From positions 1 to 38,112 of the IMG/VR virus record IMGVR_UViG_3300042363_000224: 38,112 nucleotides of DNA; one strand, 5' to 3'. The stretch comes from a virus. Its lineage: Duplodnaviria > Caudoviricetes. Of the stretch, positions 1 to 38,112 are shown in pieces. The stretch's first letter is position 1; every line of letters starts with the position of its first letter. The position numbers were made by a program, and so were the translations under genes. The notes under the pieces are model-generated. The model saw only the letters and a list, made by a program, of their open reading frames with translations. It was not told where the DNA came from and did no database searches.

Positions 1-77
1 AAAAAGAAGGATGTATAACTATATGTGTTACTATTTGTCCATGCTAATTATTGGAGGTTATAAATGAGAATAGATAG
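1..77. repeat. 77-bp terminal overlap, identical to 38036-38112 (circular contig)
   Basis: aaaaagaagg...agaatagatag occurs at both ends. The ORF ending at 38053 and the ORF starting at 64 join seamlessly. 77 is a common assembler k-mer length. Confidence 0.95.
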
Positions 78-900
78 AGTCAATCAGAAAATCTTTATTA
101 GACAATCATGGTTAGGTGACATGACTATCTGCCCTGAGCGTGCAAGGCTTGGTCAGATTCGCCCTGAGTTTCGGACAGGTTCCGATGCGACAATCATCGG
201 GACCGCATTGCATGCTGGCATTGAGTCGGTATTGGATGGCAGGTCATCCGAAGTTGCTGACATGTTGGAAGTTGTGAACAACGAATATGAAACGCTGGAA
301 ACAACAAATTATAAAAAGACCAACATTGACCCAGACAAAATTCCTAGTTATCTGGAGTCCATGTCACTTGCGTTTTATGATGGCATCCTGCCACATGTTG
401 AGCAAGGCGGAAAAGTAGAACACAAGTTCACATCCTCATTGGGTTTTACCATCAACGGCTACGCCGTTTATGTTGAAGGAACAATGGATTATGTTACACC
501 TAGTGGTGTTATTTGGGACTGGAAAACAGCCAGCCGCCAATACAACATCAAAGAGAAACAGAAATCCAACATCCAAGCCAGCGTTTATGCTGACGCTTGT
601 GTGTCATTAGGGTTATCACCTGAGTACCCAGTTGATTTCCGTTTCGGTGTTATGGTCCGTCAAGAGAAACCGAAATCACAAATCGTTTCCATCGTTCGTA
701 CCGAAGCGCATGGACAATGGTTGCGTCAATACATTCGTGGTGCAGTCAACACAGCAATGAACAACGGCTATGAAAACAACTGGATTATGAACGATTCTTC
801 AGCACTATGCTCGGAGTCGTGGTGCAGTTACTGGTCAATCTGTAAAGGTGCGTTTGTTCGTGCTGGAGATGACGCTTTCCCTGAGCAGTTGGATGTCTGA
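64..900 (+). CDS. PD-(D/E)XK exonuclease, Cas4/RecB(AddB)-like, probable Fe-S cluster
   Basis: N-terminal CPER, GTALH, GTMD...WDWKT, QASVY, C-terminal CSESWCSYWSIC (1+3 Cys); GGAGG SD upstream. Confidence 0.85.
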   Translation: MRIDRVNQKIFIRQSWLGDMTICPERARLGQIRPEFRTGSDATIIGTALHAGIESVLDGRSSEVADMLEVVNNEYETLETTNYKKTNIDPDKIPSYLESMSLAFYDGILPHVEQGGKVEHKFTSSLGFTINGYAVYVEGTMDYVTPSGVIWDWKTASRQYNIKEKQKSNIQASVYADACVSLGLSPEYPVDFRFGVMVRQEKPKSQIVSIVRTEAHGQWLRQYIRGAVNTAMNNGYENNWIMNDSSALCSESWCSYWSICKGAFVRAGDDAFPEQLDV

Positions 901-917
901 CATGTCCATGCTATGCT
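889..917 (+). promoter_or_regulatory. Putative sigma70/SigA-type promoter
   Basis: TTGGAT-N17-TATGCT with an extended -10 TG at 909-910. Confidence 0.45.
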
Positions 918-931
918 TTAGTCTAGTTCAC

Positions 932-973
932 GAACGACACGGCTCGGTCACCTCCAGTCAAGTCGTGTCGTTC
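932..973 (+). promoter_or_regulatory. 13-bp leader hairpin with anti-SD (CACCTCC) loop
   Basis: gaacgacacggct (932-944) pairs with agtcgtgtcgttc (961-973); loop is cggtcacctccagtca. Confidence 0.7.
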
Positions 974-1011
974 ACTAATGTAATACCAAACCAACAAGCA
1001 GGAGGCTTGAA

Positions 1012-1470
1012 ATGAATACCATCAGTAAAGACCAATCCATAATCACACAGGTGGCTGCAAAAATTGCTGCCGACCTGACACCTAAGACAGATGACATTAT
1101 GACGAACATCGCTAATTGGGCGATGGCGTTTGATGCCACTACTGATGCCCTGTTGCAAAAGCATGGCATGACCTCAGGTGGTATGACCGAACAAGAAGTA
1201 ACACAGGCTGTTATTTCAACCTTCGGTGCAACAGAAGCACCAGCACCACAGTGGGCTAAAGAAGCATCTGCACCAGCAGGTGGCTTTCAGGTCCGTATCA
1301 AAGGTCAGCAACACGGTCCAATTCCAGCATGGCTACATGCAGAATGTGCCAAGGTTGGCGTAAACGAAGTGTGGGACAACCGTGACGGTTTGCAAGCAAA
1401 CCCTAAGCGACCTTGGTTCAAAGCCGTAACAGGCGACAAGGCGTTTTGGGAACCACGAGCAAAACGATAA
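1012..1470 (+). CDS. Putative ssDNA-binding protein with C-terminal PDF-like motif
   Basis: C-terminal WDNR...NPKRPWFK...KAFW resembles the WDNR..NPK.PDFK motif of plant OSB proteins; lies between exonuclease and helicase; strong SD. Confidence 0.55.
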   Translation: MNTISKDQSIITQVAAKIAADLTPKTDDIMTNIANWAMAFDATTDALLQKHGMTSGGMTEQEVTQAVISTFGATEAPAPQWAKEASAPAGGFQVRIKGQQHGPIPAWLHAECAKVGVNEVWDNRDGLQANPKRPWFKAVTGDKAFWEPRAKR

Positions 1471-1476
1471 ACAAAC

Positions 1477-2559
1477 ATGACACCTGCTCCTGATTACACG
1501 GAGCGTTGGGCAAAGATTGGACGGGGCGAGAACATCGCCCCGTCCGATTTGTCTATAACGCCAAAATTCAATTACTTTACGCCACTTGAAAAAGCGGCTG
1601 ATGATTATGTCCATTGGGCGCAAACCCCACACGAACGAGTTTACACAGGCTTCGCTGACATTGATTCAGAGATGCGAGGGATAGCACCAGCAGAACTATG
1701 CCTAGTGAACGGCTACTCACATAGCGGTAAAACACTGGCATTGCTACAGATACTTGTAGCGAACAAAGACAAACGAGTTGTGTACTTCTGTCCCGATGAG
1801 CCACGCACACTAACACTCATAAAGTTAGCGTGTGTAGTCCATGGTGTTGATGCGAACCAGTTGGAACAACAAATCGCCAACAATGACCGTCAAGCCATAA
1901 ATCTGTTGAAAGACACAGCACGAGAACACTTCCCGAACCTAGCGGTATTTGACCAAACAGTTTCACTGTTGGACATGGAACGCTCGTTGTCAGAAGTATC
2001 GGATGCGATTGGTGACCCACAACTTATTGTTGTTGACTACTTGGAACTGTTGACAGGTGCTGGCGAGGATGTTCCATCCAAAGCCAACGCAATCAAAGCG
2101 TTCGGTAAACGCCACAACAAGCCTTTGCTTGTGTTGCACCAGTCATCACGGTCATCGGGTGCTGATGGAAAGAAAATGACTATCAGTTCAGGTGCATATG
2201 GTGGCGAACAGCAAGCGACACACATCATTGGTGTACGCCGTAAACGGTTTGAAATTGAAGGTTACATTCGTGACCTGCAAGGCAAACTGGAGCGTTCCGC
2301 AAACACCGAAAAGATTATGGAAAAGATTGAATCACTACAGTACGAGTTGCGTATCCACATGGATACCGTCACACTCAACTTGGTGAAGTGCAAGCGTCCT
2401 GCTTCGCAGTTGCTTGACGACATGGATTTCACAATTGAATACGGAACAGGTCGTTTGCATCGTCTTGACACAGGTGTGTTGCCATGGAAAGAAACACGCC
2501 CTAGCGTGGACAATCCACTAGAACAACTAACACTTGCAGAAACCTTGGAGGACTGGTGA
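1477..2559 (+). CDS. SF4 (DnaB-like) replicative helicase
   Basis: TGFADID, Walker A GYSHSGKT, Walker B IVVDYLE, LHQSSR, GEQQAT, VKCKR. Confidence 0.85.
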   Translation: MTPAPDYTERWAKIGRGENIAPSDLSITPKFNYFTPLEKAADDYVHWAQTPHERVYTGFADIDSEMRGIAPAELCLVNGYSHSGKTLALLQILVANKDKRVVYFCPDEPRTLTLIKLACVVHGVDANQLEQQIANNDRQAINLLKDTAREHFPNLAVFDQTVSLLDMERSLSEVSDAIGDPQLIVVDYLELLTGAGEDVPSKANAIKAFGKRHNKPLLVLHQSSRSSGADGKKMTISSGAYGGEQQATHIIGVRRKRFEIEGYIRDLQGKLERSANTEKIMEKIESLQYELRIHMDTVTLNLVKCKRPASQLLDDMDFTIEYGTGRLHRLDTGVLPWKETRPSVDNPLEQLTLAETLEDW

Positions 2560-3479
2560 TACCTGACTATCTGACACAGCCATACATAACTTTGTTTCGT
2601 GGCAGAGGTGATGTCTATGGACATAATGAGGGTCGCTGTGTAAAAGAGCAGTTGACAAACGATGTGTTCCAAAAACATTTCTCAGGCGAAGCACCAATCG
2701 GTATTTATCCGATGGTCCCACACTTTGAACAGTTTTATGTGGCATGGGGTTGCGTTGACTTTGATACAGCAGACGCAGACCAAAACGCAGTCAAACTACA
2801 TGACGCACTAATGGAAGCAGGCATCGTGTCATGGATAGAGAAATCACGGTCCAAAGGATTCCATGTTTGGGTATTCGCTGAACAGGCTGTCCTTGCTGAA
2901 GATATGCGTAACATGCTGGTCGTTGCATCACATGTTGCTGAAACACCAACCACAGAAGTAAACCCAAAACAAACCACATTGAAAGCAGGACAATATGGCA
3001 ACTATGTTAGGTTACCGTATCCGAATTTGGATGACCGACAAACTGACAAGCAACGCATCTTTCACAAGAAAGATGTTGAATCGGGTTCCTTTGACAATCC
3101 GATGGTCTTTAGTGACTTTATTGAATCGGCTATGTCGCTTCGCACCTCGCAAGAAACGATTAAGCGCATCTCATCCATGTATCAGCCACCCAAGCAAGCA
3201 ACGGTTGTCGTAAATGATTATGTTTATGATGCAACTCTCAGTGAGGCTATGCAGATACTTAGCCCGTTGGGTAAGGTCATTTGGCGTGACGGACCGCTAG
3301 CAGGCAAAGACCGTTCATCTACACTGGCGAAACTGGGTCACGAAACTGTTCGCAGTGGACTGAACCCTAGTCAGACTAAGATTGTGTTGATGACAGCAGA
3401 TAAACGGTGGGGCAAATATCATTTGCGCCACGATGGTGAACTAGAAATAGACAAACTAGTAGTGAGGGTCCATTCATAA
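2556..3479 (+). CDS. AEP-superfamily primase (TOTE-primase-like domain)
   Basis: FRGRGDVY, IGIYP, CVDFD (motif I), SRSKGFHVW (motif II), GNYVRLP (motif III); 4-nt overlap with helicase. Confidence 0.8.
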   Translation: MIPDYLTQPYITLFRGRGDVYGHNEGRCVKEQLTNDVFQKHFSGEAPIGIYPMVPHFEQFYVAWGCVDFDTADADQNAVKLHDALMEAGIVSWIEKSRSKGFHVWVFAEQAVLAEDMRNMLVVASHVAETPTTEVNPKQTTLKAGQYGNYVRLPYPNLDDRQTDKQRIFHKKDVESGSFDNPMVFSDFIESAMSLRTSQETIKRISSMYQPPKQATVVVNDYVYDATLSEAMQILSPLGKVIWRDGPLAGKDRSSTLAKLGHETVRSGLNPSQTKIVLMTADKRWGKYHLRHDGELEIDKLVVRVHS

Positions 3480-4063
3480 TGACAACAATCCTTGCAATTC
3501 AAGGTGACGACTACTGTGCAATCGGTTCCGATTCACAATGGTCAGACGACTATGGGCGAGTGGGACGCATGAACCAACCCAAAGTAGTTGTCGTAGGTAA
3601 ATACCTGATAGGCGTAGCAGGAGACACCCGTGGTGCGAATGTGATTCAACATGCCTTCAACCCACCAGTACTGCCACCCAAACTACTTGGCGCAAAACTA
3701 GTAAAGTTTATGGTGTCACATTTTGTCCCTGCTTTCAAAGAATGTTTAGAAGCGCATGGTGCAGGCAGACCACAATACGATGACCAGCCAGCAAAGTCAG
3801 CAAACGAGATACTCGTTTGCGCTAACGGCACAGTGTTTCAAATTGATGAGGATTATGGAACCGAAACCGACACATGCAACCTGTATGCGATAGGGTCAGG
3901 CGCACACTTTGGTTTAGGTGCATTGCAGGCTTACACAAATGGGAAGCGTGTCGTACAAACAAATGCTAAACAGTTGTTGCTCAAATCGTTAACAGTTTCT
4001 GCAAAGTTTGATAGCGGTTCAGGCGCACCATTCCACACCTTCATACAGACTGCGAAACCATAA
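3479..4063 (+). CDS. HslV/proteasome beta-subunit-like Ntn hydrolase
   Basis: N-terminal M-T-T-I, GSDSQ, conserved Lys (PKVV), GVAG, YAIGSG. Confidence 0.85.
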   Translation: MTTILAIQGDDYCAIGSDSQWSDDYGRVGRMNQPKVVVVGKYLIGVAGDTRGANVIQHAFNPPVLPPKLLGAKLVKFMVSHFVPAFKECLEAHGAGRPQYDDQPAKSANEILVCANGTVFQIDEDYGTETDTCNLYAIGSGAHFGLGALQAYTNGKRVVQTNAKQLLLKSLTVSAKFDSGSGAPFHTFIQTAKP

Positions 4064-4560
4064 TGGGAATAGAATACTCTAAGAAGCGTTATAAACAAGT
4101 ACAAAAAAAGAAAGCCGCCATCATACCAAAGGCTGGACCAATCAAAGTAACGAAGGCTGACGGAACTGTAGAAATACAACCAGTTGACCATAAGGCTGTA
4201 CGCAAAACCATTAAAAAAGGTGAAAACAAAGCGCACAAACTTAAAGTTGACTCCAAGCCAATTCCAAAAGGTCGTCCACGAATGACCCGTTATGGTCGTG
4301 TGTTCACTCCAGCAACCACATTGCAAGCAGAAGCAATCATAGCCCAAGCGTGGAACGGACCAAAATATGAAGGTTTAGTAGAGGTTGACTGTGTTTTTAC
4401 ACCCGAAGGAACAACAGTAATTGTTACACCAGTAGAAGGAACGCAATCAAAATTGCGTGGCGACATAGATAACTATGTCAAACTATTGATGGACGGTTTG
4501 AACGGTGTTGCATGGCTGGATGACAAACAAGTAATCGTAGTCAGAGCAGAAAAGCGATGA
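4063..4560 (+). CDS. rusA: RusA-family Holliday junction resolvase with basic N-terminal extension
   Basis: PIPKGRPR and GDIDNYVKLLMDGLNGVAWLDDKQV. Confidence 0.9.
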   Translation: MGIEYSKKRYKQVQKKKAAIIPKAGPIKVTKADGTVEIQPVDHKAVRKTIKKGENKAHKLKVDSKPIPKGRPRMTRYGRVFTPATTLQAEAIIAQAWNGPKYEGLVEVDCVFTPEGTTVIVTPVEGTQSKLRGDIDNYVKLLMDGLNGVAWLDDKQVIVVRAEKR

Positions 4561-5036
4561 GCAAAAACCAATCAGATTACGACATTCCAGCACGCAAGTT
4601 TGACTTTCATACCGACCTAAAATTTGGTCACAAAGGTGAAAAACTTGTAACAGATTTCCTTGATGCCATGTCTGATGGTTCCTTTGAAGTTAAAACAGAC
4701 CGATACCGCAACGGGCGAATGGTCCTAGAAATGACTCATAATCCACGCAAAAAACTGGATGATGAGGGTAAACCGTTATGGACCCCTTCAGGGCTTGCCA
4801 TAACAAAAGCAAAATGGTGGGTATATGTTTATACCTTGGATGGCTCCTTTGTGATAGTTAGCACGGACAGAATCAAACGATACCTAAAAGCCAACAAGGA
4901 GAGATTTAATCCCAAGAAATACCACTCTTTCGCATGGTCCTCCAGCAACCCGTCAAAAGGATATTTGCTGGAACCCGAAGATGTTATGGACATGATGATT
5001 AACACGGAATACGATGAAGTACGAACCAACAAGTAA
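4557..5036 (+). CDS. PD-(D/E)XK-like endonuclease
   Basis: GHKGE...FEVKTD...GRMVLE motif; ATGA overlap with rusA. Confidence 0.6.
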   Translation: MSKNQSDYDIPARKFDFHTDLKFGHKGEKLVTDFLDAMSDGSFEVKTDRYRNGRMVLEMTHNPRKKLDDEGKPLWTPSGLAITKAKWWVYVYTLDGSFVIVSTDRIKRYLKANKERFNPKKYHSFAWSSSNPSKGYLLEPEDVMDMMINTEYDEVRTNK

Positions 5037-5337
5037 AACGGGTAAAACCGAAATAGAATTATTGATGCAACCGTTTTCGGTTACACATGATGAAACCGAT
5101 TGGGAACTAATTGAACTGATACAAGACTCACTGTCCACGCTAAGCGAAGCAGACCAAGATGCATTGCATGGCATATACTATTTGCGACAAACATATCAGG
5201 ACCTTGCAAGCGACCTTGGCATCAAAGCCAAGTCGCATGCGTGGAGGAAAGTTGATTCAGCGTTAAAGAACTTACAGAAAGCATTATTGGAAAACGAAAA
5301 GTTCGTTGAAAAAATGGGAGAAAAATATGACATCTAA
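5014..5337 (+). CDS. Sigma-70 region 4-like HTH protein (no region 2)
   Basis: LSTLSEADQDALHGIYY..QTYQDLASDLGI....AWRKVDSALKNLQKAL fits the sigma4 pattern. Confidence 0.7.
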   Translation: MKYEPTSKTGKTEIELLMQPFSVTHDETDWELIELIQDSLSTLSEADQDALHGIYYLRQTYQDLASDLGIKAKSHAWRKVDSALKNLQKALLENEKFVEKMGEKYDI

Positions 5338-5554
5338 ATATGGTGAAACAGGAACAAGATACAAGATTGGTGAGGGAGAAATTTTTGTTGACGAAAAATT
5401 TATTATCTCAACACTCATGGCACTGATATTTGCTATTTCACAATCCGATAAAGAACAAGCCGAAAAAATTGAATACCTAGCAGGGAAACTATATGACGAA
5501 ATCAAAGAAGTTGAATCTGACAACACTGAACGAACAACTGACACTCCTGCATGA
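5327..5554 (+). CDS. Hypothetical protein
   Basis: ORF; ATG 5327 preferred because it follows GGGAG. Confidence 0.6.
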   Translation: MTSKYGETGTRYKIGEGEIFVDEKFIISTLMALIFAISQSDKEQAEKIEYLAGKLYDEIKEVESDNTERTTDTPA

Positions 5555-5654
5555 AGAACTAGTACGGGCTGGCGCACCAAAAACAGCAATCAGACGGGTT
5601 GAGGACATTTCCGTATCTGTTGCATGGTTGGATAAACATGCCAAAAAATTATAA
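5493..5654 (+). CDS. Hypothetical 53-aa protein (not in ORF track)
   Basis: MTKSKKLNLTTLNEQ...LDKHAKKL fills the gap between its neighbours and overlaps both. Confidence 0.55.
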   Translation: MTKSKKLNLTTLNEQLTLLHEELVRAGAPKTAIRRVEDISVSVAWLDKHAKKL

Positions 5655-5892
5655 CCCAGACTTCAACCCAGACGACATGTCTGAACTTGAAGGCATCTTT
5701 GCTCAAATGATTGAAGATAACGAAACAGGTTTCGTTATGGAATTTATAATCAGCAAACTTGCTGCCAAAGAACTAGTTGAACTATGGCTAGAAGCATGCC
5801 TTGGTGATGGCTCGGCATTAGCGTTATCGTTAAAAGAGTACGGAAAAATTATGGCAGAATTAGCGGAGGCGTTATCTTCGGAGCCTTGGTAG
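5638..5892 (+). CDS. Hypothetical acidic protein
   Basis: ORF from MPKNY; last + strand gene, overlapping the 3' end of the convergent large gene. Confidence 0.65.
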   Translation: MPKNYNPDFNPDDMSELEGIFAQMIEDNETGFVMEFIISKLAAKELVELWLEACLGDGSALALSLKEYGKIMAELAEALSSEPW

Positions 5893-8800
5893 TTTTCTTT
5901 TCAGTATCAGGCAAATCTTTAGTTGCTGTCATACGACCAGCCTCAACCTCATTAGACAACCAATCACGAATCGTAACAGAGTTACCTACAGCCTGAGATT
6001 CCTGCTGGTCAGGACCAACATACCTGATAGGAATACCAAACCAGTTAGCAATGTTGCCCAACATACGCTCCTTGTAAGAACCCTTACCGCCAGTGAAACC
6101 ACCACTAACACGGTTCATTTGACCCAATGTTGGGATAGCATTTTGTGCAGTGTACGGAACCTTTTCGTTGATAACAAGACCACCAGTCTTAGGGTCAATG
6201 CTAACCAAAGCCTCACCACCAACAATTTCTGCGATAGTAGCCAAAACATATTTATCAACAACACCTTCAGCAGGAACCTTGGTGTCCTTGAACGGTCCAA
6301 CATCAATACCCAACTGACGGTTAGCAATAAATTCGGCAGGCAACTTTATAACAGGCGCAAGTTGACCAATCAACTTTGCAGGATTAGTAAAAGACTCCAA
6401 CTGTTGTTGCAAACGAACCATAGGCAAGTCAGGTGTCATAACCCACTGACCACCCTTCTTTGTCATAGGAATATCAAACGGCAAGAACGGAACATTTCTA
6501 TCCTCTTGGTCAACACCAGCAAACGCAATCGGATTATAGTCAGCCAACCATGTTGGCATCAAAATGTCTGCACCAACAGGTGACGCTTCAACAACACGAT
6601 TATAAGTGTTGTACGCTGACGGATGCACCAACTGTTCAACCATCTGCAACGGCACATTTCGGCTTGTCCAAATCCAAAAAGGAATAAACCTACGAGCAGC
6701 CTCATCAAAAGCAGACAAATCACTATAATCAAAATGGTAACGAACAAGACGAGCGACACCCTCATCATAAGTTTGTCCACGCTTCAACGAATCAATTGCC
6801 ATTGGGAAACGCACAGCCCGTTCAACAAAATCGTTTTTGCGACTAATAAACTGTGTAGCCTTGTTGTTGATAATCTTTTCGCTTATCTTTCCACGCAACG
6901 CTACGCTTGCGAGGTCATCAGAAACACCACGACCTGAAGCCTCAGTCATCTTCCATGCCCTTTGATACAGGTCACGCTCAGCAGGGTCCAACTTGGACAA
7001 GAAACGCATCCAAGCATCTTCGCCCTTGCCAATGGCACGGGCGGCACGGAAACCGTTAATGATTTCTTCGTGACCCACACCAGCAATATGGTTCATAAAT
7101 GTTGCGGACATACCGTTACGAACAAAGAACCCGATAGTGCCAGTGGCGTAAGTTTTAAAGAACTGAACGCTGTAATCGTATGCTTGCAAAAAATTGTTTT
7201 GATTAACCTTGGAACGCAACTTCTCCAAGTTCGGTTTCCAAACACTCATAATCTCATCAGGCATCATCACACCAAGATTAGTAATCTCAGTCCAACCATC
7301 AAGAGTGTCATCAACCAAACGACCAACCAAACCACCCTTCATCAACTCCAATTGACGCTCAATGTTTGGAATCGTTACACCTTCCAGCAACGCAAGTTGC
7401 GCCTCATCGGCATGCAAAATGTTTGTGACACGCTCATACGCTTGACGAACACTAGGGTCAACAATCGTGTCAATAGAGTCCAAAGACCTAGAAACCTTTC
7501 TAGCCCAAGAAGCAGACTGCATAGCCGCCGCACCTCTAGGTGGGCGAGCAGTAACAAGTAAATGCAAATCCTGAATATCTTTAGCAAGGACAGTACCTAC
7601 CGTATTGTTCCAATCCTTCAGAACTCTTGCTTGATTCAACAACATAGGCAAACGCTCTTTATAATCAGCAACACCATCAATCTTTGGACCACCAGCAGAA
7701 CCAATACGAGGAATACCTTCAGAACGATAAACAGCCTCAATCTCGGTTTCCAACGAAGCCAACTTGCGTTCAAGTTGACCTTCCATTTTTACCAACTGTG
7801 TTTGTGCCTGCTCACGAGTAATAGTTTGCTTAACGCCACCAATCTCAATCTCAACCTTACCTGTCCGTGCTAATACTTCTTTAGCCTTTTCGGTTTTGGT
7901 CAGACGCTTAGAAGCGGCTGACTTCAAGCCACCCTTCTTTTTACCCAAAGAAGCAAGTTCTGCTCTAGCATCAGCACTATTAAGTACAGATTTTTCAAGT
8001 TGAACAATTTCTTCTTCCTTAGCGGCTTTAGCCAAACTGGTCTGCAAACTAGCCTGCTCATAATCGCCATCCAAAATGCTGTTAACAAACTTGTTGCCTT
8101 TAACAGTTTGCACAACATCGCTGGCATTACCACTTGCCCGTGGAAAATTATGGTTGTGTGGGAGAATGACAGCAAAACTGTCATCCAAAGGACCAGTATC
8201 ATCAATCAACCTAGATGGAATCAACAAACCCTGTCGTGGGTCATTCGGGTCAATGCTTCTGCGGAACGCACTAGCACCAAAAACTTCTTCCATAATTTCT
8301 CTAGCAAAAATGTCAATATCTTCAGGGTCAACCAAGTCAGGTATTTGACGGATAGCATCATCAATTGCTTCAAATACTTCAACAATTTGTTGGTCAGATA
8401 TAATGTCATTCGGGCTTAAACCCATTGTGTTAAAACGAATAGTATCAATCAACCCAGCAATCTGTGGATAGAACTCCTCTAGTTGAGGGTCATATGCGCC
8501 AGTTTCAATCAACTGGCGATATGCAACAGAAAATTCTTCACCTTCAAGTTGTAAACCTTTTCGTGATAAAGCAAAACCCAAATCATCACCAAAATTGTCA
8601 GGTGAAAAATAATCCAAGAAATCTGCTGGCTGACGCAAGTCAACCAATTCCTTTTCAGGAATAGCATGGACAGCAACCGAGTCATCACCATTAGCGAAAC
8701 CAGCATCTCGTGGGCGTGTACGAAAAGCCTTGTAACCAGCCTCCTCAGGCAAAGCAATCAGGTCATCTGACGAACCATAAATCAAACCATCATCAGCGTA

Positions 8801-11329
8801 AGTAGCCTCAGCCTTAATGTTTGCAATCTGGCTGTAGCCACGCTCAACATTTTCCAAGTCATAATAATCTGATTCCAGACTTGCTCGCATCTGGGTAAAC
8901 TGTGGTCCGTCTGGCAATGCTTCCATTTGCGCACGCAATTGACGCATCCGTGCGTTAACTTCACGCAACTCACGGGTAGCAGGAACACCCTTAGAGTTCA
9001 TAATCTTTTCAGCCAACCACTCTGGGCTGCGACCAGCCAAAGTTGTTGGATTATGATTAGGGTATATGGTTGCATAAATGTTACGCAACTCAATTGTCGC
9101 TGCATAACGCTCAGGGTTATTAATCGCTGCACGCAAGTTCGTTAACTCATCCAAAAACACTGCATGCAAAGTTGGAAACTCTCCACGCTTAGCCGCTTCA
9201 ATAGAAGCCGCACGAACATTAGCCGCCGTCAAATCAGCAATAGCAGAATCCAACCTGCGAGTCAACCGAGCAATTTCCTGTGTTGTCATTGCCTTCTTGG
9301 CTGTTTCACCATTAAGAAACTTCGTAGCATACCTGACACCATATTTGCCCATGTCCTGCAAACGAATAACATTTTCCTGCACACGAGTACGCAAGCGTGT
9401 TTGCGTTTTCAGAATAGTACCATGCACACGCTCCAAGCGTGTAACAAGTTCTGCATCAGGGACAATCTTTTTGATTAACGGACGAATAATATCAGGGTCA
9501 CCAAAATCAAAAGCCCGTCTAGCAAACGCAACTTTGCCTTTAACTTTTGAAATAGAAAACGCATAACTATCCAAAATAGAAACCATATCGGTTTCAAAAA
9601 ACTGTAAACGACCCAAACCTTGTGCCTGAGTAGCATCACCAAAAATCTTGTTAATTTCATCAACAGTACCAAAACGCACAGGCTGACCCATAAAGGTTTC
9701 AAAAACAACTTCACCAGTATCAGGGTCAACAGATTCCCCACGCAACTTACGATACATTAAAGGACCAGTATTATCGGTCAACTCCTTCAAAGTAATGTCA
9801 GTACCCTTCCATTCACCTCTGCTTAAACTGCGTTGTCCTTGCTCAGACATCATCCATTTACGAGCAGCAGATGTAACTTTGTGATGCAAATAGTCATCAA
9901 TAAAACCAATTTCTGTAATGTTAGTTCCAAAGTCATCACCGAACTGGCGTATTTCCGCATTAGCGGAATTACGCAACTTGTTCTGCCATGCACGAATATC
10001 TAAAACCAACTGTTTAGTTTCATCAATAATAGCCCTAGAAGCCAACATTTCTGATTCAGGCATTTCAACATAACGATAAATGTTTAATGCTTCAGCATCT
10101 TTAGCACCAATGCCAACAGCCTTAGCGGCTTTGTTACGCAAGCCCTTACCAACCAAAGCCCTTTGGCGTTGAGCCAACTCAACAAGTTCTTGTTGTGCTT
10201 GGCGATAAGCAACAGATGTTTCACCCTTAGCAAATTTATTTGCAGTAAATTGAACTATGCTTGGACGAATCTGTTCATAATCTAATCCTTGACCAACACG
10301 GCGACCAAGACCCAACGCTTGAACACCCTTCAGGCTTTTTGGTGTTGTAGCGGTAACCAGCCCACGAACTGGGTTGTATTTACCAGCCTGCAACACATCA
10401 CCAATAGCGGCACGACCATAAGCAAAAGCGGTTTCAACTCCACCAGTTTTTGGAATAATTTTTCCAGCATAACGAATACCTGTACCAAGGTTTTCGGCTT
10501 CACGCAAAGCCTTAGGGATACCAGACACACCATACCTAGTTATACGGGCAACATCTACAGCATCGTCACCATACTTTTCAACCATGCGTATCGCCAATGC
10601 AACACGACCTGCACGACCAGCATGATTCAACGCACCAACACCAGCATAAGTCATTGGGTCAACTATTGCCCCAACATAAATAGTTGAAAACAACTTTGAT
10701 GCAGTTGACTTATCAGCAAACTTTTCTTCAGTAAAAAACGGATTATAATGGTCCTCACGACCAGCGTTAGCAACAAACCTATCCCAACTCGGCGCATACT
10801 GGTCAGGGTTAGACAAAATCTTAGAAGTCTTACCTTCATCACCATAACCACCAACACCCAAAAAACCAAAAACTTTTTCTTGTGCAGTAAGTGGTTTTCC
10901 TGTTTGTTTCTTTTGTTCAAGTTTTGCGCCCTGAGTTTGAAAAGCACCCTCAATTTCGTTAGCCGCAGACATCGCCGTATTCGTTAAAGGCTTAATCAAA
11001 TCAGCCCACTCGTTCAAAACAGCAACAGGACCAGCAACAACTTTTTTAGTTGCACCACCAACAGCACCAATAATTCCACCCCATGTACTAGGAGCAGGTT
11101 TACCTTCAGCCTGTTTCTGAACCTCAATAATAGCCTTAATCTTTTGGTCCTCATTCAACTTCGGGTCTATTGCAATACGGTCAATAGCCGTCTTTAAAGT
11201 TGCATCCAACTTTTGACGGTTAGTACCCTCATCTTCCTGAGTTGCTTTTGGTTTAATAACATTACCAATAGCAATACCTTTACCAGCATAAGGTTTAGGA
11301 ATATTTAACGGACCACGAGTTACAGCCAT
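5849..11329 (-). CDS. 1826-aa putative internal virion/ejection protein
   Basis: Largest ORF and last in the late operon after the tail genes; helical composition; C-terminal HFDYSDLS..D....RFIPFW pattern typical of large podophage virion proteins. Confidence 0.65.
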   Translation of the reverse strand: MAVTRGPLNIPKPYAGKGIAIGNVIKPKATQEDEGTNRQKLDATLKTAIDRIAIDPKLNEDQKIKAIIEVQKQAEGKPAPSTWGGIIGAVGGATKKVVAGPVAVLNEWADLIKPLTNTAMSAANEIEGAFQTQGAKLEQKKQTGKPLTAQEKVFGFLGVGGYGDEGKTSKILSNPDQYAPSWDRFVANAGREDHYNPFFTEEKFADKSTASKLFSTIYVGAIVDPMTYAGVGALNHAGRAGRVALAIRMVEKYGDDAVDVARITRYGVSGIPKALREAENLGTGIRYAGKIIPKTGGVETAFAYGRAAIGDVLQAGKYNPVRGLVTATTPKSLKGVQALGLGRRVGQGLDYEQIRPSIVQFTANKFAKGETSVAYRQAQQELVELAQRQRALVGKGLRNKAAKAVGIGAKDAEALNIYRYVEMPESEMLASRAIIDETKQLVLDIRAWQNKLRNSANAEIRQFGDDFGTNITEIGFIDDYLHHKVTSAARKWMMSEQGQRSLSRGEWKGTDITLKELTDNTGPLMYRKLRGESVDPDTGEVVFETFMGQPVRFGTVDEINKIFGDATQAQGLGRLQFFETDMVSILDSYAFSISKVKGKVAFARRAFDFGDPDIIRPLIKKIVPDAELVTRLERVHGTILKTQTRLRTRVQENVIRLQDMGKYGVRYATKFLNGETAKKAMTTQEIARLTRRLDSAIADLTAANVRAASIEAAKRGEFPTLHAVFLDELTNLRAAINNPERYAATIELRNIYATIYPNHNPTTLAGRSPEWLAEKIMNSKGVPATRELREVNARMRQLRAQMEALPDGPQFTQMRASLESDYYDLENVERGYSQIANIKAEATYADDGLIYGSSDDLIALPEEAGYKAFRTRPRDAGFANGDDSVAVHAIPEKELVDLRQPADFLDYFSPDNFGDDLGFALSRKGLQLEGEEFSVAYRQLIETGAYDPQLEEFYPQIAGLIDTIRFNTMGLSPNDIISDQQIVEVFEAIDDAIRQIPDLVDPEDIDIFAREIMEEVFGASAFRRSIDPNDPRQGLLIPSRLIDDTGPLDDSFAVILPHNHNFPRASGNASDVVQTVKGNKFVNSILDGDYEQASLQTSLAKAAKEEEIVQLEKSVLNSADARAELASLGKKKGGLKSAASKRLTKTEKAKEVLARTGKVEIEIGGVKQTITREQAQTQLVKMEGQLERKLASLETEIEAVYRSEGIPRIGSAGGPKIDGVADYKERLPMLLNQARVLKDWNNTVGTVLAKDIQDLHLLVTARPPRGAAAMQSASWARKVSRSLDSIDTIVDPSVRQAYERVTNILHADEAQLALLEGVTIPNIERQLELMKGGLVGRLVDDTLDGWTEITNLGVMMPDEIMSVWKPNLEKLRSKVNQNNFLQAYDYSVQFFKTYATGTIGFFVRNGMSATFMNHIAGVGHEEIINGFRAARAIGKGEDAWMRFLSKLDPAERDLYQRAWKMTEASGRGVSDDLASVALRGKISEKIINNKATQFISRKNDFVERAVRFPMAIDSLKRGQTYDEGVARLVRYHFDYSDLSAFDEAARRFIPFWIWTSRNVPLQMVEQLVHPSAYNTYNRVVEASPVGADILMPTWLADYNPIAFAGVDQEDRNVPFLPFDIPMTKKGGQWVMTPDLPMVRLQQQLESFTNPAKLIGQLAPVIKLPAEFIANRQLGIDVGPFKDTKVPAEGVVDKYVLATIAEIVGGEALVSIDPKTGGLVINEKVPYTAQNAIPTLGQMNRVSGGFTGGKGSYKERMLGNIANWFGIPIRYVGPDQQESQAVGNSVTIRDWLSNEVEAGRMTATKDLPDTEKKTTKAPKITPPLILP

Positions 11330-11342
11330 AACTTCCTTTATG

Positions 11343-12578
11343 TTATTTCTTATTAGGTACTGCTACCCAATTTTTGCCATTCCATTCCCAATGCAAACCA
11401 GCACCTGCTGGTGTTGCAGGTTTAGATTCTTTTTGTGTTGCTGATGGCGTACCAGCACCAGCCTTGGCTGCACCAAGATTAGCAACAAGATTGCCAGACT
11501 TATCATAACGATAACCAGCAGGAGCAGCACCCTTAATAGCAGCAAAAGGACTCTTTGCTTCATCTGGAGGCAACGCTGGAGGAGGAGGAGCATACTTTGC
11601 TGTAGTGTCAGCCTTCAGTTCAATAATCTTAGACAAAGCAGTATTCAACTTGTCCTCAACACTAGCCTCGCTACCAGCACGAGCAGTAGCCAACTCATTC
11701 AACATCTTAGAATAATCTAATTCTATACCAGAACTAATTTCAGGTTGACGCATACCCAAGAATGTTTGTCCAGCCGCACTAGCCCCACGAGCAGAGTTCT
11801 TTAATGCTTCCAAATAGTTTTGTTGAACATCACCATAACGAGTAGCCGACTGTGTTTGTAACTGATTCATAAAGTCATTCAACGATTTGTCCATCGCCGC
11901 TTGTGACTGAACCGCTTCTTCACCAGCACCCTGTTGACGCAAAGCCTCCAACAAAGGATTCTGTATAGCCTGCATATTAACCATCGGCATATTGGAATAT
12001 GCTGATGTAGGTTTAACAGCGTTCAAGAAATCAATCTCAGCCTGAGAAACATCAGACTGACCCTGAGTTATCAAAGTCTCCAAAAGTTTCAACTGTCGTT
12101 TCCGTTGGTCATCAATTTGTTCTGCCTGAGGGTCATAAATATCACCTAAACGACCAAGTGCTGCGGTCTTAGCATCCTTTGCTGTCTTTTCATAATCTGC
12201 AACAGCCTGCATACCCGAAGCATAAGCCAACGCACGGTCCTGAGCCTCTTTCAAAGCCTTGTCTGTATCTGCTTTCGCTTTAGCACCACCATCGGTTTTT
12301 ACCGCAGCAGGTGCTGCGATTGCTTTACCAGTAACCGCACTAACACGATTTCCTTTACCACTATTCGCTGTAGGGTCATACGCCCCAACTGTTACTGAAG
12401 GTTCTGAACCAGCACGACCAGCCTCTACAAGATTTTTTTGTGCCGCAGAACCAAACATCCGTTGCTTATCAAACTGTTCCTGAGTAGCAGCATTACTGGA
12501 AGCAGCCAACGCCAAACGAGCATTTCTTTCCTCATCTGATTCACGAACCAAACGACCATTCTTGTAAACAATACTCAT
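11343..12578 (-). CDS. Putative internal virion/ejection protein
   Basis: Ala/Gln-rich helical 411-aa ORF; position between nozzle and largest gene. Confidence 0.55.
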   Translation of the reverse strand: MSIVYKNGRLVRESDEERNARLALAASSNAATQEQFDKQRMFGSAAQKNLVEAGRAGSEPSVTVGAYDPTANSGKGNRVSAVTGKAIAAPAAVKTDGGAKAKADTDKALKEAQDRALAYASGMQAVADYEKTAKDAKTAALGRLGDIYDPQAEQIDDQRKRQLKLLETLITQGQSDVSQAEIDFLNAVKPTSAYSNMPMVNMQAIQNPLLEALRQQGAGEEAVQSQAAMDKSLNDFMNQLQTQSATRYGDVQQNYLEALKNSARGASAAGQTFLGMRQPEISSGIELDYSKMLNELATARAGSEASVEDKLNTALSKIIELKADTTAKYAPPPPALPPDEAKSPFAAIKGAAPAGYRYDKSGNLVANLGAAKAGAGTPSATQKESKPATPAGAGLHWEWNGKNWVAVPNKK

Positions 12579-12587
12579 AACAAACCC

Positions 12588-13025
12588 CTAGTAACTTTGG
12601 AAAGCACGCAACTGTGTTGCGGCATTTATAATGTCACGCTGCTTCTGCAAACGCTGTTCAGCCAAATATGATTCCAAATCAGCCTGCTGCATAGACTCAT
12701 CCATAGCAATCTTATTCAACTCATCTTGCATGGACATCTGTTCGGAACCTAAACGGGCTTGAATACCAGCCGCATAATCCTCTAAACCTTTACGAGCAAT
12801 ACCAGACTGCACATTAGGTCCAGCCAAACCACGGCGACCATAAACACTTGTTTGTGGGTTGAAACCCTCTACACCAGCCTTGGTGATGTCAGCAATTTTG
12901 CGGGAGCCTCGCTGCTGACCCAAAAGGGCAGCCTGCTGGTTAGCAATAGAACGCTTCTGCCTTCTAGCAATCTGAGCAGATTCGCTAAGCCCAAAGTCTT
13001 GATAATATGCGTCTGTCATGCTCAC
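12588..13025 (-). CDS. Putative small internal virion protein
   Basis: Gln/Ala-rich helical ORF; preceded by the GGAAC motif. Confidence 0.55.
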   Translation of the reverse strand: MSMTDAYYQDFGLSESAQIARRQKRSIANQQAALLGQQRGSRKIADITKAGVEGFNPQTSVYGRRGLAGPNVQSGIARKGLEDYAAGIQARLGSEQMSMQDELNKIAMDESMQQADLESYLAEQRLQKQRDIINAATQLRAFQSY

Positions 13026-13026
13026 A

Positions 13027-13197
13027 TTAATACCTCGTTTGTTCCTTAAAATTCAAGGTGTTTCTATCTTTCAAAACATCTATTTCTGCTTGCATCCGAC
13101 CCAGTTCAGCCTGAAGTGATGAAAAGATGCGTTGAAGCGCATCTTTATCGGTCCCTGTTAGCACGGACAAGAATGGTGTTTGCCAGCCGACTTTCAT
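13027..13197 (-). CDS. Hypothetical 56-aa coiled-coil protein (not in ORF track)
   Basis: MKVGWQTPFLS...FKEQTRY; its ATG overlaps the upstream TGA and it fills the gap exactly. Confidence 0.7.
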   Translation of the reverse strand: MKVGWQTPFLSVLTGTDKDALQRIFSSLQAELGRMQAEIDVLKDRNTLNFKEQTRY

Positions 13198-13427
13198 CAG
13201 CCAAAAACCTGTGAACCCAAAATAATTTGGTCGCTGTCACCAGAAGCCGTTAAAGCCGACACGGTGGCTGCCGCCAGTTTGCTATAAACAATTGACCCAT
13301 CATCAAGGTTTGTCCCTGCTGCCAATGCTTCAACAAAAGTTTTAACATCATTGAAGTTTGTATTAACTTCTGTAGCAACGGCAGGTGTGCCGTTGGTAAA
13401 ACTGTTTGTAATACTAAGAGTTGCCAT
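13197..13427 (-). CDS. Short tail-associated structural protein
   Basis: FTNGTPAVATEVNTNF resembles fibre N-terminal attachment motifs; directly follows the nozzle gene. Confidence 0.55.
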   Translation of the reverse strand: MATLSITNSFTNGTPAVATEVNTNFNDVKTFVEALAAGTNLDDGSIVYSKLAAATVSALTASGDSDQIILGSQVFG

Positions 13428-13430
13428 AAA

Positions 13431-15041
13431 TTAACCTTTAATCCTTCGTGCCTGATATTTATAACCGATGCTGTTTACGCCCCATTTTTTACTGGCTGGA
13501 CCAATAAATTCCAACTGGATACACCGTGCCAAACCAAGGTTTCGTCCAGCAATAACCTTGGAACTAATAGCACCACTAGACCAATCCTCACCCCACAAAC
13601 CAGAACCCCAAAGCAACGATGTTGTTGGTGGTGTTTGTATAATGCTAAAAATCTTTCTTTCATTACCTTCACCCTCGGTGAAGTCATGATAAACTTTTAC
13701 CGCAATGCTCTGAGCAATGTCGGCTTCTTTAACAACAAAATCTGGGCGGCGAAACATTTTCTTTTGCATATAAGACCCACCATCAAACCAGCGTGTCTTA
13801 TAATATGATTCAAAAGCGGTGCTGGTTCCAGAAATGTTATCTGATTCATCGTTAAACATGTCAACCTTCAAAACATATGCTTGCGTTGGATGACACATCA
13901 AACGATAATCCGCTTCAGTTGAATCAGTCCAATTACATCCGCCAACCAAACCATAACCATCATGGCTGGAAAACATTGTGTAAACACCACCACGAATAGT
14001 TGGGTCCAAAACAAAGTTAACCGTAGGCACAGTAACAGTTGTTTCCTTAGAGTATGGTGCAGAAACCCACACACGGCGACCAACCCAAGAAACGCTAATG
14101 GATTCATGGTCGGCAGGGTTTATATAGTTCAAGTCAATAGCAGTACGAAGGTTGTCAAACATGTCTTTAATGGATGCACCATTATAAAAATATAATCCTT
14201 GGTTATGGCTAAACCAGTAAACACCATCATCTGCCTGTGCAATAGCATGGTGGCTTATACAACCAAGACGGTTCGTTAGTTCAACAACTTGAAAGTTGTC
14301 ACTAGCGTAACCAAAAATTACATACACAGCGTTAGGTTTAAAAACAACTAATTGTCCTGATACAACAGCCATACCTGTGATACCGTTGCCGCCGCCAACG
14401 ATATCAAAATAATCATCTTCATCCCAGTTTTCTGGAGCGTTTTCTAATGACCAACGCAAACGGTTTGGGTAATATGTTCCAGCCTCAGTTGTATTAGCAG
14501 CCCACATTTTATTAGCATGGACAATAAGGTGTTCTGCTGTTGGCATTTTGCGTTCAGAAGTGGTTGGTGTTGTTTGCCAAGCATGAGGTGCAGTGCCAGA
14601 TGCTGTCAATGCTGTCGCATATGTGTCTGTTGTTTTCCACACATAACCACCACTACCGCTACGACCAGTAGCAAGATACATGCTGTCAGCCCACTGTGCC
14701 ATACAAAAACCATGAGGACTAGCGGAAACAACATCATTGCCTGAGGAATACTGGAGAGTAGTAAAGTTTCCACCAGTTGATTTATAAACCTTGGTGCTAT
14801 TAGCCAACAGGATTGTTGGCGTTGCACCACTAAACGGATACAACTTTTGCGGACTCCAAGTACCCGAAACTGCTGTCGTGTTTAACCTTTGGTAACCACC
14901 ACGACTGAAAACACCACCTCGTGGGTCAATTTCAACATTCAACATGTCAGGTGACTCAAAAGTTGACAACTGGAATTGGTCTGCACGGAAGTTCAGTCCA
15001 CCAGTAAAATCACTTACCTCGGTAATGTTTAATCCAGCCAT
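13431..15041 (-). CDS. Tail nozzle/hub protein (tubular protein B / P22 gp10-like)
   Basis: DFTGGLN start, beta-rich sequence, RLRWS...PENW; follows the adaptor gene. Confidence 0.7.
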   Translation of the reverse strand: MAGLNITEVSDFTGGLNFRADQFQLSTFESPDMLNVEIDPRGGVFSRGGYQRLNTTAVSGTWSPQKLYPFSGATPTILLANSTKVYKSTGGNFTTLQYSSGNDVVSASPHGFCMAQWADSMYLATGRSGSGGYVWKTTDTYATALTASGTAPHAWQTTPTTSERKMPTAEHLIVHANKMWAANTTEAGTYYPNRLRWSLENAPENWDEDDYFDIVGGGNGITGMAVVSGQLVVFKPNAVYVIFGYASDNFQVVELTNRLGCISHHAIAQADDGVYWFSHNQGLYFYNGASIKDMFDNLRTAIDLNYINPADHESISVSWVGRRVWVSAPYSKETTVTVPTVNFVLDPTIRGGVYTMFSSHDGYGLVGGCNWTDSTEADYRLMCHPTQAYVLKVDMFNDESDNISGTSTAFESYYKTRWFDGGSYMQKKMFRRPDFVVKEADIAQSIAVKVYHDFTEGEGNERKIFSIIQTPPTTSLLWGSGLWGEDWSSGAISSKVIAGRNLGLARCIQLEFIGPASKKWGVNSIGYKYQARRIKG

Positions 15042-15757
15042 TATTGGTTATCTTTTAAACCTTGCCCCATGCGTGTCATCCAACCATTAAAAGTTGGACG
15101 ACCAGTGGTACGACCAGCAGACAACACCAAGTTAGCATGACTATTTGGTGTCATCACAGACTTAACAGCCAACATAACACCCTCATCAAAAGACCGTTTA
15201 TAAACATCAGCCATAGCGACATCCTCTAAACGCTGATACACACGGCTACAAGCATAATAAACTAAAGCAAAATGCAAGTTCGCACTAGCGTCAACATAAC
15301 CACCATCAGTAACCCAATCAATAGGTTCACGATAACCACGGACAGTCAAAGTACGAGCATTGTTCGGTTTAGGAAACAAATGAATGTTGCCATTCCAAAT
15401 AGAATAAAACAATGGGTCACCACTCGTGTCATACGCACCAATATAGGTGTTTTCAGCCTCATCATGTGAAACCATGTCCAAGCGCAAACCAATACCCGTG
15501 TTATCCACAATAGACACAATCTGCGACATAGGGTCAGCAGTAAAAGCACTAATAGGGTAAGCCCGTTGCTCAGCAACAGTATTAAAAGTAAACGACTTCT
15601 CTAGGAAGGTCCAACGCTTCTCAATGTCCAAAATACGGTAGTAGCCGTCACGGATATAAAGATTCAGCAACGAATCGGGTAGGTCCTCAGAGTCAAGGTC
15701 CGTTATGTCTCGTACTGTTTGACGCAACGATGTTGCGGTCATCTGGGCATAAGCCAT
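15041..15757 (-). CDS. Head-tail adaptor / tail tubular protein A
   Basis: LRQTVR..., WTFLE, IHLFPKP, HFALVYYA pattern; size and position fit. Confidence 0.7.
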   Translation of the reverse strand: MAYAQMTATSLRQTVRDITDLDSEDLPDSLLNLYIRDGYYRILDIEKRWTFLEKSFTFNTVAEQRAYPISAFTADPMSQIVSIVDNTGIGLRLDMVSHDEAENTYIGAYDTSGDPLFYSIWNGNIHLFPKPNNARTLTVRGYREPIDWVTDGGYVDASANLHFALVYYACSRVYQRLEDVAMADVYKRSFDEGVMLAVKSVMTPNSHANLVLSAGRTTGRPTFNGWMTRMGQGLKDNQ

Positions 15758-15981
15758 TATGCCTCCTGTTCAGATTTGATTTTCTTTAAATGACCTGCAC
15801 AAAACGACTGTCCACGCACCTTGTTTGCACCACAGGTGTCATCGTTTCCAGTGCATTTGTCACCACGACCAATATAAGGTCCACTAGGGGCAGCGATACG
15901 GGAACCAGCAACCGCCGCAAGGCGGTATCCAGTCTGAGGGGTTCCATAATAGGCGTGAGCAGGGACAGCGTTATTGTTCAT
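15757..15981 (-). CDS. Small Cys/His (Zn-binding) protein
   Basis: C-x6-C-x9-C-x2-H; preceded by the GGAAC motif. Confidence 0.6.
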   Translation of the reverse strand: MNNNAVPAHAYYGTPQTGYRLAAVAGSRIAAPSGPYIGRGDKCTGNDDTCGANKVRGQSFCAGHLKKIKSEQEA

Positions 15982-16011
15982 CACTCATAGGGGAATTGTT
16001 CCCCAAAAGCA

Positions 16012-16512
16012 TCAACCGCCCTGTAATTGCAACAACAACAGTTCAAGCGGAGAATATGTATAATCCGTTGAACCGCTAAAAGAACCAGCAGTTTGATTCC
16101 TCAAAGGCTTAGACGACCTAAGGGCATCCAACATCATTTTGGTTGTCTTATCAACATTCTTCAATTTTTTGCCAGCCTTAGCAAAAGGAAAAAAATTCAT
16201 AGCAGCCCACATAGGGTCCAGTTTCTCAGACTTACCCTGAACCAGTCTTTGTGCTTCGCTGGCTGGAGTAAAGAAATCAGCCAAAAACTTGGTTGTTTCA
16301 TAATCCTGTTTAACCTTGTTATTACCAGCCTGAGCCAAAACATCAGAATAAGGCGCAGCCTTAGACTGACCACCACCCATCAAACCCATAACATCCTGAC
16401 TGGTTATCTTGCCTTCAGCAAGATTCATACCAGCCGCAACCTTAGGTTGTTTTAAAAACCCTAATAGGTCCCCAATATCAAAACTAGGTTTCTGTTTCTT
16501 AGGCTTAGCCAC
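16012..16512 (-). CDS. Hypothetical basic protein
   Basis: ORF with Lys-rich N-terminus, packed tightly in the operon. Confidence 0.7.
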   Translation of the reverse strand: MAKPKKQKPSFDIGDLLGFLKQPKVAAGMNLAEGKITSQDVMGLMGGGQSKAAPYSDVLAQAGNNKVKQDYETTKFLADFFTPASEAQRLVQGKSEKLDPMWAAMNFFPFAKAGKKLKNVDKTTKMMLDALRSSKPLRNQTAGSFSGSTDYTYSPLELLLLQLQGG

Positions 16513-16514
16513 AA

Positions 16515-17006
16515 CTACTTCTTGTTGTCTCGTGGCTTCTTACGAGCGTTCTTAGCACGGTTCTCAGCAGCCTTCTTACGGGCATCAATACGGTCAGGCG
16601 CATTACGCCCACCCGACTGAGTAAAGTTTTTTTTGCGTTCAGCACGAAGGCGAGCAGCAGTCATAGCGGCAGTTTCATCAGCAGATTGCTTTGCACCCTG
16701 ACCCTTGAACTTGCTGTCCATGCCACGCAATGCTTTTTCTTCACGCAAACGCTGTGTAACGCTTTTGGCGTTACTAGCCCGTTCCTTGGCATAACGCTCA
16801 GCACCAAGTTTCTTGCTCCACTCAACATTAAGAGCATCCTTACCAGCCTTGGACTTGGAAGCAGAATCCATGTATTGACGCTGGATGCCTTGAAGTTCTC
16901 TTGCCTTCTTCATTGCATCAGGAGTACCCTTTTTCAGCAATCTTGCAATCTGCTTTCCAATGTCATCAATAATACCCTTAGGTTTATTAGCCTTCTTAGC
17001 AGCCAT
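16515..17006 (-). CDS. Highly basic Lys/Arg/Ala-rich protein
   Basis: Starts MAAKKANKPKG; composition. Confidence 0.75.
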   Translation of the reverse strand: MAAKKANKPKGIIDDIGKQIARLLKKGTPDAMKKARELQGIQRQYMDSASKSKAGKDALNVEWSKKLGAERYAKERASNAKSVTQRLREEKALRGMDSKFKGQGAKQSADETAAMTAARLRAERKKNFTQSGGRNAPDRIDARKKAAENRAKNARKKPRDNKK

Positions 17007-17008
17007 GT

Positions 17009-17245
17009 TTAGTAGTCACCCTTGCTGTTACGCAAAACATAATCTTTGTAATCTTTGGTCATACCGCCCTTGGCGTTATAAGGATTCTTCTTATACTTGG
17101 GGTCAGATACATCGTTCATACCTTTTTTGACAACCTTCTTGGAGCCTTTCTTGGCTCCAGAAACGGCTTTCTTCAACAAAGGTTCAATGACATCATCAAT
17201 GCCACGGACATGTCCGACACGGGATTCAATAGCAGGCTTACGCAT
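17009..17245 (-). CDS. Small Lys-rich protein
   Basis: Starts MRKPAIE; packed tightly. Confidence 0.7.
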   Translation of the reverse strand: MRKPAIESRVGHVRGIDDVIEPLLKKAVSGAKKGSKKVVKKGMNDVSDPKYKKNPYNAKGGMTKDYKDYVLRNSKGDY

Positions 17246-17477
17246 TTGGTTTCTTCTTCTTAGGCTTTGTCAAACCAAGTGCATAAGACGAAGCAGCCTT
17301 CTTCTTCGGAGGATACGACTTTGCTTGTGCAGTCATACGCTTAGAAGCAGCATTAGCAGCCTTCTTAGCCTTAACCTTGCCCATACCAATAGCCTGTGCT
17401 TCTTTCTTTTTACGAAGCGAATCAGCGTTCATCATCCACTTAGGAATATTCAAATCACTATTTTTTTTCATAGGCAT
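17238..17477 (-). CDS. Small Lys/Ala-rich protein (79 aa)
   Basis: Start reassigned to MPMKK at 17477, directly after the stop of the upstream mini-ORF. Confidence 0.7.
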   Translation of the reverse strand: MPMKKNSDLNIPKWMMNADSLRKKKEAQAIGMGKVKAKKAANAASKRMTAQAKSYPPKKKAASSYALGLTKPKKKKPNA

Positions 17478-17478
17478 A

Positions 17479-17619
17479 TTAACTACCGTATCCCATCTTC
17501 TTTTCAGACTTCTTAGACTTCTTAGACTTAGCCGACTTCTTGGGGTAGTTAGATGTAACTGTCCCCGCCTTTGGTTTCGCATCAGCATGACTGGACAGAA
17601 TTGAATATTTTACAGGCAT
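17479..17619 (-). CDS. 46-aa Lys/Ser-rich protein (not in ORF track)
   Basis: MPVKYSIL...KKSAKSKKSKKSEKKMGYGS; AGGAG SD; a 9-bp tandem unit encodes the KKS repeats. Confidence 0.75.
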   Translation of the reverse strand: MPVKYSILSSHADAKPKAGTVTSNYPKKSAKSKKSKKSEKKMGYGS

Positions 17620-17640
17620 TATTTTACTCCTATATAGAGA

Positions 17641-17670
17641 AATGGTGGGGAGTTTCTGCTCCCCACCATT
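17641..17670 (-). terminator. 12-bp hairpin after capsid/decoration genes, probable terminator
   Basis: AATGGTGGGGAG-cagaaa-CTCCCCACCATT followed by TCTCT (weak U tract). Confidence 0.6.
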
Positions 17671-17693
17671 ACCAATTTGTTCCCTAGTGGGGA

Positions 17694-18113
17694 TTATGCT
17701 CGGTAGATTGAAACCGTGTCTGCGGCAGTGAACACTGCAACATACGATGCTGATGAAGCGGCTGCAACCGAAAAGGTTGCTGCTACACCAACAAGAGTTA
17801 CACCCGATGCTCCAGCAGTTACCACGATTGGGTGGGTTGCTGCGGCTGCGTTAACAACGGTGAATTGGAAACTTGAACCAACTGCTTCGTCACCAAACGC
17901 TGCACCAAGTTCCGCACCAGTTGGTGTGGTCAAAGTGCGGGACGCTGTTGGTGTCATCGTGTATAGTGTGCGTGCTGCACCAGCAAGAGTTGCTGCAACC
18001 TGTACGGTTGCTGCGTCTGTTGCTGCTACTACGGTTACTTTTTCTTCTTTGGTTGCCCAGTCTGCAAGACGGGTACGGTCAATTGCACCGCTAGTGTTTG
18101 AAATAAGTGGCAT
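17694..18113 (-). CDS. Putative capsid decoration/cement protein
   Basis: Ala/Thr/Val-rich beta protein immediately after the major capsid gene; AGGAG SD. Confidence 0.55.
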   Translation of the reverse strand: MPLISNTSGAIDRTRLADWATKEEKVTVVAATDAATVQVAATLAGAARTLYTMTPTASRTLTTPTGAELGAAFGDEAVGSSFQFTVVNAAAATHPIVVTAGASGVTLVGVAATFSVAAASSASYVAVFTAADTVSIYRA

Positions 18114-18155
18114 ATTATTCTCCTAAATTTTTGAATTTTGTGTTTTTTTTATTAT

Positions 18156-18183
18156 GATAATGGGGGCTTGCGCCCCCACCATC
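18156..18183 (-). other. GCAA-tetraloop hairpin downstream of major capsid gene
   Basis: gatggtgggggc-GCAA-gcccccattatc with no U tract, so a stabiliser or weak terminator. Confidence 0.6.
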
Positions 18184-18194
18184 GGATTACTTAA

Positions 18195-19133
18195 CTAGGC
18201 TGTCTTAGCCGTCAACTTGCCTTGCTTTGCAGCGTTACGGCAGGTGAGGTTACCGTAGCACATGATGAGTGCATAACGGGCATCCAAGTCCTCAGGACGA
18301 ACAAACTCGGTTTGTGAGAACCACTTGCCTGAGTGACCAACCAAGGTTAGGTACTTGCTGTTCAAGAAGTACACAATACCTGCGGTGCAATGCTCATCGT
18401 AAACAACAGGAGCAGCCTTGAACAACAGGTTCTGGAATCCAGCATCTGCGGTCTTGGTGTCGGTGTAACGCAACTGTGGTTGCAACAATGCTTCGTACTT
18501 TTCAAACAGAGTCTGGGTCGTGAGAACCATGTCTGGGTGGTCGTTACCAACAGAAACGCTGTTGTAAGCAGTTGACATTTGTGCGAGGGTCAACGCTGTT
18601 GCGGTGTTTTCCTCGTATGAACGCCAGTACTCGTTACCTGCTGTTGCACGGTTGATACCGCCAACGGTTCCTGAAGCCTCAACGAGGTTTCCAAGACCGT
18701 TCCAGTCCTTGCTGCTGTTGCCAGTTCCATCGGCGTAGAACATGCGGTTGAAACCTTCACGCATTGATTCTTCAGCCTGCATGATTTTGGCTTCCAACAA
18801 GTTGATGATTTCTTGTTCACCGTTGTTCTTGGCTTCTTCAATACCGCTAATTGCGATTGATGCAGCGTACTGCTTCCAATCGTATTCAGCAGCCGTGATG
18901 CCAGTTTGTGCGGTCAACGAGATTGAGTCATAACCACTGTACGACTTAACAGTTGAACTTTCACCGTAGATGAGTGGCTCAACAATCTTGGTTCCACCGT
19001 TAAGCATGCGGATGCGACCCTTATCCTGAAGGAAGTAGGTCAACGGGCGTGCCGTAAAGATGTTGTCCGTGAGTTGGTCACGATAGTTTGCGAGCGTTGT
19101 ACTGAGCAACGCATCAAAGTTTGCATTAGACAT
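18195..19133 (-). CDS. Major capsid protein
   Basis: 312 aa following portal and scaffold; LLSTTL..Y...L.DNIF, GG.KI.EPL.Y, YFLNSKYL, YGNLTCRN. Confidence 0.9.
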   Translation of the reverse strand: MSNANFDALLSTTLANYRDQLTDNIFTARPLTYFLQDKGRIRMLNGGTKIVEPLIYGESSTVKSYSGYDSISLTAQTGITAAEYDWKQYAASIAISGIEEAKNNGEQEIINLLEAKIMQAEESMREGFNRMFYADGTGNSSKDWNGLGNLVEASGTVGGINRATAGNEYWRSYEENTATALTLAQMSTAYNSVSVGNDHPDMVLTTQTLFEKYEALLQPQLRYTDTKTADAGFQNLLFKAAPVVYDEHCTAGIVYFLNSKYLTLVGHSGKWFSQTEFVRPEDLDARYALIMCYGNLTCRNAAKQGKLTAKTA

Positions 19134-19162
19134 TATGTTCTCCTAAAAGAATGTAGTAGTTT

Positions 19163-19948
19163 TTATTTTGCGCCCATAGAACGCTTGGCGGCAGCCCAAG
19201 CCTCAGCGACTGATGTAATGGGCTCAAAACTTTCACTAGTTGTAGAAGCCGTAGCGGACGAACCACCCGACACCACACTGGCTTGCCTTTTGGATTCCAA
19301 CAAAGAGTTTTCTTTCTGTTGTTGGACTTCACGGGCTTGCCGTTCTAGTTCTGCTTTTGCCATCATTTTATCAAACGCAATCTGCTTGTATGTACCTTCC
19401 AAATCCGTTGAGTTCAACCGCAAAGCGGATGTAACAACTTCATTGATATTGAAATCCTCATATTTGGACTTTAGTCGTTGAACTTCACGCTCAATTTCCT
19501 GTTTGGATTGATAATCCTCAAACGATGCAAGACGCTTGTCAAGTTCCCGATACTTTTGTTCCGTAGGGTCCAAAGAATCAAAATCTTCACCATCAGCAAT
19601 CATTTCGCTAACAGCCTGACGGCTGATACCGTAATGCTTACTCAATAAGTCAATCGTAGCGGCAGGGTCATTATCTAAAGCCGATTGAAGTGCAGTAGCA
19701 AATTGAAACTGTTCTTTTTGCTGTGCAAGTTCTTGCGTCTTACGAGTATAATCTGCTTGGCGTTGATAACCAGCGAGTGCCTCACTTAGAGGTACTTCCA
19801 AATCCTCACCATCTAATTTGATTGGAACTCTATAATTAGAATATTCCTCAACAGATAAAATTGGTGTATTCGGGCTTTCTGAAACACTTTCTGTAACGGG
19901 TGACCCTTCGGGTTCCACAGACGGTGTTGTTACGAGTTCATCACTCAT
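19163..19948 (-). CDS. Capsid scaffolding protein
   Basis: DGEDLEVPLSE...GYQRQADYTRKTQELA; acidic coiled coil between portal and capsid genes. Confidence 0.85.
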   Translation of the reverse strand: MSDELVTTPSVEPEGSPVTESVSESPNTPILSVEEYSNYRVPIKLDGEDLEVPLSEALAGYQRQADYTRKTQELAQQKEQFQFATALQSALDNDPAATIDLLSKHYGISRQAVSEMIADGEDFDSLDPTEQKYRELDKRLASFEDYQSKQEIEREVQRLKSKYEDFNINEVVTSALRLNSTDLEGTYKQIAFDKMMAKAELERQAREVQQQKENSLLESKRQASVVSGGSSATASTTSESFEPITSVAEAWAAAKRSMGAK

Positions 19949-20005
19949 TATGTTATTTCTCCTAGAGTCCTAGTTGGTTGCTCTACATATGAAATTGCTG
20001 TTCCT

Positions 20006-21775
20006 TTATGCCATTGGCGGCATCTGTCCTTGCTGTGCAAGCATCGCTTGCAACATGGCAGGGTCACCATTTAAGGGACCAGCACCTTGTTCAGCAGGGA
20101 CAGGAGGGAGTCCTTCTGGAGGCATTGGAGGTGCGCCAGCACCACCCATTTCAGGACCCATAGCAGGTGGGGCTTGTTGTGCCAAGAACTCGTCAGGGTT
20201 CTTCACACCAAAGCCCTGCTGTAGTACATAGGCGGCAAGTTTAGCCATATCTATAATTCCTGCGCCAGCAAACGGAGCCATAGCGTCAACCATTTGCAAT
20301 GCCATCTGTCGGCGGAATGATTCGTTATGTGGCTGTGTTGAACCAGCAACTACTTCAAAATCAAAGTCACCTTCCAAATAGTCACGGTCAAACTGCACCC
20401 AAACAGGCTCACCATCTTTACCAGTAATACGGGCTACCTGTTCGCCTGACATATATTGTCTTGCTAGGGCAACCATGCGGCGACCTACTTCGCTGATGGC
20501 TTGTTCAACCATAGCCAACTTGTCAGCAGTACGGGCGTTGCTGGCATCCTGCACCAAAGCGGATTCGGTTGCGGTACGGCGAATTTCGCTGGTTCCGCCA
20601 CGCTGAATTTCTGATACACCAGAAACACGGTCAATGTCAGCAATGATAGTTGAGGTTTGGTCATAGAAATCTGGTGGGTTAATCAAAGCAGGGAAGTTTG
20701 CTACAACACCACTTAGGGCTTCGTCACTGATTACTGGGACCATCACATTGTCGTCATCAGACTCCAATGCTTGGCGACCCATACCATCAAAGGCTGATTC
20801 CTTGTATAGGTATTTGCGTGAATACTTTTTACGGTGATTCATCATTTGGGTTCGGGTTTCATTCAACTCTTTTTGCAAAGGTTCAATAGATTCCAAATCT
20901 CCAATAGGATAAAAATGGTCGGGGACATCATAGTTACGCAACATAACAAACGGCTGACCAAACGAGTATGGCATTGCTGTTGGCTTGACCAAGAAGTTTT
21001 CTGCACCTTCACAGAAAACACTCATTGATTTTGCGGCAACATCATAAAACTCAAAAACTTCGGCATAACCTTCGTTTTTGTCGTTAATCTTTTTACGGCT
21101 TGGGTCATCGGCATAACGGCTAACAGCCATAACTTGCACTTCGTCCCTAGCAGCCTTTGAGTAACGCTTGTCGTTTTTTACATCATAGATTGGTCGGCGG
21201 ATACGCTGAGCAATCCATTTGATGTCACGCATACTGGTTGCATCTGGGTCAACAAAAACATCCATAGGGCTGACACGCTCAGCAAAAGGACTGTCCTCTA
21301 GGATTATGGTTGTGGATGTCATTTCTCCACCCTCTATAGGGTCGGAAACTTCTGTGTCTTGTCCAACTACTTCTTCTTCAACAAAACGGTAACCACTCTT
21401 AATCCAACCATGACCACAAATCAAAGAGTCTTTTACTGCACGGCGGAACTCGGTACGAATGTCACGATGCTTCCACCAATAGTTGACAACCGCTTCAGCA
21501 ATAACTGCATTGGCAGCGTTTTCTGGTTTAACAGAGTTAACAGCAATCTTGGGGAAGTTTACTGAAATGTTTGGGGCAATAATGTTGATAGTTGCAAAAG
21601 CAATATTAACCAACAGTCTGTCCTCGTCACGATAGTCCTCATATTGATGACCTTTATACAGGTCTATGAGTCTGCGCCAAACCTCATCGTAACCTTCGTC
21701 TTTGCGCCAACGCTTAGATGCCTCTAGGCGTTGCTTGTATGCTTTAAGTTGGTCTGCTGCTGATTTCTTAGCCAT
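20006..21775 (-). CDS. Portal protein
   Basis: 589 aa; RVSPMDVFVDPDA, TATE motif, Pro/Gln-rich tail; position. Confidence 0.9.
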   Translation of the reverse strand: MAKKSAADQLKAYKQRLEASKRWRKDEGYDEVWRRLIDLYKGHQYEDYRDEDRLLVNIAFATINIIAPNISVNFPKIAVNSVKPENAANAVIAEAVVNYWWKHRDIRTEFRRAVKDSLICGHGWIKSGYRFVEEEVVGQDTEVSDPIEGGEMTSTTIILEDSPFAERVSPMDVFVDPDATSMRDIKWIAQRIRRPIYDVKNDKRYSKAARDEVQVMAVSRYADDPSRKKINDKNEGYAEVFEFYDVAAKSMSVFCEGAENFLVKPTAMPYSFGQPFVMLRNYDVPDHFYPIGDLESIEPLQKELNETRTQMMNHRKKYSRKYLYKESAFDGMGRQALESDDDNVMVPVISDEALSGVVANFPALINPPDFYDQTSTIIADIDRVSGVSEIQRGGTSEIRRTATESALVQDASNARTADKLAMVEQAISEVGRRMVALARQYMSGEQVARITGKDGEPVWVQFDRDYLEGDFDFEVVAGSTQPHNESFRRQMALQMVDAMAPFAGAGIIDMAKLAAYVLQQGFGVKNPDEFLAQQAPPAMGPEMGGAGAPPMPPEGLPPVPAEQGAGPLNGDPAMLQAMLAQQGQMPPMA

Positions 21776-21982
21776 TTACTTTGTGTCCTTTTGACCTTCA
21801 TGCCAACCAATATGGTTGTCAAGTTTGCTACCTATTTTGTCAACCTTAGACCCGATAATCCGAAGAAGGACTTGCCCTTGTGCGTGTTGTTCGGTGTTTT
21901 CTTTACGAAGTTTTTGTAAGACAACCACGACTGGTCCCGTGATGAGCGCAACGATGATTGGGACCCATACGGATGAAAGCAT
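21776..21982 (-). CDS. Small membrane protein (holin-like)
   Basis: N-terminal hydrophobic helix followed by a short coiled coil. Confidence 0.6.
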   Translation of the reverse strand: MLSSVWVPIIVALITGPVVVVLQKLRKENTEQHAQGQVLLRIIGSKVDKIGSKLDNHIGWHEGQKDTK

Positions 21983-21988
21983 GATTCA

Positions 21989-22210
21989 TTACATCCAGTT
22001 CGTGACTGGTTCAGCGTTGTACCCGTTGATTTTAGCCTGTTCCACAGTTTGACGCTGACGCTCAGCGACAGTAGGACCATGAAAATCTTCTTGACCATAA
22101 GTGAATCCCAATCTAACGGTTTTAATATGACACGCAAAACAAACCTCGCCCCTGCGGGGAAGTTCGTCTGAGGCAAAAGTTTTGTCACAATTTGTGCATT
22201 TAAACATCAT
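21989..22210 (-). CDS. Zn-ribbon protein
   Basis: CTNC...CFAC; GGAAC motif upstream and no SD. Confidence 0.7.
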   Translation of the reverse strand: MMFKCTNCDKTFASDELPRRGEVCFACHIKTVRLGFTYGQEDFHGPTVAERQRQTVEQAKINGYNAEPVTNWM

Positions 22211-22235
22211 AATAGTACTGAATCTGTTCCTAAGG

Positions 22236-23834
22236 TTAAAAAGGTGTTCGTTTTCTCACATTATGGGAACCAAGAAACATCCGATTTTCACCTTGACCAC
22301 TAAAAAGGTGTTGTTCCCACCACATCAAACTGTTTTTAGGCAAAGAAACATCACCACGATATTCAGGCAACCACACATACTTTAACATTTGGTTGGCGAT
22401 AGCCAAACTAATAATTCTGTCGTCATGTGGGCTACCAGACATACGACCATTCTCCTTGCGAACAAATGTTCGCAACTCGCCCAAAGTCTTAGCACACAAT
22501 ATGATTACACCCTCATCACGGATAGCGGCACTAAGTTCGTCAATAGCCAACGGCTTACTAGAGGATGTAGTTCGCCAACCCAACACATCACTAGGGTCAG
22601 CACGGACAGCATTAAGGCGGCGTTGCTTATAAAGATTCTTATAACCATGCTTCTGTGCAGCCTTCAGGGTAGTCAAACCGTGGTTGTTGCTTTCAATACC
22701 CAACAACCCTGTGTTGTACCACCAACCTATTTCAGCCAACAGTTCACCAAACAAGTCAGGCTCAATATGTCCATGCCAATGAGCAACCACAAGTCCAGTT
22801 GCAGCATCCACAACATGGGCAGAACTGTAGTCACCATAACTTAGTCCTTCAGCGACATCGGCTCCAATCACATAGGTTCCACCAGTCTCAGGGTATGACC
22901 AAACTTCTAGTTCACCGTTTTCTTGAAAACGGAACTCACCATTGCCATCAGAATATAAATGGTAATATCCAACATGACCATCTTCTGGTTGCATATTGTT
23001 TAGCATGTCAATATCAAAAACAGGGTTACCTGATTTGATGAACGCTTCCTCAGGGAAGCGTGGATACTCTTGATGCATCTGCCAAGATTGCATGTTACGG
23101 CTCTTAGCCTCATACCAATCTTCACCACGCTCACCATCAGCATCCCAAGGATAAAAAATACCTTTAAACTTGTTAGACCCTGTTTGCGAACCAACCCACA
23201 GTTGATGAAAAAAATTTCCAGAACCATTAGCAGTGGACAAACCAACAACACGACCACCGACATCGGTAATAGGTTCAATAGAAGCCCACGCTTCCTCAGG
23301 GTTAGGTAAAAACGCCCATTCGTCCACAATAACTAAATACACCGACTCACCACGAGCAGGGTCGCTACCTGAAGGCAACGACTCAATAGCAGACTCGTTA
23401 TCAAACATCATTTTAAGTTGATGGTCAGTGGTCTGCCTAGGTCCACGCTCTTTCATCCACTGTGGAATAAAACGGTAACCATACTTGCTCTTGGCAAGCA
23501 ACTTCACAGACTCACGCTCAGTACGGGACAACATAACAACAAAACGGTCAGGTGCAAAGAACACTAACCAGAAAGCGTATGCGGCAGCCAAAGTAGAAAA
23601 CCCAATTTGACGGGCTTTCAACACAATTGTGTAACGCTCCGACATCCAAGTTTTAACTGTATCAATTTGCGACTCACGCAAATTAAACTTTATACGACCC
23701 TTTTCAGGATGTTTAATACACCAAAAGGTTTCACAAAAATATATGAAAGCCTCTAGTTGTTGGTCAATGGTTGCTTTCTCTGGACCACGACATTTCCTCC
23801 ACTCTTTTTCATTTATGAGTGCGTTTAAATCCAT
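22236..23834 (-). CDS. terL: Terminase large subunit
   Basis: LKARQIGFST, VIVDEWAF, STANG, nuclease motifs GADVAEG and HDDRII. Confidence 0.95.
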   Translation of the reverse strand: MDLNALINEKEWRKCRGPEKATIDQQLEAFIYFCETFWCIKHPEKGRIKFNLRESQIDTVKTWMSERYTIVLKARQIGFSTLAAAYAFWLVFFAPDRFVVMLSRTERESVKLLAKSKYGYRFIPQWMKERGPRQTTDHQLKMMFDNESAIESLPSGSDPARGESVYLVIVDEWAFLPNPEEAWASIEPITDVGGRVVGLSTANGSGNFFHQLWVGSQTGSNKFKGIFYPWDADGERGEDWYEAKSRNMQSWQMHQEYPRFPEEAFIKSGNPVFDIDMLNNMQPEDGHVGYYHLYSDGNGEFRFQENGELEVWSYPETGGTYVIGADVAEGLSYGDYSSAHVVDAATGLVVAHWHGHIEPDLFGELLAEIGWWYNTGLLGIESNNHGLTTLKAAQKHGYKNLYKQRRLNAVRADPSDVLGWRTTSSSKPLAIDELSAAIRDEGVIILCAKTLGELRTFVRKENGRMSGSPHDDRIISLAIANQMLKYVWLPEYRGDVSLPKNSLMWWEQHLFSGQGENRMFLGSHNVRKRTPF

Positions 23835-24256
23835 TTAGGTTTACCACCCCACGGACCAAAACCATCACCATAACGACTATGAGCATAATCATAAATAGCC
23901 ATAAAGGCTTTAGCGGAGACAACAGGATTATAAAGTTGATGGCACTTTTCTAAAACACCAGCATCCTGAAGAAAACCCTGTTTGGTGTATCGGTTTGGTT
24001 TACACCAAAACTTGTTGATTTGAAACAACCCAACCGAGCCGCCCATAGGGTCGGCACGGTTAATACTTGTTGGTTGACACCTAGATTCACGCCACATAAT
24101 ATAGTCCACTTGAAGAATCATTTTATCGCTATCTGCAATAATGCGAGTAATGCCCTCCATTTCTGGACACCTAAGAACCAAAGGTTTCTTTGCAGAAACA
24201 CTGGTCGGTGAAAAAAACATGCCAATAATTAATGAGATAACAAAAAATTTCCTCAT
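23825..24256 (-). CDS. Secreted SLT-type lytic transglycosylase
   Basis: Signal peptide; catalytic WRESRC, GLFQIN, LYNPVVS. Confidence 0.8.
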   Translation of the reverse strand: MRKFFVISLIIGMFFSPTSVSAKKPLVLRCPEMEGITRIIADSDKMILQVDYIMWRESRCQPTSINRADPMGGSVGLFQINKFWCKPNRYTKQGFLQDAGVLEKCHQLYNPVVSAKAFMAIYDYAHSRYGDGFGPWGGKPKWI

Positions 24257-24294
24257 AATTTCCTATCTGTGCAAACAATTGCACATCGGGGATA

Positions 24295-24840
24295 TTACTT
24301 GCTAGATTCCTTCCAAGCCACAACGGCTTCAGGTGTAGCATCACCTGCAACATAACGAATATGCCAAGGTTCGGCGGGAACTACTTCCCAACTAAAACCA
24401 AACTTGGCAATGTTATTAAACATCCATTCCAAAATCTTACCATTAGCACCAGCGACATCCACCGCAATACCCAACATATGTTTAGAACAATTCTTTGGGT
24501 CATCATTAGGAGCCGCTAAAGGTGCAAAACCTTTTTTAAGATACCATTTAACACCATTCCAAGTGCGTGTCACCGCACCCTCAATAGGTTCCTTCTGGTA
24601 TCTTTGCATAAAACCTGCGGTTTGCTGTGCAATACTGCGGAACATGTCACCTGCGCTACTGGGAGATAACTTTATGCCATCAACCTTAGCAGCAGCAACC
24701 ATCGCTTCCCAAGCATCAGCCGCACACAACTCTAATTTACCACCACCCGAAACCTTGCGGAGCATGCTAGGGAGAACCTCAGACGGTTTTTTACCTTTTA
24801 GATGCTGGCAAGATTTAACGGGGGTGATAAACAGTTTCAT
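24295..24840 (-). CDS. Peptidase M15 (VanY-like) endolysin
   Basis: FRS..QQ, SKHMLGIAVD (SxHxxGxAxD), EPWH. Confidence 0.88.
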   Translation of the reverse strand: MKLFITPVKSCQHLKGKKPSEVLPSMLRKVSGGGKLELCAADAWEAMVAAAKVDGIKLSPSSAGDMFRSIAQQTAGFMQRYQKEPIEGAVTRTWNGVKWYLKKGFAPLAAPNDDPKNCSKHMLGIAVDVAGANGKILEWMFNNIAKFGFSWEVVPAEPWHIRYVAGDATPEAVVAWKESSK

Positions 24841-25112
24841 TACTTGGCTACAGCCTTAGCAACTTTCTTGGCTGCAATCTTTTTAGGGCTTGCACCAAAC
24901 GCTGCATCAATTTCATCCTTCGTCAGGACACCATCAATGCTTGCCTTTGCAAGACCTTCCGCAACCTTGAAAATGGATACTGCGCCAGCGATAAGAGCCG
25001 ACTTCCATACTTCTAGGTCTGGAGCAATAACAGCAGCACCAGTCACCACGCCAAGGGCGTTGGTGAGAAAAAGTGCAACAATTCTGCCTGCAATGTCTTT
25101 TGCCTTATTCAT
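24840..25112 (-). CDS. Putative holin
   Basis: Two hydrophobic helices and a basic tail; AAGGAG SD before ATG 25112; adjacent to the endolysin. Confidence 0.65.
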   Translation of the reverse strand: MNKAKDIAGRIVALFLTNALGVVTGAAVIAPDLEVWKSALIAGAVSIFKVAEGLAKASIDGVLTKDEIDAAFGASPKKIAAKKVAKAVAK

Positions 25113-25272
25113 TTTTCTCCTTAATAAATACACCAACAAGGTGTACAGTTAATGCTACTAAGGTAATTTGCCAACCCAAAGAACGGGTATTGCCAGACAA
25201 GGTAATTAAAACCATGCCTGTTCCAGCCAAAGTCCAAGTAAGACCATGAATCTCAGAAAAAAACCTTTTCAC
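25105..25272 (-). CDS. 55-aa two-TM membrane protein (not in ORF track)
   Basis: GTG start, MKRFFSEIHGLTWTLAG...VFIKEKNE; AGAAC-N8-TA motif at the standard distance. Confidence 0.7.
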   Translation of the reverse strand: MKRFFSEIHGLTWTLAGTGMVLITLSGNTRSLGWQITLVALTVHLVGVFIKEKNE

Positions 25273-25290
25273 CCTAATAGGCTAATTGTT

Positions 25291-26694
25291 CTACGGGAAC
25301 TTCCTAGAACCAACAGCAGCCATTGCTGCACCAGCAGCAACAGCAATAAGGGTTCTACGAGTATCAACAGGAATATTAGACCCCACAGGAACATAATCTC
25401 CTAGGTCCGAAGCAAAAATATCAATACTAGTTTCAAACTGTGTACGAATCTCCTCAGGGGCAGACTGAACAGCCTCAATCAATTCAGAAACCTGCTCAAC
25501 AGTCAAATTATCAACCTGTAACGCCTCAAATACTTTCTCAGCATTGTCCACGCTAATAACAGACAAAACTTCTGGGCTTGTGGCTAAAGCCACAGCCTGC
25601 TCCTGACTAGGTTCTTCCTGACTTAGAATTTCATCAACAACCTGTTCAACTTGTTCAGGTGTTAACTCCTCAAAAATTTCTTGTAATTCCTCAATGGTGG
25701 TTGCTTCAGCAACCAAAGCCTGAACTTCTTCTTCAGCCAATGGCTCTAAATTTGTCTCCAAATTTGGCTCTAAGGTTGTGGTAGTATCTTCGGGTGCTTC
25801 AGTTGTTATTGTCTCTGGTTCAGTTGTTGTGGTTTCTTCTTCAACTGTCGTGGTTGTTTCTTCGGGAAGCATCTCCTCTGGAATGGTTTCCTCTACTGGT
25901 GGCTCTGTGGTGTCTGGCACAGTTTCTTCAGGCTCTACAGGAACAGAAGTATCAACGGGTTCTGGCTCAACTATTTGAGGCTGTGTAACAGGTGTCGGAA
26001 CTGCTGGTGCTTGTGTTGTGGTCGTTGTTGATTCTGTCGTTGTTGTTTGGGGTACGGAAGAAGTAGTCGTAGTCGTAGTACTAGTTGTTGTCGTAGTTGA
26101 AGTAGATGTCGTACTGGTCGTTGTACTCGTACTTGATGTTAAGGTTTCTTGAACTATCGTAGTAGTCGTGCTGGTGGCAAGGACAGTCGTTTCGGGGACA
26201 ATAGTAGTAGTTGTCATCGTTGTTGAAGTCGTGGATGTTGTTGTAAATTCCCATAATGAAAGATTACTTATCGTTAAGTGACCAGCCTGACAGCATGAAT
26301 CAATTGAATATTGTCTAAAGGTAAATATATCACCAGCAGTAACAGTAACCGTTTCTGTTCCCGAAGCCCGATTCTGCTGTGTTAGCAAAGTATAAACACC
26401 GTTCACACCATATTGTGGTGGGTCATAAACCCACCCATCATGTGTCCAATATGACCAATCAAAAGAAACGCTAAAGACACCTTCAGGAATTGTGGTTTCA
26501 ATTTTAACCCAATTAGCCCCACTACACCCACCACCATCAGGTCCAGTAAGAACAATACTGTTATCAACTACATCTACAAAACCTGTGGCACAGGACTGCG
26601 AAGCGGTCCAGTCTCCTAAGCCATCTGCTTTAGCAACCGATGACCATAATGCCAGTATTGCTACTGGAACAAAGATTAACCAACGGGAACGCAT
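25291..26694 (-). CDS. Secreted/membrane-anchored Thr-rich mucin-like protein
   Basis: Signal peptide, Cys-containing beta domain, long Thr/Ser tract, acidic PEET region, hydrophobic C-terminus ending RKFP. Confidence 0.75.
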   Translation of the reverse strand: MRSRWLIFVPVAILALWSSVAKADGLGDWTASQSCATGFVDVVDNSIVLTGPDGGGCSGANWVKIETTIPEGVFSVSFDWSYWTHDGWVYDPPQYGVNGVYTLLTQQNRASGTETVTVTAGDIFTFRQYSIDSCCQAGHLTISNLSLWEFTTTSTTSTTMTTTTIVPETTVLATSTTTTIVQETLTSSTSTTTSTTSTSTTTTTSTTTTTTSSVPQTTTTESTTTTTQAPAVPTPVTQPQIVEPEPVDTSVPVEPEETVPDTTEPPVEETIPEEMLPEETTTTVEEETTTTEPETITTEAPEDTTTTLEPNLETNLEPLAEEEVQALVAEATTIEELQEIFEELTPEQVEQVVDEILSQEEPSQEQAVALATSPEVLSVISVDNAEKVFEALQVDNLTVEQVSELIEAVQSAPEEIRTQFETSIDIFASDLGDYVPVGSNIPVDTRRTLIAVAAGAAMAAVGSRKFP

Positions 26695-27206
26695 AGTTTT
26701 TTGTAAATCTTTGTTGCATCTTTGAATAGATAGTTGTTCTTTATTTCATATTTTATTTGAGACAAATCGGTGTTAGTCCAGTTAGCCCAGACATAATCAA
26801 CCGAATTACTAAAAGCAGCCTTTAAGGTGTCGTTGCTAGAAAAAAAAGATTTGTTCAATCCATAAACATCACAAACATAATTTATAGAACCAAGAGAATC
26901 ATTGGTCAACTGGTCAAATGGCAAAACAACAATCTTGTCCAATGAATCAATCTTTTCATAGTATGAGATATACCATTCCAAAACTTGTTCAGCACGATTT
27001 AATCGTTCGTCTTGTGTGGTTGAAATCCATGAAGCAACAGAGTCAACTGGATTGCGAATAATGGTTACAGGGTTTGGCTGATTATTCCAGTCGCTAATGC
27101 GATGTGAAAGCCAATTTAACTTAACATCAATTAACGCTGTTTGTACTAAATGTTCAAAGTAGTGATTACCTGAACGAGCAAACGCACCTAGCGTTATCGT
27201 GTCCAT
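26676..27206 (-). CDS. Sulfotransferase-like P-loop protein
   Basis: FARSGNHY (5'-PSB-like) and IIRNPVDSVAS (3'-PB-like). Confidence 0.65.
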   Translation of the reverse strand: MDTITLGAFARSGNHYFEHLVQTALIDVKLNWLSHRISDWNNQPNPVTIIRNPVDSVASWISTTQDERLNRAEQVLEWYISYYEKIDSLDKIVVLPFDQLTNDSLGSINYVCDVYGLNKSFFSSNDTLKAAFSNSVDYVWANWTNTDLSQIKYEIKNNYLFKDATKIYKKLCVPVG

Positions 27207-27532
27207 TCCTGAGTGTCCTCATTCCAAGCCCACAAACCATCGTCTAATGGTCTTGGGGTTGGTGGTTGCCAATCATTATTGGCGTCCAAAGACCATGAAG
27301 CAAAAGGTCGTGGTAATACAAACTCATCTCGCACAGGGTCATAAGAATAACCTATGCCAGCATACTGTTTGCGAATGTTGTGGTTGTATGAAGTCCGTTT
27401 ACAAACTTGTCCACGGAAGTTTCCATAATGGGTTTCCCAGTCGGAAATGCCGTCAACAACTTCGTCTTCGTTGCGACCAACAATCACTTCGGTTACAATA
27501 TTGTTTGAATCAAGAAATGCGTAATGTGCCAT
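27194..27532 (-). CDS. Tail-fibre-associated protein
   Basis: MAHYA..., RTSYN..IRKQYAGIGY.YD, W.W.E....W; this type typically follows Gly-rich fibre genes. Confidence 0.65.
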   Translation of the reverse strand: MAHYAFLDSNNIVTEVIVGRNEDEVVDGISDWETHYGNFRGQVCKRTSYNHNIRKQYAGIGYSYDPVRDEFVLPRPFASWSLDANNDWQPPTPRPLDDGLWAWNEDTQEWTR

Positions 27533-28467
27533 CAGAATGTAATCGGTCCAGTGCCGCCAGTAAATACATATATCTTATATCCACCAGTTATTGTTGTTGG
27601 TGTCAACCCACCACCAGTTTTTGTCAAACCAGCATCAATGGCAGTTAGATTGTCAAATGAATCTGGATAACGAATAATAACAGTACCAGAACCACCAGCA
27701 CCACCATAACGGTAAAGGACATATGTTGAACATCCACCACCACCACCACCTAAGTTTGTTCCACCTACGCTACCAGAACTATCTCTGCCTGAACCACCAA
27801 GACCACCACCGCCCGAACCACCGTCCACCGCATAACCGCTTTGGTTTCCACCACCACCGCCGCCACCACGGGTTACAGCAGTTCCAGTGATTGAACTTGA
27901 CAAACCGTTTCCACCAACAGCAGTGCTGTTAGTTGAACCACAACCAGCACCACCACCACCGCCAATAACAGTTTGAAATGAATCGTAACCCTGTCCAGTC
28001 ATTCCTGTTGTGGATTCATATGCACCTGCTCCACCACCGCAACCACCGTTGCTACCGTCACCGTTGTTGTAGTTACCAGCACCACCGCCATTTGATGTAA
28101 TTGTGCCAAAAACAGAGTTGTTTCCGTTAGCAAGGCTCGCACCACCACCACCGACAGTTACGGTGTATGCGGTTCCAGCAGAAATATTAAACAACGATTC
28201 CGCAGCCGAGCCACGACCTGATGTTGCACCAACAACTGATGTGCGATAACCGCCGCCACCACCACCGCCGCCTGAGTGGTATGCGCTTGCGGATTGACCG
28301 CCACCACCGCCACCTGCAAGAACCAAATACTCAACCGTAGGGGTAACTGCTGAACCACCAGCCCAATACGCAGCGACTTGAGCCGTGTTGCCACGGCGAC
28401 CACGGGGTTGCAAGGCTCCGCCACTAATGGCTTTACCACCAGCAAGATTTTTTACGACATCAGGCAT
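27532..28467 (-). CDS. Glycine-rich tail fibre/receptor-binding protein
   Basis: VEYLVLAGGGGG...GGSGTVIIRY glycine-rich domain. Confidence 0.75.
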   Translation of the reverse strand: MPDVVKNLAGGKAISGGALQPRGRRGNTAQVAAYWAGGSAVTPTVEYLVLAGGGGGGQSASAYHSGGGGGGGGYRTSVVGATSGRGSAAESLFNISAGTAYTVTVGGGGASLANGNNSVFGTITSNGGGAGNYNNGDGSNGGCGGGAGAYESTTGMTGQGYDSFQTVIGGGGGAGCGSTNSTAVGGNGLSSSITGTAVTRGGGGGGGNQSGYAVDGGSGGGGLGGSGRDSSGSVGGTNLGGGGGGCSTYVLYRYGGAGGSGTVIIRYPDSFDNLTAIDAGLTKTGGGLTPTTITGGYKIYVFTGGTGPITF

Positions 28468-28478
28468 CTAAGATGACC

Positions 28479-28853
28479 TTAAACTGTTGTTATACGGTTA
28501 ACATACCCATAAACAACGATACTGGTGTTGGTTGCGGCATAAGCCGTAATCAACTTAGGTGTAGCGTTACCCGAAAGCAACAAACCAGCAACAATAAGGT
28601 ACAAACCGTTTTCAGCCTTAACTGTGTATTCAATTTCGTTTGTTCCAGCAGTTACACCACCATATTGAATGGTGAGTTTGCGGTCAGTGGTATCATAGTT
28701 CACTGCATATAACCAAACTTCATCAATAACTGATGTGTTGGATGAGCCAGTGTGAATCGTTGGACCTGCCACACCAGACGAACCTGAGTTAATCAGAAGT
28801 CCAAGACCGTTGCCTGTGCCGCTTAGAGGTATTTTGCTAAATGTTGTTGCCAT
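28479..28853 (-). CDS. Putative virion structural protein
   Basis: DEVWLYA.N...VYGYVNRI beta protein upstream of the fibre gene. Confidence 0.6.
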   Translation of the reverse strand: MATTFSKIPLSGTGNGLGLLINSGSSGVAGPTIHTGSSNTSVIDEVWLYAVNYDTTDRKLTIQYGGVTAGTNEIEYTVKAENGLYLIVAGLLLSGNATPKLITAYAATNTSIVVYGYVNRITTV

Positions 28854-28874
28854 AATAGTATTCCTTTTGTTCCC

Positions 28875-29186
28875 TTACCAAATTAAAGTATAAATTTCCT
28901 GTTCAACCGTATCATAACGGTCAAAAACCCGTAACTCCAACCATTCGTCACTATCCGTGACATCAAATGTCACAAAATCGTACACATCAACAAAATAGTT
29001 GTTTGTTAAATCTCCTAGAGTTGTTCCAGTTGTACCCTCCGAAACAAAAAACTCGGTTTGAAGGGTCCCCCGATACTGCAAACCTTTGTCAGACCAGAAA
29101 GCGTACAACAAGTCACCAAGGGTTTGCCCTGCTGACGGATACGACTTTGAAAGAGCCTCAAACATCGCATCATTAGTTGTTGTCAT
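28875..29186 (-). CDS. Hypothetical protein
   Basis: ORF with internally repeated TLGDL. Confidence 0.65.
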   Translation of the reverse strand: MTTTNDAMFEALSKSYPSAGQTLGDLLYAFWSDKGLQYRGTLQTEFFVSEGTTGTTLGDLTNNYFVDVYDFVTFDVTDSDEWLELRVFDRYDTVEQEIYTLIW

Positions 29187-29313
29187 AATCTCTCATCTTC
29201 CTAGGTTCACCCTCACAGCATGAATCCTTAAAGCCACACTCAGGGCAACGCCATCTGGTCGCAACAGGAGGATACTCACACCCACAAGTCGGACATTCTA
29301 TCGTTGAACCCAC
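29173..29313 (-). CDS. 46-aa Zn-finger micro-protein (not in ORF track)
   Basis: GTG start overlapping the terS stop; CPTCG...CPECGFKDSCC. Confidence 0.7.
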   Translation of the reverse strand: MGSTIECPTCGCEYPPVATRWRCPECGFKDSCCEGEPRKMRDYDNN

Positions 29314-29735
29314 TATTGTGCTTTTAGTTCCTTACGGGACTCAACCTCAGATTGAGCGACTGACGCTATAAGGCTGTCTAGTTCGGCATCTGTGATTTCT
29401 GATGGTTTGCTGGAGTGTTCTACATGGACTTGGGTTGGGGCTAGACGGTTGGTGGCTTGCAAATACAGTTTGGCGGAGTTGTTGTCGCCAGCCAAGGCAC
29501 GCTCATAAAGATTATCTAATAGTTTTTGGGTTCGTTCTGGGGATTGTTGGAGTTCGGATACTCGTTTTTCCCATTCCATTTTGAACGCTGGTTTCTTTTT
29601 CCATCTGCGTAAAGTCGTTTCATCTACACCTTCTAGGATGGCATATTTTTCTTGTGAGGATGGTACACGGTTTGGTGGTGGGACCATTAGCCAGTTCAAA
29701 AACTTTTCTTGCCTTGGGTCTAAGATGTTGTCCAT
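29313..29735 (-). CDS. Putative terminase small subunit (N-terminal HTH)
   Basis: QEKYAILEGVDETTLRRWKKKPAF HTH, A..GD..SAKLYL, C-terminal TDAELD; first late gene. Confidence 0.65.
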   Translation of the reverse strand: MDNILDPRQEKFLNWLMVPPPNRVPSSQEKYAILEGVDETTLRRWKKKPAFKMEWEKRVSELQQSPERTQKLLDNLYERALAGDNNSAKLYLQATNRLAPTQVHVEHSSKPSEITDAELDSLIASVAQSEVESRKELKAQ

Positions 29736-29755
29736 GCCATTAGGTGAAATGTTCC
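29735..29755 (-). promoter_or_regulatory. Late-gene GGAAC-N8-TA motif (representative copy; others at 13041, 15998, 17679, 20000, 22226, 25288, 28869)
   Basis: GGAAC atttcacc TAATGGC ATG; same spacing to the start codon at several late genes. Confidence 0.75.
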
Positions 29756-29935
29756 TAACTTGTATTGAACTTGTCTAGGGAACACAGGGAACAAGGGTGG
29801 GGGGAACCTACGGAGGGGGGTAGGATAAGTAGGTACACTGAGCCTACTGGCGAAGTGTACAATAGTGAAGGTAAGGATAAAACCATCTTACAGATGGTTT
29901 TGCTAATTGTTGTTTTAGCATGGACAAAAGGGCTT

Positions 29936-30085
29936 ATGGGAACATTACTTGTAATTGTAGGAACAGCGTTTGCTACCTTGTTTGGTATAGCATTGTTTTT
30001 GAGAGCATTTTTCAAAACTTTAGAAAGTTTTGATTACGATATTGAATACGAAATGGACAAATATTATGAAACCAAAAGACGCTAG
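29936..30085 (+). CDS. Possible small membrane protein
   Basis: MGTLLVIVGTAFATLFGIALFL...; ATG 29936 preferred over the TTG at 29765. Confidence 0.45.
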   Translation: MGTLLVIVGTAFATLFGIALFLRAFFKTLESFDYDIEYEMDKYYETKRR

Positions 30086-30341
30086 CCCACCAACAAAAGA
30101 CCCTGAGGTGATTCAGGGCGCACGCATGTATCTACGGGACAATGTTATGCCATCAATTCGCAAACAAAGTCTATCTAGGGAATATAAGAGTCCGAAACGG
30201 TTTGTTAAGGCTATGATGGACACAATCACCGAGGGTGATATATCACAAAAGTTTTCTGATGGTGACTGGCAGCCAGTAGCAGAAAACATGTTGATGCAAC
30301 TATGGCAGAACCAAAACAAGATGCGGGTAAAGCGACCATAA
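30066..30341 (+). CDS. Hypothetical protein
   Basis: ORF from MKPKD, packed tightly. Confidence 0.6.
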   Translation: MKPKDASPPTKDPEVIQGARMYLRDNVMPSIRKQSLSREYKSPKRFVKAMMDTITEGDISQKFSDGDWQPVAENMLMQLWQNQNKMRVKRP

Positions 30342-30342
30342 T

Positions 30343-30567
30343 ATGGCTGCTAAGAAAAGAAAACCAGCCATAGAGTTGCCAAACCCACCACAATCCTATT
30401 ATGATAACGCTATGCCACGCAAACGACAACTGCGTAACAAGGACGAAATCTATACTGGCAACAGCCGAGGCACAGTAGGAATATATCGCAAACCTAAGAA
30501 GAAAAAGATTATGTTTGCAAGACCTGAAGTGAAATTAAACCTAAATAAACGATTTATGGAAGCATAA
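30343..30567 (+). CDS. Small basic protein
   Basis: Starts MAAKKRKPAIE. Confidence 0.7.
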   Translation: MAAKKRKPAIELPNPPQSYYDNAMPRKRQLRNKDEIYTGNSRGTVGIYRKPKKKKIMFARPEVKLNLNKRFMEA

Positions 30568-30851
30568 TGGCTGCTAAAAAGAAACGCCGACAACCAATAG
30601 TTCCAGATACCCTTGAAAGCAAAAAACAAAAAAAGTTTGAAAAGGCTGTATGGCTACCAAAAGGTGTAGATAAAACGGTTTACCGTAAAGACCTAGCACC
30701 ATTAAAACCAGAAAAACTAAAACCATTCAAATCAGAATACAACAAATATCGCCCAATGAACCCATGGGACCCAAATTTGCCACCAGAAGTAAAAAGAATG
30801 TACACCACTAAAGCAAAAAAGAAAAACAAACGCAAAGGTATGACCGCATAA
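30567..30851 (+). CDS. Small basic protein
   Basis: Starts MAAKKKRRQP; TAATG coupling. Confidence 0.7.
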   Translation: MAAKKKRRQPIVPDTLESKKQKKFEKAVWLPKGVDKTVYRKDLAPLKPEKLKPFKSEYNKYRPMNPWDPNLPPEVKRMYTTKAKKKNKRKGMTA

Positions 30852-31174
30852 TGGCAACCTCAAAACCATCACGGGACCCACGACTAGCAAGAGCAGGTGT
30901 ATCAGGCTACAACCAGCCAAAACGCACACCAAACCACCCAACCAAATCCCACATTGTCGTAGCAAAATCAGGCGGACAAATCAAAACCCTAAGATTCGGG
31001 CAACAAGGTGTTAAAACCAACCTAACAGCAGGACAGAACAAGGCGTTCAAATCCCGTCACGCACCCAATATCGCTAAAGGACCTATGTCACCAGCATGGT
31101 GGGCAGACAAAGTGAAATGGGACAAATCAAAAACAGCCCAACCAAAAAACCAGAAATGGGTCAAAGGCTCATAA
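30851..31174 (+). CDS. Conserved basic phage protein of unknown function
   Basis: PKRTP.HPTKSH...RFGQQG...FKSRH...WWADKVKW pattern, recalled as common in aquatic phages. Confidence 0.75.
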   Translation: MATSKPSRDPRLARAGVSGYNQPKRTPNHPTKSHIVVAKSGGQIKTLRFGQQGVKTNLTAGQNKAFKSRHAPNIAKGPMSPAWWADKVKWDKSKTAQPKNQKWVKGS

Positions 31175-31175
31175 A

Positions 31176-31577
31176 ATGGGATACACCAAACCACAACTAA
31201 GAGCAAGAATAGTTGCAGCCGTCAAGGCTGGAACCGCAGGAGGAAACGCAGGACAATGGTCCGCACGCAAAGCCCAAATCGTAGCACAACGCTATGAGAA
31301 GGCTGGCGGAGGTTACACAGGAACCAAAACCAAAGCCCAATCCAACCTGAGTAAATGGACAAAAGAAAAATGGACAACCAAATCAGGTAAACCATCCACC
31401 CAAGGACCCAACGCCACAGGCGAAAGATACCTACCAAAAGACGCAATCAACAGACTATCAACATCAGAATACGCTGCCACCACAAAAAAGAAGCGTGAAG
31501 GCATCAAATCAGGAAAACAGTTCGTACCAAACACTAAAGCAGCACGGACAGCAGGACGAGCAGCCCGAAAATCATAA
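31176..31577 (+). CDS. Conserved basic protein (DUF5872-like)
   Basis: GQWSARKAQ....YEKAGGGY, L.KWTKEKW, ERYLPK. Confidence 0.7.
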   Translation: MGYTKPQLRARIVAAVKAGTAGGNAGQWSARKAQIVAQRYEKAGGGYTGTKTKAQSNLSKWTKEKWTTKSGKPSTQGPNATGERYLPKDAINRLSTSEYAATTKKKREGIKSGKQFVPNTKAARTAGRAARKS

Positions 31578-31933
31578 CACAATATATTTTTTTGTGTACC
31601 ACCCCCATATAAAAATTTCACAATTCGGCTCTACCTCCTTCAATAAATAAATACATATAGGGGCGTACCCCCCCATGCTCCCCTATGCGGTGTGCGGTGT
31701 GGCTAGGCGAGGTTTGGATTATGGTTTCGGCTTTATGATTCGGCATAATGTGCCACCAAATTTCCACGATGTGCTAAACGCATGCGTGTGACGGGGGTGC
31801 ATGAGCCGAGGCTCCAACCAATGCATAATCTTTTGGGGTCGTATTCGGGATTTTGTTCATCGCCTGCTTTGCGGGAATATTCCTGCGCATTATGCATAGG
31901 ATATATCTTGGGAAAAGTCACACGATGAAAAGG

Positions 31934-31965
31934 TTGACATTTGTTTTTGGCTGTGTCATTAATGT
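31934..31965 (+). promoter_or_regulatory. Putative early promoter
   Basis: Perfect TTGACA; the -10 region (TGTCATTAAT) is imperfect. Confidence 0.45.
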
Positions 31966-31969
31966 TTGG

Positions 31970-32456
31970 CATCGGAATCGGCAACGGTAATCCGACAGGG
32001 CATGGAATCCTGTTGGGTAGGGTCACCACAACCGAACGAAGTGCTGAGCAATACGAATCGGCACACCACACAGCGACACCTCATGGCGAATGTCATGGGT
32101 TATGGATGGCTGTTGGAGTCGCAGGGCAACCTATTCTTCCACAATGAAATGTGGAACGGCGTAAAGCGACACGAACAATGTTTGCATTGTTCAACTTAGT
32201 TGATGCATGGACAATCTGTAGATTGTGTTTGGTGTTGACCCCATTAGATAGCCGAAGGCTTAGTTGGCTTCGGTGAAGTGACGGGGAACGGGACATAATC
32301 GGAATTACATGCAAAGACATGAAATGTCCCCATGATTGATTGCAATGTTCATGGGGTCACGGGAGGTTTGCAGGCTGTGAAAATCCTTGCGGTGATGGAC
32401 GCATTATGCTAGAGTCACTACGAGGATTAGCGAGGTTCAATTCCTTGCCTTTCCGC
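31970..32456 (+). ncRNA. Candidate large structured ncRNA with 3' tRNA-like domain
   Basis: No credible ORF; more than 10 nested helices with G-U pairs; terminal T-arm GCGAGG-TTCAATT-CCTTGC. Confidence 0.6.
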
Positions 32457-32511
32457 TATGTCCTAAGGGACATAATCATAATCACCTATTACAACTGGAG
32501 GTTGTAACATT

Positions 32512-32832
32512 ATGAAACTAGAAGCAATGTCAGTGAATGTGACACCATTCAAGAATGGTGTCCGAAAGAATGTTGGCAATTGGTCGTTCGTGGACAACAA
32601 TGACGGTAACTTTAATTACCGTCAAATTTTGCATCATGGAACTCTCTTGGGAGAGTTTTACTGTGACTGTGATGATGTGAGTTGGGGCTTTGCCCCGTTG
32701 TCCACTGGTTGGGGTTCTGCATCGGACCAAATGGGTATGAATAAAATCCTGAAGGATTTCGGTTGGACATTCCGTAGGAATGGTGGCGAGGCTCGTTTTG
32801 AGCATGTTTCGGGACGCAAGTTCCCTAACTGA
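32512..32832 (+). CDS. Hypothetical early protein
   Basis: ORF with GGAGGT SD. Confidence 0.8.
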   Translation: MKLEAMSVNVTPFKNGVRKNVGNWSFVDNNDGNFNYRQILHHGTLLGEFYCDCDDVSWGFAPLSTGWGSASDQMGMNKILKDFGWTFRRNGGEARFEHVSGRKFPN

Positions 32833-32981
32833 CTTTGGTCAGTGGGACGAAATAGCACACCGATTTGGTGTGGGCAGTGCAATTCTGCTATCGTCCACTA
32901 TGGTGGACTCAGCCAATGGGGTTGAGTCATTAGATGTCCGTGAACGGACAGCCATTCAATACATAATGGGAGGATAACATT

Positions 32982-34265
32982 ATGGCAACATCAGCAAACA
33001 CAGTTGTATCTATTGATACAAACAACAGGAGAATCACTTTCCGTACCGATACAGGTCGGGAATATAAGACTCACATCAGCATGCTAAGCAAAAACGAACT
33101 CATCAAGGTTGGCTCGTTCCTTCAAGTCAAGTGGAACGGCACACCAATGCACAAGACAGTCGCTGAGATTGCTGGCATCGTAGATGAGGCTTTGGCACAG
33201 TTCAAAAGTGTTCCACAACCTACGGTTGAGAAGCCAATCGTTCGTACTTCGGAACCTGTCCCTGCTAAAGCAGTTCCAGTAAACGAAAGTTTGTCGCTAG
33301 ATGCGATGATGAAAATTGTGGTTGCAAACATTATGTCAACAATGCCAGTAGGGATTGACGAGAACGCTGTTCGTAACATCGTTTCCGATGTTGTTGACCC
33401 GATTGCGATGGACCATGCAGTAGCGTTGGACAGATTGTCCAGCAAAATTGATGCGATGCAACCGAAGGTTACACAAATCGTCATCAAGGACCGTCCGACA
33501 GTTACCCTAAAGGGTGTACAGCACAAGGCTTTTGCTGACATTATGATGTCAATATCTGCCCGTTGCAACACTTTCCTTGTGGGTCCTGCTGGCACTGGTA
33601 AGACAACAATGGTGCAACAAGTTGCTGATGCTTTGGGTTTGCGTTTTCATGCTGAAAACTTGACAGCCGCAACTACCGAGTATTCCCTAAAGGGCTTTAC
33701 TGATGCCAATAGCGGTTACAAAGCAACTCCACTTCGTGAATTGTTTGCGAATGGTGGCGTTTACTTGTTGGATGAGATTGACAATGCGAACCCCAATGTT
33801 TTGGGTGTTCTCAACAGTGCGTTGTCCAATGGCTTTATGGCTTTCCCTGATGGTATGGTGCAAAAGCATCCCGAGTTCATCGCTGTTGCGGCAGGTAATA
33901 CTTACGGCAACGGTGCAACGGCAGAGTATGTAGGACGGAATCCGATTGACGGTGCAACTTTGGACCGCTTCGCCTTTTTCAATGTTGACATTGATGAAGC
34001 GGTAGAGGATGCAATGCTTGCAGGGTTCGGTTTGCCTACGGCAACTGCTACTGCTTGGGTCAATGCGGTTCGCAAATCCCGTCAGAATGTCGCTGATAGC
34101 GGTTTACGAGTCATCGTGTCACCACGAGCCACAGCGAACGGTGCAGGGTTACTTGCTCAGGGCATGGACATGGACAAGGTGTACAGTGCCACAGTCCTGA
34201 AGGGTGCAAAGCATGACCAAGTTGAGAAAATTCGTCAAGGTGTAACCTTGACAGTAGCCGCTTAG
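32982..34265 (+). CDS. MoxR/CbbQ/CobS-like AAA+ ATPase
   Basis: GPAGTGKT, LLDEIDNA, AAGNT.G.G, DGATLDRF, SPRA. Confidence 0.9.
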   Translation: MATSANTVVSIDTNNRRITFRTDTGREYKTHISMLSKNELIKVGSFLQVKWNGTPMHKTVAEIAGIVDEALAQFKSVPQPTVEKPIVRTSEPVPAKAVPVNESLSLDAMMKIVVANIMSTMPVGIDENAVRNIVSDVVDPIAMDHAVALDRLSSKIDAMQPKVTQIVIKDRPTVTLKGVQHKAFADIMMSISARCNTFLVGPAGTGKTTMVQQVADALGLRFHAENLTAATTEYSLKGFTDANSGYKATPLRELFANGGVYLLDEIDNANPNVLGVLNSALSNGFMAFPDGMVQKHPEFIAVAAGNTYGNGATAEYVGRNPIDGATLDRFAFFNVDIDEAVEDAMLAGFGLPTATATAWVNAVRKSRQNVADSGLRVIVSPRATANGAGLLAQGMDMDKVYSATVLKGAKHDQVEKIRQGVTLTVAA

Positions 34266-34293
34266 TCCATTACGATTCAACTGGAGGTTGAAT

Positions 34294-35136
34294 ATGTCAA
34301 ATACAAAACTTATGCAACTTGACGGCAAAGCCGTTTATGTTGATTATTTCAACTCGTTTGGCGAGATGCTCAACTATGTTGAACGCAACCCAAAGTTTGC
34401 ACAATCCGACAAGGATGGCACACAGGGTTGGGATGGGATGCGGAACTTTGCTGATGCATCACAATTAGCCCGTGATGGTTGGCATGATGTTCGTCCTGAG
34501 GTTGATAAGTTGCTCAACCAAATGTCGGATGTCATTGCTGAGCGTTTGGAAATTGCTCCTGCGATGACATGGAATGTCGCTGGTGGTGTTGTGGATGTTG
34601 GTCGTTACTGTGGTAACGAACCGATGTGCATGATTGATTTTCCGATGGAACCACAGGAACGAATGGGCAAGGTGGTCAAAATGTTTATTGACTACGGTGC
34701 ATCGGCTTCGTTCAGTGGCGATTTCATTATGAAACGGGGCATCGTGTTGTTGGCTCTTGTGGATACTTTGCAGAAACTTGGTGTTTCTGTTGAGATTTAC
34801 GGCGAGACAGCAATCTCTAGTGGCGGTACGATGCATACCACGGTAACGAAGTTGCATGACCCAACAGACAAGTTGGACATTGACGAACTGATGTTCACTT
34901 TGGCTCATCCTGCGATGCTTCGCCGTATGGCGTTCGCTGTTCGGGAGATGTCATCCTGTGCCAAATCAATCAGTGCTGTTCAAGGCGGTTCGTATGGTTC
35001 AACACGACACACGATGTATGCCCCGACTGTCAATGCTGATGTTCGGATGGAACGCTTGGAACATGCGGCAACACAGTGCATGGAGAATCCTGTGGAATGG
35101 GTTATGCAAACCATAACTGGTTTGAATCTAGTGTAG
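34294..35136 (+). CDS. vWA-like partner of the AAA ATPase
   Basis: Degenerate MIDAS-like FIDYGASAS, HPAMLRR; directly downstream of the AAA gene. Confidence 0.6.
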   Translation: MSNTKLMQLDGKAVYVDYFNSFGEMLNYVERNPKFAQSDKDGTQGWDGMRNFADASQLARDGWHDVRPEVDKLLNQMSDVIAERLEIAPAMTWNVAGGVVDVGRYCGNEPMCMIDFPMEPQERMGKVVKMFIDYGASASFSGDFIMKRGIVLLALVDTLQKLGVSVEIYGETAISSGGTMHTTVTKLHDPTDKLDIDELMFTLAHPAMLRRMAFAVREMSSCAKSISAVQGGSYGSTRHTMYAPTVNADVRMERLEHAATQCMENPVEWVMQTITGLNLV

Positions 35137-35145
35137 ATGTCCATT

Positions 35146-35190
35146 GGTGTAACAGGGTGGTGATTTTATCCTCCGCTACCTTGTTACACC
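35146..35190 (+). promoter_or_regulatory. 15-bp leader hairpin with TCCTCC in the loop
   Basis: ggtgtaacagggtgg pairs with ctaccttgttacacc. Confidence 0.65.
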
Positions 35191-35233
35191 TTTGGTGTAA
35201 AATATAAACAACAACACAACCTTGGAGGTTGAA

Positions 35234-35689
35234 ATGAAAAAGCAATTAGCACGGACATTGTTCATGTGGGTCTTGTATGGGGTCACATTGTGGGTTGGTT
35301 TCGGGTGGTTCGGTTTACCGAACGCTTTTATGCCAATGTTTATGACCTTTTTGGGTACTTCAGTACCTTTAGGGTTCGCTTTATGGGAGTCATTCATCTT
35401 TATGGGGATGAATGACCTAAGAAAAGATGCACGAGATGCAGAGTTGGAAACTTGGGCGAGAGATTTTTTCTCACCTTTGAAAGAGGACCAGTCATGGGAT
35501 GTCAGCATTCCTGCGCCGAATGGTTACCAGTTTGAAATTTGGTGGAATGGTGCGTTAGTGATGTGGCAAGCGGAACTGTGGGACATGACGGTTATGCCAA
35601 CAGCGATATGTGACCGTGATGTGTTTGTCACTAGGGACGAAGCGATTGATTGGTTCGTGAAAACTAGCAAGATGATTGACAAGTTCTAA
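35234..35689 (+). CDS. Membrane protein (2 N-terminal TM helices)
   Basis: GGAGGT SD before ATG 35234; hydrophobic N-terminal half. Confidence 0.75.
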   Translation: MKKQLARTLFMWVLYGVTLWVGFGWFGLPNAFMPMFMTFLGTSVPLGFALWESFIFMGMNDLRKDARDAELETWARDFFSPLKEDQSWDVSIPAPNGYQFEIWWNGALVMWQAELWDMTVMPTAICDRDVFVTRDEAIDWFVKTSKMIDKF

Positions 35690-35704
35690 GGCAATGTGTA
35701 AAAT
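35676..35704 (+). promoter_or_regulatory. Strong sigma70/SigA-type promoter
   Basis: TTGACA-N17-TAAAAT. Confidence 0.8.
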
Positions 35705-35733
35705 AACTAGCGTAAACCGATTGGAGGTGAGTG

Positions 35734-35892
35734 ATGCTTACGAACTACAAAGAGTGGACAACGGATGAACTGTTGAAGCAGTTGCAAAGCAACCGTGTTG
35801 TTGTGTTCAACAGGAACAATGACAACACAGTAATTGTGGAAATTCTAGAAACTAGAATGAAAGAAATGAAGGAGGTCATGTACAACGACTAA
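35734..35892 (+). CDS. 52-aa hypothetical protein (not in ORF track)
   Basis: GGAGGTGA SD; MLTNYKEWTTDELL...VMYND. Confidence 0.7.
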   Translation: MLTNYKEWTTDELLKQLQSNRVVVFNRNNDNTVIVEILETRMKEMKEVMYND

Positions 35893-35904
35893 TAGATACA
35901 ACAC

Positions 35905-35973
35905 AACTGGTAAGGATGAAATGTCCCCTTCGGGGGACATACACGAATAGTTTTTCGTGCTGATGATTCCAGT
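35905..35973 (+). ncRNA. Type II hammerhead ribozyme
   Basis: GAAA (35918-21), 8-bp stem III with UUCG loop, UA, 6-bp stem I, CUGAUGA (35960-66), short stem II; intergenic. Confidence 0.8.
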
Positions 35974-35999
35974 CCGAATCTGTACCTTGGAGGTATGTT

Positions 36000-36605
36000 A
36001 TGAGTAAGCAAGTGGCAGGGGCATTTATGCCCAGTGGTATAGGCAAAGAAATTGAGCCTGTAATGGTTGGCGATTACAAACACATTCAGTCGCTAATTGG
36101 CGGTTGTTTTGATGTTGTCACAACTAGGGTTGGTGGTAACGAAATCGTTGGTTATGTCCATGATGAGGGTTTGCTGATTGGTTTGGAACAAAACTGGTTT
36201 GCCAGTGCATTGTTTGAACGCAACCTAGTGGGTCCTTGCGTTATCATTGGTGGTGAGTCACCTGACGGATATTGTGATGGTGACAGTTATGATTTGCCTG
36301 AAAATTTCTTTTATTTCCTTGCAACGAAGTTCACGGAACATGTTGCTGACACATACAACGAGGCTACGACAGCAACGATTGTGTTGGAACTTGCCCAAAA
36401 GTTTGGTCTTGCAACCGAGGATGAACTCAATTTGCTTGTTAGCAAAATGGGTGACGAGATGAACACAGGTCAAAAGGGTGATGCCATGGAAATGCTGATT
36501 TCATTGACTAATCGGGTCAACGACCAGTTGGCTGATATGGCTAGCAAAGTAAAAGGCACGCAGTTGGTCAATGAAGTTGAGGAATTTTTGAAAGGAAATT
36601 CATAA
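36000..36605 (+). CDS. DUF3846-like domain protein
   Basis: IQSLIGG.FD...YVHDEGLL.GL..N..AS....LVGPCVIIG. Confidence 0.7.
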   Translation: MSKQVAGAFMPSGIGKEIEPVMVGDYKHIQSLIGGCFDVVTTRVGGNEIVGYVHDEGLLIGLEQNWFASALFERNLVGPCVIIGGESPDGYCDGDSYDLPENFFYFLATKFTEHVADTYNEATTATIVLELAQKFGLATEDELNLLVSKMGDEMNTGQKGDAMEMLISLTNRVNDQLADMASKVKGTQLVNEVEEFLKGNS

Positions 36606-36760
36606 TGTCAGATAGTCCAGTTGAACAGTTGGTGGGTCAGGGCAAGTATGAGTGTCCGACCTGTGAGAACACTATTGAGGTGTTCGTTCGCCTTAGCGAA
36701 CTTCCGTTATGTTGTAATCATGCAACAGGTAAAATTCAAATGCGAAAGGTAGGTAAGTAA
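36605..36760 (+). CDS. 51-aa Zn-ribbon protein (not in ORF track)
   Basis: YECPTC...PLCCNH; TAATG coupling. Confidence 0.7.
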   Translation: MSDSPVEQLVGQGKYECPTCENTIEVFVRLSELPLCCNHATGKIQMRKVGK

Positions 36761-36761
36761 C

Positions 36762-36947
36762 ATGTCATGTCCAATTTGTAATGGTCCGATTCCTAATGCG
36801 ATGGATGAAGGAAAATATTCGGGTGCGTTATCTCGGAGAGATAACAAGACTGAGATTTGCTCATCGTGTGGTGTTATGGAAGCGATTGAGGATTATAACC
36901 GTAGGTCGGTTATTGTTGAACGACCAACATTGACGGAGGGGATGTGA
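36762..36947 (+). CDS. Zn-finger protein
   Basis: CPIC...ALSRRDNKTEICSSCG. Confidence 0.75.
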   Translation: MSCPICNGPIPNAMDEGKYSGALSRRDNKTEICSSCGVMEAIEDYNRRSVIVERPTLTEGM

Positions 36948-37186
36948 TGCGTAAATTCAAGGCACGACATTATCCTGCGATGGAATTGTTGCGAATGTTT
37001 CGCCCTGAAACGGATGACACAATTATTGCGGAAACATTGGGGGTTCATCCTCAAATTGTTAGGAAATGGAAATATAAAAACACACAAATAAACCAGTGGT
37101 TTGCTGACAAGTATGCGATTCGTTTGGGTATGCATCCTTCGGCAGTATGGAATGATTGGTTTGAGATGGAGGCAGAACAAGTATGA
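36947..37186 (+). CDS. HTH DNA-binding protein
   Basis: IAETLGVHPQIVRKW...ADKYAIRLGMHPSAVW. Confidence 0.7.
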   Translation: MRKFKARHYPAMELLRMFRPETDDTIIAETLGVHPQIVRKWKYKNTQINQWFADKYAIRLGMHPSAVWNDWFEMEAEQV

Positions 37187-37353
37187 AATCACATGACGAA
37201 ATTTTTGATGTTGAGCAGAACATGAAACAAGTTTTCGGAGATGACCTCGCATTGGGGTTGTGTCTGAAATTGATTTATGATTTGACAACTGACGAGCAGT
37301 GGCAAAATCTAGTAGAAACAACGCTACAAGCAAGGCGGTTAGCAAGTGTGTGA
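37183..37353 (+). CDS. 56-aa hypothetical protein (not in ORF track)
   Basis: ATGA overlap, GGAGG SD; MKSHDEIF...RRLASV. Confidence 0.7.
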   Translation: MKSHDEIFDVEQNMKQVFGDDLALGLCLKLIYDLTTDEQWQNLVETTLQARRLASV

Positions 37354-38053
37354 TGACCATGGTTTGGATGATGTTACACCTATCGGTGTGAACATATCCT
37401 CCGATGCCATAAATGGTATGTGGATGGGTGACCGTATTGCATACATAAAAGGTTATGACCTGACGAACAGGCGTGACATTTTGGAATGGTTGGAAGCAGT
37501 AACACAAGTGCATGACCAGTTTGTTTCCGAGTTCATGGGTGATTCGTTTGATGAGTTGCAACTGTTGGAATTACCAACGAACCCGTTGCAACGCTGGATG
37601 ATTATTCGTGACTCGGTAGCAAAAATCATAAACCAATTTCAAAATGTTACCAGTGTTCTTCAAGTGATTGACCAGTTGGGTGTGTCCCTAGATGAGTACA
37701 TGACAGCGTTCAGCACGAACAAGTTTGGTGGTTATATTGACCGAGCAACCTTTGCGGAATTTGAATCCGACATGCTGAAGGAACGCCCAAATTACATGAA
37801 ATTAGTGCGTAAATACGGGCTAAATCGCAACATGGTGAAAAGTTTCCAAGAACTGTACGAACCAATAGTGGTTCGCACTTATGGTCGTGGAAACAACATG
37901 GGACTAGTTAGAAAAGAGTTCCATGAAATGATTATGGCGGGGACAATATCAAACAAAGAAATAGTCAGAATAATAAATGAGAAATACGGGACCAATTATG
38001 TTCCTGACACAGTTCGCTGGCATAAGCGACAAATAAAAAAGAAGGATGTATAA
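37346..38053 (+). CDS. Hypothetical protein with probable C-terminal HTH
   Basis: SNKEIVRIINEKYG......TVRWHK. Confidence 0.65.
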   Translation: MCDDHGLDDVTPIGVNISSDAINGMWMGDRIAYIKGYDLTNRRDILEWLEAVTQVHDQFVSEFMGDSFDELQLLELPTNPLQRWMIIRDSVAKIINQFQNVTSVLQVIDQLGVSLDEYMTAFSTNKFGGYIDRATFAEFESDMLKERPNYMKLVRKYGLNRNMVKSFQELYEPIVVRTYGRGNNMGLVRKEFHEMIMAGTISNKEIVRIINEKYGTNYVPDTVRWHKRQIKKKDV

Positions 38054-38112
38054 CTATATGTGTTACTATTTGTCCATGCTAATTATTGGAGGTTATAAAT
38101 GAGAATAGATAG

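Follow-up and report, generated by a model that had tools for sequence, protein, structure and literature searches.

Positions 31,970 to 32,456 of the window (the whole 38,112-nt stretch of DNA analyzed here, a complete 38.1-kb phage record with terminal repeats) hold two conserved folded RNAs in series on the + strand, RNA A of ~390 nt and element B of 95 nt, and both folds are kept by compensatory change. The preliminary description of this region had seen a single multi-domain non-coding RNA of ~490 nt. A conserved multi-domain + strand RNA is indeed present, but it is made of two elements, the last ~95 nt being a self-contained tRNA mimic; the T-arm, the tRNA-like 3' domain and the two-element make-up are absent from that description. 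The reading that we favor, at a probability of roughly 0.45 for the whole chain, is that tRNA mimics release RNA A from the early transcript and that RNA A then acts in trans as a decoy of a host factor. The features used below are the following.

31934..31963, + strand: host-type promoter with -35 TTGACA (31934-31939), 18-nt spacer and a -10 slot, ATTAAT, that is off-consensus here
31968..32360, + strand: RNA A, ~390-nt multi-domain structured RNA (z -4.41, covariation, no Rfam family), with predicted ends
31978..32039, + strand: RNA A domain 1, with P1b (31978-80/32037-39), P2 (31985-88/32031-34) and a variable insert with a hairpin (31990-32018)
32041..32064, + strand: RNA A hairpin P3 with a conserved GAG...GAAUC loop (covariation model; kept in the divergent L021 and L035)
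32066..32116, + strand: RNA A P4, long interrupted hairpin, 10/16 pairs with double changes
32118..32170, + strand: RNA A P5, with the near-invariant purine-rich internal loop AGGGYAR / YGUAAA (covariation model)
32173..32192, + strand: RNA A hairpin P6, 6/8 pairs with double changes
32205..32312, + strand: RNA A central domain, with P8 (32205-09/32308-12), P9 (32221-30/32291-32300), hairpin P7 (32211-16/32221-26) and a variable extension
32325..32359, + strand: RNA A terminal hairpin P10 (covariation model), ending 2 nt before the predicted cut
32361..32458, + strand: element B, anticodon-less tRNA mimic (covariation; z -3.3; same fold in L025, L026 and L035)
32361-66/32449-54, + strand: acceptor of B, plus the pair 32360-32455
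32367-81, + strand: D-like arm of B, GG loop
32382-32428, + strand: long arm of B with a GGAC/UAGA loop and no anticodon
32430-48, + strand: T-arm of B, followed by G73 at 32455 and the tail CUA
32457..32474, + strand: hairpin from tRNA position 75, ahead of the ribosome-binding site of the first gene (32494-32501); present, with differing sequences, in 23/23 B elements
32512..32832, + strand: first gene of the early run, encoding 106 aa without a PHROG or Pfam assignment
32828..32843, + strand: hairpin ending 2 nt before element C
32845..32900, + strand: element C, 53-nt tRNA mimic (32845-32897) followed by CUA (z -4.1 with flanks)
32982..34265, + strand: MoxR-like AAA ATPase, the DUF7192 gene (34288-35136) coming next
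35914..35970, + strand: type II hammerhead-like fold, off-consensus in that stem II has a U.U at its base, read by eye, ahead of the DUF3846 gene (36000)

Conservation and fold of RNA A

Homologues were gathered through two downstream proteins (6 and 46 loci) and through DNA patterns; labels of the type L0xx to L2xx designate fetched loci of related or pattern-matching genomes. Some of the patterns require the 3' end and are blind to forms without it, forms that the ATPase-anchored set can show. RNA A was found in 22 of the 44 ATPase-anchored loci with upstream sequence, and it persists in phages with 44-49% ATPase identity to the query. The alignment set comprised 29 distinct full-length sequences, 410-522 nt long and on average 67% identical (minimum 52%), worth about 15 effective sequences as estimated on the 27 best aligned. 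A model (R1) without the acceptor stem, built from ragged input, served as a rough finder only.

The RNA is real, conserved and intricately folded. The + strand of the region folds with z = -4.47, better than 100 of 100 shuffles, against z = -3.02 for the - strand, which bears out the + strand RNA-level structure expected beforehand; RNA A alone reaches -4.41. A 110-pair model laid on a sequence-only alignment had 87.7% of its cells paired compared with 34-44% in slid controls, and scored 0.40 for covariation, where slid partners scored 0.085-0.113. Both sides change in 65 of the 110 modelled pairs over the 29 sequences (shuffled mean 47, none of 500 shuffles as high); as the structure was derived from the same 29 sequences and the pair shuffle ignores kinship, these figures are strong support and not a p-value. 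Four short mechanical ORFs overlap the region, but indels between conserved anchors occur in all three frames of the homologues and the RNA is therefore non-coding, in agreement with the preliminary description.

RNA A has no fixed neighboring gene and is independent of the 106-aa gene, which is missing between the RNA and the ATPase in L011, L018 and L030. Blastn against 50,697 cultured phage records returned chance matches only, and RNA A is absent from the cultured ATPase relatives Silverleaf, Lolly9 and Kudefre. A search of the phage's own genome for antisense targets of the RNA gave nothing above chance, and no long stretch of it recurs elsewhere in the genome. L217 was discarded as a homologue, its resemblance being a chance 19-mer match. 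The sole match of a GTDB pattern scan aimed at element B only, L246 (Cystobacter), was likewise rejected as a T-arm look-alike without RNA A; at 4940-5049 this Cystobacter fuscus locus holds an isolated T-arm and acceptor-like end, then a hairpin, with no tRNA or tmRNA call.

The domains of RNA A lie in series, which replaces the long-range topology drawn previously, and sub-domains are shuffled between strains. All the helix strings that had been listed, and TTGACA upstream, are present in the window. The helices gtgctga/tcggcac, ctcatggc/gtcatggg, ttccac/gtggaa, gaacaatg/cattgttc, acaatc/gattgt and ccccatg/catgggg change on both sides among the 29 sequences. Others did not survive the comparison: the long-range gtcac/gtgac and accgaa/ttcggt pairings are complete (5/5 and 6/6) in 4/29 and 11/29 sequences, gggacat/atgtccc is down to two or fewer pairs in 10/29, and the upstream gcgac makes 5/5 pairs with gtcgc in 10/29, as against 26/29 for the downstream GCGAC (32166-32170). 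The helix atccgacaggg/tcctgttgggt is fully paired in the window (11/11) but lies in the variable insert, and the agg-GCAA-cct hairpin is intact in 24/29 although GG at 32158-32159 is the more likely partner of its CC. A scan of the alignment found no convincing covarying pseudoknot or long-range helix beyond P8/P9.

P1b is paired in 100% of cells, P2 has two double-change pairs, and P9 shows double changes in 7/10 pairs. P7 has 6/6 pairs in 25/29 sequences, with C-G/U-A/A-U exchange. The strand GAUUGU (32221-32226) has two alternative partners, 32211-32216 on its 5' side (P7) and 32295-32300 on its 3' side (P9); the two pairings are mutually exclusive and both covary, suggesting that the strand takes part in a switch, a folding intermediate or an intermolecular swap. 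In 788 kb of fetched loci the AGGGYAR / YGUAAA motif of P5 is confined to RNA A homologues, and the invariant unpaired purine loops of RNA A suggest a binding surface. A resemblance of P5 to the c-di-GMP-I riboswitch (RF01051) was not borne out by the model, which gave four weak matches, none of them on the RNA. Conserved parts of RNA A contain AAUCGG at three places (31976-31981, 32056-32061 and 32297-32302), possibly as repeated binding sites.

tRNA mimics and hammerheads between early genes

Element B is a local cloverleaf (32361-32455) with a 12-bp acceptor/T stack (6+6 bp). Its acceptor keeps 5-6 of 6 pairs and its T-stem 6/6 in all 29 sequences, and acceptor positions 4-6 switch together (A-U/U-A/C-G, G.U/A-U/U-A, G-C/A-U). 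G73 and the pairs G1-C72/G2-C71 are invariant in 29/29, and pair 3-70 is U.U in 10/29 and G3.U70 in 16/29. No tRNA (RF00005) cloverleaf with a 7-nt anticodon loop was found, nor any ARAGORN or Rfam call, and the tip loop of B is variable. The UCC-G-CUA end is common to B and to genuine phage tRNA-Ser genes (50/99 distinct pattern matches), and because the same end pattern retrieves mostly such genes, B is probably modelled on tRNA-Ser. The 3' strand of the closing helix proposed in the preliminary description pairs locally with 32360-32366, with both-side changes at three positions. The closing helix can still form, its outer part keeping 4-5 of 5 pairs in 29/29 and the 5' end being complementary to the 3' strand of B over 8-10 of 10 pairs in 28/29, but the outer part is without both-side change. 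A closed form of A and B is thus compatible with the 5'-3' complementarity, and the single-sequence minimum-energy fold is without the local B acceptor. A tmRNA-like domain closed by the two ends was dropped in view of the local acceptor with its double changes.

Element C consists of a 6-bp acceptor, an AAUAG linker, one hairpin, a T-arm with G55, A73 and CUA, and its acceptor covaries in L002, L007, L010, L027 and L146. An A18-G55 contact is equivalent to the G18-U55 contact of the tRNA elbow. T-loops with U55 or C55 go with the GG loop in 29/29 B elements and those with G55 go with an AG linker in 12/12 small elements of 52-53 nt, while the small element of L146 combines U55 with GG; such a correlation would be expected of an elbow contact. 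No paper on the A18-G55/G18-U55 equivalence came up in our literature search.

The mimics fall in two size classes, 44-53 nt and ~95 nt, and the small ones carry A73 or G73. Hairpins abut them, one ending ~2 nt before G1 and the other starting near position 75. Downstream hairpins accompany 40/54 mimics compared with 9/48 genuine tRNA genes, and upstream hairpins 47/54 compared with 11/48, in a count that retains about ten rows with a wrong 5' strand and a few doubtful elements and in which homologues are not independent. Both hairpins are present in 23/23 B elements; C fails the downstream test.

MALAT1/mascRNA processing uses an anticodon-less tRNA-like fold as an RNase P/RNase Z signal at a transcript boundary. 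Plant mitochondrial t-elements are likewise tRNA-like and are proposed RNase P/Z signals (PMC1920247). As in these systems, the mimics of the window have a 12-bp acceptor/T stack with a T-loop and a D-loop partner, and they stand at transcript-unit boundaries, B lying between RNA A and gene 32512 and C between that gene and the ATPase. B and C would resemble t-elements and mascRNA in that a tRNA-like fold makes an upstream 3' end and a downstream 5' end. Unlike them, the window's mimics belong to a bacteriophage, come in two size classes, have abutting hairpins on both sides and are interchangeable with hammerheads.

This exchange is seen in the slot before the ATPase, which holds a mimic in 17 of 44 loci, a hammerhead in 7, both in none and neither in 20; the minus strand of 46 loci has 0 mimics and 0 hammerheads. 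On the ATPase tree, the distribution of the mimic and hammerhead states requires at least two changes from one to the other. In L021/L022, sister to the B-bearing L025 and L035, a hammerhead ends RNA A in place of B. A type II hammerhead descriptor (CUGANGA, GAAA, NUH, three stems) matched in 15/46 ATPase loci, all on the sense strand; the Rfam model RF02276 gave one match to the relatives' hammerheads (28.7 bits against a cut-off of 37, 5 records), and across 16 loci nothing reached gathering level. Most simply read, mimics and hammerheads are alternative cut signals; the U.U at 3-70, the CUA tail, the C-1/G73 pair described below, the persistent 5'-3' complementarity and the failure of Rfam to recognize most of the hammerheads speak against this. 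In prophages, hammerheads located beside genes cut polycistronic RNA both in vitro and in vivo (PMC3088659). The clustered type II hammerheads of prophages (RF02276) are gene-boundary cutters, and relatives of our phage carry hammerheads in mimic slots; in contrast to them, the window's mimics would need host enzymes, and its one hammerhead-like fold is off-consensus. That fold (35914-35970) occupies the slot of the relatives' consensus hammerheads, matches neither Rfam nor the descriptor, and may be attenuated or dead.

A distinctly unlikely alternative is that A and B stay joined as a large RNA with a tRNA-Ser-like domain at its end, CCA-tailed and perhaps charged, or that B alone is the product; it would mimic tRNA towards synthetases, ribosomes or tRNA-cleaving defense nucleases. 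Genuine tRNA-Ser has a long variable arm next to the T-arm, and the long arm of B lies beside its T-arm in the same way. The end that B has in common with tRNA-Ser genes, the invariance of G73 and of the first two acceptor pairs, the retained 5'-3' complementarity and the GGAC/UAGA loop of the long arm, invariant beyond the need of a bare cut signal, fit a joined product, as does a C at -1 that pairs with G73 in 28/29 B elements (C at -1 in only 3/34 control tRNA-Ser genes) and could block the 5' cut. Against it, L021/L022 keep RNA A with a hammerhead for B, L026 keeps B without the GGAC/UAGA loop, the small mimics vary between A73 and G73, and P10 stops 2 nt short of G1, the very spacing seen between C and the hairpin ahead of it. 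Many phage tRNA-Ser genes (L088-L205) themselves end in G73-CUA and not in CCA.

Early transcription and the proposed role of RNA A

The phage encodes replication genes on the + strand (64-5337), virion and packaging genes on the - strand (5849-29735), then small + strand genes up to 31577. The RNAs open an early-type run that continues 3' with the 106-aa orphan, the MoxR-like ATPase and the DUF7192 gene. The nearest cultured ATPases, from Mycobacterium and Gordonia phages (34-38%), hint weakly at an actinobacterial host; the capsid protein had no informative neighbor for host assignment. The stretch 31577-31930 is non-coding and conserved in kin; it contains an inverted repeat of G/C runs (31657-31676) and recurrent ATTATG/CATAAT words, and contigs of several relatives start near it, a weak hint of a physical genome end. 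A long imperfect hairpin resembling an RNase III site lies at 35146-35193 (+) between the DUF7192 gene and gene 35222.

Transcription from the host-type promoter would reach RNA A first and then a ~12-kb run of genes on the + strand. The TTG-17/18-xANNNT arrangement of this promoter precedes RNA A in relatives as well as unrelated leaders of relatives; the site at 31934..31963 is missing from the list of a consensus scanner. Transcription would start near 31968-31969. Three sequencing runs contained 5-6% of the words, as contigs; one 258-nt contig, from RNA run X2, covers 31997-32226 with 16 differences and is no demonstration of a transcript.

The proposed chain starts from the folds of RNA A and B held by compensatory change. 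Host RNA polymerase very probably starts near 31968 and reads into the early operon. It is also likely, judging from their architecture and from the equivalent hammerheads of relatives, that B and C display a tRNA elbow and a 12-bp acceptor/T stack and are cut as signals. The enzymes would be host RNase P and probably also a 3'-trailer nuclease, the mimics punctuating the early transcript. A cut at or next to 32361 would leave RNA A ending on P10, a ~390-nt RNA with a 5' triphosphate and a hairpin at its other end, presumably stable as a free molecule, and removal of B would leave the first mRNA starting on its own hairpin. C74 disfavors some RNase Z enzymes. The C-1/G73 pair and the CUA (not CCA) tail could slow or shift RNase P cleavage of B. 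The 12-bp stack is the ruler of RNase P, and a 3' RCCA anchors its substrate (PMC11143913).

Once free, RNA A may use its invariant loops to capture a host factor in trans early in infection, as a decoy or sponge; to this step we give a little less than even odds. Candidate targets would be a defense protein, a nuclease or RNA polymerase, perhaps with P7/P9 toggling. The argument is one of position and conservation: an exchangeable, first-expressed module resembles host-interaction genes, and together with the invariant purine loops this suggests a trans-acting decoy. RNA-based phage counter-defense has precedent (10.64898/2026.06.01.729453), as have abundant long phage RNAs of unassigned role (PMC9241854).

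More distant phages carry, in the same slot and behind the same type of promoter, unrelated but strongly folded leaders of 380-700 nt (L023/24, L039/40, L041/42 and L146; z -3.6 to -11), most of which end in a T-arm; they had no Rfam match at gathering level. A bolder proposal, which we regard as unlikely, is that the first transcribed slot holds exchangeable RNA effectors, unrelated families of 350-550 nt excised by mimics or hammerheads for RNA-only counter-defense or host takeover, RNA A being a switchable decoy of an immunity factor or signal. The leader finder reported a leader in 22/46 loci, with wrong bounds in L012, L023, L026 and L030/31. Other large leader RNAs, with approximate bounds, are L023 2945-3473, L024 3105-3659, L041 1625-2010, L048 3140-3562, L043 3225-3560, L146 645-1225 and L036 3040-3570; they are outside Rfam and, where tested with blastn, unrelated to RNA A, giving at least four further candidate families.

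RNA A could instead be a cis-acting element that works on the polymerase transcribing it, either an antiterminator like put or a Rho-proof leader of the early operon, with the mimics only separating it from the mRNAs. HK022 put RNA is a precedent for a cis antiterminator RNA, and the place of RNA A at the head of a ~12-kb run is where such an element would be expected. A terminator scan of 29000-38112, however, gave 15 sites over the two strands (8.8 expected), most of them inside genes, and no convincing intrinsic terminator on the + strand; further promoter-like sites lie at 34248 and 35676, 390 nt is far above what put needs, and a cut directly behind RNA A would untether it. We consider this cis role decidedly unlikely.

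A GOLLD/ROOL-like RNA-only oligomer, in which the P7/P9 strand serves intermolecular pairing, is improbable, although it would be compatible with the decoy. GOLLD and ROOL form cages (PMC12286853). Like RNA A, GOLLD (RF02032) and ROOL (RF03087) are large covarying phage RNAs of unclear role, with tRNA-type elements (PMC12286853, PMC5737381), and the size, the phage origin, the purine-rich invariant loops, the covariation of both P7 and P9 and a tRNA-Asn gene upstream in several relatives agree with such a structure. But RNA A is smaller (~390 nt), matches neither model, has its domains in series without a covarying pseudoknot or a conserved self-complementary loop that we could see, and stands at a fixed early-operon head, outside any tRNA island. 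Upstream of their leader RNA, L025, L030, L035, L036, L038, L041, L042 and L048 each have one tRNA gene (Asn in those examined with ARAGORN), which the window lacks.

A packaging or replication RNA tied to a genome end (pRNA- or primer-like) would suit the late/early boundary and the contigs of L010 and L011, which start 170-370 nt upstream, but is very improbable given the terminase pair and portal of usual type that the phage encodes, the unrelated RNAs in the slot of kin with related ATPases and the lack of a long genome match. A degenerate tmRNA is largely refuted: A+B resembles tmRNA (RF00023) in having an anticodon-less tRNA top-half mimic at the 3' end of a ~400-500-nt RNA, with a T-arm and G3.U70 in 16/29, but there is no model or ARAGORN match, the acceptor of B is local, position 73 is G in 29/29 and not A, and there is no tag frame or conserved frame of any kind.

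Relation to known RNAs

Neither RNA A nor the mimics belong to a catalogued family. A full Rfam scan (E<=10) of the RNA matched no family, group I and group II intron cores included, and ARAGORN made no call. The GOLLD model had 0 matches at E<=10 and none in the homologues at E<=0.5; ROOL was absent from the full scan and found in 0/5 records at E<=10, the latter a weak result alone as the control was nowhere positive. The raiA motif (RF03072) and RNase P RNA type A (RF00010) were each found in 0/5 records, the RNase P control passing the cut-off in 8/14 genomes, and mascRNA-menRNA (RF01684) reached 16.2 bits against a cut-off of 42.5. The RNA thus stands outside GOLLD, ROOL, RNase P and the group I/II introns, as the preliminary description had judged. 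Its suggestion of a new class holds at family level, the searches having turned up no homologue beyond this group of phages. C4 antisense RNA of phages P1/P7 is an RNase P substrate (PMC11143913) and as such a phage RNA matured by the host enzyme, like that proposed here, but our RNA has no Rfam match and no antisense target.

Processing at tRNA mimics (organelles, MALAT1), punctuation by hammerheads (prophages) and large orphan phage RNAs (GOLLD, ROOL) are already known; new are the RNA A family and a variant of the processing signal. The combination of a large RNA, mimics and hammerhead swap had no match in a literature search from which most subscription journals were outside, and which returned no paper on RNA A or on mimic-hammerhead swaps in phages. 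An IMG/VR screen (Fremin et al. 2023, PMC10690425) gave no match in part of its supplements; fragments may be listed in the rest. RNA A joins the few large phage RNAs of unassigned function with a structure backed by covariation, predicted ends and a candidate two-state switch, and a synthetic RNA A would be a starting point for folding, binding and structure work. The replacement of tRNA mimics by self-cleaving ribozymes, and the reverse, at orthologous gene boundaries offers a natural experiment for bacterial t-element processing.

Gordonia phage Kudefre has a perfect 7+5-bp anticodon-less tRNA mimic with the tail A-CUC between its genes 139 and 138 (L252 4177-4231; record NC_060136, ~72462-72567), also found in Syleon, Sephiroth and, in part, Octobien14; located between two genes of a cultured phage, it makes the cutting claim testable in a laboratory host. 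L114 has two minimal tRNA mimics of 44-48 nt between genes (878-943 and 1581-1650), each with a strong hairpin after it, and L093 two tRNA-like genes with anticodon-arm inserts (1103-1222 and 1709-1823), the insert of the first being ~60 nt.
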